Shown: piece by piece, positions 1-64,000 of the stretch
Numbering within the stretch: position 1 is the first letter of the stretch
Layout of the letters: each line of letters starts with the position of its first letter
Origin: Cytophagales bacterium
Lineage (GTDB): Bacteria > Bacteroidota > Bacteroidia > Cytophagales > Thermoflexibacteraceae
Length of the DNA stretch: 64,000 nt
Direction: 5' to 3'
Assembly (NCBI GenBank): GCA_013298985.1
Contig: JAAFJS010000003.1
Location: 6,334-70,333 of the forward strand
Made by a program: the position numbers and the translations under genes
The notes under the pieces: generated by a model
The model's database searches: none
Told to the model about the DNA's origin: nothing
Seen by the model: only the letters and a program-made list of their open reading frames with translations

Positions 1-202
1 TTTAGTCCTTTTGAGGTGGTTGTTTTGTCTATGAGTATTTTTACAGTTTGATATGAATCAAATACGCTATTAGCCTAATAATAAACACCTCAAACATAGA
101 TTAAAAAAGTCATTTTATTTAATTTATATTCCTAATAAAGAATCAAACTTTTTAAAAACGTAATTCTTTACACTTCAACGATTGTCAATTGACAACGTTG
201 AT

Positions 203-3031
203 TTACATTGGCAATTTCACCCAAAAAGTTGTTCCTTTGCCTGCTTCGCTTTCAAAGCCGATTTGCCCACTGTGCTTGTCTATGATTTTCTTCACAATGT
301 CTAAGCCTAAGCCGCTGCCCTCGCCTTCGGGCTTGGTGGTGAAAAATGCCTCAAAAATCCTTGGTTTGATGTCGTCAGGAATACCACTGCCGTTGTCTTT
401 GATGCTGACAAAGAGGTTGTTGTCTTCTTGCTTCACTCCGATTTCTAATTTTCCTCTACTTGTCATTGCCTGCATCGCATTGTGAATCAGGTTAGTCCAG
501 ACTTGGTTGAGTTCGTCGGGGTAGCAAAATATCTCTGGGACTTCGCTGTAATTTCTGATGACTTCGGTGTTTTGCTTTAACTGATTGTGGTACAGCGTCA
601 AGACCGTTTCTATGCCCAAGGTAACGCTGGATTTTACTTTCTCGCCGCTTTGGTCTTGGCGGGCGTAAGTTTTGAGGGCAAAAACTACTTTTGCTGCTCT
701 ATCCACTGCCACTTGGATATTGTCCGTACTGCGCTGCTGATTGACCAAGTGGTAGGCGATTTTAGTAGTGAAAAGGGCGTTTTCGTCTTTGAAAATGGGT
801 AAAAAAGCAGTGATACTTCCATAAATGCCCATGTTTGTTAGCTCGTAGGCGAGGTCGTCTGCGTTTTCTATTTCATAGCTTTCCAATTCTTTTTGTAATT
901 GCTTGCGGGCGATTCTTTCCTCTCTGGAAGAAAGTAATTGCTTGTTTTCCAATGCTTTACGTACTAAGGCAAAGAAATTTTCCTGCTGGTCAGGAGAAAG
1001 AATTTGGAAGACTTTGGGTAGCTCCTGCAATGCCTCGTTCATGTCAGTATCAATATTGCCTGCGGAGGCACGAATCGCCCCAAGCGGCGTATTGATTTCA
1101 TGGGCAACACTGGCAACTAACTTGCCCATGACCGCTAATTTTTCGGCTTGGATTAATTGGTCTTGGGCGGTTTGGAGGTTTTCCAAAGTGGTGAGTATTT
1201 CCTCTCTTTGGGTGTTAATTTCTGCATTTTGCATTTGGATTTGGGCAAAACTCTCCGCATTTTCCAGCGCAATGGCGGTATAAATCGCCAAATTCCGCAA
1301 GATATTCAAGTGGTAATCAGTGTAGGCGTTCTTTTGGAAAGACTGAACGGTGATGATGCCCAAAATCTTTTCTTGGTTATTGAGCAAGGGAATGTATATC
1401 AAGGAGTTAGGCTCTTCTGATTTTGTACCATCTTCTAAAACGGCGGCTTCATTGACTGTTTTGTTTTTATCAGCTAAGTCATTGATAATGATTTCTTTCT
1501 TTTCCGTAATGCACTGCACAGGAAACTGGCTTTTGTCTTGCATACTGCGGGTGTAGGGCAGGTAAGGCACGCCTCTTTCCATTGCCAATTCGTAGGAGAT
1601 TTCCTGCTTATTTTCCTTGTAAATGCCAATCCCAAAAATGCTTGCATCCATGAGTTCATTCACATTTTGGTATAATTGGCTAAAAATAGACTCAAAATTG
1701 AGGGTGGCAGTGATTTTTTTGCCCATTTCACTCAATCTTTCTACACTGTCATACGATTTTTGCAAGTTATCCCTTTGGGCAAGGACTTCCTCATTGATTT
1801 GGTAGAGTTCTTCGGACTGCTGGGCAATTTCTTCATTTTTCTCTTGGAGTTGCTGATTGCTGCGCTTTTGGCGGAGGTTATTGCGATAGACCAAACCCAA
1901 GATGAACAGCACAAGCACCACAAAGCCCCCCGCAAGCATGAGGTACAGTCGCTGAATCTGCCTTTCTTTTTCTGCTTCCTGTCGCAGTGCCTCCTCCTTC
2001 TCTGCCTCTAAGTCCTTGCGAAGCTGCTGTGCCGCTTTGATAGCTTCGGCATTGTAGAGTGATTTATCTCTGAGTTCCTGATGAATAAGGCGATACTGGT
2101 ATGCCTTAGCATAGTCCTTTTTTTGGACATACAAATCACTCAGTAGCTCATACAGTCTATCACTTGCGGGCTTGCCTATTACTTTTGTTTCTATTTCGTT
2201 TGCTTCCAAAGCCAAAGTTTCTGCCTCTTGAACTTGTCCTTTTTTGAGCAATAGCTTTGCTTTGAGGAATTTAAGAAGAAATATTCCCCTCAAATCATTT
2301 TCTTCTATTGCCAATTGCGTTGCTTCGGGCAGGTAAGTGAGCGCAAGGCTATCTTGGTTGAGGGCTTCATACGTAGAAGTAATATTTGTAAGTGATATTA
2401 ATATTCCACTTTTCTTTTTGATTGCCCTATTGATGGCAAGCCCCTTTTCAAAATAGGACAATGCCAAGCGATTAAGGCTATCTTTGGCTGCTTGTTTTAC
2501 CAAGTCTGCCTCAGTACGATAAATAAGTGCTGTATTGCCATAGACTGTTCCCAATCTTTCTTGATTATTGAGTTGCAAAAAGATATTTTCGGCTTTCTTA
2601 TAAAAATCAAGGGATTCTTCTGAATAATGCAAATTGGTAAATATACCTGCCAGTCTTGTATAGGCACGCCCTTGTTCAAGGAGGTGCTTGCCCTGAGTCG
2701 CTACTTGGAGTGCCTGCTGTGCATAGCGGATAGCAGCAACATAATTTTTTCCTGTTTCAAGAAAAGCAAGTCCAGATAAGGCAAAACTTTCCCCTCTGGT
2801 GAAGCGTAGCTTTTGGGCGAGGGTGAGTGCTTTTTGGGCATACTGAATGGCAGTATCTGGGCTGGAATAGGTATAAGCTGTCATTAAACCATTCAAGAGA
2901 TTGACTTGGTTAGTATCAGGCTTGCTGGCGGCGAGCAGGCGGTTGAGGCTGTCGAGGACTTGGGGGTTTTGGGCGTGAGCTGTTTTGATATTGATGAATA
3001 AAAGCAAAGCAATGATAAAATAATGTTTCAT
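203..3031 (-). CDS. TPR-sensor / GAF / histidine kinase (signal peptide, TPR repeats, TM helix, GAF, HisKA, HATPase_c)
   Basis: H-box VAHEINTPLG, N-box LNQVWTNLIHNA, G-boxes DNGSGI and GSGLGL. Start moved from 3199 to the ATG at 3031 (MKHYFIIALLLFINIKTAHAQ is a signal peptide). Confidence 0.9.
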   Translation of the reverse strand: MKHYFIIALLLFINIKTAHAQNPQVLDSLNRLLAASKPDTNQVNLLNGLMTAYTYSSPDTAIQYAQKALTLAQKLRFTRGESFALSGLAFLETGKNYVAAIRYAQQALQVATQGKHLLEQGRAYTRLAGIFTNLHYSEESLDFYKKAENIFLQLNNQERLGTVYGNTALIYRTEADLVKQAAKDSLNRLALSYFEKGLAINRAIKKKSGILISLTNITSTYEALNQDSLALTYLPEATQLAIEENDLRGIFLLKFLKAKLLLKKGQVQEAETLALEANEIETKVIGKPASDRLYELLSDLYVQKKDYAKAYQYRLIHQELRDKSLYNAEAIKAAQQLRKDLEAEKEEALRQEAEKERQIQRLYLMLAGGFVVLVLFILGLVYRNNLRQKRSNQQLQEKNEEIAQQSEELYQINEEVLAQRDNLQKSYDSVERLSEMGKKITATLNFESIFSQLYQNVNELMDASIFGIGIYKENKQEISYELAMERGVPYLPYTRSMQDKSQFPVQCITEKKEIIINDLADKNKTVNEAAVLEDGTKSEEPNSLIYIPLLNNQEKILGIITVQSFQKNAYTDYHLNILRNLAIYTAIALENAESFAQIQMQNAEINTQREEILTTLENLQTAQDQLIQAEKLAVMGKLVASVAHEINTPLGAIRASAGNIDTDMNEALQELPKVFQILSPDQQENFFALVRKALENKQLLSSREERIARKQLQKELESYEIENADDLAYELTNMGIYGSITAFLPIFKDENALFTTKIAYHLVNQQRSTDNIQVAVDRAAKVVFALKTYARQDQSGEKVKSSVTLGIETVLTLYHNQLKQNTEVIRNYSEVPEIFCYPDELNQVWTNLIHNAMQAMTSRGKLEIGVKQEDNNLFVSIKDNGSGIPDDIKPRIFEAFFTTKPEGEGSGLGLDIVKKIIDKHSGQIGFESEAGKGTTFWVKLPM

Positions 3032-3095
3032 AGTAGATTTTGTAGTTTTTTTATTTTTTGAAAGTAAAAAGTCTAAAACGATACTTGGAATACAA

Positions 3096-3179
3096 CCTCC
3101 CCCTGCACCCTCTTGAGGGGGAGAAATACAGGCTGTTTCCCCCTTTGGAGGCGCAATGCACATTGGGGGTAGGGGGAGG
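3096..3179. repeat. GC-rich palindromic REP/REPIN-like element
   Basis: Terminal inverted repeat CCTCCCCCT (3096-3104) / AGGGGGAGG (3171-3179) and internal AGGGGGA (3116-3122) / TCCCCCT (3138-3144), in an AT-rich intergenic region. Confidence 0.75.
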
Positions 3180-3491
3180 AGAAGTTCTATGATATACAAT
3201 TTTTAACGTTTAAAAACAAATGTAAGGAAAAGAGAGGAGTAAAAGCAAAAAAATGAAGGGGCAAATTTGTGAGCGTCGCACCGTTTTGGGGAAGTATCAA
3301 ACTTTTTTAAAAAAGTTTTGACTCTTTACTTTTTTCGGAAGTATCAAAAATTGAAATTTCACATGATTTTTTACTTTTATTTCTTTTCACACAACTATTT
3401 TTGCACATATTTCGTTTTTATGATAAAGTAAAAATCAAAATTACTTAAACTTTTTGAAAATATTGAAAATTAAAGACATAAAACTACATTT

Positions 3492-4754
3492 ATGAATATT
3501 GATAGTTTGACAAAGAATGATTTGGCTATTTTTTTTACAAAAGAAAGACTAAAATTAATTTCATCTATATTCTATCTTGCTCAAAAACAGGCACTTCCTA
3601 TTGCCATTTGGCAACTTCCCCAGCAAAAGGAAATCAACTTAGTGATAGATTTTTCTGCTTCGCTTAGGCAGGTGCAAACTGATTTGGAGGAGTTAGCAAG
3701 TGGCTTTGTAGTGAGTCCATTTGCCAACAAGGGGAATGAGGCATGGTTTATTGGTGCTGACTTGCACTGGCAGGGAACGATTGATAACTTGACTCCTGCG
3801 AAAGTTAATTTTAGCTACCGCACAGAGCAGTATCTATCAGAGGAACAGCAAGTTAAGACTACATTTTTAAAAGAGTTAAATCAATTATTGGTGTCAAATT
3901 TGCCTTTTTCAGCAGCTTTGCAAGATATTTTGCCTTCATTGCCAAATAATAATCACGTTATCAGCGAGTTAGATTTTGAAGAAAATGTTGTAGAAGCCAT
4001 CAAAGAAATTTCTAAAGGTACATTCAGAAAAGTGGTGCTTTCACGTAGCAAAATGATAGATTTGCCTGCTAATTTTGAGGTAGTCAAGACATTTGGCAAG
4101 GTTTGCGAAGTCTATCCTCATGCTTTTGTTTCCCTGATAAGCACCACAGAAACAGGTACTTGGCTGGGAGCTACGCCCGAAGTGCTGGTGAGTGTGGACA
4201 GGCATAAAATTTTTAGAACAATGGCTCTGGCGGGTACGCAGGCGCGAGGAAATCAGACGAATCTAAGTGAAGTGATGTGGACGCAAAAAGAGATTGAGGA
4301 GCAGGCGTTGGTCAGTCGTTACATCATTAATTGTTTGAAAAAAATCAGGGTCAGGGAGTTTGAGGAAATCGGTCCCAAAACGGTAGCTTCGGGGAATTTG
4401 CTGCACTTACGCACTGATTTTGAGATAGATACGGACGAAATTAATTTCTCACAATTAGGTACAGTCATGTTGGAACTTTTGCACCCTACCTCTGCCGTTT
4501 GCGGAATGCCCAAAGAAGAAGCACTGAAATTTATTGAAAAACATGAAAAATATGACAGAGAATTGTATAGTGGCTATTTGGGGCAGGTAAATATGGGTGG
4601 AGAAAGTAATATTTTTGTAAATTTGCGCTGTATGCAGCTCTTGGACGGCAAAGCAGTCTTGTACGCGGGCGCAGGCATCACGCAAGACTCCAACCCACAA
4701 AAAGAGTGGAAAGAAACAGAAATAAAAATGAATACCATGCAAGCAATATTATGA
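3492..4754 (+). CDS. menF: chorismate-binding enzyme, isochorismate synthase-like
   Basis: Motifs KVVLSR, WLGATPEVL, ALAGT, KEIEEQ, LHPTSAVCGMP, YSGYLG, YAGAGI. Confidence 0.75.
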   Translation: MNIDSLTKNDLAIFFTKERLKLISSIFYLAQKQALPIAIWQLPQQKEINLVIDFSASLRQVQTDLEELASGFVVSPFANKGNEAWFIGADLHWQGTIDNLTPAKVNFSYRTEQYLSEEQQVKTTFLKELNQLLVSNLPFSAALQDILPSLPNNNHVISELDFEENVVEAIKEISKGTFRKVVLSRSKMIDLPANFEVVKTFGKVCEVYPHAFVSLISTTETGTWLGATPEVLVSVDRHKIFRTMALAGTQARGNQTNLSEVMWTQKEIEEQALVSRYIINCLKKIRVREFEEIGPKTVASGNLLHLRTDFEIDTDEINFSQLGTVMLELLHPTSAVCGMPKEEALKFIEKHEKYDRELYSGYLGQVNMGGESNIFVNLRCMQLLDGKAVLYAGAGITQDSNPQKEWKETEIKMNTMQAIL

Positions 4755-5638
4755 TGACACCCATTCAACAGTTTTTGTACGATTTGATGACTCGCCAAGC
4801 TGACGAGAAGTCGCGTGTGTGGCTTGACCAAAAGCTCACCCAACTCACTCAGCAGTTTTCTAATCAGGCTTTTTACCTCACATTTGCTGCCGCACCGCGC
4901 TTTTTGGGCAAAAACCTTTTGGCTATCATGCCTGCTGATTTTGTAAAAGCGGAGGAGTTGTGTGCTGGATTTTCTCTTGAAAACTGGACAATGGACAGGG
5001 CTGCGCGAGTGCTGTTTATCACGCACTTACCTACAGAAAGCCCTGAAAATCACCTCGTTATTTTAGACAAACTTTTTCAAACCGCAGAGATAAATGAATT
5101 GGTTGCACTTTATTCTGCCCTGCCTTTGTTGCCTTTTCCAGCACAATACGTAAGCCGATGTGCAGAAGGCATCAGAACGAATATGACGGTGGTTTTTGAG
5201 GCGATTGCGCTGAATAATCCCTTTCCTGCGGCATATCTGACGGAGAATGCGTGGAATCAACTTTTTTTGAAAGCTATTTTCACAGGCAGGCAAATCGCTA
5301 AAATTCAAGGAGTTAGGCAGAGAGCTAATGCTACTTTAGCCCAAATATGCACTGATTATGCACACGAACGCTGGGCGGCGGGGCGCAAGGTAACGCCTGA
5401 ACTATGGATGCCGATTGGAGGTTTTGTGAATGAAATGGTTTTAGAGGATTTGAAAAGATTAAAGGAAAGTCCTAACGTACTTGAGCAACAAGCTCTGGCA
5501 TTGATTTGCTTGGAATCCACGCAGGAAAGCGCAAAGAAATTATTGGCACAGATGCCTTCGCTGAAAGAGGCAGCAGAAAAGAAAGCATTTTCTTGGAAAA
5601 GTATTTCGCAGCAGTGGCATCAGGAAAATCTAAGCTAA
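4751..5638 (+). CDS. eboA: EboA domain protein
   Basis: ALYSALPLL, EGIRTN, NPFPAAYLTENAWNQLFLKAIF and DYAHERWAAGRKVTPELW match EboA. The ATG at 4751 overlaps the menF TGA (ATGA). Confidence 0.8.
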   Translation: MMTPIQQFLYDLMTRQADEKSRVWLDQKLTQLTQQFSNQAFYLTFAAAPRFLGKNLLAIMPADFVKAEELCAGFSLENWTMDRAARVLFITHLPTESPENHLVILDKLFQTAEINELVALYSALPLLPFPAQYVSRCAEGIRTNMTVVFEAIALNNPFPAAYLTENAWNQLFLKAIFTGRQIAKIQGVRQRANATLAQICTDYAHERWAAGRKVTPELWMPIGGFVNEMVLEDLKRLKESPNVLEQQALALICLESTQESAKKLLAQMPSLKEAAEKKAFSWKSISQQWHQENLS

Positions 5639-5647
5639 AAACTATAT

Positions 5648-6025
5648 TTAAGCTGGTTTTGGTAAATACTTGGTGATGACAGACAAAATTTTCTCTTTGT
5701 CTATGGGCTTTACTACCAAATCGGTAAATTTATCAGAAAAAAATCCTTGCACCGCCTCATCTCCAGAGTAGGCGGTAACAGCAATAACGGGTAATTCCTT
5801 CAATGCGGGATTTTCACGCAGTTTTTGCAGTACGTCCAGTCCAGTCATTTGCTCGCTACCCAAATTAATATCCATCAATACCAAGTCATATTTGTTTTTT
5901 TCTAACATTTCTAACGCCTTCTGACCACTTGTTACGGTATCAGGGGTGCAAACGCTTTCAATAAATTTTTTCAGAACAATCACATTGATTGGATTATCCT
6001 CGACGATTAGCACCTTTGCTAACAT
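5648..6025 (-). CDS. stand-alone response regulator receiver (CheY-like)
   Basis: VLIVEDN, DLVLMDINL, PVIAVTA, KP motifs; 125 aa. Confidence 0.9.
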   Translation of the reverse strand: MLAKVLIVEDNPINVIVLKKFIESVCTPDTVTSGQKALEMLEKNKYDLVLMDINLGSEQMTGLDVLQKLRENPALKELPVIAVTAYSGDEAVQGFFSDKFTDLVVKPIDKEKILSVITKYLPKPA

Positions 6026-6075
6026 AATTTTATGAGATTAAAAATATGCCTGAGATTTTTAACTTATTTTGGTTG

Positions 6076-6185
6076 TCTGACAATTTTTGTGGCAGACTGA
6101 GTTTCTACGAGTTCCCCCCGCTAAAGCGAGGGGTTAGATTAACCCCTCGCTTTAGCGGGGGGAACTTTCCACAAAAATTGTCAGA
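6076..6185. mobile_element. nested inverted-repeat element (MITE-like ends around a REPIN-like doublet)
   Basis: Perfect 17-bp outer IR (6076-6092 / 6169-6185). Perfect 27-bp inner IR (6110-6136 / 6140-6166). Each inner arm is itself an imperfect hairpin, CCCCTCGC-TTTA-GCGGGGGG. Confidence 0.75.
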
Positions 6186-6255
6186 GTATCCTTGTTTTAA
6201 ACGCAAACATAAATAATAATACTAAGCCTTGCAAATTTGTATTGGAGTTTAATAA

Positions 6256-6358
6256 TAGACTTCTTGCAAAAGTGTTTTTTATCGCCTCTCCCGTGCGACG
6301 GTCGCCTTAGTCCCTCTCCTGCTGAGAGGGAAAAATTGCTACTTTCGCAAGAAGTCTA
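6256..6358. mobile_element. MITE-like element with 18-bp TIRs
   Basis: TAGACTTCTTGCAAAAGT (6256-6273) / ACTTTCGCAAGAAGTCTA (6341-6358), 1 mismatch. It starts and ends in TA and encloses a GC-rich hairpin. Confidence 0.75.
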
Positions 6359-6481
6359 ATACTCTTTGATTACCAATGGCATATTTGCTTTGTTTTTGTA
6401 TAATATCCAAAAACTATTTGCTAATTTGCAAAGGCAGTTTTTCATGGTATGGTAAAAATAAGGTCTATTCGTTTTTGATTT

Positions 6482-6967
6482 ATGCGCTTTCTATTTATTA
6501 TTTTATTTTGGGGGTGCGCCTCCCACACTTTTGCTCAGAACGAGGTGATTTACAAGGAAATGTATATCCTCTACTATGAAGAAGGGAAAATTCCCTGCTC
6601 GAAGGGCTTGAGATGGGACAATGGTAAGTGCTATTACCTGCGCTGCGAGTACGGTACGGAGGCGCAAAAAAAGAAACTGGGGAATGAAATAGAAATCACG
6701 ACCAATCTGGAAGTCAGAAATTTGTTTAAAAACATGACTATCAGTGATTTAGAATGGCTCAGTGGTATTACTTCCTTTCATCAAAAAAAGTATAAATGCA
6801 AAGGCACAAGCAAAATGGAATTTTCAGTTACCCTCAAAGACAAGGGAAAAAAGAAAACGACACGCTATGACTTTCCCCTCACCCAGAACTGTGAAGGAAA
6901 AAGCCCCTTTGATTTGGCTCAAAAGTTAAATATGATTTTTAACAAGCTGGCAAAGGAATTTCCTTAG
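6482..6967 (+). CDS. hypothetical secreted protein
   Basis: 161-aa ORF with signal peptide MRFLFIILFWGCASHTFAQ and several Cys; no family recognised. Confidence 0.65.
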   Translation: MRFLFIILFWGCASHTFAQNEVIYKEMYILYYEEGKIPCSKGLRWDNGKCYYLRCEYGTEAQKKKLGNEIEITTNLEVRNLFKNMTISDLEWLSGITSFHQKKYKCKGTSKMEFSVTLKDKGKKKTTRYDFPLTQNCEGKSPFDLAQKLNMIFNKLAKEFP

Positions 6968-7037
6968 CTTTTTGTATGTTATCTAATTAAAAAATGCTCA
7001 AATAACAATTTTACAGAATTATAAATTAAATACAAAT

Positions 7038-7262
7038 ATGGAATTGGTAGTTAAACAACCATTTACAAATGTTCAGCTTGAACTTTTAAAAACTTTTTCA
7101 CATCAGCTATCTGATAATGATTTAGCTGATTTACGAAAAACACTTGCTTTATTTTTTGCCCAACGTCTTATCCAGCAAGCTGATAAGATTTGGGACGAAA
7201 AAAAATGGACAGATGTGGACGTTGATAAGATGCTAAATACTAAAATGCGTAAATCAAAATAA
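7038..7262 (+). CDS. putative antitoxin of a PIN-type TA pair
   Basis: 74-aa helical ORF (NVQLELLKTFS...LALFFA...DKIWDEKKW) 4 bp upstream of a PIN gene. Confidence 0.7.
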   Translation: MELVVKQPFTNVQLELLKTFSHQLSDNDLADLRKTLALFFAQRLIQQADKIWDEKKWTDVDVDKMLNTKMRKSK

Positions 7263-7266
7263 AATA

Positions 7267-7674
7267 TTGGAAAAGATAGTTTTAGATACCAATGTACTTT
7301 TGGTTTCAATCTCAACTAAATCCAAATTACATTGGATTTTTAAAGGTCTTTTGGAAGGTGAATACATTTTATGTGTTACGACTGAGATTTTAGCTGAATA
7401 TGCTGAGATAATAGAGCAGCACATGGGGACTTTGCCAAGTGAAAATGCTTTAGGTGTGATAGAAAACTTATCTAATGTAGAACTTGTAACGACTCATTAC
7501 AAATTCGGACTACTGAAAGATGAAGATGACAATAAATTCGTAGATTGTGCCATTGCCTGTAATGCAGATTTTATTATCACCCATGATAAAGATTTTAAAC
7601 CTTTGAAAGATATAGGCTTCCCTAAAGTATCAATCATTGATACAGAGCAGTTTAAGCAGATAATAAATCAATAA
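7267..7674 (+). CDS. PIN-domain toxin (VapC-like, PIN_3)
   Basis: IVLDTNVLL, EILAEY, DEDDNKFVDCA, ITHDKDF acidic motifs; TTG start. Confidence 0.85.
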   Translation: MEKIVLDTNVLLVSISTKSKLHWIFKGLLEGEYILCVTTEILAEYAEIIEQHMGTLPSENALGVIENLSNVELVTTHYKFGLLKDEDDNKFVDCAIACNADFIITHDKDFKPLKDIGFPKVSIIDTEQFKQIINQ

Positions 7675-7695
7675 ATCTTACTTAAAATACTACAA

Positions 7696-8442
7696 ATGAA
7701 AAATCAGCTTTTTATCTTTATTCTTATCCTTTCTTTTTTTTCATGCGAAAAAAAAGAAAATATCGCCAGCGCAAATCTCAAACTGGATTTTGCAAACTTG
7801 ATGAATAATAGCCCACTAACCTTGCAAACGGCGCGTTATGCTAATACCGCAGGCAATAGTTTTTCCATTGACAAGTTTCAGTATTACATCAGCAACATCA
7901 GGTTAAAAAATACACAAACAGGACAAACTTTCACTGAATCAGAGAGTTATCATTTGTTGGAACGCAAAGCAGGCTCGCACATTGACGAAATTTTGATAAA
8001 AAATGTACCTGTCGGGCAGTACAACCAGCTTGAGTTTGCGGTGGGAATTGACAAGGCGAGCAATCTTTCTACTGACCAAGTGGGCGACCTCGACCCCAGC
8101 AACGATATGGCGTGGGATTGGAAAACGGGCTACAAGTTTTTGCTCTTGGAGGGCAGCTCTTTCGCGCAAACAGGCGAACGTCGTGGCATGGTGATTCACA
8201 TAGGCTCAGACGAAAACTATAGAACTATTAACCTCAAAGTCAGTCCATTACAAAACCTGAGCTTGGAAGAAGGCAAAAGTACAACTGTAAGTATCAATGT
8301 TGAGGTTTCAAAGCTATTTAATGCGCCTAATGTGATTGATGTAGAAAAAAATAGGACAATTATGTTTGGTGGTATTTCAGGGCAAGTGGCTGATAATTAT
8401 GTGGATATGTTTAGTATTCAGCGCATTGAAAAAGTAAAATAA
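7696..8442 (+). CDS. MbnP-family lipoprotein
   Basis: Lipobox SFFSC, FQYYISNIRL, FAVGID, GDLDPSNDMAWDWKTGYKFLLLEG (WxW motif), HIG. Confidence 0.75.
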   Translation: MKNQLFIFILILSFFSCEKKENIASANLKLDFANLMNNSPLTLQTARYANTAGNSFSIDKFQYYISNIRLKNTQTGQTFTESESYHLLERKAGSHIDEILIKNVPVGQYNQLEFAVGIDKASNLSTDQVGDLDPSNDMAWDWKTGYKFLLLEGSSFAQTGERRGMVIHIGSDENYRTINLKVSPLQNLSLEEGKSTTVSINVEVSKLFNAPNVIDVEKNRTIMFGGISGQVADNYVDMFSIQRIEKVK

Positions 8443-8461
8443 GTATTTTTTCTGACTTAAT

Positions 8462-8506
8462 AAAAAGCAAAAGAGGCAAGAACTGTTCTTACCTCTTTTG
8501 CTTTTT
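8462..8506. terminator. bidirectional intrinsic terminator
   Basis: 15-bp stem AAAAAGCAAAAGAGG / CCTCTTTTGCTTTTT between convergent genes. Confidence 0.8.
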
Positions 8507-8519
8507 TATTTTCGGACTT

Positions 8520-9809
8520 TTATTGATTTGAAAGCACATCAATTTGGCTCAACTGTACCAAACTTTTGGGATTATTGTAGTCGTACTGTGTAATTTTGTT
8601 GCCACCAACCATCATTAATATTTTGCGATTACTGTCAGGAATCACATCATACGTACTCATATTTGCGAAATGAGCAATCTGATTGCGGTCAATCTGCCCT
8701 GGGTCGCGAGCATCATACACTTTCAATCCATCTCTGCCATCACACACGAAAAGCAAACCGTTGTCAATGCCTAAGCCATGCGGATTGGTCATTCTGTATG
8801 TTTTTAATTTTCTGGGGAAAGCAGGATTGTTAATGTCAATCACGTCCAGTTGATTCACGCCACCCGCACAATCCGTTCCATCTCTGAGTGTTACATACGC
8901 ATAATTGCCTTCGACTACTACTGGGTCGCAACTGCGTGTGTGTGCATAATGTCCTCTGCGCTGCGGTGCAAGCGGGTCAGTAATATCGTAAATATACATA
9001 CCTGACTGTGAGCCAATAAAGAGTTGCTGTCCACTGGCAAAAATAGTTTCTATGTCAGTATTGATAGCTACTTTCTGCCCTACCAATCTTGGTTTTTTCG
9101 CCTCCGAAATGTCAAAAATTTGTAAGTCCTGGGAATCAATCGCATACAAATAATTGCCTACAATCGTAAAACAAGCCATAGAACCGCCTTTGCCTGAGCC
9201 GCCAGAAGGTGCGCTATTGGGTTGGTTAAGGCTGGTTACTAATGGATTGCTACCACCAATGCCAGTTGTTCCAAAGCCCATCATATTGGTATTGTTGGTT
9301 CTGGTATTAAACAGATTGTTTAGCCCGCGACCTGTGCTGGTGTTATTGCCACCAAAAAGCATGGGTAGAAAAGAAAACATATTCTCTCCTGTGCGCCACG
9401 CAATCATGTTGGGGTTATTATCGCTTCCATTGGTATTCCACTGGCTGCCTCTGTTGCGGTGCGTAAAAACATTGGAAATACGCGCTAATTCTTTTACATT
9501 TTTCAAATCGCTAATATCTACTGCCACCAAGTCTTGGTTATTATTGGCAAACATCACTGTTCCTTTCATTGCCAAATCTACATTGCCTTGGATTTGGACA
9601 AAGCCCACCTTACGAGGTGATTTGGGATTATAGTTATTAATGACTACCACGCCCTCATTGACCACATTTACATATAAAAAACCTTGGTCATACCAAATTT
9701 TACCTGCCTGACCAAACTGATTTTGAGCAAAGGTACTGGAAAATATGCCCATCAAAAGGGCAATCGCGAAAGCAAACCCGATAATGCTGAATTTAACTTG
9801 ACTTTTCAT
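8520..9809 (-). CDS. LVIVD-repeat beta-propeller protein, secreted
   Basis: Repeated vxDisdPxxP units, GSGKGGSMACF and HTRSCDPVVVEGNYAYVTLR, signal peptide, N/G/T-rich central linker. Confidence 0.85.
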   Translation of the reverse strand: MKSQVKFSIIGFAFAIALLMGIFSSTFAQNQFGQAGKIWYDQGFLYVNVVNEGVVVINNYNPKSPRKVGFVQIQGNVDLAMKGTVMFANNNQDLVAVDISDLKNVKELARISNVFTHRNRGSQWNTNGSDNNPNMIAWRTGENMFSFLPMLFGGNNTSTGRGLNNLFNTRTNNTNMMGFGTTGIGGSNPLVTSLNQPNSAPSGGSGKGGSMACFTIVGNYLYAIDSQDLQIFDISEAKKPRLVGQKVAINTDIETIFASGQQLFIGSQSGMYIYDITDPLAPQRRGHYAHTRSCDPVVVEGNYAYVTLRDGTDCAGGVNQLDVIDINNPAFPRKLKTYRMTNPHGLGIDNGLLFVCDGRDGLKVYDARDPGQIDRNQIAHFANMSTYDVIPDSNRKILMMVGGNKITQYDYNNPKSLVQLSQIDVLSNQ

Positions 9810-9932
9810 ATTATATGTGTTTTTTAGTTTTTTGATTTCTTTTTAAAAATTCATTTGTATCAAAGAGTGCTATAAAATCAAAAGGTTGCCATGCAAAAAA
9901 AATATTTTTGAAAATTATTTTAACACAAAAAT

Positions 9933-10433
9933 TTAGGGCTTATGAATAGTCAATTCCTTATACGTTGATATCGAATCCAACTCTCTCTCAAACCGTAGCT
10001 GAGGCAAAATACCTATCGCAATTTCAGCAGTGGTATAAACCAAACAGCCTTCCAGTAAATGCCCACCTATCGTTTTGCCTGTGCTATCCGAAATGGATAG
10101 ATGTAAATGGCTGCCACTCACCCCCAATGTCCCCACCAAAGATACGATTTCTTGCTTTCCCTCAAAGCTCGTTCCTTCTGGCTGATTTGCCAAGCGTAGA
10201 TGCGTTTTCTGGAGGCTACCCACGCACGTAAGCAAGATACCCGCTTGGATTTGATGTTCGCTTACAAAGTTCTCCAGTTCTTTTTTCAAATCTTGTTCAG
10301 GGCGAAGGCGAATTACTACCACCTCCATATCACTCGTTTTCATGCGTTTAGCAGTTTGCGTATCTGTTTTTCCCTTTGGATTACACGCAAAAATAAGCAT
10401 TGGCAAAACAAAAATAAAATACTTGGCGCGCAT
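9933..10433 (-). CDS. PPC / DUF296 domain protein with possible lipoprotein signal
   Basis: IRLRPEQDL, EIVSLVGTL, HLHLSISDSTGKTIGGHL, VYTTAEI; N-terminal LIFAC lipobox. Confidence 0.85.
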   Translation of the reverse strand: MRAKYFIFVLPMLIFACNPKGKTDTQTAKRMKTSDMEVVVIRLRPEQDLKKELENFVSEHQIQAGILLTCVGSLQKTHLRLANQPEGTSFEGKQEIVSLVGTLGVSGSHLHLSISDSTGKTIGGHLLEGCLVYTTAEIAIGILPQLRFERELDSISTYKELTIHKP

Positions 10434-10465
10434 AGGTTTATAAAAATTTTGTCAATGTAGGGTTT

Positions 10466-10969
10466 TTAATAACACATCTCGTCTAAATCGCAATCTAAGC
10501 CGCATTTGTGGAAAGTATAACGCAATCCGTTTTCATACTTGTACTCCTCTTTAGTTTCATTGGCTACTTTTTTCATAATGTGCAAACCGAAAAAGATAGG
10601 TGTTTGGCTTACTGGATTGCATCTTTTGGCTGTTTCTATCACAAACTTTGCAAAAATATGCCCCGCGTGTATTTGCTCATGCGTATTTGATTTACTTTTA
10701 GATTTCAAATTACAAAGAATAACAAAAGTCTTTTCTTTTTTCTCATAAAAAATCAAATAATCGCACATCAATTTGGGCTGACCATCTTTAAAAAAAGGGA
10801 AAGGATTTTTTTCATCAAGTTTGTAAATGAGCAATTTACCTTGCTTTCTGATTTTAGTAACAGGATAATCAGGTGCTTGTGGTTCATCTAACTGATGAAT
10901 ATTGCTACTATTGGGCTTGCATTGAAAAGCCTCGTGCAGCGTTTTTTCTATTTCATTTATCAATGCCAT
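10466..10969 (-). CDS. small protein with PD-(D/E)xK-like motif, partner of upstream ATPase
   Basis: CDYLIF...VILCNLKS...HEQIHAG. Its ATG overlaps the ATPase TAA by 1 nt (TAATG). Confidence 0.6.
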   Translation of the reverse strand: MALINEIEKTLHEAFQCKPNSSNIHQLDEPQAPDYPVTKIRKQGKLLIYKLDEKNPFPFFKDGQPKLMCDYLIFYEKKEKTFVILCNLKSKSKSNTHEQIHAGHIFAKFVIETAKRCNPVSQTPIFFGLHIMKKVANETKEEYKYENGLRYTFHKCGLDCDLDEMCY

Positions 10970-12315
10970 TAGTCGTAAAGAGAAAAGTAAATATTTTTAA
11001 AAGCATGATTTAGCTCGTTGATTTCCTTGTCAATCGTTTCTATTTCAAAGCCTTCTTGGGTAACAGGCACGACTTCTGAATGTTTGTCTTTGAATAGATA
11101 AACGCCTAAATCTTCTGGTTTGAGTAACTCATTGTCTTGATAACCATATTTTTTTTGTAGTTCTTTGGCTTCGGGCTTATCAGGGTTATTGAGCATAATA
11201 AGTAAATTTAACTCCTTGATAATGTAGTCGCTATGCGTACTTATCAAAACCTTAAATCCTTCATTGACGAAGCGAGCAAGCAAGCGAGCCACTGCTCTTT
11301 GCATATCAGGGTGCAGGTTTAGCTCTGGTTCATCTATGATAATCAAATCTCCTGCTTGGGCTAAGTGCCTGAAATAAAACACAATGCTTGATAAAGATTT
11401 GACCATAGAGGCGGAAACGTGCATGGGCAAGTTTACATTTTTTGTTCCATTAGGAGTGTATTGGATTTCTCCATATTTATTAACTTTGATTTTCCCTTTG
11501 AGTATTTTCTTCTCTATTTCTTCTGCCAAATATTCATACTTGCTTTTTTGCTGACTAAGGCGAGCCAAATCTTCGGCAATTTTCAAACTCTCCCGAATAG
11601 GCAAGGGATAACGTGTTGCTCTTTCTTCTAATAATTTATCACGATTTTTTGTGTTTTTTACACTTAGTAGCTCATCAACTAAATCATTTCTTTTAATAGA
11701 TAATTCTTTGCTAAAAATGTTTATTGCGGCACGTTCGGCAGGGAAAATAAGTACATTTGTTTTTAAAATCGAATTTATAAAAATTTTGAAAGTCCTATCT
11801 AACAAACTTAATAGTTGATAATGGTCTTGACCAAGTACATCATTAATATCACCTAAAATTTTTAGATACTCTTCTTCTTCTTTTTTCAAAATTCTTACCC
11901 TTTCATCTCCTGACTCAATGAAAGAATTTAAGTATGTTCTAAAAAATGTTTCATAAATATTTATAAAACTTATTTCAGTTTTCGCAAACTGTTTTTCCTC
12001 CAAATTAAATAAAAAGCTAAGATTTGGTTTTATCTGCTCTGAAAATTCTTTCTCTAAATCTTTTATAGTATCTTTTATTATATTTAGAAAATTAATACAA
12101 TAAACTCCATCTACTAATTTTATATATGGGTAATATAATCGGATTTCAGGAAATACTGAAAAAGGGAATAGTGAAAAAAAATGATGCCAACCAAAAATAG
12201 TATACGCCATATACGTCTTTCCTGTATTATTCGCACCACAGAGGATATTGAGTTTTTTACTCAAATCTATTTCAGAGTGTTCTAAAATTCCTAAGTTTTT
12301 TACACTGATTTTCAT
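10969..12315 (-). CDS. ABC/SMC-like AAA ATPase (AAA_15/AAA_21 type)
   Basis: Walker A GANNTGKT, PAER, signature-like SASMVKSL, Walker B IIIDEPELNLHP, STHSDY. Start taken at MKISVKNLG (12315). Confidence 0.85.
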   Translation of the reverse strand: MKISVKNLGILEHSEIDLSKKLNILCGANNTGKTYMAYTIFGWHHFFSLFPFSVFPEIRLYYPYIKLVDGVYCINFLNIIKDTIKDLEKEFSEQIKPNLSFLFNLEEKQFAKTEISFINIYETFFRTYLNSFIESGDERVRILKKEEEEYLKILGDINDVLGQDHYQLLSLLDRTFKIFINSILKTNVLIFPAERAAINIFSKELSIKRNDLVDELLSVKNTKNRDKLLEERATRYPLPIRESLKIAEDLARLSQQKSKYEYLAEEIEKKILKGKIKVNKYGEIQYTPNGTKNVNLPMHVSASMVKSLSSIVFYFRHLAQAGDLIIIDEPELNLHPDMQRAVARLLARFVNEGFKVLISTHSDYIIKELNLLIMLNNPDKPEAKELQKKYGYQDNELLKPEDLGVYLFKDKHSEVVPVTQEGFEIETIDKEINELNHAFKNIYFSLYD

Positions 12316-12354
12316 TAATAGAGTAGTTTTTTTAACCAAAGGTACGCATAGTTT

Positions 12355-13053
12355 CTACGATTCAAACAAATTCCAAATTTTTTCTTTGGGCAAATCTGCC
12401 TCAAAAAATAGCATTGTTTTCTGGATAGGGTGTATAAATTTGACACTTCGCGAGTGTAGGTGAATCCTTCCATCAGCGTTCATTTCGGGGAAGCCGTACT
12501 TCACATCTCCCACTATCACGCAGCCCATCTGTCTTAACTGCACCCTAATCTGATGCGGTCTGCCCGTAATGGGCTTTACTTCTATGAGCTGATAGCCACT
12601 TTTTTCTTGCAAAAACTGATAATCAAGCTCGGCAAGCTGGCTGGCTGGCACTTCCTTGTCAAAAGCCGTAACCTTGTTTTTTTCATGGTCTTTCCGCAGC
12701 CAGTGTTTCAGGTGTCCTTGCTCCTCGGCGGGGCGTTTTTTGCTGATAGCCCAGTAAGTTTTATGAATTTCTCGGTTTTTAAACTGCAAATTCATGCGCT
12801 CCAATGCCTTCGAAGTCTTTGCCAAAATGACCAAACCGCTTACAGGGCGGTCAAGGCGGTGAATAACCCCACAAAAGACATTGCCTTGCTTGTCGTACTT
12901 TTCCTTCAAATATAGCTTGACCAGTTCCGAAAGCGGCGCATCACCCGTTTCATCACCTTGCACCAGCACACCGCTTTCCTTGTTTACGATAATGAGGTGG
13001 TTATCCTCATAAATCACGCGGAAAGGATATTTGTGTGTAGATAAATTTACCAT
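12355..13053 (-). CDS. rluA: RluA-family pseudouridine synthase
   Basis: YEDNHLIIVNK, HRLDRPVSG (catalytic Asp), TGRPHQIRVQL, GDVKYG, LHS. Confidence 0.9.
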   Translation of the reverse strand: MVNLSTHKYPFRVIYEDNHLIIVNKESGVLVQGDETGDAPLSELVKLYLKEKYDKQGNVFCGVIHRLDRPVSGLVILAKTSKALERMNLQFKNREIHKTYWAISKKRPAEEQGHLKHWLRKDHEKNKVTAFDKEVPASQLAELDYQFLQEKSGYQLIEVKPITGRPHQIRVQLRQMGCVIVGDVKYGFPEMNADGRIHLHSRSVKFIHPIQKTMLFFEADLPKEKIWNLFES

Positions 13054-13082
13054 AAAACATATTTCTTTGAAAAAACAAATCG

Positions 13083-13090
13083 TATCTTTG
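13083..13090 (+). promoter_or_regulatory. Bacteroidota -7 promoter box upstream of sodA
   Basis: TATCTTTG fits the TAnnTTTG consensus, about 135 bp before the ATG. Confidence 0.5.
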
Positions 13091-13225
13091 TTAAGTTATA
13101 TGTAAAATTAACAGGTTAATGTTTATAGCGTTAAGAAAATGAATAAAAATATTTTTCATAAAATCATTAACGCACAAAACCCTAACTTTTAATCACTCAT
13201 TTACAACTCATAAACAAAAAAAATC

Positions 13226-13831
13226 ATGGCATTCGAATTACCTGCATTACCGTATGACAAGGCGGCATTAGAGCCTCACATCGACGCAACCACTATGGAA
13301 ATTCATCATGGCAGACATCACAACGCGTACGTTACGAACCTAAACGCTGCCACAAAAGGAACAGAGATGGAAAATATGTCCGTCGAAGACCTAATGAAAA
13401 ATATGAGCAAATATCCTGCACCTGTCCGCAACAATGGTGGTGGGCATTACAACCACTCCCTGTTTTGGCAACTGATGAGTCCTACGGGTGGCGGCGAGCC
13501 TACGGGTAGCTTGGCGGCGGCTATCACTGCCAAATTTGGTTCTTTTGCTACTTTCAAGGAAGAATTTGCCAAGGCAGGCGTAGGCAGATTTGGCTCTGGC
13601 TGGGCATGGCTTATCGTAGAAAATGGCGCACTCAAAATCTGCTCCACCCCTAACCAAGACAACCCTCTCATGGATTTGAACCCTGACAAAGGCACACCAA
13701 TTCTTGCTTTGGACGTTTGGGAACACGCCTATTATCTGAAATATCAAAACAAACGCCCTGACTATATTGCCGCTTTTTGGAATGTAGTAAACTGGGCAGA
13801 GGTAAGCAAGCGATTCGAAGCCGCAAAATAA
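13226..13831 (+). CDS. sodA: Fe/Mn superoxide dismutase
   Basis: [38 protein letters not shown]. Confidence 0.95.
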
Positions 13832-13874
13832 CGGTTGCTGAAACGTCAATTACCCAATATTTGTTAAAACAACT

Positions 13875-13915
13875 TAACCTCACCAACTTCGCAGATTTTG
13901 GTGAGGTTATTTTTT
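13875..13915 (+). terminator. intrinsic terminator of sodA
   Basis: 12-bp stem TAACCTCACCAA / TTGGTGAGGTTA followed by a T-run. Confidence 0.8.
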
Positions 13916-14125
13916 ATAATTTTACTTTTCGTCCCTTTCTCTACACACAAAGAAGTAAAGTATATTGGGAAAATGTTTTTTTTTTTTACAACTTGCAAGC
14001 CTGAATTATTTAATGATAAACTGTAAAGTTCAAATAGTTGATTTTCAAATAATTATGTTTTATAAGTTTTTTGAAAAATTAAAAAAATTCATTATTTATA
14101 ACTTATCACTCATCACAAAGGAAAT

Positions 14126-14524
14126 ATGTTTAAGATAAAACTGGAATTAGATGGAAGAAATTATGACTTGGACAATGTGAGCTATTCGTCCAGCAACTAC
14201 GCAGCTACGCCCGAAAATGAGGGTTACAAAGACAGCGTTAATATTTCTATGAGCATCAAACTGAACAAGATAGACCAAACATTACTGGACTGGGGGCTAA
14301 ATGGTGCAAGCCAGCGCAAAGATGGCAAGATTACGGTCTTTGACCCTGACAGAGATATGATGGTCAAAATGATTACATTCAAGAAAGGCTATTGCGGCTC
14401 GCTGAGTGGCAGTGTCTATGGACATGATGACTATAATACCTATCCTATCGTGCTGAATATCACCGCCGAGAAGCTGGCAGTGCAATTAGAAAAATCAAAA
14501 GGCAAAAGAATCTCTGACGATTAA
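14126..14524 (+). CDS. tssD: TssD-like (Bacteroidota Hcp / T6SS tube) protein, orphan
   Basis: 132 aa with pattern LELDGRNYDL..VSY...LLDW...KDGKITVF...ITFKKGYC...I.AEKL, as in TssD. No other T6SS gene in the window. Confidence 0.6.
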   Translation: MFKIKLELDGRNYDLDNVSYSSSNYAATPENEGYKDSVNISMSIKLNKIDQTLLDWGLNGASQRKDGKITVFDPDRDMMVKMITFKKGYCGSLSGSVYGHDDYNTYPIVLNITAEKLAVQLEKSKGKRISDD

Positions 14525-14527
14525 ATA

Positions 14528-15622
14528 ATGGAAAATAAAGAAAATAGAACACAAGCAAATCATTCGGCTGTGCCACGCATAGGAATTACCATGGGCGATT
14601 TTAACGGCATAGGTATCGAGGTGATAATGAAATCTTTACAAGACCCGCGCATCTTGCGTATGTGCGTACCTGTACTGTACGGCTCAGGCAAAGCACTGGC
14701 AAAATACAAAAAATTGCTCAATATCGAAACTTTCAATTACCACCAAATCACTGATGGCATCGTGCATGATAGGAAAGTAAATGTGGTGAACTGTTGGGAC
14801 AATGTGTTTTTGGATATAAACCCAAGCGAAATCACCGAAGAGGCAGGAAAGTGCGCCTACCTTGCCTTGGCAAAGTCCTCCGAAGACCTTAAAAACGGAG
14901 TGATTGACGCAGTGGTTACTGCGCCTATCAACAAACACAATATACAAGGTGCTGATTTTCAGTTTGCTGGACATACCGAATATTATGCTTCCCAGTTTGC
15001 CGCAGACGAGTCGCTGATGTGTATGATGTCTGAAAAACTGCGCTTGGCAACACTTACAGGACATATTCCACTAAATGATGTCGCAAAAAAACTCACAAGA
15101 GAGCTAATTATCAAGAAATTAAATATTTTTCTTCAATCACTCAAATACGATTTTGGGATAAATAAACCGCGAATTGCGGTTTTGGGCTTGAACCCTCATG
15201 CGGGCGAGCAAGGAATGTTGGGCGTAGAGGAAGGAACGGTTATCGAGCCTGCTATCAAGCACTTACGCGAGCAAGGACACTTAATTTTTGGCACTTTTCC
15301 TGCTGATGGATTCTTTGGCTCGATGCGTTATCGCCAGTTTGATGCTGTCGTTTCCATGTACCACGACCAAGGGCTGATTCCCTTCAAGATGTTGGCTTTT
15401 GAGGACGGTGTAAACTATACCGCAGGGCTTTCCATTGTTCGTACTTCGCCTGACCATGGTACAGCTTATGACATTGCAGGGAAAAATATTGCAGACGAAT
15501 CCTCCATGCGTGCCGCTATTTTCTTGGCTTGTGAAGTGGTGAAGCAAAGAAAAGAAAACCGTAAGCCCAAAGAAGAGAAAAACCCAAACAGGGAAAAATA
15601 CGTTTTTGAAATAGAAAAATAG
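14528..15622 (+). CDS. pdxA: 4-hydroxythreonine-4-phosphate dehydrogenase
   Basis: GITMGDFNGIG, VTAPINK, GHTEY, GLNPHAGE, MYHDQGLIPFK, RTSPDHGTAYDIAG. Confidence 0.95.
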   Translation: MENKENRTQANHSAVPRIGITMGDFNGIGIEVIMKSLQDPRILRMCVPVLYGSGKALAKYKKLLNIETFNYHQITDGIVHDRKVNVVNCWDNVFLDINPSEITEEAGKCAYLALAKSSEDLKNGVIDAVVTAPINKHNIQGADFQFAGHTEYYASQFAADESLMCMMSEKLRLATLTGHIPLNDVAKKLTRELIIKKLNIFLQSLKYDFGINKPRIAVLGLNPHAGEQGMLGVEEGTVIEPAIKHLREQGHLIFGTFPADGFFGSMRYRQFDAVVSMYHDQGLIPFKMLAFEDGVNYTAGLSIVRTSPDHGTAYDIAGKNIADESSMRAAIFLACEVVKQRKENRKPKEEKNPNREKYVFEIEK

Positions 15623-15638
15623 GCTAAACTGATTTTTT

Positions 15639-16427
15639 ATGAAAACGCTAACATTATTTTTTTTATTTTGTGCCATTTCTTTGACCTCCCAAGCGCAAGG
15701 GTTAAATGATTTACTTTTTTCTGTCGAAGACGAAATCAAGTTAGGTCGCCAAGTAGCAGATGAGGTGGAAAAAGACCCCAAAAACAAAGTATTGGACGAG
15801 AAAAAATACCCGCAAGCCTACGCGCACCTGCGAAGGATTACCAACACTATCCTCAATTCAGGGCAGGTCAAGTACAAAGACCAGTTCGTATGGCAGGTCA
15901 AGATTATCCAAAATGATACCACTTTGAACGCTTTTTGCGCGCCAGGCGGTTTCATTTATGTCTATACGGGCATCATCAAGTTTTTGGACAACGAAGACCA
16001 GTTCGCGGGCGTGATGGCACACGAAATTGCCCATGCAGACCGCAGACACGCGACCAGCAATTTGGCAAATATGCACGGAATAAATTTTGGTATGCAACTG
16101 CTTTTGGGAAAAAATAGTGGCGGGCGAATAGCACAAATAGCAAGTAGCTTAATCAATCTGAAGTTTAGTCGCACCCACGAAACCGAAGCAGATGAGTATT
16201 CGGTCATTTATTTATGCAATACCAATTATAGGTCTGACGGTGCGGCAGGCTTCTTCGAGAAAATGCAACGCACCAGCAAGGGGTCAAGTGTTCCCGCCTT
16301 TTTGAGTACACACCCTAACTCAGCCAATAGAATAGAAAATATCAAAAATGCGGCAACCAAGCGCAAATGTAAGCTCAACTCTGCCAAAGATGCTAATTAT
16401 GCTGCATTCAAAAAGAGTTTGCCATAA
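15639..16427 (+). CDS. M48-family metallopeptidase, secreted
   Basis: NAFCAPGG, HEIAH, FSRTHETEAD, FLSTHP. Confidence 0.9.
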   Translation: MKTLTLFFLFCAISLTSQAQGLNDLLFSVEDEIKLGRQVADEVEKDPKNKVLDEKKYPQAYAHLRRITNTILNSGQVKYKDQFVWQVKIIQNDTTLNAFCAPGGFIYVYTGIIKFLDNEDQFAGVMAHEIAHADRRHATSNLANMHGINFGMQLLLGKNSGGRIAQIASSLINLKFSRTHETEADEYSVIYLCNTNYRSDGAAGFFEKMQRTSKGSSVPAFLSTHPNSANRIENIKNAATKRKCKLNSAKDANYAAFKKSLP

Positions 16428-16492
16428 ACAATCTTTCACAACAAATATTTTTGAATTTCGTTGATTTTTAGTATATTAGCACAAAAAATAGC

Positions 16493-17371
16493 ATGGCTAA
16501 ACTTATTCGATTTGATTGGGCATTAAAAAGATTGCTAAGAAATAAGATAAACTTCGACATTTTGGAGGGTTTTCTTAGTGAGTTACTGCTTGATGATATT
16601 AGGATTGAAAAAATATTGGAAAGTGAAAGTAATAGAACGCACGCTGACGACAAACAAAATCGCGTAGATTTACTTGTCGAAAACAGCAAAAAAGAGCTAT
16701 TAATCATTGAAATTCAGAATACTACGGAGCATGACTATTTTCAGCGATTGCTTTATGGCACAGCAAAGGCTATCACAGAAAATATGTTTAAGGGAATGAG
16801 GTATTCTCAAATCAAGAAAATTATTTCCATCAGCATTGTTTATTTTGACTTAGGGCAGGGAACAGATTATGTGTATGCGGGGACTACACAGTTCGTTGGT
16901 TTACATGAGAAAGATGTCCTGCAACTCAGCAAAACGCAGATAGATTTGTACGGGAAGGCTCAGGTATATAACTTTTTCCCTGAATACTACCTCGTCAAAG
17001 TCAATAATTTTAATGAGGTTGCCAAAGATAGCTTGGACGAATGGATTTATTTTTTGAAAAATGAGGAAATCAAAACAGAATTTAGGGCAAAAGGAATCCA
17101 AAAGGCAAAAGAGGAATTTAGCGTGATGAAACTTTCAGAAGAGGATAGGCTGGATTATGATATCTATCTGGACAACCTGAGCTACCAAGCGAGTATGTTT
17201 GAATCCACTTTTGTGTCAGGACAATTAGCTGGTAAAATTCAAGGCAAAATTGAAGAAAGAACGCAAAATATCAAAAATGCGCTTCGGCAAGGCATTTTGA
17301 CCATTGCTCAAATTGCCCAACTTTTTGGCGTAAGTGAAGCAGAAGTCATTGAAATTCAGAAATCTATATAG
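16493..17371 (+). CDS. Rpn-family recombination-promoting nuclease / putative transposase (PD-(D/E)xK)
   Basis: RFDWALKRLL, RVDLLVE, IIEIQN, YFQRLLYG, LDEWIYFLKN, and a C-terminal G..EG-like tail. Confidence 0.85.
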   Translation: MAKLIRFDWALKRLLRNKINFDILEGFLSELLLDDIRIEKILESESNRTHADDKQNRVDLLVENSKKELLIIEIQNTTEHDYFQRLLYGTAKAITENMFKGMRYSQIKKIISISIVYFDLGQGTDYVYAGTTQFVGLHEKDVLQLSKTQIDLYGKAQVYNFFPEYYLVKVNNFNEVAKDSLDEWIYFLKNEEIKTEFRAKGIQKAKEEFSVMKLSEEDRLDYDIYLDNLSYQASMFESTFVSGQLAGKIQGKIEERTQNIKNALRQGILTIAQIAQLFGVSEAEVIEIQKSI

Positions 17372-17428
17372 CATTTTACAGATGAGTTTTTACAGAAATG
17401 AATTAGTATCACCTATTTTGAGCATTTT

Positions 17429-18520
17429 ATGAAAGTATCTCGTTTATCCCTTTGGTTTTTATTTTACGTTCACTGGCTGGTTTTTTTGCCAGCTACAAAT
17501 GTCTTTTCCCAAGAAATTACTCAAATTGGCTACACGCAAACGGGCAAAGCCTCTTACTTTTCAGATGACCGCAAGGGTGCATCTACGCGCAGTGGTGAGA
17601 AGTACGACCCCTCGGCACTGGAAGCGGCACACGCCTCAATCGCTTTTAATAGCTTGGTCAAAATCACCAACTTAGACAACCGCAAGGAAACGATTGTACG
17701 CATCAACGACCGCCCACTCACCAACGACCGAATTATTGACATTACCAAAGCCGCCGCCGATGCACTTGGCATTACAGACCAAAAAACGGTGGTAGAGGTC
17801 AAAATAGAACTCATACAACTGGCTGTGCCGCGCAATAACGCCAGAGAAATATTGGCGGACGCGTACCGCCGTATCGCTACCAAGCCCTCAGAAGAGGCAG
17901 AAGAGCAAACAAAAGAAGAAGAAATTTTCGCAAGATATGAAGGCGAAAATGACACAAAAGAAGTGCTTCCTGACGAAAATAATGACAAAGAAAAGGAGAG
18001 CCTTCCAGTGAAAATCTCCACAAAGCCTGAGAAAGACGAGAAACTAATTGCCTTAGAAAAAGAAAAAGTTGCTCAAAAAAAATTAGCCGACCAGAAGAAA
18101 AAAGAGGTTGAAAGCAAGAAATTAGCTGAAAATAAAAAGGCAATAGTGAAAGCTAAATCTTTGGAAAATACCAAATCCAAAGGCGTGATTTCAGGGACAG
18201 CAAATCCAAAAGTAAAAAGCAAAGATAAAGCTACTTTTGACCCCACAAGCACCTATACGACTGAGGGTGAAAAAGTTAGCCCAGATGGTTTTGGCGTACA
18301 GGTAGCTTCTTATGATGAAATTGATAAGGCTTTAAGGCAAGGAGCTATCTTAGAAAAATTAAAATTGGGAAAAATTTATATCCAAGCGGGCTGGGCAGGC
18401 GGCAATAAAACATATAGAATCTTAGTTGGGAGTTTCAAAACCAAAGCCTTAGCCCAAAAGACAGCAGATAAATTAAATAAGAAAAATTATCAATCTTTCC
18501 CCAAAAAACACTTTGAATAA
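17429..18520 (+). CDS. RlpA-like (DPBB) + SPOR protein, divergent copy
   Basis: GKASYF, AAHASI, VRINDR, RIIDITKAAA; K/E-rich linker; C-terminal SPOR (GVQVASY). Confidence 0.8.
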   Translation: MKVSRLSLWFLFYVHWLVFLPATNVFSQEITQIGYTQTGKASYFSDDRKGASTRSGEKYDPSALEAAHASIAFNSLVKITNLDNRKETIVRINDRPLTNDRIIDITKAAADALGITDQKTVVEVKIELIQLAVPRNNAREILADAYRRIATKPSEEAEEQTKEEEIFARYEGENDTKEVLPDENNDKEKESLPVKISTKPEKDEKLIALEKEKVAQKKLADQKKKEVESKKLAENKKAIVKAKSLENTKSKGVISGTANPKVKSKDKATFDPTSTYTTEGEKVSPDGFGVQVASYDEIDKALRQGAILEKLKLGKIYIQAGWAGGNKTYRILVGSFKTKALAQKTADKLNKKNYQSFPKKHFE

Positions 18521-19494
18521 TGAAAAAACATAGCCTCTTATTTGTACTTCTTTCGCTATTTTTTATCAGTGCTGACGACCTCGACCAGCCTTATAACCGC
18601 ATAGGCTACGAGCAGGAAGGCAATGCTTCTTACTATGCAGACAAATTTCATGGCAGAAAAACCGCAAACGGCGAAGTATATGACATGAATGAGATGACTG
18701 CCGCGCACCCGCGTATTCGCTTCAATGCCAAGGTCAGAGTTATCAATGAAAATAATGATAAGTCAGTGATTGTCAGGATAAATGATAGAGGCCCCTATTC
18801 AGGCGGAAGAATCATAGACCTTTCCAAAGCTGCTGCCGAAGAGCTGGATATGATTCGGTCTGGCGTGATTCCTGTACGTATGGAAGTGGTTGATGTAGAG
18901 GAATTTACTATATTAGTTAAAAAAGAAGACAAAGAAGAGAAAAAAGTAGAAGTAGTCAAAAAGACCACCAAGCAAAAAACCAAGGTAGGGAAATTGATTG
19001 ATAAGATTTTTAACAAAAAAAAGCAAGAAAAACCAAAGCAGGAAAAACCAAAAAATAATGATACTTCTAAGCAAACTACTGAAAATCAGACTGAAGTAAA
19101 GAAAGAAGACAAATCTTCTCCCGCAGAATCTGGTACAGTAAGCAATAATAAATCAAAAGGTGGAGTGATGGACAAGCCACAAAACCAAGTGAGGGTAAAA
19201 AATAGTGAGGAAAAGTTTGCAGGGGTAAATACGTACAGCCTCTGGGGAACAGTAAAATATCCGAATGGATTTGGCGTACAGATTGCCTCTTATACGCTGT
19301 TAGACAAGGCATTAGAGAAAGGAAAAGCCATTTATGACAAGGGATTCAAAGATGTTTTTATCCAAACAGGCTGGGCGGGCGACAAGCGTATTTTTCGCAT
19401 TTTGGTAGGGGAAGGCTCTAACGAAACAGTGGCGGCTACCGTACCAAAGCTCAGAGAATCAGGCTATAATGGTTTTGTAAAACAACATTATTAA
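18520..19494 (+). CDS. rlpA: septal ring lytic transglycosylase RlpA + SPOR
   Basis: GNASYYADKFHGRKTANGE, TAAH, VRINDRGPY, RIIDLSKAAA; C-terminal SPOR. Confidence 0.9.
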   Translation: MKKHSLLFVLLSLFFISADDLDQPYNRIGYEQEGNASYYADKFHGRKTANGEVYDMNEMTAAHPRIRFNAKVRVINENNDKSVIVRINDRGPYSGGRIIDLSKAAAEELDMIRSGVIPVRMEVVDVEEFTILVKKEDKEEKKVEVVKKTTKQKTKVGKLIDKIFNKKKQEKPKQEKPKNNDTSKQTTENQTEVKKEDKSSPAESGTVSNNKSKGGVMDKPQNQVRVKNSEEKFAGVNTYSLWGTVKYPNGFGVQIASYTLLDKALEKGKAIYDKGFKDVFIQTGWAGDKRIFRILVGEGSNETVAATVPKLRESGYNGFVKQHY

Positions 19495-19498
19495 GCAC

Positions 19499-19533
19499 AA
19501 AAGGCAGACATTTCTGAAAAATGTCTGCCTTTT
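19499..19533. terminator. bidirectional intrinsic terminator
   Basis: 15-bp stem AAAAGGCAGACATTT / AAATGTCTGCCTTTT between convergent genes. Confidence 0.8.
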
Positions 19534-19553
19534 ACTTTTTTATATCAATTTAT

Positions 19554-20789
19554 TTATTCGTACCTCAAAGATTCTATTGGGTCTAATTTGGAGGCTTTGA
19601 AGGCAGGGTAATAGCCTGAAACAATGCCCACTACAAAGCAAACGATTATTCCGCCAAACATCCAAGCCCAAGGAATTACAAATCCACCTGAGCTAACAAT
19701 GGTAGAAACCAAATTGCCAATCAAAATACCTAATATGATGCCAATAATGCCTCCAATTTGGCAAATAACAATAGCCTCTACCAAAAATTGTTGTCTTATT
19801 TTTTGTGGCGTTGCGCCAAGTGCTTTGCGAATACCAATCTCGCGAGTACGTTCCGTTACAGACACCATCATAATATTCATCAAGCCAATAGAAGCCCCAA
19901 GCAAGGTAATAAAGCCAATAAACCCACCTCCAATACGCAGACTTCCAGAGGTTTCTGCCAAAGAAGCCGCCAACGATTCACTTCGCACAATCTCAAAAGA
20001 GGCTTTGTCGCCCAAGCGGTCTTGGCGAATTTGGCGCATCAATCCTTCCGCCTCACTCATTTGGTAATTGAGGGTAGAGGGGTCTTTGATGTAGTTTATA
20101 GCCGTAAAATACAGCCTACGCCCCGATGCTATACCCACGCCCGTTTGCAGGGGAATAAGTACAGAACGATTGATTGCCGAGCTGCCAATAGAACTTTCTT
20201 TGGTAAGTATGCCAACTACTTTGAAGTGTATGCCACCTACTGTAATTCCCTGATTAATAGCATCTTCCTTGTCAAAAAGTGTTTCTCTTAGCTCATCTCC
20301 TATCAGGCAAACGTAGCTTCCATTCCGCACCTCAACAGTAGAAAAACTTCGCCCCTGCGAAACACTATACGCCTTCACACTCAGGTAGTTCTCATCTATG
20401 CCCATCATTGCGGTATTAGGATTTGTTTTTTTAGAACGAAACTTTGCCTCTGCCGAGCCTGTAACAGTGGTAAAAACACTAATGGTGGCGTTCATTGGGT
20501 AGCGTTCCTTGTATTCCTTAATTTCATTGTAAGTGATGGGAGATTTGGTCGTTTGGCTGATACCGCCACGATTGCGCCCACCGCCACGATTCAAATCCTT
20601 GATGTCAAAGCTATTAGCCCCCAAATCAGAAAGCCCTGAACTGATGGAATATTGTATGCCGTCAATAGCTGTCAAGATTCCTACGAGTGCAGTGATTCCG
20701 ATAGCTACGATTGCCGCCGTCAGCGAGGTTCTTAATAAGTTGTCTTTGATAGCTTTGAGTGCTTCATTGACGTTTTCAGAAACGACCAT
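19554..20789 (-). CDS. ABC transporter permease (MacB/FtsX family)
   Basis: LRTSLT..IVAIGI, MacB periplasmic core, [44 protein letters not shown]. Confidence 0.92.
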
Positions 20790-21037
20790 AATTTTTTTAT
20801 TTTTTAAAAAGAAATAGCTTGATTAATTCAAATTTTTAACCGTTTTTAAACTCCATTAGAAGTTTTATTTGGTAAAAGGGGTAATTATGATTCTCCCAAA
20901 CTTCGTTAAGAGTTTTATATTCAACTATTTGTATAACTCCGTAACGCCTATGGTATATTTTTTAAAGAATATTTACTTTTGCTGAATTACTTAAATGCGA
21001 AAATAATACATTTTTTAAGGAAACCTAATAAGCAAAG

Positions 21038-21071
21038 AAAAGAATCAGACTTTTGGAGGTCTGATTCTTTT
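21038..21071 (-). terminator. intrinsic terminator downstream of susD
   Basis: 13-bp stem AAAAGAATCAGAC / GTCTGATTCTTTT. Confidence 0.7.
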
Positions 21072-21105
21072 CAAATAAAACTCAAATAAGTAAGTCTTCT
21101 ACTTA

Positions 21106-22731
21106 CTACTTAGGGTTCTTCACGGGTGCGCTTGTCCCTGAGGCAGGATTATAAGCCAGCTCATTGTCAGGTACGTCCCAATAATCCAAGTAGCCATAAG
21201 TAATGGTAGCATTGGTATTGAGTACGCCAGAGTTATTGACCACTACTGCACCTGTTCTGCCGTTGTCGAGTACGCCCCAACGTCTGGCATCATAGAAAGA
21301 GAATCCTCTGAAAGCCAAGGTGATGCGTCTTTCTCTGCGAAGCTCTTCGCGGGCGGCGGCAAGAGTAAGATTTCCGCCTGAAACTGGGGCTAACCCTGCG
21401 CCTTGGGAATTGCGGAGTGCATCAATTACTTGCAAGCCACCGCTGATGTTACCAGAGTTAATCAATGCTTCTGCTTTCATCAATTCGTTTTCTTCGTAAG
21501 AACCACCAATATACATTTCATAAACACCAGCCTGCCTTGACCCAAGTACAGCCACGCCCGCAATACCGCTTCCGCCGTCTATCATCTGCCATCTGGTATT
21601 GAAGGCATTTCCCCTATCGCTATTGCCTATCCATGCTCTGGGGAGTTGGAGAAAATTGTTTGCCAATCGTCTGTCGCCTGTTTTGAACTCTTGTACCAAT
21701 CTTTCGCTTACTTTGTAGCCCGCCGTACCGTTAGGGTTGCCTGTAGCTCTTGCGGCTACAGTGCCAGTTTGTGGTGCCATCAAATCGCCGTTGGCATTGG
21801 TACGCATGGTAAATACGTTGTCGTTAGCTCTTACGCCATCATTGACCAGCGCAGTAATTGCAGACCACTGGGCAGGACTCATAGCGGCAAGAGGCGTATT
21901 GACCAAGATATTTCTTGCTTTGAAGGTATTAATGTTTCTTTTCCACTGAGCAGGTGTAGGCGTGCCACCCTTGCCTATCTGGTTGATTTCAGGTATTAAT
22001 TTGGTCATTACATCTACGTAATCTGAGCTACCATCAAGTCCGTTAAGTGCGGCAATAGCCTTGTCGAAATTGGCATTTGCTTCTTCAATCATTCTTTCTT
22101 TACTCACATAGTTGCTGTTTGTTTTTGCGGCTTCGCTGTTTATCAAGCCTGCATAATAAATAGAGCCAATACGAGAGTAGGCAAAACCTTTCCACCAATA
22201 CGCCCAAGCGGTCAATGTTGCTTTTTTGTTGGTAGCATTACCTGAAAAAGTTACTTTATCTAATAACTCCAATATATTGTTTGCGCCATTGTTCATCGCA
22301 TACATATACGCCCACTCGTAGTAAAGCGGGTTATTCCCTTGATTAGAATTTGAATTAATTGCCCTAATCAATGCTTTTTGTGTATTGGGTGATTGAGGAT
22401 TTGGCACTCTGGTTCCATTGTCCAATACTACTACGTCAGGGCAACCTAACTGATTGATGAAAGCGTTTGCCGCTTCTACGCCTACCATATCGCCCATCAT
22501 TTCGTGAAAACCTACTGCGCCAGACCAAAATGTACCAAAGACACCATCAGAGAACTGGAGGTCGCGGAAACCGTTGGCATAAATCGCGCCTGTGGCAAAG
22601 GCAATGATACCAGATTCTGTATTGGCACTGCTCACTGTGGGCTGATTCGGATTTTTTACGTCTAACTGCTCTTTGCAAGCCAAGGTGCTGAAAAGAACAA
22701 AAAGGAATGTAATTATTTTTATCTTTTTCAT
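21106..22731 (-). CDS. susD: RagB/SusD-family nutrient-binding lipoprotein
   Basis: Lipobox TLAC, ELMKAEAL, LRRERRITLAFRGFSFYDARRW; directly downstream of susC. Confidence 0.88.
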   Translation of the reverse strand: MKKIKIITFLFVLFSTLACKEQLDVKNPNQPTVSSANTESGIIAFATGAIYANGFRDLQFSDGVFGTFWSGAVGFHEMMGDMVGVEAANAFINQLGCPDVVVLDNGTRVPNPQSPNTQKALIRAINSNSNQGNNPLYYEWAYMYAMNNGANNILELLDKVTFSGNATNKKATLTAWAYWWKGFAYSRIGSIYYAGLINSEAAKTNSNYVSKERMIEEANANFDKAIAALNGLDGSSDYVDVMTKLIPEINQIGKGGTPTPAQWKRNINTFKARNILVNTPLAAMSPAQWSAITALVNDGVRANDNVFTMRTNANGDLMAPQTGTVAARATGNPNGTAGYKVSERLVQEFKTGDRRLANNFLQLPRAWIGNSDRGNAFNTRWQMIDGGSGIAGVAVLGSRQAGVYEMYIGGSYEENELMKAEALINSGNISGGLQVIDALRNSQGAGLAPVSGGNLTLAAAREELRRERRITLAFRGFSFYDARRWGVLDNGRTGAVVVNNSGVLNTNATITYGYLDYWDVPDNELAYNPASGTSAPVKNPK

Positions 22732-22764
22732 TTGAAATTCGTGTTTAAAAATTTTTAGCTTATT

Positions 22765-25700
22765 TTAGAATCCAACGTTAAGCGTAAGTTGGTAAGACTT
22801 GTAGTTAGGCATAGTATTGTGGTCTGTGCCTCTGTCCCATGCAGAGTTGGTCGTGCCTGAGCTAACTTCTGGGTCCATGCCCGTATATTTAGTCCAAGTG
22901 GCAAGGTTACGACCAGAAAGCACCAACTGTAATCTTCTAAAAGATTTCATGTCAAATAGTCGCGCAAAATCAACAGCAATAGAGATATTTCTCAAACGAG
23001 CAAAAGAAGAATTTTCATAAAAATAATCTTTGGTGCCGTTTCTTGCTCTTTCTGCGTAGATGCCACGATAGAAGGCTGACCATGCGCCAGTTTCGCCATT
23101 GATGGTGAAAGGATTTTGGTAATCTGAATGGATACCATCGCGATACATCCATTCTTTGGTTTGGTTATACAAGTGTGCGCCTTGTACCCAATCCACTTGG
23201 AAAGCAAAAGAAAGGAAGCCTTTGTAAGTGAAATCGTTGATAAACGACATATTGAACAAAGGATTGGGGTCGCCAAAGCTATACTGATTTGGGGTGAAGA
23301 AAGGTGCTTTGGTCGTTTTATTGACTACAGCACCATTGCCTGCTACCTCGTAGTTGCCTTGCTGGTCAGCAGGAATAAATGGTGCACCTGTGTCAGGATT
23401 AGTTTGGTTTACATCTTTGAGTAATACAAAGCCAAACAACTGACCTATTTTTTGCCCTTCTTTCAGTACATAGTTAGTGCTACCTGCCGCAGAAGTAATG
23501 ACGATTTCAGGTCCTTTTACTGCGGTGATTTGGGAGGTCTGCCTACCAAAGTTAGTCGTAAAGTTCCAAGTGAAATCTTTTTTATTGACGATAGCGGCAT
23601 TCAAGGAGAACTGCAAACCATTAGAACCCAAAGAGAAAGCATTATCCTTGATAGTACCAATCCCTGTAGAAGGGGCAGAGTTTACGTCCCAAATCGCATT
23701 GTCTGTATTGCGTTTCCAATACGTACCTGAGAAATTGATATTTCTCAACCACTCGCCTTGCTTTAATATATTGAAAGTAATGTCTGTCCCAATTTCAAGT
23801 TCTCTAGAAACTTCCACACTCAAATCTGGATTACTTTGGGCGGTAGGTAAGAAAAACACGTTAGAGTTACCTATTGTTCTGGTATTCAAAGTTACATAGC
23901 GGTCAAATGGGCGAGGTTGGATACCTGCCGCGCCGTACGCCGCCCTGACTTTCCACTCAGGTAAGATATCTACCATCTTACTGTTTTGCCAAAAATCAAA
24001 AGCTGAAACTCTCAAATAAGCATCTGCGCGTGGGAAGGTAAAAGGCGTAGAGCCTCTCCCAAAAGCAGAAGAAAAATCAGTACGGAAACCAGCAGAAACA
24101 CCCAACACTTCTCCCCACTCGATGCGTTGATTCACTAAGTAGCCATACGTAATAAAGGGTTCTCTGTAATCCCCACCTCTACCATCACCTAACTGCCCCG
24201 CATCTGGTACTTTAAAAGTAGTTGCTTGGCTTAAATTATAGGGGGTGTAATCAGGTAAACCCAAACCATAAGTGATATATCTGTGGTATTTGGTATTGCG
24301 ATAATCAAAACCTACTTGGGTAGAGGTACGAATAGGCAGATTCCAGCCAAAATCCTCTTTGAAATCTGTATTCAGCGTAGCTTTAGTTATAAAATTTTGG
24401 AAAGTTTGATTATAGCTATAATTGTTTATTTCGCCTGCGCCATCAGGGGCAAAAAAACCCACATAGTTGCCACCTTCCCAGTAGTTATAGTTGGCATTTT
24501 TAGTTTGGTTTTCGTAGGTATAGATTGCTTCTTGCCTTTGGTAGTTCAAGCCATACTTTGCATCTAAGTCGAGGTATTTGTTGGGCTTGTAGTTGGCATT
24601 AAAGCTCTGGGCAATGTCTATTTTATTGTCCAAAGAGCTTGAATACTGTTGTCGGTAATACGGATTTGAGCCGTTTACTCCAGAGGCATCTCCAAAATAG
24701 AAGCCAGAATTACCATCATTGTCTTTGGCAGTATAATCTGCAAATGGGCGCGTATTGAACAAAGCGTAGATAATACCTTGGTTATAATTGATGGTATTTT
24801 TGGTATAAACCAACTGCGTAGTGCTGCGTAGTGTAAAGTTTTTGAACAGTTCCATACCAATATTTGCCATAAAGTTAGACCTGTCCAAGAAACCATTGTT
24901 TCTGATGTTACTTTCTTGGCGGTTGTTAGAGGCGGAAACAGCAAAATTAAACTTATCTTGACCACCAGAAATTACCACACTATTATTATAGGTACTTGCT
25001 GTTTGGAACAGTTGGTCAAAATGGTCAAAATATTTCAAATTTTTGTCATACGGCTTGTTAATCTGCGTAGTAGGCGTAGTGCTTCTCCAAATCAAGTTTT
25101 CACTGAAAGTGAGTGTTTCTTGGTCAAAAACAAGCGGCTGTCCAGAACCACCTATTACATTGCCACTTGCATCAGTATCAAAACCATGTAAATTAGCCTT
25201 TTTTAAACCCCCGATATTGAGGTAAGTGTTTTGGGTAATGCTGGAAGAAATATCAATGTTTACCTTTCCTGCTTTTCCTTTTTTAGAAAACAGTTGGATA
25301 ACACCATTTGCACCTTGTGCGCCATAAATCGTAGCTGCCGCCGCACCTTGTACCACTTCTACTCTTTCTATCGCATTCAAGTCCAGAGAGTTCAGGTTAG
25401 TTGCTGCCAACTGTACACCGTCCAAGAGAATCATAGGGCTTGTACCTCTGTTTACTGAGTTGATACCCCTGAGCAAGATATTGATGTTTGCGCCAGGCGT
25501 ACCGTCCGTACTGGAGATTTGCGCGCCTGCGATTTTACCAATCAATGCTTGGTCAATAGACGCTGTAGGAATAGAAGGCAACTTGTCAGCCGTAACAGAC
25601 TCTACAGAAATACCTATTTTCCTTCTGTCTGTGGCAGAGCCTACACCCGTTACCACCACTTCGGTAAGTTGGCGTACATCATCTTCCAGCACCACATCAA

Positions 25701-25971
25701 CCGTAGTGCGATTGCCGATTTCTACTTCCTGAGTAATAAACCCCACAAAAGAAATCACCAACTTGGTCGCACCCGCAGGTACAGCCAGTTTGAACTTGCC
25801 ATCACCGTCCGTGATGACCCCAGCATTTGTTCCTTTGGCAACCACATTCACGCCAGGCAATACGGATTTGTCCGTACCAGACGTAATTGTGCCAGAGATG
25901 GTTCGTTCTTGTGCAAACAACGAGCCAAGCAAGAATGTACAAAACATTCCAATAAGTAATAGTCGTTTCAT
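22765..25971 (-). CDS. susC: SusC/RagA TonB-dependent outer membrane receptor
   Basis: Carboxypeptidase-regulatory-like N-terminus, LTEVVVTG, plug AATIYGAQGANGVIQ, GDPNP, NLATWTKYTGMDPEV, C-terminal Phe. Confidence 0.95.
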   Translation of the reverse strand: MKRLLLIGMFCTFLLGSLFAQERTISGTITSGTDKSVLPGVNVVAKGTNAGVITDGDGKFKLAVPAGATKLVISFVGFITQEVEIGNRTTVDVVLEDDVRQLTEVVVTGVGSATDRRKIGISVESVTADKLPSIPTASIDQALIGKIAGAQISSTDGTPGANINILLRGINSVNRGTSPMILLDGVQLAATNLNSLDLNAIERVEVVQGAAAATIYGAQGANGVIQLFSKKGKAGKVNIDISSSITQNTYLNIGGLKKANLHGFDTDASGNVIGGSGQPLVFDQETLTFSENLIWRSTTPTTQINKPYDKNLKYFDHFDQLFQTASTYNNSVVISGGQDKFNFAVSASNNRQESNIRNNGFLDRSNFMANIGMELFKNFTLRSTTQLVYTKNTINYNQGIIYALFNTRPFADYTAKDNDGNSGFYFGDASGVNGSNPYYRQQYSSSLDNKIDIAQSFNANYKPNKYLDLDAKYGLNYQRQEAIYTYENQTKNANYNYWEGGNYVGFFAPDGAGEINNYSYNQTFQNFITKATLNTDFKEDFGWNLPIRTSTQVGFDYRNTKYHRYITYGLGLPDYTPYNLSQATTFKVPDAGQLGDGRGGDYREPFITYGYLVNQRIEWGEVLGVSAGFRTDFSSAFGRGSTPFTFPRADAYLRVSAFDFWQNSKMVDILPEWKVRAAYGAAGIQPRPFDRYVTLNTRTIGNSNVFFLPTAQSNPDLSVEVSRELEIGTDITFNILKQGEWLRNINFSGTYWKRNTDNAIWDVNSAPSTGIGTIKDNAFSLGSNGLQFSLNAAIVNKKDFTWNFTTNFGRQTSQITAVKGPEIVITSAAGSTNYVLKEGQKIGQLFGFVLLKDVNQTNPDTGAPFIPADQQGNYEVAGNGAVVNKTTKAPFFTPNQYSFGDPNPLFNMSFINDFTYKGFLSFAFQVDWVQGAHLYNQTKEWMYRDGIHSDYQNPFTINGETGAWSAFYRGIYAERARNGTKDYFYENSSFARLRNISIAVDFARLFDMKSFRRLQLVLSGRNLATWTKYTGMDPEVSSGTTNSAWDRGTDHNTMPNYKSYQLTLNVGF

Positions 25972-26718
25972 TTTAAATAAATGTTAATAGTTTGAAAATA
26001 AGTAAAACATAAAATAAATTGTATTTAGCTGATTAGAAAATGAGGTATTACCATAATCAATAAATTTGTAAATTATTAATTATCAAATCTTTACGACAAT
26101 TCAAACGAATAAATTTTTTAAACTTGTGTCTATTGTTAAAGCTATCAAAAAACCTTGCAAAATTTACAGTAAAAAGCGGCAAATGATGTGTTGCGGATTG
26201 TCTGTACGTTGTTTAAGGCTTGCCAAGTGCATACAAATTAATGGAGTAGTAGTGTGTGTCATTTGTGAATTTGTTTGTTAAGTATGTTTTAATTTTTTAA
26301 GTAATTTTAACGTTGCAATTTACAATGATTTAAAACAAATTTCAAAATATTTTGTGTTAAGATTTCAGATAGTTTTTGTAAATAATTGCTTATCAATGCA
26401 TTGTATTTTAAATTCATTCCTATCTCTTCAGGCTGCCAAAGAAAAAAACAAAAAAACATACATTAATAAATGAAGTCTAAGAAACCGTCTAAGTTAAGTT
26501 TTTTTGGAAATTTGCCCAATATATTTGGTGGTAATTAGAAGTGAATTTAGGATACTTGCTCAAAAATAAAGTTTGTTTTGCACTTAAAAGAAACCCTTTT
26601 TTGTTTGAAATGAATAAGATTTTTGATATTTTTGTTTGAAATCTAAAATCAATGCGTTAAAAACACAAAACCTACCTACATAACTATCAAAAATAAAGAC
26701 ACGCTAACCTCATTAAAT

Positions 26719-29109
26719 ATGAAAACTTTTTTAATCACTCTTTTTATTATAAGGATTTGCTTAACAGCTACTTATGCCCAAATGCCTACCCGCGAAATCA
26801 GCCCCAATTTGCTCAAAGAAAACTGGACGGCTTATTGGATAGCTCCGCCCAAAGTTTCGCTGAAAGAGTACGGCGTTTTTCACTTCCGCAAGACAATTAC
26901 GCTGGCTGAAAAACCTCAAAAATTCATAGTTCATGTTTCTGCCGACAATCGCTACCGCCTTTTTGTGAATGGAAAATCAGTCTGTGTGGGGGCAGCAAGA
27001 GGCGATATTTTGAATTGGAATTTTGAAACCATAGACATTGCCAGTGAATTAGTGGCAGGAAAAAACGTAATTGCCGCGCTGGTGTGGAACATGGGCGAGT
27101 ACCTACCTGGGGCGCAGATAACCAAAAAAACTGCTTTTATTTTACAAGGAAATTCTGAGAAAGAAAAAGCGGTTAATACCAACGACTCATGGAAAGTAAC
27201 TCAAAATGAAGCATATAGCCCTCTTTATGATTTGGCAAAACTCCAAACCTTTATGTCAGTGGGCGCAGGTGATGAGGTCAGGGGAGCGCAATACGTATGG
27301 AACTGGCAAGGGCTTGATTTTAAGGACGAAAATTGGACAAAACCAAGACAGCTTGAAATGGGAACACCCAAGGGAGTAGGTACAGGCGCAGATTGGTACT
27401 TAGTGCCAAGAACTATTCCTCTGATGGAAGAGAAACAGCAGAGAATCAATAAGATAGCCCGAAGTGAGGGCGCAACTATTAGCGATAACTTTTTGAAAGG
27501 AACGGCAGTAACCATTCCCCCCAATACCAAAGCAACTCTGCTCTTAGACCAAACCTTTCTGACCAATGCTTATCCACAACTTTTGGTGAGTGGAGGGAAG
27601 GGGGCAAATGTCGAACTGACTTACGCAGAGGCTCTTTTTGATAAAAAAGATAGCAAGGGAAACCGCAATGAAATCAACGAAAAAAGTATCAAAGGGCAAT
27701 ACGATATTTTCTACTTTGAGGGCGGCGAAAACAGGCTTTACAGCACACTGTGGTTTCGTACTTACCGCTATATGGAAATGAAAATAGAAACCAAAGAAAA
27801 CGCATTGATTATCAATGATTTATATGGTGTTTTTACAGGCTATCCTTTTGAAGAAAAAGCAAGTTTTACGAGCAATGATAACAGTTTGAAAGATATTTGG
27901 AATGTAGGCTGGCGAACGGCAAGGCTCTGTGCCTTAGAAACTTACGTGGATTGTCCGTACTACGAGCAGTTGCAGTACGTAGGCGATACGCGTATCCAAG
28001 CTCTTATTTCTCTGTATGTTGCGGGTGATGACCGCCTCATGCGGAAAGCAATCATTGATTTTGACAATTCACGTATTCCTGAAGGACTAACGCAAAGCCG
28101 CTACCCAAGCTCTACCCAACAAATTATACCTACTTTTTCGCTTTTCTGGACAAACATGGTGTATGATTATTTTATGCACCGCAAAGACGATGAATTTGTG
28201 AAAGCACAACTGCAAGGCATGGAAAATGTATTGGCTTGGTACGAGAAACACCTTGATAATCAAAAGAATATGCTTAGTGGAATGGAGTGGTGGAACTTTG
28301 TAGATTGGGCAAGAGAATGGCCTTGGGTTACAGAAAAAAACATTGGTGGTGAGCCACAGGGTTCGCATGAGGGTAATTCGTCCATTATCACTTTTCAGTA
28401 CGCTTACTCGCTAAATTTGGCGGCAAAAGTCTTTGATTATTATGGAAAAACTACGCAGGCAAATCATTACAAACAGTTGGCTCAGAAAATAGCCAAAAGC
28501 ACCTTTGCGCTTTGCTTGGACAAAAATAAGGGAATTATTGGTGATACGCCTGATAAACAGCAGTTTAGCCAGCACGCCATCATCATGGGCATTTTGAGTG
28601 AGGGGATTCCTGCCGAACAACGTAAGTCATTTATGGACAAGGTTTTACAAGACAAAAGCCTCATACAAGGGACTTTTTATTTTCGTTTTTATTTGACGCA
28701 GGCACTGAAAAAATCTGAGATGAGTGAATTGTACTATTCAAATCTGACTCCTTGGCGCGAGATGCTCAGTATGGGCTTAACAACTTTTGCGGAAAATCCT
28801 GAACCTACGCGCTCAGACTGCCATGCGTGGTCGTCAAGTCCCAACTACGATTTTTTGGCGACAATCTGTGGTATTATGCCTTCCAAAGCAGGTTTTGAAA
28901 GTGTTTTGATTCAACCTGCACTTGGCGAACTGCAAAATGTGGAAGCAAAAATGCCTCACCCACAGGGCGAAATCAGCATAAAACTATCGCGCAAAGGCGC
29001 GGGCGTAGAAGGTGAGGTTTCCTTACCCACTCTGCTGACAGGCAAATTTGTTTGGAAAGGAAAAGAAATGAGCTTAAAGGGTGGAAAAAATACCGTAAAA
29101 ATGGAGTGA
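26719..29109 (+). CDS. alpha-L-rhamnosidase (GH78-like)
   Basis: VSADNRYRLFVNG, YVDCPYYEQLQYVGD, TTFAE, RSDCHAWSSSP. Confidence 0.85.
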   Translation: MKTFLITLFIIRICLTATYAQMPTREISPNLLKENWTAYWIAPPKVSLKEYGVFHFRKTITLAEKPQKFIVHVSADNRYRLFVNGKSVCVGAARGDILNWNFETIDIASELVAGKNVIAALVWNMGEYLPGAQITKKTAFILQGNSEKEKAVNTNDSWKVTQNEAYSPLYDLAKLQTFMSVGAGDEVRGAQYVWNWQGLDFKDENWTKPRQLEMGTPKGVGTGADWYLVPRTIPLMEEKQQRINKIARSEGATISDNFLKGTAVTIPPNTKATLLLDQTFLTNAYPQLLVSGGKGANVELTYAEALFDKKDSKGNRNEINEKSIKGQYDIFYFEGGENRLYSTLWFRTYRYMEMKIETKENALIINDLYGVFTGYPFEEKASFTSNDNSLKDIWNVGWRTARLCALETYVDCPYYEQLQYVGDTRIQALISLYVAGDDRLMRKAIIDFDNSRIPEGLTQSRYPSSTQQIIPTFSLFWTNMVYDYFMHRKDDEFVKAQLQGMENVLAWYEKHLDNQKNMLSGMEWWNFVDWAREWPWVTEKNIGGEPQGSHEGNSSIITFQYAYSLNLAAKVFDYYGKTTQANHYKQLAQKIAKSTFALCLDKNKGIIGDTPDKQQFSQHAIIMGILSEGIPAEQRKSFMDKVLQDKSLIQGTFYFRFYLTQALKKSEMSELYYSNLTPWREMLSMGLTTFAENPEPTRSDCHAWSSSPNYDFLATICGIMPSKAGFESVLIQPALGELQNVEAKMPHPQGEISIKLSRKGAGVEGEVSLPTLLTGKFVWKGKEMSLKGGKNTVKME

Positions 29110-29144
29110 GTTTGAGGAATACCTTACCAAATATGCGCGCTACT

Positions 29145-29570
29145 TTATCCCAAAAAATCTTTTACATTTGTTTCCAATTTTTCCAATAGATTATTTCGTT
29201 TGGCATAGTCCAGCAAGGCGGTAATTTTGGCGATTTTGCCCTGCCCCTGTGTAAAATTGTTATGTACTGGCTCAAAATAAAGCATACAAAAAAGATTCAA
29301 ATGCTCATCATTGAACTTGGTATTTAATTTTTGATACAGCTGGGCTAAATCAACGCTTGTAGATGGCTCAGTGAGAGGTAATTTTTCCTCTTTGAGTTCA
29401 TTTTTTACTGCCATTTTTAGCCTGTCATAGAAATCAAAGCGTTTTTCTCCCCCAATAAACTCGCGCTTCAGCTGGGCAATACTTGGACTTTTGATGCTTG
29501 TTTTGTCTATTTCTGCAAACGCCTCTGCAATCTTTGCCTCGTCAATCAGAGAGAGAATTTTTTGTAACAT
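29145..29570 (-). CDS. small protein of two helical domains resembling effector-associated domains (EADs)
   Basis: C-half LYQKLNTKFNDEHLNLFC..F..V...F..G..K...LLDYAKR..LL fits the EAD7-like pattern; N-half is a short helical bundle. Confidence 0.55.
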   Translation of the reverse strand: MLQKILSLIDEAKIAEAFAEIDKTSIKSPSIAQLKREFIGGEKRFDFYDRLKMAVKNELKEEKLPLTEPSTSVDLAQLYQKLNTKFNDEHLNLFCMLYFEPVHNNFTQGQGKIAKITALLDYAKRNNLLEKLETNVKDFLG

Positions 29571-29783
29571 ATTGATTCTATTTGAAATGTAATATTATCT
29601 ATTTTTTTCCTATTTTTGTTTCGTAAAAGTAATAAATTGGAATTTAAACAAAAAATTATGCCTGATATATCGCCCATTGTGATTGATGTAGCCAAAGGGA
29701 TAGGTACAGATTTGCTAAAAAACTTAGACAAAATACAGTTTATCAACCTTTTGCAATCTAAAAGTATAAAAAATAAAGCCAAC

Positions 29784-30305
29784 ATGGAAGAAGAAATTAT
29801 CAATAAAGTAGCCAATAGTTCGCTGATAACCATAGATTTAGAAGAATATTATGACCACCATGAAAGAGTAGTGTACGACATCAAGCAAAACCTGTGGGAG
29901 GAGCTATTGCTCAGGGAAAAAGATTTTAGGGAGTTTATCAAAACGCACGATTGGAGTCAGTATGCTGGGAAAAATGTAGCAATTACTTGTTCTGCGGACG
30001 CTATCGTGCCTGTGTGGGCGTATATGCTTTTGGCAACGCAGTTAGAGCCTGTGGCACGAAAAGTCATTTTTGGTAACTTAGAAGCCTTAGAAAATGAGCT
30101 TTTCAGAGAGGCGATTGCCAAGATAAATATTGCACAATTCCAAGATGCCAAAGTAGTCATCAAAGGTTGTAGCAAATTTCCTGTCCCTGTGGCGGCTTAC
30201 GTAGAAATTACGCGGCTTTTGCGCCCTGTTGCCAGCTCTATCATGTACGGCGAACCTTGTAGCACCGTTCCGATTTATAAAAAAGCAAAAAAATCAATCA
30301 ACTAA
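29784..30305 (+). CDS. DUF2480 family protein
   Basis: EIINKVANSSLITIDLE, THDWSQY, CSADAIVPVWAYML, IKGC, SIMYGEPCSTVPIYKK; start at MEEEI. Confidence 0.85.
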   Translation: MEEEIINKVANSSLITIDLEEYYDHHERVVYDIKQNLWEELLLREKDFREFIKTHDWSQYAGKNVAITCSADAIVPVWAYMLLATQLEPVARKVIFGNLEALENELFREAIAKINIAQFQDAKVVIKGCSKFPVPVAAYVEITRLLRPVASSIMYGEPCSTVPIYKKAKKSIN

Positions 30306-30321
30306 TCATAATCCAAACACC

Positions 30322-31554
30322 ATGATTCACTTCGAACACTTTGTCCTCGAAAACGGACTCAAAGTCTATGTGCATGAAGACCTTTCCGTTCCTACGGCGG
30401 CAATGAATATACTTTATGATGTAGGCTCGCGCGACGAAAACCCTGAAAAAACGGGGTTTGCACACCTTTTTGAGCATCTGATGTTTGGTGGCTCTCAAAA
30501 TATTGCTGAGTACGACAAGCCCTTACAAAAAGTGGGTGGTGAAAACAATGCCTTCACTTCGCCCGACATTACCAATTATTACCTGACCCTGCCCGCACAG
30601 AACTTAGAAACTGCGTTTTGGCTCGAATCTGACCGCATGATGTCGCTTTCTTTTAATCCCGAAGTGCTGGAAGTGCAGCGCAAAGTCGTCATTGAGGAGT
30701 TCAAACAACGCTACCTCAACCAGCCCTACGGTGATGTTTGGCTGAAACTGCGCCCACTTGCCTATCAGGTTCACCCGTATCAGTGGGCAACGATTGGCAA
30801 GGATATTTCGCACATCGAGGAGGCGACGATGGAAGATGTGAAAGCGTTTTTTTACAAATATTATCTTCCAAACAATGCCATCATGGTCTTAGCGGGCAAT
30901 GTAAAAACTGAAAATGTACGAAAATTAGCAGAAAAATGGTTTGCGCCCATTCCTGCGGGTGCGCCTTACGTGCGTAGCCTGCCCAAAGAACCCAAGCAAA
31001 CCGAAGCACGTTTCTCCGCAATAGAGGCTGATGTACCTGCCAATATGATTTATAAAGTATTCAAAATGAGCAAGAAAAGCGACCCAAACTACCTGCCTAC
31101 TGACTTGCTCAGTGATGTGCTGGGGCGTAGCAAATCCTCGCGTTTGCACCAAAAATTAGTCCAAGAAAGCCAATTATTTGGTGCTGCCAATTCATACATC
31201 ACAGGCTCACTGGACGAAGGCTTATTTTGCGTTACAGGCAAAGTAAAAGAAGGAATCGCCATCGCTGATGCAGAAAATGCACTCAATGAGGTGATTGCGG
31301 AGATGAAAAGTGAAAAAATCAAAGAAGAAGAACTCCAAAAAGTAAAAAATCAGGCAGAATCTACCTTGATTCTGGGCGAGGTCGAGGTATTGAGCAGGGC
31401 TATGAACTTAGCATACTGTGCCTTAATGGGCAATCCTGACCTGATTAATGAAGAATCGGCTCGTATTCAGGCAGTTACGACTGAGCAGGTTTTTGCAATG
31501 GCAAACGAGGTGCTTTCTCCTGAAAACTGCACAACCTTGCATTATAAAAGGTAA
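30322..31554 (+). CDS. M16-family zinc peptidase
   Basis: LENGLKV, YDVGSRDE, GFAHLFEHLMF (HxxEH), NAFT, LESDRM; start at MIHFE. Confidence 0.92.
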   Translation: MIHFEHFVLENGLKVYVHEDLSVPTAAMNILYDVGSRDENPEKTGFAHLFEHLMFGGSQNIAEYDKPLQKVGGENNAFTSPDITNYYLTLPAQNLETAFWLESDRMMSLSFNPEVLEVQRKVVIEEFKQRYLNQPYGDVWLKLRPLAYQVHPYQWATIGKDISHIEEATMEDVKAFFYKYYLPNNAIMVLAGNVKTENVRKLAEKWFAPIPAGAPYVRSLPKEPKQTEARFSAIEADVPANMIYKVFKMSKKSDPNYLPTDLLSDVLGRSKSSRLHQKLVQESQLFGAANSYITGSLDEGLFCVTGKVKEGIAIADAENALNEVIAEMKSEKIKEEELQKVKNQAESTLILGEVEVLSRAMNLAYCALMGNPDLINEESARIQAVTTEQVFAMANEVLSPENCTTLHYKR

Positions 31555-31579
31555 AAAACACCCTTCTCTAATAATTTTT

Positions 31580-31610
31580 AGGGCAAACGTATGAAAAATG
31601 CGTTTGCCCT
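31580..31610 (+). terminator. stem-loop after the M16 gene
   Basis: AGGGCAAACG / CGTTTGCCCT stem. Confidence 0.55.
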
Positions 31611-31758
31611 CACGAAAAATTACACATCTTCAGAAAAATTTGTATATTTGTATCCCAATAATTAGCTAAATATTAAGACTACTTACCTAATGAATATTTT
31701 TCAATCATCATCTTGAAAAGTAATTCATCATTTTTATTTATTATTTTATCATTTTTTC

Positions 31759-34170
31759 ATGTTATACCCACGAAATTTCGAGGAAAAAATAAGTTTTGAC
31801 AAGGTGCGCGAACTGCTCAAAGAAGAGTGTAGCGGCACGCTTGGACAATCTTTTGTCGATAAAATCAGATTTTCAGATAATTATGACGTGATTTTAAAAT
31901 TGCTCCGCCAGACTGACGAGTTCATAAAAATCATTCAGGCAGGCGAGCAGTTTCCCAATAGCTATTTTCTTGATGTAAACGCTTCACTCGACAAGGCAAG
32001 AATCGAAAACACTTTCCTCCTCGAAGATGAATTTCAGGATTTGAAAATGTCGTTGGCTACTTTTTTTAAATGTATTGAATTTTTGGACAAAAAAGACGAG
32101 AAATTCTTTCCAACCCTCAAAGAACTGACCGCTAACCTAAACATAGACAGGACGTTACTCAAAGAAATAGAAAGAATAATAGATGACAGGGGCAAGGTAA
32201 AAAATAATGCCTCTTCCGAACTTCAGCGTATCCGCGCAGGCATCATAGAGGCGCAAGGGACGGTCAGGAAAAAGCTGGATTCTATTCTCAAATCACTGAA
32301 AGGGCAGGGCGTAGTCGGAGATGACACTTCGCTGACCATTCGAGAGGGCAGAATGGTCATTCCTTTGGCAACGGAATACAAGCGCAAAATCAAAGGGTTC
32401 ATTCACGACACCTCGGCTTCTGGGCAAACTGTCTATATCGAACCCGAAGATGTACTGGAAATCAACAATGAAATCAGGGAGTTAGAATATGAGGAACGTC
32501 GCGAAATCGTCAGGATTCTGACTGCCCTGACCGATAAAGTCCGCCCGCACGTTCCTGATTTGAAAAAAGCCTATTCTTTTTTGGGAATCATTGATTTTAT
32601 ACGTGCAAAAGCACTTTTTTCGCTAAAAATAGGTGCAACCTTCCCCAATTTGGTTAAAAAACCTATTTTGAATTGGTACAATGCCAAGCACCCTATTCTT
32701 TTTTTGAATTTTCAGAAACAAGGCAAAAATGTAGTTCCGCTAAACATCAAGTTAGAAGAGCAAAATAGGATTTTACTCATTTCAGGACCTAACGCTGGCG
32801 GCAAGTCTGTCTGCCTCAAAACGGTGGGTTTGCTGCAATATATGCTCCAATGTGGCTTGCTTATTCCCGCGATGGAAGGCGCGACCAGTGGAATTTTTGA
32901 GAACCTTTTTATTGATATTGGTGATGAGCAATCCCTTGAAAATGACCTTAGTACGTACAGCTCGCACCTCAAAAATATGAAGCATTTTGTGCAGTTTGCC
33001 CATGACAAAACGCTTTGCCTGATTGATGAATTTGGGACGGGAACAGAACCACAGTTGGGAGGCTCGATTGCCGAAGCGATTTTGGAGGATTTGAATATGA
33101 AGAAAACTTTTGCAGTCATCACTACGCACTACGCCAACTTGAAAGTTTTTGCAGAAAATACTGAAGGTGTGGTTAATGGAGCTATGCGCTATGATGTGAA
33201 GCAGTTAGAGCCACTTTTTGAACTGGAAATCGGGCGACCTGGCAGTTCTTTTGCTCTTGAAATAGCACAAAAAATTGGTTTGCCGCGCACCATCACGCAA
33301 AGCGCAAAGGAAAAAGTAGGTCGCGAGAAAATAGACATGGAAAAACTTTTGACGGAATTGGAGTTAGACAAAAAGTTTTACCGAGAAAAAAATAAAGAAC
33401 TCCAAGTAACTCAGCAACAGTTAGATAAGACGCTGAAAGAATACGAAAAACTCAAAGATTTTTTGGAAACAAACCGCAAACAACTAATGAACGAGGCAAA
33501 GGTACAAGCCAAAAGTTTGCTCAAAGATGTAAACCAAAAAATAGAAGGCGTTATCAAGGAAATCAAGGACAGTCAGGCTGAGAAAGAGAAAACCAAGACG
33601 ATTCGCAAGGAACTGGACGACTTTAAGGAAACGCTAAAACCTGAAATAGTAATAACACCTGATAATGAGGAAGATGTAAGCGAAGAAATAGAGGAGATTG
33701 GCGGAAATATCGAGGTCGGCGATTTTGTAAGAATCAAAGACCAAAATGCGGTGGGCGAGGTTTTGTCCATCAGAAATAAGGAAGTAATGGTTTCGATGGG
33801 CGATTTGAAATCGACAATGAAGGTGAATAGATTAGTCAAAATCAAGCGCAAAGTGTATGAAGAAGCAACCAAAAAGCCTGCGATGCCCACTTACCAATCA
33901 TTTGAAATGACCTCGAAAATGCAAAATTTTTCTACGCGTCTGGACGTTCGTGGCAGTCGCGCAGAGGAGGCTTTGGGCAAGGTAGCTGACCTCATAGACG
34001 AGGCTATCTACCTGAGCCAGCACGAGTTATACATTGTGCATGGGAAAGGAGATGGTATTCTGCGGACGCTGATTCGCGAGCAGTTGAAAAAATACAAGGA
34101 AATAGAATCTATCAAAGACGAACACGCTGACCGCGGTGGCGTGGGCGTTACGATAGTAAAGCTCAAATAG
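31759..34170 (+). CDS. mutS2: MutS2 / Smr-domain protein
   Basis: ISGPNAGGKS, DIGDEQS, DEFGTGTEP, TTHY, C-terminal Smr LDVRG...IVHGKGDG. Confidence 0.95.
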   Translation: MLYPRNFEEKISFDKVRELLKEECSGTLGQSFVDKIRFSDNYDVILKLLRQTDEFIKIIQAGEQFPNSYFLDVNASLDKARIENTFLLEDEFQDLKMSLATFFKCIEFLDKKDEKFFPTLKELTANLNIDRTLLKEIERIIDDRGKVKNNASSELQRIRAGIIEAQGTVRKKLDSILKSLKGQGVVGDDTSLTIREGRMVIPLATEYKRKIKGFIHDTSASGQTVYIEPEDVLEINNEIRELEYEERREIVRILTALTDKVRPHVPDLKKAYSFLGIIDFIRAKALFSLKIGATFPNLVKKPILNWYNAKHPILFLNFQKQGKNVVPLNIKLEEQNRILLISGPNAGGKSVCLKTVGLLQYMLQCGLLIPAMEGATSGIFENLFIDIGDEQSLENDLSTYSSHLKNMKHFVQFAHDKTLCLIDEFGTGTEPQLGGSIAEAILEDLNMKKTFAVITTHYANLKVFAENTEGVVNGAMRYDVKQLEPLFELEIGRPGSSFALEIAQKIGLPRTITQSAKEKVGREKIDMEKLLTELELDKKFYREKNKELQVTQQQLDKTLKEYEKLKDFLETNRKQLMNEAKVQAKSLLKDVNQKIEGVIKEIKDSQAEKEKTKTIRKELDDFKETLKPEIVITPDNEEDVSEEIEEIGGNIEVGDFVRIKDQNAVGEVLSIRNKEVMVSMGDLKSTMKVNRLVKIKRKVYEEATKKPAMPTYQSFEMTSKMQNFSTRLDVRGSRAEEALGKVADLIDEAIYLSQHELYIVHGKGDGILRTLIREQLKKYKEIESIKDEHADRGGVGVTIVKLK

Positions 34171-34172
34171 CA

Positions 34173-34424
34173 TTATGAATTTTCTATTTCAGCTATGATA
34201 TCATCTCCAAAGCGTTCAGGTATTTCCACTTCTTTGAGGTATTTCTCTGCGGCTTTGAGTGCTTCATCAATGCTATCGCTGTCGTTGTCTTCCCAGCAAA
34301 CGCCGCCCTCGTCTAAAACCATTAAAAAACTGTCGTGTTCATTGCCCAAACCTATTTGAGTGAAACCGTGATTTTCTATCCACCAAGCGAGGTAGGGATA
34401 GAGGGAGGAAAAGGATTTTTTCAT
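34173..34424 (-). CDS. small acidic hypothetical protein, last gene of the defence-like operon
   Basis: 83-aa ORF (YPYLAWW...LDEGGVCWE...DEAL) starting 9 bp after the upstream stop on the same strand. Confidence 0.65.
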   Translation of the reverse strand: MKKSFSSLYPYLAWWIENHGFTQIGLGNEHDSFLMVLDEGGVCWEDNDSDSIDEALKAAEKYLKEVEIPERFGDDIIAEIENS

Positions 34425-34433
34425 GGGGATTAA

Positions 34434-35498
34434 TTATTTAGTGTTATGACGCAGTTCTTTATCTGGGTCTACTTTGCCATATTTTTCTAAATTAAAATAA
34501 ATAGACCCTTTATGATTTTTACCTTTTTTATCAGAATGTACCTCAAATTCTCCTTTTTCAGTATCTACTGAAATATAAAGAATAGTACCTTGATAATCAT
34601 TTTTAGGTTCATAAACATCTCTTTGTCCACTACCACCTTTTTTGAAGTTTATGCTACTTCTCCCTTCATCTTTTTTCCAACCATTTATTTCTCCAATTAC
34701 TTTTGCTACTTTTTCTGCAAATGCAGGGTTATCTTTAAAACCAGTATTGCCTTTTTTATTGCCCTTCTGAGTTTCATCTTTTTTACCAATAGTAGATGCT
34801 TCGTTTTGTACTTGAGTTGAATATTCCGTAATTTTATTTGTGGTTTTTATCAACCGAAAAAGTGTTTGGGTTTTCTTGGAAACATCAAAATCAATTTTCC
34901 AAGTTGAAGACAAACCTCTATCCTCTTCAATGTATGTCCTTATAATTTCCTCAATTTTATTTTTGTGTTGTTGGGTTAGCAAAGGTAAGATATACTCTAT
35001 ACAATAGGTATAAATTTCAACCTCTTTTGCTTGATTCGTGTTAAAACAAGGTAGATTTTGATACTCATAACCATCTATATTAGTTAAAAAAACAGGAATA
35101 AAAGTTCTCAAACTATACTCTTTATCCAACACATTGATAATAAGTATGTATCTGTTTTGTATTTGCTGTTGAAAAGCATAATCAAGGATAGAATAAGATA
35201 CATCTTGATTTTCAATAAGTTTTGATTTGATATAGTAAAGTTTATCACTTTTAGGACTCCAGCTAATCGGATTAAACGCATCTGCTATCTTTTTTAGGAA
35301 AGTAATGTTACCCAATGCTTCCTCCAATTCTTCAAAAGTAGATTTATTAGATTGTTCAAATTCATTAATATTGTTAATATTTGCAGAAATATCATATTTT
35401 TTAGATAAATCTCTAATTCCACTAAGTGATTGGGCAAACTTCTCATCTAACAAATTCAGGCTTGTTTGTAGAGATAAATCGTTAAATAGTATTTCCAT
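34434..35498 (-). CDS. putative Menshen NsnC-like effector
   Basis: Third gene after DUF262 and the DUF3696 ATPase, overlapping the ATPase end. N-term ILFNDLSL; C-term NGW...YISVDTEKGEFEVH...H.G. Confidence 0.55.
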   Translation of the reverse strand: MEILFNDLSLQTSLNLLDEKFAQSLSGIRDLSKKYDISANINNINEFEQSNKSTFEELEEALGNITFLKKIADAFNPISWSPKSDKLYYIKSKLIENQDVSYSILDYAFQQQIQNRYILIINVLDKEYSLRTFIPVFLTNIDGYEYQNLPCFNTNQAKEVEIYTYCIEYILPLLTQQHKNKIEEIIRTYIEEDRGLSSTWKIDFDVSKKTQTLFRLIKTTNKITEYSTQVQNEASTIGKKDETQKGNKKGNTGFKDNPAFAEKVAKVIGEINGWKKDEGRSSINFKKGGSGQRDVYEPKNDYQGTILYISVDTEKGEFEVHSDKKGKNHKGSIYFNLEKYGKVDPDKELRHNTK

Positions 35499-36630
35499 TG
35501 GCTAAAATAATTGATAAATCAGTGTCTATTTGGTCAAAAAAACCTGTAATGTCCTTTTTGCGAAGTTCTTTAACTTTAAGTCTGGCACCTTCGGTAATAG
35601 GAATATCAAAAACCTGCGAGGTAGCATCGTTATTCTTTGTAAAATAAAATATTTTTACGTTCTCTGCTACATTTTCTTTTTTATTTTTAATAATTCCCAC
35701 CCTTACCCCATTCACAATATGGTCTGAGTGTGTTTCACAAAAAATCTGTACACCATTTTGGGCAGCGAGGCACATCAGTTCAGCAAGTTTAGATTGTCCT
35801 TTTGGGTGCAGGTGCGATTCTGGGTTTTCAATGATGAGCAAATCTCCTGCTTGGGCAGAAAGCAGGGCTATAATGATAGGAAGGGCGTAGGAAATGCCAA
35901 AACCTGTATTTTCAGGCTTAATTTCATCTGTATAACCATCATTCATTTCATATTTATATAACAATGTAACTGAACGTTCTTTATCATTTACGTTTGCATC
36001 TACCTGAATAGAAGGGCTTATTTCACCCACCCAAGCATTTACTTGCTCAATCAAATTTTTAGATTTGGTTTTAGGGTGTTGCAGAGTATCAAGGCTTATA
36101 GAAGCAAAATCTTTGATTTTTTGCCCTAAAAAATGAACTGCATATTCACATCTGCCTTTTATTTTAGAAATCTGATTTTTTTTAATAGTATCTTGGTCAT
36201 AATCTTGTTTTTTCTTGGGATGTATACGCTCTGCACTTATATACTGAAAACGAGTATTAAAAAGACTGATTTTTTCAAGATTTATAGTATTTTCTACACT
36301 CGACAATGACTCCGAAGAGCTAATCTTTTGCCTATCTATTTTAAAGTTGTATTTGTATTGGTCTTGTCCTATCCCAAAACTGAAACCAATGAAGTCAGCA
36401 TTTACTTTTTGTGTAAAAGCATTTTCTTGTGTACCTATTTCACACAAATCACCTTCTAATTCCAACGTCTCTATTTTACCTTTTTTAGCAGATTGTCTTA
36501 AAAGCAAAAGGGCTTGTATTAATGTAGATTTCCCCATGCCATTCAAACCTGTTAAAAGATTTAGATTACGAAAACTAAACTGATTATCACGTAAAATTTT
36601 AAAATTTTGTATATGTAAATGCGTAATCAT
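35482..36630 (-). CDS. AAA ATPase with C-terminal DUF3696 (Menshen NsnB-like)
   Basis: GLNGMGKST, YISAER, GFGISYALP, IIENPESHLHPKGQ, ETHSDH, GFFDQ. Confidence 0.85.
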   Translation of the reverse strand: MITHLHIQNFKILRDNQFSFRNLNLLTGLNGMGKSTLIQALLLLRQSAKKGKIETLELEGDLCEIGTQENAFTQKVNADFIGFSFGIGQDQYKYNFKIDRQKISSSESLSSVENTINLEKISLFNTRFQYISAERIHPKKKQDYDQDTIKKNQISKIKGRCEYAVHFLGQKIKDFASISLDTLQHPKTKSKNLIEQVNAWVGEISPSIQVDANVNDKERSVTLLYKYEMNDGYTDEIKPENTGFGISYALPIIIALLSAQAGDLLIIENPESHLHPKGQSKLAELMCLAAQNGVQIFCETHSDHIVNGVRVGIIKNKKENVAENVKIFYFTKNNDATSQVFDIPITEGARLKVKELRKKDITGFFDQIDTDLSIILANGNTI

Positions 36631-37565
36631 AATGCTTGGATTATATTTTCAATAAATTCAATATTTCTTAAATAATCAGAACGCAGATTTTGAAAATGTA
36701 GTTTTTTAATAAAAATATCGCTGTTCTGCATAATTTTAGCTAATTTTTTTTCATCAGTCAAAGCTACCAATAAGCAAAGAAACCAATGCATATTGGCTTT
36801 TTTATTTTGCTCTAATAATGATAAATTTTTAAGTGCTTCTTTAATCTTTTCTTTTAATGAGCGTAATAATTCTTGGTCTCTTACGTCAATTTGTAATAAC
36901 ACTTTGTTTTTAAAATATTGGAAATTTGTATTTTTATCAAATTTTTTTCCTTCCAAATAAAATGCTACAAAAAGACTTATTAATTCTATCAGGTTAATAT
37001 TTTTGGGTAAAAATTGAATTTCATACCTAATATATTCTTTAATTTGATTCAAAAAAATCAATAATTCAGGCTCTAAATCTTGGGCTTGGAGCAAGGATTT
37101 ATTAGTTACCCTGTTTATAATTACATATTTTTCCAATTTGGGCGTAGTAGGACTAAAATATCTTATAGAAACGACACGCCAAAAAATTCTATTTTTTTCG
37201 TATTCAGGTAATTCCTCAAAACTGAATTTGTTGTAGTTAAAAAATTCTAAACCAGTTAATCTAAGTCCATTCATCATAAATTCCTGAATAGCATATAAAA
37301 ATTCGTATCCAAAATCATCAACAGGACGAAATTTGGTTTCATTTGTAACATCTAAGTACAAAATAGGCAAAGGAATATTAAGCAAAATAGTTTCTATCAT
37401 CTTGCTTTTTTTGTGCGGATTAACCAAATGGCTATTTTTTCCAAAATTATTAAAAACAAATTTACCTTCTTCAATATTTCGCACCACTTCATTTAGTGCT
37501 ACTTCATGAGAAAGAATATTAATATTTTTAGAAAATAATTTTTGATGCTTGTCATTGCTTTCCAT
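36627..37565 (-). CDS. DUF262/ParB-like protein (Menshen NsnA-like) with degenerate motifs
   Basis: KSKMIETILLNIPLP.LY and L.LTGLEFF...FEELP match DUF262, and it has an ATGA overlap with the ATPase. Start taken at MESND (37565); GTG 37610 is an alternative. Confidence 0.7.
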   Translation of the reverse strand: MESNDKHQKLFSKNINILSHEVALNEVVRNIEEGKFVFNNFGKNSHLVNPHKKSKMIETILLNIPLPILYLDVTNETKFRPVDDFGYEFLYAIQEFMMNGLRLTGLEFFNYNKFSFEELPEYEKNRIFWRVVSIRYFSPTTPKLEKYVIINRVTNKSLLQAQDLEPELLIFLNQIKEYIRYEIQFLPKNINLIELISLFVAFYLEGKKFDKNTNFQYFKNKVLLQIDVRDQELLRSLKEKIKEALKNLSLLEQNKKANMHWFLCLLVALTDEKKLAKIMQNSDIFIKKLHFQNLRSDYLRNIEFIENIIQAL

Positions 37566-37628
37566 AGCTACAAAACTAATAATACTCCCCAAAACTAAAA
37601 AAACTTTCACAAAGTTAGCAATAATTCC

Positions 37629-40600
37629 CTACATATTCCTTCTATACTGCCCACCAACTTCATATAATGCCTGACTCATTTGCCCCAAAGAACAGACTTT
37701 TGCCGCTTCCATCAGACTTTCAAAGAGGTTTCCGTTATTTATTGCGGTGCTTTGTAAGTTTTTTAGCGCAATTTTTGCCTCTTTTTCGTGGAAAGCATGG
37801 AAACTGTTTAAGTCCTTGATAGTGAGTTCTTTTTCTTCGGTGGTACTTCTGATAACCTCTTTGGGCAGTACCGTAGGCGAGCCTTGCGGGTCAAGAAAAG
37901 TATTAACACCGATAATGGGTAGCTTGCCTTCGTGTTTGAGGGTTTCGTAGTACATACTTTCTTCTTGGATTTTGCTGCGTTGGTACATTCTTTCCATTGC
38001 GCCGAGTACGCCGCCGCGTTCGGAAATATTCCTAAACTCCTGCAAAACAGCTTGTTCTACTAATTCTGTTAATTCATCTATAATGAAAGCACCTTGTAAC
38101 GGATTCTCATTTTTTGACAAGCCCAATTCATGGTTAATTATCAACTGAATTGCCAAGGCTCGTCTTACACTTTCTTCGGTAGGGGTGGTGATAGCCTCAT
38201 CATAAGCGTTGGTATGCAGAGAGTTACAGTTGTCATAAATCGCATAAAGTGCTTGCAAAGTGGTTCTTATATCATTGAAAGCGATTTCTTGTGCGTGCAA
38301 ACTGCGCCCCGAAGTTTGGATATGATATTTGAGTTTTTGGCTGCGGTCGTTGCCTTTGTACTTGTATTTGATGGCTTTTGCCCAGATTCGGCGAGCTACT
38401 CTGCCCATGACAGAATATTCGGGGTCCATGCCATTGGAAAAAAAGAAAGACAAATTGGGTGCAAAATCGTCAATATTCATGCCTCTGCTTAGGTAATACT
38501 CGACAAAAGTAAAGCCATTGGAAAGGGTAAAAGCTAACTGTGAAATAGGATTTGCGCCCGCCTCTGCAATGTGGTAACCTGAAATAGAAACAGAATAAAA
38601 ATTCTTAACTTGTTGATTGACAAAATATTGCTGAATATCGCCCATCATTCGCAAGGCAAATTCGGTACTGAAAATGCAGGTGTTTTGCGCTTGGTCTTCT
38701 TTGAGAATATCTGCCTGAACCGTTCCACGAACTACTTGCAAGGTTTCTGCTTTTATTTTTTCATAAATCTCTTTATCAAGCACTTGCTCGCCTGTAACGC
38801 CCAAAAGTAGCAAACCTAAGCCGTCGTTACCTTCGGGGAGAGAGGCGTTGTATTGAGGTTGCCCCACCCGTAGCGACGGTCGCCCTAACCCCTCCCCAAC
38901 GGAGAGGGGAATATACTCCCTCCCAGAAGGGGAGGGCTGGAGTGGGGCGGAATAAATTGCTTGAATTTTCTTTTCTACTTCCTCCAACAATCCATTTTTC
39001 TTAATGTAAATTTCGCACTGCTGGTCTATGGCGGCATTCATAAAAAAAGCCAAAATCATAGGGGCGGGACCATTGATAGTCATTGAAACTGAGGTACTTG
39101 GGCTACACAGATTAAAACCAGAGTACAGTTTTTTTGCTTCGTCAATCGTAAAAATACTTACGCCAGAGTTGCCCACTTTTCCATAAATATCAGGGCGGTG
39201 GTCAGGATTTTCGCCATAAAGTGTAACAGAGTCAAAAGCAGTGGAAAGTCGCTTGGCAGGTAAGCCACTTGATACAAAGTGGAATCGCTTGTTGGTGCGC
39301 TCGGCATTTCCCTCGCCTGCAAACATACGCGCAGGGTCTTCGCCTTCGCGTTTGAGTGGGAAAACGCCCGCCGCATAAGGGAAGCTACCTGGCACATTTT
39401 CAGTGAGTAACCACTTTAATCTATCGCCCCAATCTTGGTATTTGGGCAGGGCTACTTTGGGGATTTTGAGGTGCGAAAGCGTTTCTGTATAAAGCTCTTG
39501 CGCTAAAATTTTATCACGAACTTTGAACTGATATTTTTCTGCGGTGTAAGTTTTTACTAAATCTTCCCAAGAAAAAAGCAGTTTTTTACATTCGTAGTCA
39601 AGTTGTTGTTCTAATTCATTGTATAATTGTTGGATTTGTTGGATTTGTTGGTTGTTGGTTGTTAGTTGTTGGATTGTTCCATTGAGTTGATACATTTTAC
39701 GCGCGATATTGCATTGATTTTCAACGAATTTGTCGTAATTATCGCTATTTTCTGCAATTTCTGCCAAGTAGCGCACGCGGTCAGGGGGAATGACAGCTAA
39801 TTGTTGGATTGTTGGATTGTTGGATTGTTCTTTTGGGCTATTAGTAGTCTTTTTTCCGTTGTCCGATTCCTCACTGACAACCCTTAAATTTACGTCTGTT
39901 TTTTTATCAATTTCCTCAATAATTTTTTCAAATAAAATATTCATTCCCAAGTCGTTGAACTGGCTGGCAATCGTACCGTAAACAGGCAAATCTTCATCTT
40001 TGCCTTCCCAATAGTTGCGGTTGCGACGGTACTGCTTTCTTACATCGCGGAGTGCGTCCAGCGAGCCTCTTTTGTCAAATTTATTGATGGCGATGAGGTC
40101 TGCAAAGTCGAGCATATCAATCTTTTCGAGTTGTGTAGCCGCGCCGTACTCGCTGGTCATCACGTAAAGAGAAACGTCGGCGTGTTCGGTAATTTCGGTA
40201 TCGGACTGTCCAATTCCCGAAGTTTCGATAATTATCAAGTCAAAACTTGCTGCTTTACAGATGTTTATGGCATCTCTGACATATTTGCTCAATGCCAGAT
40301 TGGACTGACGAGTCGCCAGCGAGCGCATATACACGCGAGGATGGTTGATGCTATTCATGCGGATACGGTCGCCAAGTAATGCGCCGCCCGTTTTGCGCTT
40401 AGAAGGGTCGACAGAAATAATTGCAATGGTCTGATTATCAGTATTTAGCAAAAATCTACGCACCAGTTCATCTACCAAAGAGGACTTGCCTGCGCCGCCT
40501 GTGCCTGTGATGCCAAGGACGGGGGTTCTTATTTGTTTGAAATTGTTTGAAGTTGTTTGAAGTTGCTCATTGTTAATTGATAGCTGTCCTTTGATTTTTT

Positions 40601-40691
40601 CGAATTGGTCAGGGTAGTTTTCTGCTAAGGTGATAAGCTGGGCAATGAGCTGATGATGATGAGCATTGAGTATTTTATTGGGCGTTGTCAT
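37629..40691 (-). CDS. icmF: IcmF-like MeaB GTPase + acyl-CoA mutase fusion lacking the N-terminal B12-binding domain
   Basis: [74 protein letters not shown]. No DxHxxG motif is present. Confidence 0.85.
38873..38947. repeat. palindromic REP-like element inserted in frame in the mutase
   Basis: Two GC hairpins (CCCCTCCCC-AAC-GGAGAGGGG; CCCTCCC-AGAAG-GGGAGGG). It encodes part of [28 protein letters not shown]. Confidence 0.75.
39626..39678. repeat. in-frame short tandem repeat (TTGTTGG-based 7-9-mers)
   Basis: ATTGTTGG ATTTGTTGG ATTTGTTGG TTGTTGG TTGTTAG TTGTTGG ATTGTT; encodes [18 protein letters not shown]. Confidence 0.8.
39800..39829. repeat. in-frame short tandem repeat (ATTGTTGG x3.75)
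   Basis: Direct read of the sequence; encodes [10 protein letters not shown]. Confidence 0.8.
40533..40562. repeat. in-frame short tandem repeat (TTGTTTGAAG x3)
   Basis: TTGTTTGAAA TTGTTTGAAG TTGTTTGAAG; encodes [10 protein letters not shown]. Confidence 0.8.
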
Positions 40692-40804
40692 GGTGTTTTT
40701 TTTGAGTGATGAGTTAGTAGTGATACATTATAAAGTTTTGATATTCATACATTTATAAACTAATATAACTCAAACTTGGTTAAGGCTAAGTGTATTTTTA
40801 TATG

Positions 40805-40812
40805 CAAAAATA
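40805..40812 (-). promoter_or_regulatory. candidate -7 promoter box for the mutase gene
   Basis: TATTTTTG on the minus strand, about 115 bp upstream of the ATG. Confidence 0.4.
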
Positions 40813-40942
40813 GGAAATTTATCTTAGAATTTCTCATAGATTCACTCACTAAAAATTTGAGCGTTTCTACTCATATTTTTTGAGCAAATCATGTTATAGG
40901 TTAGCAATAGAAAACCTGCTAATTTTGTAATATCAAATTAAG

Positions 40943-41120
40943 TAGGACTTACGCAGAGGTTCTTTTAGACACTTTAACTGCTTATAGTGAGGCTAAAAAC
41001 AGCAAAAAAATATCGTGCCTGCTAAATTAGGCAAAATTCGTTTTGCTCGTTTTCAAAATTTACATTTTAAGGCGTTTTAAGCGTATATTTCATTAGTTTC
41101 AAATTTTTGCGTAAGTCCTA
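40943..41120. mobile_element. 178-bp MITE, copy 1
   Basis: 13-bp perfect TIR TAGGACTTACGCA / TGCGTAAGTCCTA; near-identical second copy at 41440. Confidence 0.88.
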
Positions 41121-41185
41121 TTAAGATAATAAATATCTGATTTGATAAAGATATTATTAAGGGGGTAAATTTGAATAAAAATCTG

Positions 41186-41223
41186 AAACAGTCCTTTTGC
41201 TTTGCGGAGGGACTGTTTTTTTT
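41186..41223 (+). terminator. orphan intrinsic terminator between MITE copies
   Basis: AAACAGTCCTT / AGGGACTGTTT stem followed by T8. Confidence 0.6.
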
Positions 41224-41345
41224 GTTTAAGACAACCTTATTAATTGCTTTTTCGTAAGTTGAAAAATGGTGTTTTAAAAAAATATAGTTATTTAGTTTTA
41301 AACAAAACATACTTAAATGATTGTAAACCAATTTTTTAAATTATT

Positions 41346-41439
41346 TAGGACTTACGCATCGTTTTTATATTTCAAAAAACGTTTAACTTTGGGGCTAAAA
41401 CAGGGTTATTATGAACTATCAAGCATTTCGCAATATTTA
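41346..41439 (+). mobile_element. solitary left end of a related element with different internal sequence
   Basis: Third TAGGACTTACGCA at 41346, followed by a TAACTTTG box and an ATG, ending where MITE copy 2 begins. Confidence 0.55.
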
Positions 41440-41617
41440 TAGGACTTACGCAGAGGTTCTTTTAGGCACTTTAACTGCTTATAGTGAGGCTAAAAACAGC
41501 AAAAAAATATCGTGCCTGCTAAATTAGGCAAAACTCGTTTTACCAGTTTTCAAAATTTGAATTTTAAGGCATTTTAAGCGCATATTTCGTTAGTTTCAAA
41601 TTTTTGCGTAAGTCCTA
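41440..41617. mobile_element. 178-bp MITE, copy 2
   Basis: Same TIRs and length as copy 1; about 10 substitutions by manual alignment. Confidence 0.88.
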
Positions 41618-42012
41618 ATTTATATTCCTTACAATAGATTTATCTATAATTATTTTTTCCACTCTACTATGATTTATATGTTCTTTATCAAACAAAGTTT
41701 TATATGTAGTGTATAAATGAACATTAAATATAATTTTTTGAATCATTTATTGATAACAATGTCATTTCTTTAATTACTAATTTTTTACCACAACATTTAT
41801 TGATAATTGAAAACTGTTTATTGATAAGTTGCTAAGGTAAGGAAGGGGAAGGGAAAAAGGAAATAGCAAAAGCATTTATTTCTTATTTGACTGCCAAGTG
41901 ATATTTCTTATTAAGAACCTGTCAAATTTGATGAATAAAGTTTCATTCAAAACTTGAGGTGAAAAAATCAAAAAATTAACCTCATTTTAATCTTTCCTTT
42001 TCAAAAACGTTT

Positions 42013-42020
42013 TATCTTTG
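42013..42020 (+). promoter_or_regulatory. Bacteroidota -7 promoter box upstream of carB
   Basis: TATCTTTG(C), canonical TAnnTTTG. Confidence 0.55.
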
Positions 42021-42244
42021 CGAGATTTTTAAAATAGTTAAGTAAAAAGTAAACGTGAAAATACCAATATTTAACCCAATTCATAAAAACGCATACAAAA
42101 TGGCTTTACCGAACTTCTAAGGAAGTTTAGTAAAGCTAATTTTTTGAAATTTATTGTTGATTGTTAAATAACAGATGATTTTTAATGCAATTAACAACTA
42201 ACAATTTAACCATATAACTATTCAACAATTTCAATTTAATCAAA

Positions 42245-45058
42245 ATGCCAAAAAATCCAAACATCAAATCCGTCTTGATTATCGGCAGTGGTCCCATCGT
42301 GATTGGGCAAGCCTGCGAATTTGACTATGCTGGCTCACAAGCCGCCCGCTCTCTGCGTGAGGAAGGGATAGAAGTTATCTTGATTAACTCCAATCCTGCC
42401 ACGATTATGACTGACCCCGTTACGGCTGACCATGTGTATTTGAAACCTTTGGAGAAAAAATACATCAGGGAAATACTGGAAAAGCACAAAATTGATGCGG
42501 TACTTCCTACGATGGGCGGGCAGACGGCACTGAACTTGGCGATTGACTGCGAGAAGGCGGGCATCTGGAAAAAATATGGCGTGCAGATGATAGGCGTTGA
42601 TGTGAACGCGATTAATACGACGGAGGACAGGGAGCTTTTTCGTATGAAAATGATAGAACTGGGCGTGGGAGTTTGTAAAGGTAGAATCGCAAAATCATAT
42701 TTGGAAGGCAAGGAAATAGCGCAAGAGATTGGTTTTCCATTAGTTATCCGCCCTTCGTTTACACTTGGTGGCACAGGGGGCGGTTTCGTGGACAATCCTG
42801 AAAAGTTTGACGAGGCATTGAATTTGGGCTTGCACGCCTCACCCACGCACGAGGTATTGGTGGAGCAGAGTATTTCGGGCTGGAAAGAATTTGAGTTAGA
42901 AATCCTCAGAGATAATGCCGCTAATATGATTATTATCTGCTCGATAGAGAATTTTGACCCAATGGGCGTGCATACAGGCGACTCGATTACGGTTGCGCCT
43001 GCGATGACACTTTCTGATACGGTTTACCAGCACATGAGGGATTTGGCAATTAAGATGATGCATGGCATTGGGCAGTTTGCAGGAGGGTGTAACGTACAGT
43101 TTTCGGTCAATCCTGATACTGATGAAATTATAGCGATTGAGATAAACCCCAGAGTATCAAGGTCTTCTGCGCTTGCTTCCAAAGCTACGGGCTACCCCAT
43201 AGCCAAAGTTTCGGCAAAGCTGGCGATTGGCTACAACCTTGATGAGTTAGAAAACCAAATCACCAAAACGACTTCGGCATTTTTTGAACCTGCCTTAGAT
43301 TATGTAATTGTGAAAATACCACGCTGGAATTTTGATAAATTCAAAGGCTCAGATACCAGATTGGGACTGCAAATGAAGTCTGTGGGCGAGGCAATGGGTA
43401 TTGGGCGCAATTTCCAAGAAGCACTTCAAAAAGCCTGTCAGTCGCTGGAAATCAAGCGAAACGGCTTGGGCGCAGACGGCAAGGAAATGACCGACCAACA
43501 TACGATTTTGGACAAATTGGCAAATCCATCTTGGGATAGGTTATTCAGGATTTATGATGCCTTCAAATTAGGGATTTCATTCAAAACAATTCAAAAACTG
43601 ACCAAAATAGACAAGTGGTTTTTGAACCAAATAGAAGAATTGGTTTTGCTCGAAAAAGACATTCAAAAGTTTAGTATTGACAGTATTCCCAAAGGTTTGT
43701 TACTGACTGCCAAGCAAAAAGGATATGCTGACCGCCAAATAGCCCACTTGGTCGATTGCTTAGAAAGTGAAGTGCATACAGTTCGTAAAAGCATGGGTAT
43801 CAACCGAGTGTATAAAATTGTGGATACTTGTGCGGCAGAGTTTGAGGCAAAAACACCGTATTATTATTCTACTTTTGAGGAAGAAAATGAGTCCATCGTT
43901 ACTGATACAAAGAAAATAGTAGTGCTGGGTTCGGGACCTAACCGCATCGGGCAGGGCATCGAGTTTGACTACTCCTGCGTGCATGGCGTACTTGCGGCAA
44001 AAGAGTGTGGTTATGAAACGATTATGATTAATTGTAATCCTGAAACGGTTTCTACGGATTTTAACATTGCAGACAAGCTGTACTTTGAGCCTGTATTTTG
44101 GGAACACATTTACGACATTATTCAGCACGAAAAACCTGAAGGTGTTATCGTGCAGTTAGGTGGACAGACTGCGCTCAAAATAGCGGAGAAACTGAGCAGA
44201 TATGGCATCAAAATCTTAGGTACAGACTACGCCAGCCTTGATTTGGCAGAAGACAGAGGTAAGTTTTCTGACCTATTGAAAGAAAATAATATTCCCTATC
44301 CTCAGTATGGCGTAATCCAAGATTCTGACCAAGCCATCGAGCTTTCCAGAGAACTGGGCTTTCCTTTGTTGGTGCGCCCTTCGTATGTGCTGGGTGGGCA
44401 GAGCATGAAAATCGTTATCAATGAAAAAGAATTGGAGCAACACGTGGTCAATATTTTGAATGAAAATCCTGATAATCGGGTGCTTCTCGACCACTTTTTG
44501 GAAAATGCGATAGAGGCAGAGGCAGATGCGATTTGTGATGGCGAAGAGGTGTATATCATCGGTATCATGGAGCATATCGAGCCTGCGGGCATTCACTCTG
44601 GCGACTCTAATGCCGTTTTGCCACCCTTCAACTTGGGCGATTTGGTGATGACGCAAATCAGGAATCATACCCGCAAAATTGCGCTTGCACTCAATACGAT
44701 TGGGCTTATCAATATCCAATTTGCGATTAAAAACGACATCGTGTATATCATTGAGGCAAATCCACGCGCCTCGCGCACTGTACCTTTCATCTGCAAGGCG
44801 TACCGCGAGCCGTATGTAAACTATGCCACCAAAGTAATGCTTGGCGAGAAAAAACTCAAAGACTTTGACTTTAATCCATACAAGGAAGGTTATGCCATCA
44901 AGATTCCCGTTTTCTCTTTTAACAAATTCCCTAATGTAAACAAGGAACTGGGTCCTGAAATGAAGTCCACAGGCGAGGCAATTTACTTTATAGACGACCT
45001 TACAGACGACTATTTCATGGATTTGTACGCTAAAAGGAATTTGTATTTGAGTAGGTAG
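42245..45058 (+). CDS. carB: carbamoyl-phosphate synthase large subunit (short form without MGS domain)
   Basis: GSGPIVIGQACEFDY, two ATP-grasp halves, GVHTGDS, GSGPNRIGQGIEFDY, GPEMKSTGE. Confidence 0.97.
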   Translation: MPKNPNIKSVLIIGSGPIVIGQACEFDYAGSQAARSLREEGIEVILINSNPATIMTDPVTADHVYLKPLEKKYIREILEKHKIDAVLPTMGGQTALNLAIDCEKAGIWKKYGVQMIGVDVNAINTTEDRELFRMKMIELGVGVCKGRIAKSYLEGKEIAQEIGFPLVIRPSFTLGGTGGGFVDNPEKFDEALNLGLHASPTHEVLVEQSISGWKEFELEILRDNAANMIIICSIENFDPMGVHTGDSITVAPAMTLSDTVYQHMRDLAIKMMHGIGQFAGGCNVQFSVNPDTDEIIAIEINPRVSRSSALASKATGYPIAKVSAKLAIGYNLDELENQITKTTSAFFEPALDYVIVKIPRWNFDKFKGSDTRLGLQMKSVGEAMGIGRNFQEALQKACQSLEIKRNGLGADGKEMTDQHTILDKLANPSWDRLFRIYDAFKLGISFKTIQKLTKIDKWFLNQIEELVLLEKDIQKFSIDSIPKGLLLTAKQKGYADRQIAHLVDCLESEVHTVRKSMGINRVYKIVDTCAAEFEAKTPYYYSTFEEENESIVTDTKKIVVLGSGPNRIGQGIEFDYSCVHGVLAAKECGYETIMINCNPETVSTDFNIADKLYFEPVFWEHIYDIIQHEKPEGVIVQLGGQTALKIAEKLSRYGIKILGTDYASLDLAEDRGKFSDLLKENNIPYPQYGVIQDSDQAIELSRELGFPLLVRPSYVLGGQSMKIVINEKELEQHVVNILNENPDNRVLLDHFLENAIEAEADAICDGEEVYIIGIMEHIEPAGIHSGDSNAVLPPFNLGDLVMTQIRNHTRKIALALNTIGLINIQFAIKNDIVYIIEANPRASRTVPFICKAYREPYVNYATKVMLGEKKLKDFDFNPYKEGYAIKIPVFSFNKFPNVNKELGPEMKSTGEAIYFIDDLTDDYFMDLYAKRNLYLSR

Positions 45059-45094
45059 TCTATAGAATTAGTAAGCTGGAATTAGAAATTAGAC

Positions 45095-45130
45095 TTTCCC
45101 TCTGTTGTAAATAACTGTAACAGAGGGAAA
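45095..45130. terminator. stem-loop downstream of carB
   Basis: 12-bp stem TTTCCCTCTGTT / AACAGAGGGAAA. Confidence 0.6.
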
Positions 45131-45149
45131 TAATTTAACAATATTTGAA

Positions 45150-46121
45150 ATGCGACTATTTTTATATATTTATGTCTTATTAATATCATCTTGTAGTTTT
45201 TCTACTAAGAATTCTAAGATGATGAGCAATGATTCTACATTATACTCATATAGTGTAGATTCTATTCGTATTGATGATTCTGTGTCTATGATTGCTTACT
45301 GGAAAAAAGGAGAAAAATTTTTCTATGAATTGGAAAAGTCTAAAAAGGAAACTGTCAATGGAAAAGTTGTCAAAGAGGAGGAGAACTTATTTACTGTAAG
45401 TTTTGAAGTCATTGAACAGACTGACAGTCAGTATGTGATTAAATACAAGTATGAAGATTTGGACGAGAAAAAAAGCTCTCAATTACCTATGAGAGAAAAT
45501 ATAATAAGCCGATTTGAATATGAGATTGAAACCAGTAATATGGGCGAATATTTAGGGATTAGAAATTGGGAAGAAATTAAGGATAAAGCACAAGAAGTAA
45601 TACGTCTGCTCAAAGATTCAAAATATACGTCAAAAGAAGAAAGTGATAAAACTCGTGCATTTACAAATAATCTTTTTTCTAATAAAATCAATATAGAAAC
45701 AATTATATCAGGGGAAGTATCTTCTTTGTATGAATTTTATGGATATACCTTTCCAGTAAATCAATCTATTGACTTTGAGGTAAATATACCTAATTTTCCT
45801 ATAATGGATGCTCCTCTAATAGGGAAAAGTAAAATGAGATTCGAATGGCTGAATGACACAGATGTTAAAGAAGAAATCAATCTAAGTTATGACCCACAAA
45901 TTACAAAGCAGGCTTTTCTAAAAACAGAACAGCAACAAGGCAGAGTAATTAAAGATACAATAAATTTATCATATAAAATAAAAGACTTGGCATTTCAAAT
46001 CACGGATATGGAAACAGGTTGGTTTAAAGAATATGAGCAGAATAGAACAATAATTGTTAAACAAAATGGTGTAGAAACAATAAGAGAGAATGTAACACGC
46101 TTTAAAAGGAAGGATAATTAA
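45150..46121 (+). CDS. hypothetical lipoprotein
   Basis: 323-aa AT-rich ORF with lipobox LISSC; no family recognised. Confidence 0.7.
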   Translation: MRLFLYIYVLLISSCSFSTKNSKMMSNDSTLYSYSVDSIRIDDSVSMIAYWKKGEKFFYELEKSKKETVNGKVVKEEENLFTVSFEVIEQTDSQYVIKYKYEDLDEKKSSQLPMRENIISRFEYEIETSNMGEYLGIRNWEEIKDKAQEVIRLLKDSKYTSKEESDKTRAFTNNLFSNKINIETIISGEVSSLYEFYGYTFPVNQSIDFEVNIPNFPIMDAPLIGKSKMRFEWLNDTDVKEEINLSYDPQITKQAFLKTEQQQGRVIKDTINLSYKIKDLAFQITDMETGWFKEYEQNRTIIVKQNGVETIRENVTRFKRKDN

Positions 46122-46235
46122 AAAATCTGAGCTATTTTTAGTGTCCTTGCACTTTCTATAAGGGCAGAAATTCATAATTGATTTTACGCGTTGGTGATAC
46201 ATTAGCTGTTTAGTCCCGCAAAAACGATTGGCAAA

Positions 46236-47426
46236 CTATTTTTCTGCTAAAAATGAACGAATTAACTTTAATAATTTTTCCTGCTCTCCCTCCCAAAGCA
46301 CAAAATCTCGGCTGCCCGTACTAAAAAAAGGATACGTTTTCAGGTTTTCAACCCAGACATCTATATTGGTTTCCTCTGAGATAATTGCCTCAAAATCAAT
46401 GAATAATGCTGCTTTACAGGGCGCGCACACACTTTCCCAAAGTGAATTTGCTTGCACGACCATGGGCAGTTGGTGGGCTATGTATTCGTACATCTTTGCG
46501 GGGATACAGTTTTCGGTACTTTTGTTGGGTAGGTAAGGCAAAAGCGCAATGTCTGCATTTGCCAAAGAATGGATAATTTCTTGGTGATTGACTGGGTTTT
46601 GACTGACCTCCAAATGAATAAAATCACAATGCTCGGCTTCTTTTTCCAGCAGTTTGCAGTAGTCTGGGTCTGAGCAAAAACCTTTGATAAGCAACTGACT
46701 TTCAGGTAAATAATGTCTAATTTTTTTGATAAAATGAATGGCGCGCACTGTGCCGTATGTGTGCGAAATTGTGCCAGTGTAGAGAAAATTCCTTAGTTGT
46801 GTTTTCTTAGTTTGCGTGAGTAGTTTTGATTCGTCATGTCTATTTTCAGTTTCCAAATCCATTCTTTTATACTTATTTTCTATCACTTGGCTTTTTCCTT
46901 TGCTGAAAGAAAATTCTTTTTCATAATGGCGTTCTGCGAGCAAATAAAAATCAATCCAACAACGGCTCAGATATTCTAAACTCCTCACTGCCCATGCCAA
47001 AGGAATCCTCCAATGTGCCTGATACGTATTTTGGTACAAGATATTGCGAAAATAATTTTCTTTGACATCATAAATAATAGGTATTTTTAATTTCATTTTG
47101 ACCCATAAGGCAGGTAATAATAGCTCAGGAGAATTGATAATGAGCAAGTTAGGTTGTATTTCAAAAATAGTTTTCAAAAAAGTGTGGTAGTATGTCCAGC
47201 GTTTTTTGGATAATCGGTTAAAGGAAGCAATTGGATAAAAAAAAATAGGAGGAGATGCTTGCTGATGGTTTGCAGTTGATTTGTGATTAATGGTTTGCGG
47301 TGCGCCCAAAATATGAATTTCATACGCTGGGGGAAAGCCGTTGATGATAGATTGTGCAAATTTTTCGTACATTCGCACGTCATCTACGGGATTGAGAACA
47401 GAAGCGATAGCAATTTTTTTTTTCAT
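46236..47426 (-). CDS. glycosyltransferase (GT-B, family 4-like)
   Basis: DVRMYEK, YDVKENY, FLYTGTI, ADIALLPY, KMYEYIAHQLP; start at MKKKIAIAS. Confidence 0.8.
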   Translation of the reverse strand: MKKKIAIASVLNPVDDVRMYEKFAQSIINGFPPAYEIHILGAPQTINHKSTANHQQASPPIFFYPIASFNRLSKKRWTYYHTFLKTIFEIQPNLLIINSPELLLPALWVKMKLKIPIIYDVKENYFRNILYQNTYQAHWRIPLAWAVRSLEYLSRCWIDFYLLAERHYEKEFSFSKGKSQVIENKYKRMDLETENRHDESKLLTQTKKTQLRNFLYTGTISHTYGTVRAIHFIKKIRHYLPESQLLIKGFCSDPDYCKLLEKEAEHCDFIHLEVSQNPVNHQEIIHSLANADIALLPYLPNKSTENCIPAKMYEYIAHQLPMVVQANSLWESVCAPCKAALFIDFEAIISEETNIDVWVENLKTYPFFSTGSRDFVLWEGEQEKLLKLIRSFLAEK

Positions 47427-47463
47427 CAAATACCTAATTGACAAATTAAACACCAAAAAAATG

Positions 47464-47471
47464 TAGCTTTG
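47464..47471 (+). promoter_or_regulatory. candidate -7 promoter box overlapping the ORF-track TTG start
   Basis: TAGCTTTG matches TAnnTTTG. Confidence 0.5.
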
Positions 47472-47506
47472 TTTGATTGTTTCAAAGTTTACCAAAAATT
47501 TTCCTT

Positions 47507-49658
47507 ATGCGTTTTCTTTTTTTGCTTTATATTTTGCTTTTTTTCTATACCTTGTTTTGCCCAGCAAAGTAAAACAATGATAGACAGTCTATTACAAAAA
47601 CTATCAACCGTTCAAGAAGACACCAATAAAGTAAACATACTCAATGCGCTGGGGTATCAATACGCCAATACTGACCCCGTTCAGTCGCGCACCTACACCA
47701 GCCAAGCCCTCAAACTCTCCCAATCTCTCAAATACGCGCATGGCATTGCGTCGTCCATAGATTTGATAGGTACAAATTACGAACATTTTGGCGACTATGC
47801 CAAGGCATTGGAGTACAAATTGCAGGCGTTGCGTATCTACGAACAGAAAAATGACATAGGAGGTACTGCCAAATCGTTTAATAATATTGGGGTGTTTTTT
47901 TTCCGTCAAAAAAATTATGACAAGGCATTAGAATATTACGAAAAAGCATTGGAAATTGTCAGAAGGCAAAATAAACAAGTAGCTATTGCGGTTTATTTGC
48001 TCAATATTGGGGAAATTTATCAGGAAAAAGGAGAGTACGCAAAGGCAATAGATTATGAAGAACAATCAATGGCTATCAGCAAGAAAATCAAGCACATGGA
48101 CGATTGTATTGCGTTTTCCTTGGGCATTATTGGGCAGTGCTATGACGCGCAGGGACAGCCTCAGAAAGCGATTAGCAATATGCGGCAAACCATTCAGATT
48201 TTTGAGAAAATAGGCGATAAGGCAAGTCTGGCGGAATACTTGGTCGATATTGGAAATGTATATGCCAAAGTACAGCAAGATGAACAGGCAGTACGGCAAT
48301 TTGAAAAAGCAATCCAAGTTGCCAAAGAAATCGAAGATAAAAATTGGGAACGTTACGCGCATTTGGGCTTGGCAGAGATGTATGCCAAGCAAAAAAACTT
48401 TGATAAAGCATATTTCCACCACGTACAATATACCTCGCTAAACAGTCTTATTTTTAATGAAGATAATGCCACCCGCATCACGCAGATGCAAAGCCTCTAT
48501 GAATCTGATAAAAAAGAGGCTGAAATAGAAATGCTGACCATGAAAAACAAGGTGAGTGAGGAGGAAAGCAGAGTGGCAAAGCTATTTAGTTATTTCTTTT
48601 TGTCTATTTTTCTTTTTGCGGGCGTATTGCTTTTTGTGCTTTACAAAAATAACCGCAACAAACAAAAAGCAAATCAATTACTGACGATTAAAAATAACGA
48701 AATTGAGTTAAAAAATACAGAATTAGAGCAGCAAAAAGAAGAGATTTTGACGCAACGCGACTTGCTTGAAGGGCAAAACGTAATCCTGCATACCCAGCAG
48801 AAAGAACTCCAAGAACGCAATGATGAAATAGAAAAACAGCGAAATGACATCACCGCAAGCATTAATTACGCCAAACGAATCCAAACGGCTATCCTGCCCG
48901 ACATTGCGCTCGTCAAAGAAATATTGCCTCAATCTTTTATTTTTTATAAGCCCAGAGATATTGTCAGTGGTGATTTTTATTATTTTACCACTATCCAAGA
49001 GGCAAGCGTAAGGCAGCACGACGGGAAGCGTACGCCCTCTACCAAGCTGATTTTGGCGGCGGTGGACTGCACTGGGCATGGTGTACCTGGTGCTTTTATG
49101 AGCATGATAGGAGATGCAATGCTCAACCAAATTATTAATATTCAGCGTGTTACATCACCCGACATTATTTTGAATGAATTACACAGGGGCGTGCGCCTGA
49201 TGCTCAAACAAGAAGAAGGTGAAAACCGCGACGGCATGGACATTGGTATTTGTACGATTGACTTAGACGAACGAACGCTGGAGTTTGCAGGCGCACGTAA
49301 TTCGCTGTATGTCATCACAGCCCCGTCCTCTTCGCTTGAAAAATCCATACTTCAAGAAATAAAGGCTGAAAAATTTTCTATTGGCGGCTATCAGCACGAA
49401 AACGAACGCATTTTTAAGAAAACAATCATCAAACTGGACAAACCTACTACTTTTTATCTCACCTCAGATGGCTACAAAGACCAATTTGGAAGCACCGAGG
49501 GCAAAAAATTCTCCCCGCGCAGGTTCAGGGAAATGTTGGAAAATATACACACACTTGGCATGGAAGCCCAGCATGAGGTCTTGGCGCAGACTTTTGACGA
49601 GTGGAAAGGCAATGAAGCTCAGATAGATGATGTGCTGGTGATTGGCATAAAGCTCTGA
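47507..49658 (+). CDS. TPR-sensor / SpoIIE (PP2C-type) phosphatase; 5' end probably frameshifted
   Basis: TPR repeats, TM helix, YAKRIQ.AILP, PRDIVSGDFY, DCTGHGVPGA, DGMD, SDGY.DQFG, DDV. The ATG at 47507 is one base out of frame with the main ORF. Confidence 0.85.
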
Positions 49659-49664
49659 AATAAA

Positions 49665-49698
49665 AACCCACTCAGGTTTTTAAAAACCTGAGTGGGTT
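49665..49698. repeat. perfect 34-bp palindrome between convergent genes (REP-like / bidirectional terminator)
   Basis: AACCCACTCAGGTTTTT|AAAAACCTGAGTGGGTT. Confidence 0.75.
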
Positions 49699-49733
49699 GT
49701 AAGAGATGTCAAATCAAAGTATCTAATATCACA

Positions 49734-52700
49734 CTATCTCATAATATTCATTCCCCCTGTAAACGTCTTGCGCTGTCCGCCAATCGTTACGCTAACTTGG
49801 TAATAATAAGCACCATCAGGCAGTTTTTCGCCGTCTTTGCTTCTGCCGTCCCAAGTGTTGTTGTAGCCTATGGTGCTGAAAACTTCGAGTCCCCATCGGT
49901 CATAGACCTTCACCTCTGCGGCAGGATATTTCTCAATATTGACGATTTCCCAAGTGTCATTGATGCCATTATTGTCAGGAGTGAGCAGGTTGGTAACGAC
50001 CAAATCGCCGTTGTCAGTTACAGTAATGGTAATTTCGTCAGTGCTTTCGCAGCCTGTTTGGTCTTTGCCTGTTACGGTGTAAGTCGTTGTCTGTAAAGGA
50101 TTTGCCACTGGGTCGGCAATGCTTGGGTCGCTCAGTCCTGTGGTTGGAGTCCATTTATAAGTAACTGTTCCTGTGGCTAATAGCCTGATTGCCTTTCCTT
50201 TTGGGGTAGTTATATCTGCGCCTGCATTTACGGTAGAGCCTGCGGGATTGTTTGCCCTTACATTTACGGTTTGGCTACTTTCGCAACCCGACTCGTTTCT
50301 TACAAAAACGATATAACTCCCCACAGCCAAGTTATTAAAACTGGTAACTGCCTGAAAACCACCTGTATTACCTAATCTGAATTGCAAATTTCCTGTTCCT
50401 GCAAGGCGAATCATACCGCTTTTGTCATTTGCACAAACATTGTCAGTTACAGTAGCAGTGAATACTGGGCGGGGATTTATACGTACAAATACACTGTCCC
50501 TGACAGCACAAGCATTTGTGCCTGTGAGGGTTAGCACATAAAATCCGCTTGCAGTAGGCGTTAAGTTAGCAAGCTGAGGATTTCTAATTCCCGAAGTAAA
50601 GTTATTTGCACCTCGCCACGCGTAGCTTGCGCCAGCCACCTCATTGGCAGATAGTTGTACGTTTTCACCTTCGCATACATCTATGGTTCTTGCCGTTCCA
50701 AAAGTCAAAGTAGGTCTGGGTTTGGAAATAACAGAAATAATTTCAGAAGTATTAGAACCACAGCCTTGTCTGCTGATTTCTAAGCGATAAAAACCTGCAT
50801 TAGTAGTTATGTAAGTATCTGAGTTTGAGTTTCCTGCTGCTGTTTCAAAAATACCTGTGGCAGTAGTAGCAAATGTCCAGCGATATATATAGCCTGTTCC
50901 TTTGGTGGTGGTTTGTAAAATGGCGTTATCACCTTGGCAAAACTCTATATTTGTTCCCTGTAAAATATTGGGCTTAGAAACCGTAGTAACTCCCACTACC
51001 TGAATAGGTTGTGAGCTTGCTCTACAACCATTTACGCTAATTTCTACTATATAAGTTCCTGCTTGATTTGCCAAATAAGTTGCTTGATTGCTTACGCCTG
51101 CGGCATTGGCAAAAGTTCCTCCTGCGGTAGCAGAAAACCGCCATTGATAGGTATAAAGTGGATTGGTTTGCGCTTCTAAGAGTACGTCCCCTCCATTTAT
51201 ACAAAACTCTGCTCGCGTGCCTTGCAAGATAGTAGCCACAGGCAAAACCGTAGTTTCTATGACTTCTATCACTGCGGAAGTAGCTGTTCCACAACCTATT
51301 GCAGAAATGGTCAATCTATAAAATCCAGCTTGATTTGCGCTGAGTGCAAAGGCAGTTCCATTAGCAACATTGGTGAAAGTACCTGTTGCCGAGCTTGAGT
51401 TTTGCCACTGATAAGTTACGTTAGTGCCTCTGTATAAACTCCTTAGCGTTACATTTCCACCACGACAGAAGAATACTCGACCGCTTGGCAAAATATTAGG
51501 TGCAGGCAAGGTGCTTACACTTCTGACTTCGGTAGCTTCGGAAGTTTTTACGCAAGCACCCAAAGTGGCACTTACTTTATAGAATCCAGCCCTGGTTGCG
51601 GCATAAAGTGTATCTGCATTTCTGCTACTTGCAGGTTTAAATTCGCCTGTATTAGTTTCAGAAAACAACCATGAATAAATTACGTTGGGTTCAGGAATTA
51701 CCTCTAAGAAAACATCACTTCCTGCACTCGCACACAAGGAAGCAAGCGGTGCTTGGCGAATTTTTGGGTCAGGAGTGAAAAGCGTTTCTTTGACCTCTAT
51801 TGCCTCAGAAGTAGCTGTTCCACAACCTGTTAGTGTAGTTCTTAATCTATAAAAACCTGAAATACTTGCAGTATAATTGGGCGAAGCACTACCACCCGAA
51901 GCATTGGCAAAAGTGCCTGTGGCTGTGGCGGAATATAGCCATTGATATTGGTAATTTGTGCCTTTGGATTTGGCATTTAAGGTTGTGTTTTCGCCTTTAC
52001 AAAACTGAATCACACCACTTTGCACAATGGTCGCGGGTGGCATCGTAGGCGTTCCGCTTACCTGAACAGGGGCAGAAGTTTCCACACAAGCATTTAAACT
52101 TATTTCTACGGTATAAAATCCTGCAACATTGGTCGTATATGAAAATTGATTGCTTGTGCCACTTGCATTGGCGTAAGTGCCTGTCTGTGTGGCAGAAAAC
52201 TTCCATTGGTATCTGTAACCTGCGCCTTGTACTGCTTCTAAAATCACATCTCCGCCACTGGTACAAAATTGGGCGGTAGGTGCTTGGATTATTTCTGCTT
52301 TGGGTTTTTCAGTCGTAACTCTTACTTCGGTAGGGTCAGATTCTGCCGTTCCGCAGTCCGAAGTGGTGCGTAATCTGTAAAATCCTGCCTGAGAGGTCGT
52401 GTAATTATCTGCATTGCTTGCACCGCTTGCATTGGCATAAGTGCCTGTTGCAGTGGCAGAAAACAACCATTGATAGGTATATTTTGTACTTTTGGTCAAG
52501 GCAGTTAGGTTTACGTTTCCCCCTGCACAAAAAGTAATCAGCCCGCCTTGCCCTATTTGGGGCTTAGGCATGGTCGTCGTAGAAGTTACATTAATATTAG
52601 AAGAAGTAGCCGAACAGCCATCAAAGCTAACAACTATTCTGTAAAAACCTGCTACACTGGCTATATAGCTTGCTTTTTTGTTATCCCCCAAAGCATCTGC

Positions 52701-55700
52701 ATAAGTGCCTGTGGCGGTGGTAGCAAATTGCCAATTATAGGTATAGCCTGTTCCTGTTTCTGCCTCTAAAATAATGTCGCCATTGGCGCAGAATTGGGCA
52801 GTTGCTCCTTGTAAAATTCTTGCAGTAGGGAGTACCGTAGAAACTTTGACTTGTATAGGGTCTGACGTTCCTGTTCCACAGGTGGGGCTACTGGTTACTA
52901 AGCGATAAAAACCTGCTGTATTTACTGTATAGCTGTCTTGACTATTTGTACCACTTGCGGGTGCGTAAGTGCCTGTAGCTGTGGAAGAAACCTCCCAGCG
53001 ATAGGTATATTTTGTGCTTTTGGTCAAGGCATTCAAAATGAGAGAACTTCCCTGACAAAATGCAGCGTTTGCGCCCTGCAAAATGATAGGCTTGGGCATG
53101 GTGGTCGTGGTCGTTACGGCAATGGGTGCAGAGGTTTCCACGCAACCATTTAAGTTGATTTCTATCACATAAAAACCTGCGTCAGTGGCTGTGTAAGTGG
53201 CTGTATTGCTCACTCCTGCGGCATTAGCGTAAGTACCTGTGGCTGTAGCGGAAACTTTCCATTGGTATTTATAATCAGTGCCTTGTAATGCGTCGAGAAT
53301 CACATCACCACCTACACAAAAAACGGCTGATGAACCTTGCAAAATTTGAGCAATAGGCTTTTGCGTGCTTTGCGTAACTTGAATTGGGTCAGAAGTAGCA
53401 CTTCCACAATTCGGAATTGTTACAGTAACTCTATAAAAACCAGCTATGTTTGAAGCGTAAGTAAAACTGTTGCTTGCCCCACTCGCATTGGTGAAAGTTC
53501 CCATTGCAGTAGGAGAAGTTTGCCATTGATAAGTATAACCTGTTCCTTTCAAAGGTGTTGATATATTGGCACTTCCGCCTTGGCAGAAATTGGTCGTTGC
53601 GCCTTGGTCTATAGTAGGCTTGGGAGTCATGGCGGTCTGTTGTACTTGCACTGCGGCGGAGGTTTCGGTACAGCCGCCCAAGGTAACTTGTACCCTGTAA
53701 AAACCTACTTGATTGGCGTTATAGCTTGCTAAGGTGTTCATACCTGCTGCATTTGAGAATGTTCCCATGGCAGTAGTTCCGTATTGCCACTGGTACTGAA
53801 ATCCTGCGCCTGTTTGTGCGTCTAAGGTTACATCGCCACCTGCACAAAAGAAAGCGGGCGATGTTTGCAAAATTTTTGCGACTGGTTTATTAAAAGTTTC
53901 TTTGACCTCTATGGGGTCGGAAACATTCGTTCCACAACCTGGGCGACTAACCTGTACTCTTAAAAAACCTACACTACTGGTGGTGTAACTTTGTTGGTTG
54001 TTCGTACCGCTTGCAGGGACAAATAGCCCTGTTGCTGTTGCCGAAGACTGCCACTGATAAGTTACGCCTGTCATACCGAGCAGTGAAAAAGTGGTTACAC
54101 TACCTCCTGTGCAGAAAAATGCTGTTCCGCCTTGCTGAATAATGGGTTTGGGCATGGTGGTAACTTGGGTAACATTAATAGGGGCAGAAGTAACTTCACA
54201 GCCTCCATTAGAAACTTTTAAGGTATAAAAACCAGCAATATTTGCAGTATAGTTTACTTGGTTATTTGTTCCGCTTGCGGGTGCGTACACGCCTGCAACC
54301 GTAGAGGAGTATAGCCAAGCATAAGTAGCCCCTACCTGTGGTAAAGCATTGAGAATCACATCTCCACTTATACAAAACTGTGCGGCACTTCCTTGTAAAA
54401 TCAATGCTGTTGGCTGAACGGGTGATTCTATTACTGCAATGGGGTCAGAGGTATTGGCACAAGCCCCATCAGTGATGGTTACTTTATAAAACCCTGCAAT
54501 TCCTGCGCTATACGTGGAAGTATTAGTTGCTCCGCTTGCGGGTGCGTAAGTGCCTGCCAATGTAGCAGAGAAAGTCCATGCGTAGGTCAAGCCCATGCCT
54601 GTCTGATTGGCAATGAGTAGCGCACTGCCCCCACGACAGAAGGAAGTGCTTGCGCCCTGCGCGATGGTCGCCGTTTTTTCTGTAACATTCACAGGGTCAG
54701 AGCTATGCGTACAGCCATCTTTGGTAACATTTAATCTGTAAAAACCTGCTACATTGGTGTTGTAAGCAACAGCACTACCTGAGCCTATGGCATTGACAAA
54801 AGTGCCTGTAGAAGTGGCTGAAAACTGCCATTGATAAGTTGCATTAACAACTGTCAATCCATTTAAAGTAACATTTGCGCCTTTACAAAAACTTGCGGTA
54901 AGTCCTTCTTGAATTACGGCTTTGGTTTCTGTTACTTGAATGGGCAAAGAAGTTGCTGCCAGAGGACAGCCTATTTTTTTGACTTCGACCACATAAAAAC
55001 CTGCGGTATTAGCAGGGTAGTTTGCTGAGTTTGCCGCCATGCCTGATAGATTGGTAAACATTCCTCCTGCGGTTGCTGAATATTTCCATTGATAGGTATT
55101 CCCTGTGGCGGCTTGTGCATTTAAAGTTACTGAACTCCCAAAACAATAAGAGGTTGGACTCATATTGGTAATGGTGGCAGTAGGTGCGGCTTCTTGCGTT
55201 ACTTGGACAGGTGCAGAACGGCGCGTACAGCCTGCTCTGCTGATATCAACCACATAGAACCCTGCGGTGCTTGCGGTGTAGGTCATGCCTGTACTTGCAC
55301 CAGCCGCAGGGGTGAAAGGTCCCGCAGAGGTAAGCCCTACAAACCACTGAAATTGTGTTCCTATGTCAGTTTGGGCAGTAAGTGTGGCATTTCCACCTGC
55401 ACAAAAACTTATAGGTGAGCTTTCTGCAATACTTGAAGTGGGGCTTGGGCTTTGGTTAAGCTGGATAAGCGCAGAAGTATTCGTACAACCGTTTTTGGTA
55501 ACTTGTAATTTATAAAAACCTGGTGTAGTAACAGTGGTAGAAGCCATAGTTGCACCTGCCACATTATTATAAGTAGTATTATTTGCTGAGAAAGTCCATT
55601 GATAGGCATTTCCTACACTTAGCTCGTCTGTTTTGGCTTGCATCAGAAAAGGTTGCCCTAAGCAAATAGTACCAGTGCCTCCTTGCAAAATCACCGCGTC

Positions 55701-56315
55701 GGGAGTAAAATTTGGAACAATCTCAATCACAGGGGAAAAAGCGGTACACATATTTGCGCCTGTTACTGCTATTCGGAAAAAGCCTGTGGTAGGTGAGCTT
55801 ACGGTATAGTTTGCAGAGGTACTCCCTGCGCCAGTTTCGTTTTGAAAAGAACCGCCACCCAGCGGCGAAAAGCGTTGCCACTGATAGGTTGCGCCTGCCA
55901 CAGGCGTAGCATTCAAAGTGATAGAATTGGTAAGGCAGTAACCAATGATTGCGCCTTGCGTGATTTGGGCTACAGGTAGCGGCTGAACCGTTACTGTTCC
56001 TCTCACTCTGGCACTTTCTGTCATGCCATCTGCGGAAAGTGAACTCACAAAAAAACTGGTGGTAGTGGATAGGGAAGGAGTAGTAAATCCTGCCATAGTT
56101 GCACCTACAATAGGTGTACCGCCTGTTTCGGTGGTGTACCAGCGATAAGAACCTCCCGAAGGTGCGCCACTTGCAGTCAAGGTTGCAGTTCCTGCTCCGC
56201 AACGACTAACATCACTGACCATTACTTGGGCAACTGCCTGAAAAGCAATGAAAAACGAAAATAAGAGTAGCGTAACAATCCGCATAGTAGTATTGGAGAA
56301 GTTATTTTTTTTCAT
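49734..56315 (-). CDS. large Ig-like repeat surface protein with T9SS type-B (gliding-motility-associated) C-terminal domain
   Basis: Signal peptide, about 21 repeats of about 85-90 aa (FC.GG.V.L...YQW..S...G.Y...V...GC), an SprB-like unit, and CTD LTPDNNGINDTW...YDRWG...WDG...DGAYYY. Confidence 0.9.
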   Translation of the reverse strand: MKKNNFSNTTMRIVTLLLFSFFIAFQAVAQVMVSDVSRCGAGTATLTASGAPSGGSYRWYTTETGGTPIVGATMAGFTTPSLSTTTSFFVSSLSADGMTESARVRGTVTVQPLPVAQITQGAIIGYCLTNSITLNATPVAGATYQWQRFSPLGGGSFQNETGAGSTSANYTVSSPTTGFFRIAVTGANMCTAFSPVIEIVPNFTPDAVILQGGTGTICLGQPFLMQAKTDELSVGNAYQWTFSANNTTYNNVAGATMASTTVTTPGFYKLQVTKNGCTNTSALIQLNQSPSPTSSIAESSPISFCAGGNATLTAQTDIGTQFQWFVGLTSAGPFTPAAGASTGMTYTASTAGFYVVDISRAGCTRRSAPVQVTQEAAPTATITNMSPTSYCFGSSVTLNAQAATGNTYQWKYSATAGGMFTNLSGMAANSANYPANTAGFYVVEVKKIGCPLAATSLPIQVTETKAVIQEGLTASFCKGANVTLNGLTVVNATYQWQFSATSTGTFVNAIGSGSAVAYNTNVAGFYRLNVTKDGCTHSSDPVNVTEKTATIAQGASTSFCRGGSALLIANQTGMGLTYAWTFSATLAGTYAPASGATNTSTYSAGIAGFYKVTITDGACANTSDPIAVIESPVQPTALILQGSAAQFCISGDVILNALPQVGATYAWLYSSTVAGVYAPASGTNNQVNYTANIAGFYTLKVSNGGCEVTSAPINVTQVTTMPKPIIQQGGTAFFCTGGSVTTFSLLGMTGVTYQWQSSATATGLFVPASGTNNQQSYTTSSVGFLRVQVSRPGCGTNVSDPIEVKETFNKPVAKILQTSPAFFCAGGDVTLDAQTGAGFQYQWQYGTTAMGTFSNAAGMNTLASYNANQVGFYRVQVTLGGCTETSAAVQVQQTAMTPKPTIDQGATTNFCQGGSANISTPLKGTGYTYQWQTSPTAMGTFTNASGASNSFTYASNIAGFYRVTVTIPNCGSATSDPIQVTQSTQKPIAQILQGSSAVFCVGGDVILDALQGTDYKYQWKVSATATGTYANAAGVSNTATYTATDAGFYVIEINLNGCVETSAPIAVTTTTTMPKPIILQGANAAFCQGSSLILNALTKSTKYTYRWEVSSTATGTYAPASGTNSQDSYTVNTAGFYRLVTSSPTCGTGTSDPIQVKVSTVLPTARILQGATAQFCANGDIILEAETGTGYTYNWQFATTATGTYADALGDNKKASYIASVAGFYRIVVSFDGCSATSSNINVTSTTTMPKPQIGQGGLITFCAGGNVNLTALTKSTKYTYQWLFSATATGTYANASGASNADNYTTSQAGFYRLRTTSDCGTAESDPTEVRVTTEKPKAEIIQAPTAQFCTSGGDVILEAVQGAGYRYQWKFSATQTGTYANASGTSNQFSYTTNVAGFYTVEISLNACVETSAPVQVSGTPTMPPATIVQSGVIQFCKGENTTLNAKSKGTNYQYQWLYSATATGTFANASGGSASPNYTASISGFYRLRTTLTGCGTATSEAIEVKETLFTPDPKIRQAPLASLCASAGSDVFLEVIPEPNVIYSWLFSETNTGEFKPASSRNADTLYAATRAGFYKVSATLGACVKTSEATEVRSVSTLPAPNILPSGRVFFCRGGNVTLRSLYRGTNVTYQWQNSSSATGTFTNVANGTAFALSANQAGFYRLTISAIGCGTATSAVIEVIETTVLPVATILQGTRAEFCINGGDVLLEAQTNPLYTYQWRFSATAGGTFANAAGVSNQATYLANQAGTYIVEISVNGCRASSQPIQVVGVTTVSKPNILQGTNIEFCQGDNAILQTTTKGTGYIYRWTFATTATGIFETAAGNSNSDTYITTNAGFYRLEISRQGCGSNTSEIISVISKPRPTLTFGTARTIDVCEGENVQLSANEVAGASYAWRGANNFTSGIRNPQLANLTPTASGFYVLTLTGTNACAVRDSVFVRINPRPVFTATVTDNVCANDKSGMIRLAGTGNLQFRLGNTGGFQAVTSFNNLAVGSYIVFVRNESGCESSQTVNVRANNPAGSTVNAGADITTPKGKAIRLLATGTVTYKWTPTTGLSDPSIADPVANPLQTTTYTVTGKDQTGCESTDEITITVTDNGDLVVTNLLTPDNNGINDTWEIVNIEKYPAAEVKVYDRWGLEVFSTIGYNNTWDGRSKDGEKLPDGAYYYQVSVTIGGQRKTFTGGMNIMR

Positions 56316-56462
56316 ATTTTTATTTAAAACAAAAAATTAGAAGCAGTTTATTCAAAAATACAACCACGTTTAAACTATATCAACGAAAAATGAAGGTCAT
56401 ATATTTGATGTTCTCTTGTTAAACTTGGAGAGAAAATAAAAATGCCAATTATATGTTTTTCT

Positions 56463-56837
56463 TCAAATAGGTTGCCATAATTGAACTTTGTTGCCTTCTG
56501 CGTCAAGAATATGAACAAATTTTCCATAGTCGTACGTTTCAATATTGTCCACTATGACCACTCCTTCCTTTTTTAACTCCTCGACAAGTGCTTCTAAGTC
56601 TTCCACACGATAATTTATCATAAAATCTTTGGTCGAGGGTTCAAAGTATTTTGTCGTTTCGGCAAATGGAGTCCATTGTGTCTGTGCTTTTTCTGTGCTG
56701 TCCGTACTTTCATACCACTCAAAAGTTGCGCCATAAGGATTGGTGTCTAATCCAAGATGTTTTTGATACCATGCTGTCGTTTTCTGAGGGTCTTTGCATT
56801 TAAAAAATACGCCCCCAATGCCTGTTACTTTTTTCAT
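56463..56837 (-). CDS. VOC / glyoxalase-family protein
   Basis: VTGIGGVFFK, WYQKHLG, MINYRVEDL, YGKFVHILDAEGNKVQLW. Confidence 0.9.
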   Translation of the reverse strand: MKKVTGIGGVFFKCKDPQKTTAWYQKHLGLDTNPYGATFEWYESTDSTEKAQTQWTPFAETTKYFEPSTKDFMINYRVEDLEALVEELKKEGVVIVDNIETYDYGKFVHILDAEGNKVQLWQPI

Positions 56838-56926
56838 TTTATTCGTGTTATTTTTTGTTGTAATTATATTTTGAATGTGAAACTATGTTTTTCTACAAAA
56901 CGGTCATTCCTACGGAATTTAGCACA

Positions 56927-59428
56927 TTATCTACGTCTAAATATCAACTCACTTGCCTTTGCTTTCTCAATTTCTGCTTTGTTCATCATCATTTTGCGGA
57001 ACTTGCCCTCATTGTAAAGCTGGGCTTGGTCGTCGTAGTGTTTGCTCATAAAATAGCCTGATTGTCCCGTAGGAAGCACACTGACAGCATTTTCTACGTC
57101 TGCAAAGTCAATCAAAATGCGTTTTGAAGGACCTGCACTTACCTGATGGATTTGACCTTTGGTGAGCAGAGATTTGATATTATTGATAACCTCAGCACCG
57201 CCACTGACCTCAAAAGCACCCACGTTAAATAAATGATTTAGTGGCTTTTGTATGCCCAAAGGGTGTTTATGTTCCAAAATATGCACCTTTCTCCACCGCC
57301 AATCGTCCATATCTTTGCCCAACTGAGTTTCCAGATTTTCTATTGTTTTTTGGAAGGCTTGCACTAAAATTTCTTTGCGCGTTTCTTTCGTGTCTTTGGA
57401 GGTCAAGTTGTCCCACCAAACCGAATTTTCGTTATTGAGCAATTTTGGTAGGGTATAAAGCAGTAAATGCGTTTGTTGTAAAGTCCCAAAATCTTTTTCA
57501 CCCAACTCGTCCAAGAAAATGCCTTCTGTAATAAAGTACAAGAATTTGTAGTAAATGGTTGGCGCAATGTCATTTAATTGGTGGTCGCCGTCCCATTTTT
57601 TCAAAGTATCAAGCGCGGGGTGTGCCACCTGATTTTCCATGATAGACAGCATCAATTTGAGGTGGTCTTTGGCAGTGGCAGAAGTTGCGTCCATTACCAT
57701 TTTTTGCAGTGCGTCCATGTCCCACTTTTCCTTTCTACTTTCCAGCAGTTGCTCTATTCGCCTGGCGCGGTCGTCGGTGAGGTAATAACCTGAATACAAT
57801 ACGCCATTGACCGTATCTGGCTGATTATTAGCAGAATAAACATAATCTTTGCTGGGGTTGATATTTTGAGGATTTTCAGTAAAATTATAATTGCCTTGCG
57901 GGTCATCTTTGCCACTTGCCCCGTCCAAAAACAGCATAGAATTAACTTGGGAAGGTCTTTTGGGGATTTTTGCTGCCGCCCACCACGCGATATCGCCTTG
58001 TTGATTGGCATACATTACGTTCACACCTGGTGCATCTATCATGCTTGCGCCCTCCTGCGCGTCGTTGAGGGTACGCGAGTGCATGAGCTTATAAACAGAT
58101 TGCAGAATCGTATTGGGTTGCTGTGTAAATGACCACCAAACTGCCACAGGCGCATTATTGATTTCTTGGGCATCTTTGAGCAAAACATCATTGATAATCG
58201 CCCCATGTTTGGATTCTCTCACCTGAAGCCTGACCTCTGCGCCATCTTTTACTTTGATAACTTCCTCTCTTATCTTCAAATCCGCCCAGTGGTCTATCTC
58301 CCAAACCTGATTGGGGTTTTGAGGATTTACTTTTTCCCTAAAAAAATCAGCATCATCATTCTCGAACATGGTCAATCCCCAGCCCGAAACGTCGTTATGA
58401 CCTATCACCGCAAAAGGCAAACCAGCCAAGTGATTTCCATAAAAACGGCTGTTGCCATACTCCAAATGCGCCTCAAACCAAACCGCAGGTTGAGAATAAC
58501 CAATGTGGGCATCATTGGAAAGTAGTGGCTTGCCCGACTTGGATTTTGCGCCACTGATTACCCAGCCATTGCTTCCATGAAAAAGCGGAACAGGCAGATT
58601 ATCAGTGATTTGGGTAGTGAGGGCGGCAAGTTCGGTCATGCGGTCAGCCTTACTTGACGATATTTCAGCAAACTTTTCACCTAAAAAAAGTGTAGGATTT
58701 AATACATTTTTTACTGTTTTTGCTGCTTTTGTTGCCGAATCAGGCTGTTCTTTTTGCATCACAGGAATTTTCAAAATTGTGCTGTCAGAATGAACCAGTA
58801 AATCATTGTAATAATTTTGCCCTAATTTTTCATAAATTTTAGTGATAAGTGGGTCAGTGCGAAACGCCTGAGCAAAGCCAAAAGCCATGAAACCACTGAC
58901 CAAATAACAGTCCTTGGGCGCAAACTTGGTCTTGGGAATCCCTAAAATAGAAAACTCAATGGGCGTTTTCCCTGTTTCGACAAACTGATTAATTCCGTCC
59001 AGGTACGCATTGGCGGCTTGCTGGTAAGGCAGGGAATTGGTGCTAAAAAATGCCTGAGCAGATTTTTCAGCGATTTGATTCATGCCCAGCGTGCGAAAAA
59101 GTTTGTCCGTTTCTACCAAGTCCTTGCCCAAAATCTCCGCAAGCCTGCCCGACGCGACGCGACGAATCATCTCCATCTGAAAAAGGCGTTCCTGCGCGTG
59201 CAGGTAGCCCAGCGCGCGATAAGCATCAGGCTCTGACTGCGCGTAAATATGAGGAATCCCATATTCATCAAAAATCACTTTGACCGAATCTTGGAGGCTG
59301 GTAAGGGAAATTTCGCCCTCCATTTGGGGCTTCAAGCTGACCAAATAGCCATATAAAAATGCGCCTGCCACGATTAAAATAAGCAATAACGCACCAAAAA
59401 GTTTAATAATTGTACTTTTCATCTTCAT
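56927..59428 (-). CDS. penicillin acylase family Ntn-hydrolase
   Basis: FDEYGIPHIYA, HAQERLFQME, GSNGW (Ser nucleophile), NDAH, PTGQSG, HYDDQ. Confidence 0.92.
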   Translation of the reverse strand: MKMKSTIIKLFGALLLILIVAGAFLYGYLVSLKPQMEGEISLTSLQDSVKVIFDEYGIPHIYAQSEPDAYRALGYLHAQERLFQMEMIRRVASGRLAEILGKDLVETDKLFRTLGMNQIAEKSAQAFFSTNSLPYQQAANAYLDGINQFVETGKTPIEFSILGIPKTKFAPKDCYLVSGFMAFGFAQAFRTDPLITKIYEKLGQNYYNDLLVHSDSTILKIPVMQKEQPDSATKAAKTVKNVLNPTLFLGEKFAEISSSKADRMTELAALTTQITDNLPVPLFHGSNGWVISGAKSKSGKPLLSNDAHIGYSQPAVWFEAHLEYGNSRFYGNHLAGLPFAVIGHNDVSGWGLTMFENDDADFFREKVNPQNPNQVWEIDHWADLKIREEVIKVKDGAEVRLQVRESKHGAIINDVLLKDAQEINNAPVAVWWSFTQQPNTILQSVYKLMHSRTLNDAQEGASMIDAPGVNVMYANQQGDIAWWAAAKIPKRPSQVNSMLFLDGASGKDDPQGNYNFTENPQNINPSKDYVYSANNQPDTVNGVLYSGYYLTDDRARRIEQLLESRKEKWDMDALQKMVMDATSATAKDHLKLMLSIMENQVAHPALDTLKKWDGDHQLNDIAPTIYYKFLYFITEGIFLDELGEKDFGTLQQTHLLLYTLPKLLNNENSVWWDNLTSKDTKETRKEILVQAFQKTIENLETQLGKDMDDWRWRKVHILEHKHPLGIQKPLNHLFNVGAFEVSGGAEVINNIKSLLTKGQIHQVSAGPSKRILIDFADVENAVSVLPTGQSGYFMSKHYDDQAQLYNEGKFRKMMMNKAEIEKAKASELIFRRR

Positions 59429-59486
59429 TATTATAAGAAAAAATTTTATTCAAATCTAAGTAAAATCTTTGATTGCTCTACTCAAA

Positions 59487-60929
59487 TCAAAGAGAAAATG
59501 AATCAACTACCTTGTATATTTCCAAATTATTAATCAGAGGACAGGCTTTGGATTCCAAAATGGTAATTTTTACTTTGGACGTAGTAACGGTGGGGAATTT
59601 GACCATGCGTTTGTTGCCAATCGTGGTTTCTTTGGCTACCTCCTGCCACTGGTTATCTTTGAAAACGTGGATAGAAAAAGACTGGACGCGCTGCCCCAAA
59701 GCAATAAACTCTTGCAAAACAACGGTATTTATTTCGCTATCTGCCTGCAAATCAATCTCTAAGCTACCTGTGGTAATGAGGTCGTCCGTAGTCCAGTAGC
59801 TTTTTTTGTCCTCGTCAGTAACCTTGTTTCCACCAAATTTTTCATTATTTCCCCGCATAGTGCTTACCGTTACAGGTTTTCCTTTTGCCAGATTAGTTTC
59901 AAAAGATTTGTCCAAGTATTTTCGCAAGTTCACCAAGGCGGCAGAGTCATTTTCATGGACTAAGCCGCGCCTGTCCACAGGCAGATTGAGCAGTAAATTT
60001 CCATTGCGCCCGACTGACTGAAAATAAATTTCTACCAACTTCCCAAGCGTTTTTACCTTGTCGTCTTGGTCGGCATGGTAATACCAACCTGGGCGAATAG
60101 AAACATCACATTCGGCTGGAATCCAGTGAGTTCCGCCTTCGTGTCCAGAGGTCAATTCCTGAATTTTGGGGTAGCCAGGATATACTTTGTCGCCGTTTAG
60201 CGTTCCCCAGTTCGTTGGGTTAGCATAGCCTTTTTCGTTGCCCACCCAGCGTATATCAGGACCTCCATCACTAAAAATACAAGCATTGGGCTGATGCGTT
60301 CTTACCACCTCTACAAAGCCTTTCCAGTCATATTCTTGCTTTTTTCCGTTTGTTCCTTCACCGTTTGCTCCATCAAACCATACCTCAAACATTTCTCCAT
60401 AATTTGTCAAAACCTCTTTGAGTGTGTTTTTAAAAACTTCATTATACGCTGGCGTACCATAAGTGGGGTGATTTCTGTCCCAAGGCGACAGGTAAACGCC
60501 CATTTTTAAGCCATGCTTTTGGCAGGCATCAGCCAGCTCCCTCACCACATCTCCTTTTCCACCTTTCCAAGTGCTATTTTTGACCGAATGTTCGGTATAT
60601 TGGCTTGGAAACAAACAAAATCCATCATGGTGTTTGACCGTCAGAATGATTCCTTTCATGCCCGCCTGCTTGCATACACGCGCCCACTGCTCACAATCCA
60701 ACTGCGTAGGATTGAAGTTGGCAGGTTTTTCTGTGCCATGTCCCCATTCCTCATTGGTAAAAGTATTCATGTTAAAATGCACAAAAGCATAATATTCTAA
60801 TTCGTGCCAAGCCAGCTGTCGCGGTGCAGGTGTAGCTCCAAAAGTGGTAGGAGGCACAGTTTCCTTATTTTCGCAAGAAAAAAACACCAAAGAAATACAA
60901 AAAATGAGCAATGCAATGGATTTGGTCAT
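59487..60929 (-). CDS. alpha-L-fucosidase (GH29) with C-terminal F5/8 type C module, lipoprotein
   Basis: TVKHHDGFCL, YLSPWD, WFDGA, ECDVSIRPGWYY, SVGRNGNLLLN; lipobox FFSC; start at MTKSI. Confidence 0.9.
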   Translation of the reverse strand: MTKSIALLIFCISLVFFSCENKETVPPTTFGATPAPRQLAWHELEYYAFVHFNMNTFTNEEWGHGTEKPANFNPTQLDCEQWARVCKQAGMKGIILTVKHHDGFCLFPSQYTEHSVKNSTWKGGKGDVVRELADACQKHGLKMGVYLSPWDRNHPTYGTPAYNEVFKNTLKEVLTNYGEMFEVWFDGANGEGTNGKKQEYDWKGFVEVVRTHQPNACIFSDGGPDIRWVGNEKGYANPTNWGTLNGDKVYPGYPKIQELTSGHEGGTHWIPAECDVSIRPGWYYHADQDDKVKTLGKLVEIYFQSVGRNGNLLLNLPVDRRGLVHENDSAALVNLRKYLDKSFETNLAKGKPVTVSTMRGNNEKFGGNKVTDEDKKSYWTTDDLITTGSLEIDLQADSEINTVVLQEFIALGQRVQSFSIHVFKDNQWQEVAKETTIGNKRMVKFPTVTTSKVKITILESKACPLINNLEIYKVVDSFSL

Positions 60930-61221
60930 TGGGTGTTGGGGTTTATATTTTTGATATGAGAGTAAAAGTATCAAACTTTTTTAAAATGATAGCTACTGTT
61001 TTCTTATCTCTGTTTTCAAATCCTTTTAAAAAGACATGATAATTGCTACCTTTTCACATTCACTAATTTTTCTTGAGCATAAGAAATCAATGAAAATGAG
61101 CATAGAAATAGCGTGTAAATTATTTTCATGGCTATCTCTAATTTGTGTAATGATTTGGTCGTATTTTTTTGCAGTTGCTACCACACCTTACATAAAAACT
61201 CGTTAGTTGCTGGCGTTTTTT

Positions 61222-63144
61222 TTAGTATCTCACATCAATATTATACCCAACCCCCATACTACTATGTTTCTTAAATTTTGCCTGACTTGATTTTTTGTAA
61301 AGAGTCCCACTATTTAATAATCCAAGAGAAAAAAAGATAGCTTCTCCTTTATTGTTTTCTCCTTCTATATCCACCCACTCAAGGGTAACGATAATGTCTT
61401 TATTTAAAACTATATGATAAGGTTTTAAATCGACTGTGATTTTCCCAACTTGTTTGGGGTCAATAGGTACGAGGATATTTTCTGTCAAGATATTTTCTTT
61501 CGGTTTACCATTTTCTATGCTGTAAAAATTAAGCCTAAAAATAGATTTTGCACTCAATCTATTGTATGAAATATTAAAATTGAAAGCATCTACAAATGTT
61601 GGGGCTTTCCGAATACTGATTTTAACTCCCATTTCAGCACCTAATTGGTCATAGCCAAAGCCTGTGCTTACAAATTTGGATTCAGTTTTGTTCCCAAGCG
61701 TTTTTTTCTTAAATGCTTTTGCTGTAATAACTACTTCGTTTAATTCACTAATTTGCTCTTCCAGTTTTATAGAAAGTGTTTCGTTTTTCTGTTTAAAATC
61801 CTTTATTAAAATTTCAATTGGTTTGTATCCAATGGACGAAATTCTTAGTGTATCATTTAATAATTCTTCTTTGAGGGAAAGCGTAAATTTACCATCAGTA
61901 TTTGCAACAGTTCCAATTTCTCGATTTAAAACTCCAATATTCACGTAGGGCAATGGCTGATTAGTTTTTTTGTCAATTATCAAACCGAATATGTCTATTG
62001 AAACCTTTGTATTTTTGGAAATGTCGTATGGCTTTTCTGTGGTATAATTCAATGCCTTCAAATTTCCCCAAAGCGGAGTAAATATATCTTTGTTTTGTAA
62101 TGATTTCTCAAAAAAAGATAACATTATATTTTCAATGTCATTATAAATTTGAACTGAGTTTTCTGAGGCATTAAGTATTGAGGAAAAACAAGTAAAGTCT
62201 GCATGGGAACTGTTTTTGAAACGAAGATAGTATTTTTCGGAATTTAATATTTTGAAATAATTATATTCTTTAGATGGTTCAAACTCATCAAGTTTATCTC
62301 CACTTTCCAAATACACATAATATTTGATGGCTTGAGTAGCAGGGTTCAAAAGTTGTGAATCATAGATTCGTTGAATAAATTGGTCATTTTCAGTTTCTTT
62401 TCCAAAAAAATGTGTTTCAGTTCCATCAAGTGATAAAAAGGCTTTTGTATTTGGGTTTCTATTAATAAAAACTGCTGAACTCATTCCACCCCAACTACAA
62501 CCAATGATACCAAATTTTTTAAAATCAGCATTAAAAAAATTGTTTGCTTTTAAGTAACGAACTGCAAATTCGGCATCATAAACTTGTTCCATCATATCAG
62601 CCATTTCATTTGTCATATTTCCTGGGTATCTTCCCACAGACCAAATTGCAACAACTACATATCCATTTTGTGCCAATTTTTCTAAGATTTTATAATTTTC
62701 AAAGCCCATTCCATTAAAGCCTGACATATAGAAAATAACTGGGTGATTTCCTGACGAAGTATTGAGGTTGGCGTATGTATTTGTTTTAATATTGAGTAAT
62801 TTTTGCCTATCTGCCCCTATTCTTAACTCGGCTACATAGAATTGTGCCAATTCATTGGCTATACCTGTGTAATCTTTATTGTCCTGATAATTAACTGCCC
62901 GTTGTTCAAATAGTCCGAACAAATCACCAAAGTCTAATGAATTACCTTTTTTGTCAGTTGATGGATACCAAATGTCCAAATCGACGGGTCGGTAATGTAA
63001 GCCATGGGTCAATGCTGTATTTGGTTTGTAAATTCTTGTACTATCTTTTAATTGGAGAGATTTGAATCCAGCGTGATAAGTTTGCCCAAGGCTATTTCCA
63101 AAAGTCAGTAGGGTTATAATCAATGTAAATTGTATTTTTTTCAT
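61222..63144 (-). CDS. secreted alpha/beta hydrolase fused to a carboxypeptidase-regulatory-like domain
   Basis: IWYP, LAQNGYVV, GCSWGG nucleophile elbow, SLDG, HADF; then GLIIDKKTNQPLPYVNI...SSIGYK...LNEVVI. Confidence 0.8.
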   Translation of the reverse strand: MKKIQFTLIITLLTFGNSLGQTYHAGFKSLQLKDSTRIYKPNTALTHGLHYRPVDLDIWYPSTDKKGNSLDFGDLFGLFEQRAVNYQDNKDYTGIANELAQFYVAELRIGADRQKLLNIKTNTYANLNTSSGNHPVIFYMSGFNGMGFENYKILEKLAQNGYVVVAIWSVGRYPGNMTNEMADMMEQVYDAEFAVRYLKANNFFNADFKKFGIIGCSWGGMSSAVFINRNPNTKAFLSLDGTETHFFGKETENDQFIQRIYDSQLLNPATQAIKYYVYLESGDKLDEFEPSKEYNYFKILNSEKYYLRFKNSSHADFTCFSSILNASENSVQIYNDIENIMLSFFEKSLQNKDIFTPLWGNLKALNYTTEKPYDISKNTKVSIDIFGLIIDKKTNQPLPYVNIGVLNREIGTVANTDGKFTLSLKEELLNDTLRISSIGYKPIEILIKDFKQKNETLSIKLEEQISELNEVVITAKAFKKKTLGNKTESKFVSTGFGYDQLGAEMGVKISIRKAPTFVDAFNFNISYNRLSAKSIFRLNFYSIENGKPKENILTENILVPIDPKQVGKITVDLKPYHIVLNKDIIVTLEWVDIEGENNKGEAIFFSLGLLNSGTLYKKSSQAKFKKHSSMGVGYNIDVRY

Positions 63145-63249
63145 AAAACTATTTTTTTAATTTTAGTTTTGATTTGGATTTAGCACAACATTCTTACAAA
63201 ACGCAATCTTTACCTTTATTTTATCTTCGGTGCTAATCAATCTGACACT

Positions 63250-64000
63250 TTAATATTTGACCTTGGCGATATAAAAAACCTTGCGTTTTTGTTTGTGGTC
63301 TTTTTTTCTTTCTTTCTTATCGTCAGCTTTTGCATCAGATGTAATGCTCTTATTTTCAATGAGTTGGTAGCCCCAAGCCAAAAAATGTTTTTTGTACCAA
63401 TACGCGATTTCGCTGCTATACGTTTTGCCGACTTTATCTTCGGGAAAAGCCGTTGGAATCTTGACTTTGCCCTCATTGTCTATCACTTCCTGACTTTGCA
63501 CCATTTTAGACCTGATGAAGCCCTCTGCGCCATAGAGCATCGTGAGGCTGTTGGGGCGCGGGTGGAGGTGGATAATCTTTTGCAAATCTCTATTTTTGAC
63601 GTGTTCTATCTTAAACACATTGTCCCACTGCATTTTCCCTTTTTCATCAAAACTCATCACGACGGCGTGGGTGTGCTGGTAGCCCTCAAACACAATCTCA
63701 GAGGTAACACCTTCCCTGCGCCCCAGCCAGTCTATCTTGGGCGTATGTTTGTAAAGCGGAAAATATGCCTCCGCAACCAATAAAATGTCATTGGCGCGCT
63801 GAATAGGGCTGTGTACGAGCAGGCGGTATTGCAGGCGCACATCTTTGCCTCTGAGTGTTTTTTGCTTTTCGTTTAACCTACTTTTTAGCTTATCTATGCG
63901 TTTTTGTTCCTCTTCGGGCAGGTAACTAAAAAAGTTTTTGAAATTGGTAAACGGATAAAATCGGATATATTCCTGCGAGTTATCTGCCTGAAAACCAGCA
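63250..64000 (-). CDS. conserved hypothetical protein, 5' end outside the window
   Basis: The frame stays open from 63840 to the window edge (...FTNFKNFFSYLPEEEQKRIDK...). Confidence 0.75.
   Translation of the reverse strand, partial: AGFQADNSQEYIRFYPFTNFKNFFSYLPEEEQKRIDKLKSRLNEKQKTLRGKDVRLQYRLLVHSPIQRANDILLVAEAYFPLYKHTPKIDWLGRREGVTSEIVFEGYQHTHAVVMSFDEKGKMQWDNVFKIEHVKNRDLQKIIHLHPRPNSLTMLYGAEGFIRSKMVQSQEVIDNEGKVKIPTAFPEDKVGKTYSSEIAYWYKKHFLAWGYQLIENKSITSDAKADDKKERKKDHKQKRKVFYIAKVKY

What the first reader, a model, noticed from the sequence alone, without database searches (positions are those of the whole stretch)
6256..6358. MITE whose cargo is the same palindromic motif found inside the mutase gene
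Seen: 18-bp TIRs with TA at both ends enclose GCGACGGTCGCCTTAGTCCCTCTCCTGCTGAGAGGG (6295-6330). This aligns with GCGACGGTCGCCCTAACCCCTCCCCAACGGAGAGGGG (38873-38909), sharing 12 identical leading bases and the same hairpin, 32 kb away. Inference: hairpin units of one family travel both free and packaged in TIR-bounded MITEs. Together with 6076-6185, only 70 bp away, this suggests a modular 'TIR ends + REP cargo' element class and an insertion hotspot.
Basis: partly seen in the sequence, partly recalled or inferred. Interest (0 to 1): 0.62.

Follow-up and report, generated by a model that had tools for sequence, protein, structure and literature searches.

The report
IS5-type MITE with tiny palindromic insert
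This is an ordinary miniature transposon (about 60 copies, moved by an IS5-family insertion sequence in the same Cytophagales genome); the one unusual part is a 14-base palindromic mini-insert that was added later and also turns up in other repeat families and inside a gene.

Summary
Window 6256-6358 has 17/18 complementary ends, and it shares GCGACGGTCGCC plus a CCCTCTCC/GAGAGGG-type hairpin with the repeat inside the mutase gene.

It is a MITE. The genome holds about 60 copies, 75-80% alike. The element proper is 6257-6357, flanked by a 3-bp A-N-T target duplication. Its ends match the perfect 20-bp inverted repeats of a 933-bp IS5-family IS elsewhere in the genome (contig C202, at least 3-4 copies).

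The "cargo" is two separate things:
- **Hairpin core.** It is native: every copy has it, including copies in sister species. About 20 TIR-less units also carry it, and half of those sit in frame inside large genes.
- **The 12-mer.** It belongs to a 14-15-nt module, M1 (GT[A]GCGACGGTCGCC). M1 is a clean indel, present in 13 of 60 copies. No family-A copy examined in sister species has it. It is more conserved than its hosts (93% vs 75%). It also occurs in 11 of 53 copies of an unrelated MITE family.

A second module, M2, behaves the same way. How these modules spread is unknown; the closest parallel is the cyanobacterial SDRs.

The "insertion hotspot" is not supported (P=0.26). The neighbouring element is a different, young MITE with an 8-bp duplication.

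Overall this is a new member of known kinds, of moderate interest.

The parts
6254..6256 (+). Left copy of the 3-bp target-site duplication (AAT)
   Evidence: AAT lies directly on both sides of AGAC...GTCT. Across the family, the middle base is the same on both sides in 25/31 copies (p=4e-4). Exact 3-mers, including AGT/AGT, flank 7/12 sister-species copies.
6257..6357 (+). The MITE proper (family A), 101 bp, with no coding capacity
   Evidence: About 60 copies in the genome, 44 with both ends recognised. There are related copies in two sister species.
6256..6273 (+).
   Evidence: 17/18 complementary to 6341-6358. Matches the IS end TAGACTTCTTGCGAAAGTAA in 17 of its first 18 bases.
6341..6358 (-). 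Right terminal inverted repeat (reverse complement TAGACTTCTTGCGAAAGT)
   Evidence: Read a little further in, it matches 19/20 of the 20-bp perfect TIR of the 933-bp IS at C202:2975-3907.
6284..6292 (+). C-rich left part of the native core (GCCTCTCCC)
   Evidence: Present in all family-A copies and in TIR-less units.
6293..6306 (+).
   Evidence: It is a clean 14-nt indel against the closest M1-less copies, C351 and C33, which are 93% alike elsewhere. It is in 13/60 family-A copies and 11/53 family-B copies.
6312..6330 (+). Native core hairpin CCCTCTCC-TGCT-GAGAGGG
   Evidence: In essentially all family-A copies, including those of sister species. It is the centroid stem of the fold.
6358..6360 (+). 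Right copy of the 3-bp target-site duplication (AAT)
   Evidence: Same evidence as for 6254-6256.
6071..6190 (+). Neighbouring but unrelated 120-bp MITE (family N), with 17-bp TIRs and an inner perfect 27-nt inverted doublet
   Evidence: 38 full copies, mean 98.6% identity, flanked by 8-bp direct repeats. Here the repeats are CTTATTTT at 6063-6070 and CTTGTTTT at 6191-6198. The inner arm also lies upstream of a Y1_Tnp gene at C112:79917.
38861..38950 (+). TIR-less composite hairpin unit, in frame in the IcmF-like mutase gene (the gene is on the - strand). It carries M1 at 38870-38884 and a core-type hairpin at 38889-38909.
   Evidence: Orthologues L016-L019 lack the segment. The same unit type occurs at C267:3075-3184.
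3099..3206 (.). A copy of MITE family B in the window, without M1
   Evidence: BLAST of family-B queries hits C223:9432-9539.

Best explanation
Window 6257-6357 is a non-autonomous transposon (MITE). Its ends are those of a 933-bp IS5-family insertion sequence present in at least 3-4 near-identical copies in the same Cytophagales genome. The transposase of that IS (HTH_Tnp_4 plus a DDE domain, read across an A9 run) is inferred to have moved the MITE in trans, duplicating a 3-bp A-N-T target.

The family is old (copies 75-80% alike). Its interior is a G/C-rich hairpin unit that also exists without TIRs, often in frame inside large genes.

It belongs to a 14-15-nt module, M1 (GT[A]GCGACGGTCGCC). 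M1 was added later, precisely, into the C-run on the C-rich arm just 5' of the hairpin. The same module sits at the equivalent site in an unrelated MITE family, in a third family, and in TIR-less units such as the one in the mutase.

Once inside a MITE, M1 travels with it: the copies C223, C37 and C79 share M1 plus diagnostic flanks, and C13 and C321 share a variant M1.

My preferred mechanism for the spread of M1, and of a sister module M2, is short-patch template switching or gene conversion between the similar C-rich hairpin arms during replication or repair. That step is inferred, not shown.

Shown: the MITE family, the IS partner, the 3-bp duplication, the clean indel, and the distribution. 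Inferred: trans-mobilisation, the direction of the M1 change (a gain), and how M1 spreads.
For: - **MITE and IS partner.** About 45 TIR-bounded copies were found by pattern and 60 loci by BLAST. The IS is at C202:2975-3907 with a perfect 20-bp TIR. It matches HTH_Tnp_4 (1e-13) and DDE_Tnp_4/DDE_Tnp_1, and NF033581 'IS5 family transposase' at 139.5 bits against a cut-off of 140. Five IS ends sit at contig ends at 98-100% identity.
- **Target duplication.** The middle base is equal on both sides in 25/31 copies (p=4e-4). Exact AAT, ATT or AGT pairs flank 7/12 sister-species copies.
- **M1 is secondary.** It is a clean 14-nt indel against copies that are 93% alike elsewhere. It is in 13/60 family-A copies, spread over both TIR sublineages (TTGC and TTTC) and both core sublineages. 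All 12 family-A copies fetched from two sister species lack it. None of the 13 exact 12-mer sites in sister species is known to lie in a family-A MITE; the 12 sites read are not, and G002:C4:173 was not fetched.
- **M1 conservation.** M1 columns are 93% identical pairwise, against 75% for the rest of the element, 80% for the TIRs and 85% for the hairpin.
- **M1 in other repeats.** It is in 11/53 full copies of family B at CCTCCC|CC, on one arm only.
- **M1 is confined to one genus.** The 12-mer occurs 22, 8, 4 and 1 times in the four genomes of the genus, 0 times in six genomes of other genera, and 0 times for the reversed control. The 16-mer has 0 hits in 199 other genomes of the order.
- **M2 behaves alike.** It has 33 sites in G000. 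One family-A copy in G001 carries M2 at the same spot. In G001 it forms tandem arrays of period 14.
Against: - No empty site was recovered for any copy. No paralogous empty sites exist, and the closest genomes are too diverged. Mobility and the 3-bp duplication therefore rest on flank statistics.
- The one complete IS copy is flanked by AAT and ATT, which are not identical.
- The IS reading frame is split at an A9 run. This could be programmed slippage, a mutation or an assembly error.
- Family-A copies are old, so current activity is doubtful.
- The flanks of M1-bearing copies look native to family A, with no co-converted neighbouring bases. That fits a precise insertion better than the gene-conversion route I prefer.
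- The direction of change (gain rather than repeated loss) rests on 12 sampled sister-species copies and on conservation, not on a dated tree.
Confidence: 0.7

Rival explanations
1. M1 (and M2) are ultra-small mobile elements in their own right. A dedicated enzyme would insert them site-specifically into C-runs next to G/C hairpins, as proposed for cyanobacterial SDRs. MITEs and intragenic units would merely be their preferred landing sites.
For: - The indel is precise, 14 nt, with native flanks on both sides.
- M1 is much better conserved than its hosts.
- The module is found in at least four host repeat types: families A and B, TIR-less units, and a third family (here called F) with ends CTTTTGCCCCTATCTAAATCTTTCC. 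It always lies between CC(C) and CC.
- Both length forms, GTG and GTAG, occur in both family A and family B.
- For SDR5, precise insertion at a fixed short target is reported (PMC4390886).
Against: - No candidate enzyme was found, and no Y1 transposase gene lies next to an M1 site.
- M1 is never seen in unique DNA.
- 14 nt is very small for recognition by a transposase.
- Tandem arrays of M2 with period 14 point to slippage-type dynamics.
- No larger element has M1 half-sites as its ends.
Confidence: 0.25
2. M1 is ancestral to the MITE. The element would have been built by IS ends capturing a free hairpin unit that already held the 12-mer. Most copies would then have lost the palindrome by slippage deletion.
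For: - Short palindromes flanked by C-runs are prone to deletion (general knowledge).
- TIR-less units with M1 exist in all four genomes of the genus.
- The core of the MITE is homologous to those units over about 40 nt.
Against: - 47/60 copies lack M1, with uniform junctions.
- All 12 sampled sister-species family-A copies lack it.
- M1 is better conserved than the TIRs. That would be odd for the oldest part of the element.
- The presence/absence polymorphism cuts across sublineages.
Confidence: 0.1
3. The hairpin and/or M1 are REP-type sequences moved by one of the genome's RAYT-like Y1 transposases, acting on single-stranded DNA.
For: - The genome has 5 full-length and 3 partial Y1_Tnp genes, each flanked by hairpin repeats.
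- The 15-nt form of M1 starts with GTAG, the tag of the largest REP superfamily (PMC3733652).
- One G001 unit has M1 on both arms, like a REP doublet.
- The neighbouring MITE's inner doublet does match a repeat next to a Y1_Tnp gene.
Against: - The M1 stem is 4-5 bp, against 6-13 bp for tagged REPs.
- The window copy has GTG, not GTAG.
- No in-context M1 lies within 3 kb of seven of the eight Y1_Tnp loci. The one exception is about 2.9 kb away on C108.
- The repeats that do flank those genes are other sequences.
Confidence: 0.08
4. M1 is a functional site, such as an operator or a methylation or restriction-related palindrome. It would be kept by selection and arise repeatedly, rather than being copied.
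For: It is an 11-bp near-perfect palindrome, well conserved, as HIP-type motifs are (PMC4390886).
Against: - There are only about 30 copies, all inside repeats and none in promoters of unique genes.
- The flanking GT[A] and CC are conserved too.
- Independent origin of an identical 14-15-mer about 30 times is not credible.
- It occurs inside coding sequence in two species.
Confidence: 0.03

Closest known systems
Bacterial MITEs that share ends with an IS, for example Correia/NEMIS elements of Neisseria and RUP of Streptococcus pneumoniae (from memory)
   Same: About 100 bp, terminal inverted repeats, a short A/T-rich target duplication, tens of dispersed intergenic copies, no ORF, and size variants that differ by an internal segment.
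   Different: Here the partner is an identified IS5-family IS in the same genome. The duplication is 3-bp A-N-T. The size variants differ by a 14-nt module that is shared with unrelated repeat families.
Small dispersed repeats (SDR4-6) of Nostoc (Elhai et al. 2008, Genome Res 18:1484). The paper is not held in the library, so it is known here from memory and through PMC4390886 and PMC3116915.
   Same: Very short, highly conserved modules found precisely inserted in other repeats, with otherwise matching copies that lack them. The mechanism is unknown.
   Different: M1 and M2 are 14-15 nt, whereas SDRs are 21-27 nt (from memory). The host is a Cytophagales bacterium (Bacteroidota) without HIP1. 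The target is a C-run beside a G/C hairpin. M2 also forms tandem arrays.
Rickettsia palindromic elements (RPE), and intragenic REPs (PMC3733652 abstract)
   Same: The TIR-less hairpin units sit in frame in variable loops of conserved genes such as the mutase. About 10 of 20 units lie in ORFs of 496-2176 aa.
   Different: They are shorter (about 40-90 bp) and G/C-rich in an A/T-rich genome. They share their core with a TIR-bounded MITE family.
GTAG-tagged REPs and REPINs moved by RAYTs (PMC3733652, PMC3116915)
   Same: The 15-nt form of M1 begins with GTAG followed by a palindrome, and the genome has several RAYT-like genes.
   Different: The stem is only 4-5 bp, there is no adjacency to any RAYT gene, and M1 is embedded in other repeats rather than standing alone.
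Modular mosaic repeats: BOX elements of S. pneumoniae and BIMEs of E. coli (from memory)
   Same: Repeats built from interchangeable short modules, with variable module number.
   Different: Those have no transposon-type TIRs with an IS partner, and their modules are larger (BOX boxB is about 45 nt).

Membership tests
MITE (non-autonomous DNA transposon) | Small size, no coding capacity | tested here: met
   The element is 101-103 bp. No ORF of 50 aa or more lies within it.
MITE (non-autonomous DNA transposon) | Terminal inverted repeats | tested here: met
   The ends are 17/18 complementary and conserved across the family.
MITE (non-autonomous DNA transposon) | Target-site duplication | tested here: met
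   A 3-bp A-N-T duplication, AAT/AAT here. The middle base is equal in 25/31 copies (p=4e-4). 7/12 sister-species copies have exact repeats, including AGT/AGT. A 2-bp TA reading is less well supported.
MITE (non-autonomous DNA transposon) | Many dispersed copies | tested here: met
   About 60 loci on separate contigs, with 91% of their bases outside long ORFs.
MITE (non-autonomous DNA transposon) | Ends shared with an autonomous element that encodes a transposase | tested here: met
   The 933-bp IS at C202 has the TIR TAGACTTCTTGCGAAAGTAA, and the MITE's right end matches 19/20. HTH_Tnp_4 and DDE domains are present.
MITE (non-autonomous DNA transposon) | Direct evidence of movement (empty sites, insertion polymorphism) | tested here: inconclusive
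   No paralogous empty site was found. The flanks are not syntenic in the sister species.
IS5 family (for the partner IS) | DDE transposase of the IS5 type | tested here: met
   PF13359 at 2.5e-17 and PF01609 at 9e-16. NF033581 scores 139.5 bits against a cut-off of 140 on a protein joined by hand across the A9 run.
REP / REPIN (RAYT-mobilised) | Unpaired GTAG (or CGTC) tag next to a stem of 6-13 bp (PMC3733652) | tested here: not met
   The tag is present only in the 15-nt form (the window copy has GTG). The stem is 4-5 bp.
REP / REPIN (RAYT-mobilised) | The same repeat flanks a RAYT gene | tested here: not met
   The eight Y1_Tnp loci are flanked by other hairpins. M1 is not adjacent to any of them.
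SDR-type mini-inserts (Elhai 2008) | A short module, far better conserved than its surroundings, precisely inserted in repeats that also exist without it | tested here: met
   93% against 75% identity. Clean 14-nt indel. Present in 13/60 and 11/53 copies of two host families.
SDR-type mini-inserts (Elhai 2008) | Length of 21-27 nt and a cyanobacterial host with a HIP1-linked target (from memory and PMC4390886) | tested here: not met
   The modules are 14-15 nt. The host is a Cytophagales bacterium. GCGATCGC occurs 0 times in the genome.
RPE-like intragenic palindromic elements (for the mutase unit) | A palindromic repeat in frame in a conserved gene, absent from orthologues | tested here: met
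   The insert is absent from L016-L019. It folds with z of about -3. Ten further units lie in ORFs of 496 aa or more.

The most novel reading that the evidence does not exclude
M1 and M2 are a class of 14-15-nt 'nano-elements' in Bacteroidota. They would be inserted precisely into C-runs beside G/C hairpins by a dedicated mechanism that is still unknown. They would then ride on MITEs and on intragenic palindromic units. This would be an analogue, in a second phylum, of the unexplained cyanobacterial SDRs, with sister species that differ in copy number (22, 8, 4 and 1) available for comparison.
Probability: 0.25. Interest if true: 0.65.

Novelty: new member of a known kind. Interest (0 to 1): 0.36.

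Why it matters
The MITE itself is routine, though it documents an IS5-family IS/MITE pair with a 3-bp A-N-T duplication in a little-studied Cytophagales lineage.

The more useful result is the layered structure. An IS supplies the ends. A G/C hairpin unit supplies the interior, and the same unit colonises coding loops. A 14-nt module then moves among these hairpin units. Sequences this small that still spread are poorly understood, and the cyanobacterial SDR problem has been open since 2008.

This genus has four genomes with very different M1 and M2 loads, and tandem M2 arrays in one of them. That makes it a tractable comparative system for asking whether such modules spread by insertion or by template switching.

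For annotation, the result is a warning. P/G-rich loops in housekeeping proteins of this group can be repeat-derived.

Tried and rejected
- **Paralogous empty sites.** Joining the flanks of 45 copies and running BLAST against the genome found none.
- **Orthologous empty site for this locus.** The two flanking genes lie on different contigs in the sister species and are only 69-78% identical.
- **Palindromic A-W-TA-W-T target with a 2-bp TA duplication.** This was my first reading. I dropped it because the bases next to TA are equal, not complementary, on the two sides.
- **M1 as the footprint or the ends of a larger element.** No pairs of half-sites bound a repeated element.
- **M1 as a derivative of the GTAG-tagged REP family.** That family is [5-bp hairpin]GACCGYTTTGTAG, with 37 copies. 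It shares 9 nt with only one stem variant, which is probably chance.
- **RAYT adjacency.** Not found.
- **Known RNA family.** There is no credible Rfam match in 5500-7000. The best hits are far below gathering scores and lie on the neighbouring element.
- **Sigma-70 promoter and terminator scan.** Nothing lies within the MITE. The scan is of limited meaning in Bacteroidota.
- **Insertion hotspot.** Not significant.
- **Primary SDR paper.** Elhai et al. 2008 is not held in the library.

Full report
**1. The observation**

- Positions 6256-6273 and 6341-6358 are 17/18 complementary.
- GCGACGGTCGCC starts at 6295 and at 38873. Each is followed by a C-rich/G-rich hairpin: CCCTCTCC-TGCT-GAGAGGG and CCCCTCCCC-AACG-GAGAGGGG.
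- The similarity also runs 5-6 bases to the left (CCCGT[A]G).

It is not chance.
- The 12-mer occurs 22 times in this 6.06-Mb, 39% GC genome. Its reversed control occurs 0 times in ten genomes.
- The TIR 12-mer TAGACTTCTTGC occurs 42 times exactly.
- As single-stranded DNA the element folds at z = -5.0 and -5.7 against shuffles.
- No Rfam family matches it.

**2. Organism and setting**

The window is C223:6334-70333 of a 383-contig genome. The closest named relatives of its IcmF-like mutase are Cytophagales and Microscillaceae MAGs at 72% identity.

The element lies in the 456-bp spacer between two divergent genes. One is a receiver-domain gene (5648-6025, - strand; PF00072). The other is an ORF of 161 aa with no Pfam match (6482-6967, + strand).

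**3. It is a MITE with an identified partner IS**

Pattern and BLAST searches give about 60 loci of one family ('family A'). 44 of them have both ends. Most are 85-92 bp, and a subset is 97-104 bp. Copies are only 75-80% alike, so the family is old.

Unpaired ends led to a 933-bp element at C202:2975-3907.
- Its inverted repeats are a perfect 20 bp, TAGACTTCTTGCGAAAGTAA. The MITE's right end matches 19 of these 20 bases.
- It encodes HTH_Tnp_4 and DDE_Tnp_4/DDE_Tnp_1 domains.
- It scores 139.5 bits against NF033581 'IS5 family transposase', whose cut-off is 140.
- The frame is split at an A9 run.
- Five further IS ends lie at contig ends at 98-100% identity, so there are at least 3-4 copies.

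The same ends also bracket other interiors in this genome (C381, C43, C63, C172) and in another genus of the family.

**4. Target duplication**

Anchoring on GACTTCTTGC...GCAAGAAGTC, the flanks read a-w-T-A | GAC...GTC | T-A-w-t.
- The base before the left TA equals the base after the right TA in 25/31 copies (binomial p=4e-4). It is not its complement.
- This fits a 3-bp A-N-T duplication flanking AGAC...GTCT.
- Among sister-species copies, 7 of 12 have exact 3-bp repeats, including two with AGT/AGT.
- In the window the repeats are AAT (6254-6256) and AAT (6358-6360).
- The one complete IS copy has AAT and ATT, which is a caveat.
- No other direct repeats flank the elements.

**5. The 'cargo' is two things of different age**

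The alignment of family A shows that every copy has GCCTC(A/T)CCC...CCCTCTCC-NNNN-GAGAGGG. Only 13 of 60 copies carry an extra 14-15 nt, GT[A]GCGACGGTCGCC, which I call M1.

Against its closest M1-less relatives (C351 and C33, 93% identical elsewhere), the window copy differs by one clean 14-nt indel at 6293-6306.

M1-bearing copies occur in both TIR sublineages (TTGC...GCAA and TTTC...GAAA) and in both core sublineages (CTTAGTCCC and CCTGCCC).

Within M1-bearing copies, the M1 columns are 93% identical pairwise. The rest of the element is 75% identical, the TIRs 80% and the hairpin 85%.

Some M1-bearing copies clearly descend from each other. C223, C37 and C79 are 90-95% alike. C13 and C321 share the variant GCGAAGGTCGC. 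So the module is carried along when the MITE transposes.

**6. Sister species**
- Nine family-A copies from G003 and two of three from G001 lack any insert at that position. The third G001 copy has a different 15-nt insert there, CAGTTGCACTGCGCC, which I call M2.
- The M1 12-mer occurs 22, 8, 4 and 1 times in the four genomes of the genus. It occurs 0 times in six genomes of other genera of the family.
- The 16-mer has no hit in 199 other genomes of the order.
- In the sister species, the M1 sites that I read lie in TIR-less hairpin units and in a third MITE family (here F, with ends CTTTTGCCCCTATCTAAATCTTTCC). None lies in family A.
- Entry of M1 into family A is therefore specific to this genome's lineage, and the M1-less form is ancestral.

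**7. M1 and M2 in other repeats**
- Outside family A, M1 lies in 11 of 53 full copies of an unrelated family ('family B'). These are 137-176 bp, with ends such as GGTGATGATTCTAATTGTATGATAACC and GGTAGTGCTTTCAAATGTATGATGCTCAAAA. M1 always sits at CCTCCC|CC and on one arm only.
- It is also in TIR-less units: the mutase, C267 and C174. It is in C309, which matches the ends of the third family (F).
- Both the GTG and the GTAG forms occur in both family A and family B.
- M2 has 33 sites in this genome, all in the same kind of C-run. It has 33 in G001, where it forms tandem arrays of period 14, up to six units long.
- No larger element has M1 half-sites as its ends.

**8. TIR-less units and genes**

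The core hairpin with its C-rich leader occurs at about 20 loci without TIRs. About 10 of these lie in open frames of 496-2176 aa and are read as P-S-P-x-x-G-E-G-like loops. The hosts include LeuRS-like and SMC-like proteins.

The mutase unit (about 38861-38950) is absent from orthologues L016-L019. It sits in a variable loop.

The G001 orthologue has its own M1-bearing insert a few codons away, on the other side of the conserved YN. That is an independent event.

An earlier follow-up note on the mutase reached the same RPE-like reading.

**9. REP/RAYT test**

The genome has five full and three partial Y1_Tnp genes. They are flanked by hairpin repeats of other sequence, and none is adjacent to M1.

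Tagged REPs have stems of 6-13 bp (PMC3733652). M1 has 4-5 bp. M1 therefore fails REP membership.

By contrast, the inner 27-nt arm of the neighbouring element does recur upstream of the Y1_Tnp gene at C112:79917.

**10. The neighbour and the 'hotspot'**

It has 8-bp direct repeats, 38 full copies and a mean identity of 98.6%. It belongs to a different, young family.

Across the genome, 4 of 60 family-A copies lie within 300 bp of a family-B or family-N copy. Random non-coding positions give 2.6 (P=0.26). There is no hotspot beyond the general confinement of MITEs to the roughly 13% of the genome outside long ORFs.

**11. Mechanism and comparison**
- Shown: the IS/MITE pair, the 3-bp duplication, the native hairpin core, the secondary 14-nt module, and its distribution.
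- Inferred: trans-mobilisation by the IS5-family transposase, and spread of M1 and M2 among similar C-rich hairpin arms. I favour template switching or short-patch conversion, because M1 is never in unique DNA and M2 forms slippage-like arrays. The unaltered flanks keep a dedicated insertion mechanism open (probability about 0.25).
- Closest known systems: IS-related bacterial MITEs; the SDR modules of Nostoc (Elhai 2008, seen only through PMC4390886 and PMC3116915); RPEs for the intragenic units; and modular BOX and BIME repeats.
- Nothing here falls outside those kinds.

**12. Limits**
- Elhai 2008 could not be read.
- No empty site was found.

Noticed in passing
window 6071-6190, and G000 C112:79560-79916: The neighbouring 120-bp MITE (8-bp target duplication, 38 full copies at 98.6% identity) holds a perfect inverted doublet. 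Its 27-nt arm, TAACCCCTCGCTTTAGCGGGGGGAACT, also occurs twice just upstream of a RAYT-like Y1_Tnp gene on contig C112. This looks like a REP doublet packaged inside transposon-type TIRs.
   Followed up: partly
G000 contigs C54, C86, C157, C174, C201, C317, C351, C356, C382, and window 38861-38950: About 10 of 20 TIR-less copies of the G/C hairpin unit lie in frame inside open frames of 496-2176 aa, including LeuRS-like and SMC-like proteins. They are read as P-S-P..G-E-G-type loops, an RPE-like colonisation of housekeeping genes.
   Followed up: partly
L128 (G001:C54:8720-8880), compared with window 38790-38975: The mutase orthologue of a sister species carries its own M1-bearing insert (..KYNSPSEGGGWATVATGEVLPEGNDG..). 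It lies on the other side of the conserved YN, a few codons from the insert in this genome. These are two independent insertions in the same loop.
   Followed up: partly
L123, L124, L127 (G001:C743:9424-9508, C25:8120-8190, C484:11-53): The 14-nt module M2 (CAGTTGCACTGCGC) forms head-to-tail arrays of 3-6 units in the sister species G001. In one case (L123) the array lies just downstream of an M1.
   Followed up: partly
G000 C202:2975-3907 (outside the window): The 933-bp IS5-family IS has its transposase frame split at an A9 run (CCCAAAAAAAAAGAC). This could be programmed slippage, a mutation or a homopolymer error. All assembled copies are 98-100% identical.
   Followed up: partly
G000, e.g. 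C76:13, C82:6140, C152:376, C210:4331, C260:2281, C301:1510, C321:20893, C342:11375: Another repeat family, with at least 14 copies, begins with a similar end, TAGACATCTTGCAGATTAAAAACGCCGTTAGGTG. It contains GAACTCCGTAGGAGTTCAATCGCAGCGGCGAACCGT. It may be a relative moved by a related IS.
   Followed up: no
G000 genome-wide, e.g. C328:25974-26300 and C112:80474: A GTAG-tagged REP family of 37 copies has the form [5-bp stem, 3-nt loop, 5-bp stem with compensatory variants]GACCGYTTTGTAGAAAA. It is clustered around the Y1_Tnp gene on C328.
   Followed up: partly
window 6338-6358 and family-A ends in general: The inner part of the TIR reads TACTTTCG or TACTTTTG facing outwards. This is close to the TAnnTTTG -7 box of Bacteroidota promoters (from memory), so the MITE or IS ends might drive outward transcription. 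There are no expression data.
   Followed up: no
L015:1001-4144 (Cytophagales MAG JAAFKA010000023.1): That mutase orthologue has two P/G-rich inserts (..PLTPEGGTDGITSKTPPSGDGGL.. and ..PLTPHRGNNSPLQGAGGLTPPSGGGG..). One lies in the same loop as here, which suggests similar repeat colonisation in a more distant relative.
   Followed up: no

Follow-up and report, generated by a model that had tools for sequence, protein, structure and literature searches.

A naturally split IcmF in a Cytophagales family, with its cobalamin-binding domain predicted to come from an unlinked gene

In the window, by which we mean the whole stretch of 64,000 nucleotides that was analysed, the open reading frame at 37629..40691 very probably encodes the large subunit of an IcmF that occurs naturally in split form, its cobalamin (Cbl) domain coming from an unlinked 156-aa gene on contig C58 of the same genome. 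This assignment was made by sequence comparison. IcmF serves as a model for G-protein chaperones that load and remove the B12 cofactor, with chaperone and client in one chain (PMC10481361). Almost everywhere else in bacteria the IcmF gene stays fused. The split adds a new architecture to a well-known enzyme, whose chemistry is ordinary. The relevant features are:

37629..40691, minus strand: large subunit of the putative split IcmF (MeaB-type GTPase, linker and acyl-CoA mutase barrel), 1020 aa; assigned by NF045497, 4xc6 and dN/dS
39915..40538, minus strand: G-protein (MeaB-like) domain, aa 52-259, with the P-loop at aa 60-70; corresponds to 4xc6 residues 224 onward
37632..39404, minus strand: substrate-binding mutase barrel, about aa 430-1020, with Phe (STAF) and Gln (KEDQAQNTC); 4xc6 alignment
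38763..38990, minus strand: variable surface loop, aa 568-643, a gap between aligned stretches that lies outside the coverage of the IcmF model and 4xc6
about 38873-38947, minus strand: 24-aa in-frame insert within the surface loop, G+C-rich and palindromic
40692..40936, minus strand: upstream region, likely the promoter, conserved in the genus (blastn) and holding TATTTTTG (motif scan)
40937..41121, no strand assigned: MITE copy, a recent insertion (blastn)
contig C58, 10406-10873, minus strand: stand-alone IcmF-type B12-binding gene, 156 aa from the first ATG; assigned by the IcmF profile and 4xc6

The domain content of the 1020-aa protein was examined with Pfam. Matches to MeaB (PF03308, 145 bits) and MM_CoA_mutase (PF01642, 375 bits) were obtained, and the B12-binding domain PF02310 was not found. 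The frame begins 59 aa ahead of the P-loop, GTGGAGKS. Both observations agree with the earlier note, which had described an ORF without a cobalamin-binding domain that starts about 55 aa before this loop. The large protein alone reaches 1517.7 bits against the NCBIfam IcmF model NF045497 and so passes the curated equivalog cut-off of 1500 bits, with only profile positions 147-1076 aligned; fused relatives score 1690-1810 bits. Its best match among solved structures is IcmF of Cupriavidus metallidurans (4xc6, 1207 bits), and the collinear alignment runs from the P-loop through to the C-terminal residue. The STAF motif is kept, as had been claimed: the Phe of RLSTAFDSV and the barrel Gln are identical to the aligned 4xc6 residues. 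This Phe and Gln are of the isobutyryl-CoA mutase (ICM) type and replace the Tyr and Arg of methylmalonyl-CoA mutase (MCM) at positions that set specificity. Between two barrel segments, the surface loop carries lineage-specific in-frame insertions, and the 24-aa insert is absent from the sister species G002 in blastn and in the alignment of relatives. The gene thus has the fused MeaB-type G-protein domain, the C-terminal mutase barrel and the model score of an IcmF. The Cbl domain with its His ligand is lacking from the polypeptide and appears to be supplied in trans by C58:10406-10873. The frame is closed by a stop 12 codons ahead of the ATG, and tblastn with the IcmF B12 domain detected no relic of this domain in the whole 64-kb window, even at E <= 10. 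The B12 domain is therefore not frameshifted directly upstream, an outcome that would have refuted the reading in the earlier note.

The genome is a 6.06-Mb draft of 383 contigs with an estimated contamination of 1.8%. A genome-wide search for B12-binding domains gave three matches, namely a 1276-aa MetH-like frame, a 699-aa methylmalonyl-CoA mutase and the short ORF on C58, which is the single stand-alone ORF of the DGHD type that had been suggested as a search target. The C58 ORF matches positions 1-140 of the IcmF model with 257.5 bits, compared with only 29.7 bits for the B12 domain of the organism's own MCM. The protein aligns to 4xc6 residues 43-181 (226 bits) and keeps the DGHD histidine motif; its score against the HcmB chain 4r3u_C is 57 bits. 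Together with the window ORF, an ORF that covers IcmF positions 1-140 means that the organism encodes IcmF as two unlinked genes. The earlier suggestion of a split IcmF with a separate small B12 subunit is thus supported. The separate small B12-binding subunit, a hallmark of two-subunit ICMs, is present as this 156-aa ORF and is kept in 10 related genomes, whereas the large subunit departs from a barrel-only protein by the GTPase domain at its N-terminus. The genome also encodes a separate MeaB and, on contig C97, a PduO-type adenosyltransferase, so adenosylcobalamin can be made.

The two proteins complement each other at the linker. In the alignment, the end of the small protein and the start of the large protein fall within the same interdomain linker of about 10 residues. 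Small proteins end 10-14 residues past the last helix of the B12 domain, and large proteins start 5-10 residues ahead of the conserved NHQLI..LAEN helix. The small tail and the large leader add up to 32-38 aa, compared with 28-30 aa for the canonical fused linker. The two products abut in the linker, with no part lost or duplicated. Their genes lie on different contigs, and no shared regulation is visible. No acyl-CoA metabolism genes stand beside either gene, and the physiological substrate thus draws no support from gene context.

The distribution of the split was assessed in 19 species genomes of the family, which represent seven genera (g1-g7):

g1, g4 and g7, 11 genomes (4 + 4 + 3): split, with a large gene that begins at model position 135-156 and a B12 gene of 154-165 aa on another contig
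g2, g5 and g6, 1 + 4 + 2 genomes: fused gene only
g3, 1 genome: a single copy that runs off the contig end and is probably fused, since it extends past the linker

The comparison of orthologue lengths that the earlier note had proposed therefore finds the same split in 11 related genomes. Both halves were seen in 10 of these, the one without a small gene being G002, which is 62% complete; in G014 the large gene is cut by a contig end. The two forms are mutually exclusive, as no sampled genome carries both. In all other sampled families of the order only the fused gene was found, and Microscillaceae and other Cytophagales MAGs are the source of the fused IcmFs closest to the window protein, at 72% identity. 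Synonymous sites are at or close to saturation, and dN/dS is 0.02-0.13 for the small gene and, within the genus, 0.06-0.10 for the large one. Both halves are under strong purifying selection, which fits the earlier argument that an intact frame of this length probably points to function. The small proteins are 75-90% identical to fused-type B12 domains. Stand-alone small genes are also numerous in metagenomes (75-90% identity). Those with 84-88% identity to the small gene of the window genome, on JGI, ENA and Logan contigs, stand alone, each in another context; on the four contigs inspected (18-87 kb) the gene is alone in four unrelated contexts. The neighbours of both genes are almost wholly different, even within the genus. 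Faint traces of shared neighbours (families F2-F4) were seen between the small-gene loci of G009 and G017 and the fused gene of G008, and these are too weak for use.

Three other explanations for the window ORF have to be weighed. It might be a functionless truncated remnant that is becoming a pseudogene after a rearrangement or a MITE insertion. This could be suspected from the MITE copies that lie 250 bp upstream within an AT-rich gap of 1.5 kb without genes, and from the in-frame insertions gained by the large gene. The upstream DNA is indeed AT-rich and non-coding, as described earlier: 40692-42244 contains no ORF of note, and the G+C content at 41-42 kb is 26.5%. The MITE, which gives about 20 blastn matches across the genome, leaves a precise empty site in the closest relative G002, where 40936 is joined directly to 41122 and the upstream region is otherwise collinear. 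The split is older than the genus, and the MITE cluster, to which a truncation had been tentatively tied, is therefore discarded as its cause. The frame is moreover intact in 11 genomes of three genera, the low dN/dS of the large gene was obtained with synonymous sites near saturation, and a matching small gene is kept in every near-complete split genome. We consider a remnant very unlikely. The upstream sequence itself is conserved, with 40692..40936 being 69-82% identical to the upstream regions in G001, G002 and G003. The TAnnTTTG box reported earlier, TATTTTTG, is present at 40805-40812 on the minus strand, 114 nt before the large-subunit ATG; it carries little weight on its own, since the motif is frequent in the window (121 observed versus 86 expected in the motif scan).

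An assembly or binning artefact, in which the real gene is fused and its B12 piece misplaced, or in which C58 stems from another organism, has the fragmented draft and its estimated contamination in its favour. The stop upstream of the large gene is followed by 245 bp of genus-conserved DNA. The C58 ORF ends in a stop codon of its own, is separated from both contig ends by more than 4 kb, is convergent with a CCA-adding enzyme gene, and sits on a contig whose G+C content and tetranucleotide composition are those of the rest of the genome. The same two genes recur in ten other assemblies and on metagenome contigs of up to 198 kb, and the misassembly that the earlier note had considered is not borne out by these independent assemblies of the same architecture. 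The stand-alone small genes, alone in differing contexts on JGI, ENA and Logan contigs, in effect rule out an artefact, which we regard as extremely unlikely. Taken together, the shared split, the fit at the linker, the dN/dS values and the metagenome small genes argue against pseudogene and artefact alike. It is also conceivable that the partnership has ended, the large protein working with another B12-binding protein or without B12 and the small one having been re-purposed, e.g. for carrying or sensing B12. Such a separation would fit the lack of linkage between the genes, neighbours that are mutually unrelated and contexts that are not conserved. On the other hand, the halves co-occur strictly to the exclusion of the fused form, the small protein has stayed close to B12 domains of the fused type, B12 domains occur elsewhere in the genome only inside MCM and MetH, and all mutase signatures are kept in the large subunit. 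A loss of partnership thus seems quite unlikely, and a split IcmF is the preferred reading.

If the two proteins form a split IcmF, the small subunit would bind adenosylcobalamin via the DGHD histidine. It would dock non-covalently on the barrel of the large subunit and complete the active site, by analogy to IcmB on IcmA, and the docked subunit would supply adenosylcobalamin for the rearrangement of butyryl-CoA and isobutyryl-CoA. We infer physical assembly, catalytic activity and this substrate. In the two-subunit mutases for isobutyryl-CoA and 2-hydroxyisobutyryl-CoA, a small B12 subunit likewise docks on the barrel. The covalent GTPase domain of the large subunit may still gate loading and removal of the cofactor. 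In fused IcmF, dimerisation of the G domains wedges the enzyme open, with the Cbl domain displaced from the barrel, and the Cbl domain swings open during G-domain-mediated loading (PMC10481361). An untethered Cbl domain is compatible with that mechanism. We speculate that such a domain could even undergo charging or exchange in trans.

Comparison with known systems places the split enzyme close to fused IcmF (C. metallidurans, PDB 4xc6 and 8ssl; NF045497). The two align collinearly and with high similarity over G domain, linker and barrel, they share the ICM-type Phe and Gln, and the small gene matches the N-terminal Cbl domain. The differences are that the Cbl domain is here a separate polypeptide from an unlinked locus and that the loop contains extra in-frame insertions. 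The isobutyryl-CoA mutase of Streptomyces consists of two subunits, IcmA and IcmB, and is accompanied by a stand-alone MeaB-like chaperone. A separate B12-binding small subunit is shared with IcmA/IcmB and with HcmA/HcmB (PDB 4r3u), whereas here the barrel subunit bears the GTPase chaperone at its own N-terminus. Since both parts derive from IcmF by sequence and are not IcmA/IcmB-like, the split state is secondary, i.e. the product of fission, and not ancestral. A free Cbl subunit beside a barrel-fused chaperone offers a natural test of whether tethering is needed and of charging in trans. In annotations the two genes carry only generic names such as 'methylmalonyl-CoA mutase' or 'cobalamin B12-binding domain-containing protein'; read together, they describe one isobutyryl-CoA mutase.

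The rarity of this break point was estimated in two samples. Among the best 80 IcmF loci from all bacteria, 72 have an in-frame upstream B12 domain, five are cut by a contig end and three lack the domain. Two of these three belong to the family of the window, and the third is a 3-Mb Chitinophagales MAG (L085) whose IcmF starts near the P-loop. No stand-alone B12 gene was found in L085, and we left it uncounted as a second split lineage, since the gene may be truncated or the bin incomplete. An IcmF-type B12 domain is present in 207 of 401 sampled Bacteroidota genomes. Among the 150 matches listed of these 207, only the genome of the window has the domain in a short stand-alone frame, and in about 16 it lies within a frame of 475-510 aa. 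The latter frames appear to represent the other type of split, a B12-GTPase protein and a separate barrel protein. The break between B12 domain and GTPase-barrel is rare, and that between B12-GTPase (about 480 aa) and barrel is the commoner one in the phylum. Both arrangements are two-gene IcmFs broken at an interdomain linker within the same phylum; in the commoner type the chaperone stays with the Cbl domain, whereas here it stays with the barrel. The adjacent 'split' genes P0063, P0113 and P0060 from databases were not used, as they come from long-read assemblies and their fragments overlap or are separated by 10 nt; in P0113 the break looks like an artefactual frameshift. A split between B12 domain and GTPase-barrel is not described in the full-text literature searched, a scope outside which the founding IcmF work lies, where an earlier mention is possible.

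How often the gene was split was examined by phylogeny. In the GTPase-barrel tree, split g1 is sister to fused g2 and split g7 to fused g5 (100/99 each), and g4 stands apart. An AU test on this tree rejected a single clade of split forms (p = 0.0005), the tested group having been named after a first tree was seen, though the trait that defines this group is an independent one. In the RpoB tree the grouping (g1,(g7,g5)) is well supported. As fused genera lie between split ones in both gene and species trees, at least three changes of state are required. In the short B12-domain tree, g5 falls with g7 and g4 is grouped with g7 and g5; monophyly of the small subunits was not rejected (p-AU 0.136). 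The order of events that we infer, with somewhat better than even confidence, is that IcmF was split independently two or three times (g1, g4 and g7), each time within the same linker of about 10 residues, with the halves left unlinked. The alternative, one ancient fission in the ancestor of the family followed by re-fusions in the fused genera, is possible and a good deal less probable. The B12-domain tree is compatible with it, and the abnormal 69-aa linker of fused G004 (g2) is possibly the scar of a re-fusion. Against it stand the sister relationships of g1 and g7 to fused genera, the AU test and the RpoB tree. The linker of fused g5 has the canonical 30 aa, as in other families, a length that re-fusion of unlinked genes could hardly restore, and the halves are adjacent in none of the split genomes examined. 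For these last two reasons we moderately favour repeated fission over one fission with re-fusions.

If the independent splits are real, breaks in this linker would be tolerated, and freeing the Cbl domain from its tether would be neutral or of advantage. The B12 module could then be loaded, repaired or dosed apart from the catalytic body. In evolutionary terms the case is a clean one: the gene was broken at the linker between two domains and its parts were dispersed, probably more than once in the family. Natural untethering and its probable recurrence are useful to the enzymology of B12 chaperones and to the study of gene fission. The mechanism of fission is not recoverable, with relics gone and synteny almost nil; no GTPase relic was found downstream of any small gene. 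An apparent extension of the small gene of G014 to profile position 220 was fortuitous, the matched P-loop belonging to an unrelated gene next to it. In G006 the last 160 aa of IcmF are duplicated 5 kb away from the gene, at 95.6% identity. Since partial duplication of IcmF is thus seen, one way in which fission could feasibly have come about is by duplication and subsequent complementary loss.

The mutase gene and carB are separated by a 1.5-kb gap that is free of genes and holds two copies of a MITE, for which about 20 blastn matches were obtained across the genome:

40943-41120, MITE copy 1, between the mutase gene and carB
41440-41617, MITE copy 2, in the same gap

Copy 1 is precisely absent from the sister species (G002). 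The corresponding locus of this species, L154, was compared with window positions 40776-41226:

L154 6599-9095, repeated upstream segments

Here, the DNA upstream of the large-subunit gene contains three copies of the segments homologous to window positions 40776-40936 and 41122-41226, at a spacing of about 1.0-1.4 kb. The triplicate segments are a local tandem duplication of the large-subunit upstream region.

The mutase ORF itself also carries an additional element:

38873-38947, G+C-rich double-palindrome within the mutase ORF, at about aa 584-610

Translated in frame, the element reads [24 protein letters not shown] and is positioned in a surface loop of the IcmF barrel. The sister species does not have this insert, and the same loop carries differing inserts in other species (G001, G006, G003 and G010). 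Portions of the element were found again at a few further sites in the window's genome.

Directly 3′ of the mutase gene, the DNA is AT-rich (28-36% G+C):

34173-37610, minus strand, four tightly packed genes

One product, of 382 aa, is an AAA_15/AAA_21 (AbiEii-like) ATPase, and the remaining three genes of this cluster gave no Pfam match. The stretch looks like a defence-type insert.

A second, incomplete copy of the large subunit was observed in the relative G006:

L112 1342-1824 (G006:C16:77161-77640), 160-aa ORF matching the C-terminal end of IcmF

This ORF shares 95.6% identity with the final 159 aa of the IcmF large subunit of its own genome, lies about 5 kb away from that gene and is a recent partial duplicate of it.

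Among the 150 Bacteroidota genomes listed, about 16 carry an IcmF-type B12 domain within an open frame of 475-510 aa, for example:

G391:C4:209979-210416
G156:C1:1892247-1892672

These frames are the other natural split of IcmF, into B12+GTPase and barrel, seen mostly in families f58 and f64 of the genomes listed. In a Chitinophagales MAG (L085, G438:C113), about 108 unrelated residues precede the P-loop of a 1029-aa IcmF-like ORF, and an IcmF-type B12 domain was not found anywhere in this 3-Mb genome. Either the L085 enzyme may be truncated or the bin may be incomplete.

Just one fused IcmF, that of G004 (L119, G004:C117), is sister to the window's genus, and its B12-GTPase interdomain linker measures 69 aa, compared to 28-30 aa in most fused forms. 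This long linker could be a linker expansion or the scar of a re-fusion.

Follow-up and report, generated by a model that had tools for sequence, protein, structure and literature searches.

A palindromic doublet read in frame through a variable loop of an IcmF-like mutase in a Cytophagales bacterium, and its probable place in a dispersed REP-like repeat family

Introduction

Palindromic repeats that lengthen proteins in frame are textbook material for Rickettsia, whose palindromic elements (RPEs) are about 100 to 150 bp long. To our knowledge, reports of such repeats from free-living bacteria are scarce, and we know of none for Bacteroidota. The small dispersed repeats (SDRs) of Nostoc and other cyanobacteria, which are 21 to 27 nt long, are said to have been described by Elhai and colleagues in 2008 as very small units that occur in specific contexts within other repeats, mini-transposons included. 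At orthologous sites, SDRs are reportedly found in some genomes and missing from others, by a mechanism said to be unknown.

RPEs are dispersed palindromes that occur in intergenic DNA as well as in frame within functional genes (Ogata et al. 2000/2002; Claverie and Ogata 2003; via PMC3733652). REP, BIME and REPIN sequences are mobilized by RAYT transposases (PMC3116915; PMC3733652). REPs occasionally lie inside ORFs, and the GTAG-23 element of T. roseum forms mosaics by nesting inside other palindromes (PMC3733652). Bacterial MITEs have been reviewed as well (PMC10969869).

Here we describe a palindromic block within a mutase gene of a free-living biofilm/mat Cytophagales bacterium. The block lies in a 64-kb stretch of DNA (64,000 nt; the window), to which all coordinates refer unless another contig is named. 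RPEs, intragenic REP/REPIN sequences and cyanobacterial SDRs make the kind of element a known one; what is new is the family and the phylum.

Results

The host gene is an ORF of 1020 aa on the minus strand (37629..40691), identified from the ORF list, Pfam and a match to PDB 4xc6, in which a MeaB G-protein and an acyl-CoA mutase substrate-binding domain are fused in one IcmF-like chain. Pfam recovered MeaB at 2.4e-42 and MM_CoA_mutase at 5.6e-112, the mutase domain being split, and the match to 4xc6 (IcmF) reached 1207 bits in an alignment that begins at chain residue 224. Pfam gave no match to PF02310, the N-terminal B12-binding domain, in the 1020-aa protein, and a tblastn search of the window and of flanks from relatives likewise found no such domain. 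Judged by its domains, the gene has the MeaB-mutase fusion of an IcmF but not the B12-binding domain in the same chain. The closest proteins come from Thermoflexibacter and other Cytophagales; a cyanobacterial origin, which the style of the sequence had first suggested, was rejected on this ground. Strong purifying selection acts on the gene, with a dN/dS of about 0.02 (0.016 to 0.025 against three orthologues). We rejected the possibility of a pseudogene on the basis of this ratio and of the intact ORF.

Inverted repeats, folds and self-alignment to the reverse complement delimit the block as an inverted doublet of an ∼33-nt unit at 38861..38948, bounded by an outer 7-bp inverted repeat (GCCCCAC at 38861-38867 and GTGGGGC at 38942-38948) and containing two inner hairpins (38889-38909 and 38918-38936). 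The original prediction had described a double hairpin of 75 bp; both hairpins are there, and the outer repeat widens the block to 88 bp. Translation of the ORF and comparison with orthologues place the codons of the inserted peptide at 38862..38951 on the minus strand (aa 581-610, 30 residues). The palindromic repeat thus sits in frame inside the mutase coding sequence, as had been proposed, with the ORF intact and the peptide rich in P, S and G.

Unit A (38861..38914, plus strand) reads GCCCCAC-CC-(15-nt unit)-CTAA-CCCCTCCCC-AACG-GAGAGGGG-AATAT. Its hairpin (38889..38909) is formed by the inverted-repeat pair CCCCTCCCC / GGAGAGGGG. Unit B (38915..38948), which occurs alone at other loci, reads GCCCCAC-TCCAG-CCCTCCCC-TTCT-GGGAGGG-AGT on the minus strand. 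The two units have in common a quasi-palindromic spacer, AATATACT (38910..38917), and a similar spacer, AATAACT, is present in a related doublet of L142, which belongs to another genus. The consensus of the ∼33-nt unit is GCCCCAC..CCCTCCCC-N4-GGGAGGG..AGTAWA, with a stem of 7 to 9 bp.

The G+C content of the block is 68%, compared to 39.6% for the window, and the block contains the sole perfect hairpin in the 64 kb that is GC-rich and has 7 bp or more in its stem. As DNA it folds with z = -3.1 (1 of 200 shuffles was as good). The mRNA strand folds at -55 kcal/mol with z = -4.1 (0 of 200 shuffles), and its minimum-energy structure pairs unit with unit into one long hairpin. Four of the six reading frames through the element are open. 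Modeling of the loop, which had been suggested as a check, predicted a coil of low confidence: AlphaFold2 placed residues 585-607 in coil with a pLDDT below 50, in a model built from 40 close homologues that was poor overall (mean pLDDT, 61). A search of Rfam with the element returned nothing above threshold, the sub-threshold matches being generic hairpin matches to microRNA models only. None of the RNA-seq runs searched contains the locus.

A related sequence lies in the same window. At 6256..6358 we found an intergenic, multicopy MITE of 103 nt with 18-nt terminal inverted repeats (TAGACTTCTTGCAAAAGT / ACTTTCGCAAGAAGTCTA), TA flanks and a core that consists of one unit plus a 15-nt-type mini-palindrome. 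In its length of about 100 nt, its terminal repeats, its flanks and its copy number, this is a typical MITE; in metagenomes containing the genome, its summed depth was 80 to 200 compared to 4 to 7 for single-copy sequence, which corresponds to ∼20 to 30 copies by depth. The pattern GCGACGGTCGCCYTARYCCCTCYCC matches the window exactly at 6295 and 38873, with 0 matches expected, and the local alignment between the MITE core and unit A (about 6284-6336 versus 38861-38914) spans 53 to 54 nt with 43 identical positions. The motif was predicted to be common to the gene and the MITE, and these matches bear this out. The terminal repeats of the MITE are absent from the icmF block, which shares only the internal core; we therefore rejected the possibility that the block is itself a MITE.

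Further copies lie outside the window. In metagenomes X1, X2 and X4, two more loci match 38859/61-38891/93 inside MITE-type flanks, and in each metagenome 2 or 3 other contigs match 38915-38948 exactly within unrelated flanks. A solitary intergenic unit was found at L140:14220-14255, and a copy in Emticicia (L071) directly follows a stop codon. The exact doublet was unique to icmF in the metagenomes examined; its halves recur alone. The metagenome scan with a 22-nt pattern yielded five relevant loci, four of which are one Emticicia-like locus. Scanning contigs with the 16- to 17-nt core of the mini-palindrome gave mostly chance matches in high-GC genomes, the Emticicia copy being the sole informative one among the matches listed, and the scan of viral contigs gave chance matches only. 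Searches with the translated element (an alignment of three versions, and the four open frames joined) produced 3 and 27 word-sharing candidates, none of which scored. Even the protein encoded in the window itself failed to score; this method is weak for short, compositionally biased queries, and its outcome does not argue against further coding copies.

The repeat is dispersed, noncoding DNA included, as RPEs are, and the ∼33-nt unit resembles REPs in being a short, repeated, mostly extragenic imperfect palindrome. All coding cases found are IcmF orthologues; coding copies outside these were absent from the 64-kb window and from about 130 kb of related flanks. The wider proposal of the original prediction, that the family is adding loops to proteins in this lineage, may hold, but the cases seen support it for IcmF only. 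The likeness to RPEs that was originally proposed is apt as a description of how the insert works: in both systems dispersed palindromes occur between genes and in frame, host genes stay functional, the added residues form part of a loop, and several frames are open. The icmF case also resembles RPEs in its unbroken frame, in the purifying selection on the host gene and in the lack of the segment from repeat-free orthologues. The likeness is one of function and description; sequence homology to RPEs is not expected in Cytophagales. The systems differ in host (an obligate intracellular alphaproteobacterium for RPEs), in length (73 to 88 bp here, shorter than RPEs), in the architecture of a G/C-run doublet with a nested 15-nt unit, and in the number of host genes, with one family documented here and dozens for RPEs.

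Where the window has 31 residues, repeat-free orthologues have about 7 (IYKKKGLPRPRYN type), so that the net gain is about 24 aa, and in 4xc6 the counterpart of query residues 567-644 is no longer than chain residues 728-737. This agrees with the in-frame insertion of roughly 25 aa that had been predicted, and repeat-free orthologues do not have an equally long segment. The doublet is present in three independent assemblies (the window, the JGI metagenome contig L001 and the Logan assembly L003), and it matches contigs from four runs with 100% identity; an assembly artifact was rejected on these grounds. Depth of the Logan contigs was about 5, too shallow for population polymorphism, and the skips seen derive from divergent homologues.

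The loop is generally variable across Bacteroidota. In the nearest relative, P0004, it lacks the doublet and holds another palindrome of ancestral length, and related genomes carry at least five different, unrelated repeats in it. Relatives also show independent coding insertions of the same architecture. In L140, one unit and its mini-palindrome sit about 12 nt, or a few codons, downstream of this position. In L142, a doublet with CCCCC/GGGGG stems occupies the loop and also a linker, which is a second site in the gene; in L144 and L145 only the linker is filled, and in L143 neither site is. In the about 200 kb surveyed, no other gene was occupied nearly as often as the icmF loop, which appears to be an insertion hot spot; this impression is partly ascertainment bias because the survey was anchored on icmF. 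The element replaces about 18 to 21 nt of the ancestral loop. No clean pair of filled and empty sites was obtained among the relatives compared, and no target-site duplication is visible at the element. In one close comparison, L142 versus L144, the flanks differ as well, which suggests a recombination tract rather than a simple insertion.

Within unit A lies a 15-nt mini-palindrome, GTAG-CGACGGTCGCC (38870..38884, plus strand), which could just as well be placed 2 nt earlier, at 38868-38882, and which was recognized by its copy number variation among orthologues: 0 copies in L003, 1 in the window and 2 in L001, each exactly 15 nt. In L001, the second copy is found between near-identical G-arms at a distance of 26 nt from the first. 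A 17-mer, GGCGACCGTCGCTACGG, is identical and in the same context in Emticicia L071 and in L128, L129, L135, L138 and L140, carriers that belong to different families of Cytophagales; in L129 and L138, that position of the arm holds another, different insert of 15 nt. Pattern match and alignment place the copy in the MITE at 6293..6306 (plus strand), where it reads GT-GCGACGGTCGCC over 14 nt without the A of GTAG; some MITE copies lack 13 to 15 nt at 6295-6309, and others have a different core. Its presence or absence at orthologous positions within a host repeat would place the 15-nt unit among very small mobile repeats. Like SDRs, it is very small, resides inside other repeats and varies at orthologous sites. 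It differs from them in length, which is below the 21 to 27 nt of SDRs and outside families SDR1-8, in its phylum (Bacteroidota rather than cyanobacteria), and in lying also within a coding region, where it is always frame-neutral.

In L143, L002 and L003, a RAYT gene lies directly downstream of icmF, at a distance of 85 to 200 nt, and is flanked by GTAG REP doublets (GTAGAACGGACT.., GTAGAACGGACTTTAGTCCGTT). The REP GTAGAACGGACTTTAGTCCGTT differs from the unit of the block and was never seen inside icmF. tblastn found no RAYT in the window, and no RAYT flanked by the ∼33-nt unit was found within the sequence examined. The window, L001, L140 and L142, which have the richest inserts, have no RAYT at that position. 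The block resembles REPs and REPINs in being composed of short imperfect palindromes arranged as an inverted doublet that forms a long hairpin, in its nesting with another palindrome and in its location within an ORF; the GTAG tag on the 15-nt unit and the RAYT with GTAG REP doublets in the same clade add to the likeness. However, REPs are 20 to 40 nt long and the tagged piece (GTAG at 38870-38873) is only 15 nt, shorter than described REPs, while the ∼33-nt unit begins with GCCCCAC and carries neither a GTAG nor a CGTC tag. The lack of a unit-flanked RAYT and the modest copy number seen (2 loci in 64 kb) are further differences.

Among the species that carry the doublet, dS is 0.8 to 0.95, with synonymous sites near saturation. 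The doublet was already there before three or more species diverged from their common ancestor, and the insertion itself is therefore old. The original prediction had called the family apparently active. This does not hold for the insertion of the doublet; recent-looking change is seen in the 15-nt unit (0, 1 or 2 copies), in the turnover of elements in the loop and possibly in the orientation of the doublet's center. In L003, the hairpin loops of the center fit the inverted orientation at 7 of 8 bases (0 to 1 of 8 otherwise), and overall alignment scores are close, 28 versus 26, so that an inversion is suggestive only.

The element is 92% identical (69 of 75 positions) between the window and L001, compared to 84% for all positions of the flanks and 64% for their third positions; at the third-position rate, the probability of 6 or fewer differences is 3e-8. 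In L003, the hairpin stems are kept, and the loops and peptide differ. Indels in the element are multiples of three. That the DNA is conserved beyond flanking third positions and the peptide is not points to maintenance at the DNA level, such as gene conversion. High conservation of the element could also mean function rather than conversion.

Discussion

We consider it likely that the block belongs to a dispersed, REP-like palindromic family of Cytophagales, present as an inverted doublet in a tolerant loop of icmF, read through in frame, and with its DNA kept by conversion or by selection for the hairpin. Two ∼33-nt units would have come together in a REPIN-like arrangement and lodged in the variable loop of the substrate-binding (TIM-barrel) domain of the mutase. 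Translation would yield a P/S/G-rich segment, probably flexible, of about 24 residues net. The element may be tolerated because four of six frames are open, because its indels come in threes and because the loop is lineage-specific and variable; the added loop is presumably neutral for enzyme function. A second-order element, the GTAG-tagged 15-mer, would have entered the outer arm of the unit (GGGG^AGGGG, coding strand). The simplest explanation for the continued similarity of the doublet to its family is gene conversion between the dispersed copies, which would then evolve in concert; selection on the hairpin is the alternative, and selection on the peptide would not be responsible. We infer that mobility is of RAYT type or based on conversion.

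Could the segment instead be a selected functional addition, either a structured mRNA element in the coding region (e.g., for translational pausing or stability) or an enzyme loop near the CoA-entry face of the barrel, with the repeats elsewhere as incidental relatives? The 92% identity of the element against 64% at flanking synonymous positions, the fold of the mRNA strand (-55 kcal/mol, z = -4.1) and the 17-mer that is identical across Cytophagales families are all consistent with this. We nevertheless consider it unlikely: the nearest relative, P0004, has a different palindrome of ancestral length and no doublet, in relatives the same loop has been filled by five or more unrelated repeats, the peptide of L003 is strongly changed while its hairpins are kept, no Rfam family scored above threshold, and the model shows a low-confidence coil. 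It is even less probable that the segment arose in place, by slippage, hairpin-templated repair or local duplication in a GC-rich, low-complexity loop and with no mobile or dispersed element involved. The same modules of 33 to 54 nt recur, amid unrelated flanking sequence, elsewhere in this genome or metagenome and also in other genera, and a doublet of the same architecture is found at the second site of the gene in L142; these stand against the lack of a target-site duplication and of a clean empty site, the variability of the loop across Bacteroidota, and the second 15-nt copy in L001, which local conversion between the G-arms could explain.

The RAYT genes next to icmF raise the question of whether they make it a hot spot, a tyrosine transposase that acts preferentially in cis delivering REP-type DNA, the GTAG-tagged 15-mer included, repeatedly to the loop. 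The position of the gene 85 to 200 nt downstream amid GTAG REP doublets in three genomes, the GTAG start of the 15-nt unit and the frequent occupation of the loop relative to any gene in the about 200 kb would fit. We give this very little credence, since the REP around the RAYT (GTAGAACGGACTTTAGTCCGTT) is another sequence never seen in icmF, the four loci with the richest inserts have no RAYT there, and the icmF-anchored survey accounts for part of the apparent preference. Somewhat less doubtful, though still improbable, is a bolder proposal: that the 15-nt mini-palindrome is a mobile or homing unit in its own right, the smallest described, which enters one arm of a host repeat and has spread unchanged across Cytophagales families, the icmF loop being a recurrent landing site through an ancestral neighboring RAYT acting in cis. 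Such a unit would never break the reading frame because it is always 15 nt long.

The icmF locus offers a compact natural series in which the site of the 15-nt unit is empty, singly or doubly occupied, in which the center of the doublet is possibly flipped, in which at least five repeats compete for one loop, and in which a RAYT lies next door in some genomes. With this series one could ask whether very short repeats move through a transposase or through gene conversion, and how enzymes tolerate such inserts. Loops of this kind inflate the apparent divergence of proteins and can mislead alignment, domain calling and structure prediction.

Palindromic block translated in frame in icmF

The product of the 1020-aa open reading frame at 37629..40691 (- strand) combines a MeaB G domain with a substrate-binding domain of the methylmalonyl-CoA-mutase type and scored 1207 bits against the solved fused isobutyryl-CoA mutase IcmF (4xc6). 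This gene, which is intact, evolves under strong purifying selection (dN/dS of 0.016-0.025 versus three orthologues), with synonymous divergence to these orthologues close to saturation (dS of 0.7-0.95). Its nearest proteins, at 80-87% identity, belong to Thermoflexibacter and other Cytophagales metagenome bins. These matches place the window in Bacteroidota and rule out a cyanobacterial origin, which the style of the repeat had at first suggested.

The palindromic block inside this gene (38861-38948) reads GCCCCAC CC GTAGCGACGGTCGCC CTAA CCCCTCCCC AACG GAGAGGGG AATATACT CCCTCCC AGAA GGGGAGGG CTGGA GTGGGGC on the + strand. A repeat finder returned two hairpins (38889-38909 and 38918-38936), each an inverted copy of the other, enclosed by an outer 7-bp inverted repeat (38861-67/38942-48). 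The double hairpin of the original prediction was present as described, but it extends over 88 bp, not 75 bp; the in-frame peptide quoted for it matches residues 581-610 exactly. The block has a G+C content of 68% (versus 39.6% for the window), and on either strand its fold is stronger than that of shuffled sequences: z is -3.1 for the DNA and -4.1 for the mRNA strand. In the minimum-energy fold of the mRNA strand, one half of the block pairs with the other half. Four of the six reading frames across the element are open, so read-through is likely in either orientation.

Is this segment an insertion or an ancestral loop? Most commonly, the 40 aligned homologues have 6-7 residues between "..KIEAIY" and "[KR]PxY[NQ]..LPEGNDGLG", such as IYKKKGLPRPRYN in homologues P0073, P0039, P0086, P0019, and P0021, compared to 31 in the window protein. 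Orthologues free of the repeat thus have no equally long segment, and the proposed in-frame insertion stands. The HMMER alignment to 4xc6 is broken at the insert, where query residues 567-644 lie opposite only ~9 residues of 4xc6. The site corresponds to 4xc6 chain residues 728-737, inside the linker and substrate-binding TIM-barrel region, which spans residues 443-1093 of C. metallidurans IcmF (PMC10481361). A low-quality AlphaFold2 model (mean pLDDT of 61) has residues 585-607 as coil with pLDDT of <50, preceded by a predicted extra helix at 569-581. The element takes the place of ~18-21 nt; neither a target-site duplication nor a cleanly empty site was definable at the insertion, and in the closest orthologue comparison the flanks differ too.

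Inverted doublet with a nested 15-nt piece

On the coding strand, the window element reads GCCCCAC TCCAG CCCTCCCC TTCT GGGAGGG AGTATAT TCCCCTCTCC GTT GGGGAGGGG TTAGGG [ CGACCGTCGCTACGG ] GTGGGGC, and its nested mini-palindrome lies at 38870-38884 (GTAG-CGACGGTCGCC on the + strand). The orthologue at locus L001 (protein P0002) has the same arrangement plus a second identical 15-nt piece in the second hairpin, TTTGGG[ GCGACCGTCGCTACG ]GAGGGG, and that at L003 (P0003) has the same double hairpin without the piece, GGGGTTAGGG^GAGGGGC. This difference in copy number shows the mini-palindrome to be a separate insertion. Every copy in the window and L001 interrupts an arm of the form GGGG^AGGGG and is exactly five codons long. 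Without the mini-palindrome, the block (73 nt) aligns with its own reverse complement, which marks it as an inverted doublet of a ~33-nt unit, GCCCCAC-(CCCAG/CCCTAA)-CCCTCCCC-N4-GGGAGGG-AGTAWA, with a quasi-palindromic spacer common to both units.

Dispersed copies of the unit

The pattern common to the block and 6295-6319 occurs only at these two sites in the window (expected hits, 0). The second site belongs to an intergenic MITE (6256-6358; 103 nt with 18-nt terminal inverted repeats), and the motif said to be shared with it proved to be part of a homology that spans 53-54 nt in either copy and includes 43 identities. The icmF block is missing the MITE terminal repeats; rather than a MITE insertion, it is a doublet of the unit at the MITE core. 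A perfect palindrome with a 27-bp stem, AGTTCCCCCCGCTAAAGCGAGGGGTTA GAT TAACCCCTCGCTTTAGCGGGGGGAACT, lies at 6110-6166, 90 nt upstream of the MITE in the same intergenic region.

In four biofilm metagenome runs, the window's genome is present with a coverage depth near 5. The summed depth of their contigs over the MITE terminal repeats was 80-200, which corresponds to roughly 20-30 MITE copies. Some of these copies are without 13-15 nt exactly at the mini-palindrome site, and others have a different hairpin core. In the same runs, two other loci match 38859/61-38891/93 of the icmF block inside MITE-type flanks, and a further two to three, whose flanks are unrelated, match 38915-38948. A single intergenic unit is found at L140:14220-14255 in a relative, and in an Emticicia sp. 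(L071) a unit with the mini-palindrome directly follows a stop codon. The 17-mer GGCGACCGTCGCTACGG is identical across all genera with dispersed copies. All coding copies seen, in 64 kb of this genome and about 130 kb of relatives, are in IcmF. A different 15-nt insert, CGGCAGCCATTGCTG, lies in the GGGG^AGGGG hairpin arm beside a GCGACCGTCGCTACGG unit at L129:~900-960 and L138:~7270-7330 and is missing at the orthologous Emticicia loci L071 and L128.

The window holds further repeats. The ~1.5 kb upstream of icmF (40692-42244) lacks a convincing ORF. Within it are the two copies of a 178-nt direct repeat, at 40943-41120 and 41440-41617 with 94% identity, and a motif containing TAGGACTTACGCA that occurs three times. 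A 2193-aa ORF of diverged tandem units (49734-56315, - strand; period of 264 or 528 nt) probably encodes a large repetitive surface protein.

The IcmF loop as a hot spot

Comparison of orthologous sequences shows that the loop is a hot spot and that the family entered IcmF more than once. At L002:8590-8640 (P0004), two AAAACCCTTAGGGTTTT palindromes stand in for the ancestral loop without changing its length; each is 17 nt, AAAACCCT(T/A)AGGGTTTT, and together they are translated in frame into TLRVLQNPKGF. In a neighbour-joining tree of conserved blocks, P0004 falls with P0001-P0003, which bear the doublet, so elements turn over at the loop. The L140 loop (P0005) is an AT-rich repeat coding N/Q, followed a few codons (about 12 nt) downstream by a single unit with the mini-palindrome that encodes SPSEGGGWATVATGEV. 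T. ruber (L141) has an AT-rich palindrome with a 16-bp stem. In another genus, L142 (P0016) carries a doublet that has the architecture of the window block and CCCCC/GGGGG stems, GCCCCC-TAA-hairpin-AATAACT-hairpin-CT-GGGGGGC, at two sites, the loop and the MeaB-mutase linker; among its close relatives, L144 and L145 have the linker copy only and L143 has neither.

IcmF orthologues also differ in the length of N/Q/T-rich stretches (window gene aa ~38-52, 275-300, and 343-356), and the DNA behind them consists of AT-rich CAA(T/C)AA-type repeats, found too at L140:11770-11900. Such a repeat fills the hot-spot loop in P0005, P0011, P0015, and a microbial-mat relative (a loose end, TTGTTAATTGTTGATTGTT, lies at 38955). 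The N-terminal B12-binding domain (PF02310) is missing from the IcmF-like proteins of the window, L001, L002, L003, and L140-L145 (about 1000-1056 aa) and present in more distant Cytophagales orthologues (1105-1285 aa). Searches with tblastn revealed no B12 domain, either across the window or, in relatives, at distances of up to 10 kb from the gene; the cobalamin subunit must have its gene at another location or be missing.

Conservation of the DNA and possible routes of arrival

Excluding the 15-mers, the window and L001 elements are identical at 69/75 positions (92%), whereas identity across 378 coding positions in the flanks is 84%, falling to 64% for third positions; the probability of ≤6 differences at the third-position rate is 3e-8. 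The peptide is not conserved (the L003 segment is SPKERKFIPLPEGEGLGEG). It is thus the DNA, and not the protein segment, which is kept alike. The L003 hairpin loops match 7/8 loop bases of the window in inverted order and 0-1/8 in direct order, suggesting a doublet with a flipped centre, with close overall alignment scores for both orientations. Gene conversion among family copies would be the simplest explanation of the DNA-level likeness; alternatively, selection on the hairpins may keep the element DNA alike.

A REP-associated tyrosine transposase (RAYT) gene lies immediately downstream of icmF at L143:6140-6799, L002:9967-10632, and L003:3428-3640 (partial). Its score was 75.8 bits (E = 3e-21) for NCBIfam NF047646, under the cut-off of 80, and 28 bits for Pfam Y1_Tnp, over the cut-off of 23. 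Classical inverted GTAG REP doublets, CTGTAGAACGGACTTTAGTCCGTT, flank it on both sides, indicating that REP/RAYT biology exists in the clade; these REPs differ in sequence from the icmF unit. No RAYT was found in the 64-kb window, where icmF is followed downstream by an AAA_15/AAA_21 ATPase gene (35482-36630) and an unannotated 327-aa gene (36627-37610). The element may have arrived by RAYT-like single-strand transposition or by homology-driven conversion between repeat arms, and such conversion would also account for the arm-specific spread of the 15-mer.

Relation to known repeat families

The nested 15-nt piece is similar to the "very small mobile repeated elements" that Nostoc reportedly carries. 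In mode of action, the icmF element is the same phenomenon as the Rickettsia palindromic elements to which it had been likened, and as the REPs inside ORFs described by Di Nocera et al. (PMC3733652), who also reported REPs nested within target palindromes. The doublet form is like that of REPINs (PMC3116915). Unlike RAYT-REPs, the element has no cognate transposase within the data available; its nested 15-nt unit does not have the length of SDRs, and the block is without the terminal repeats that define MITEs. A literature search returned nothing on Thermoflexibacter repeats. On these grounds, the icmF palindromic element is filed as a new family of a phenomenon that is itself already known.
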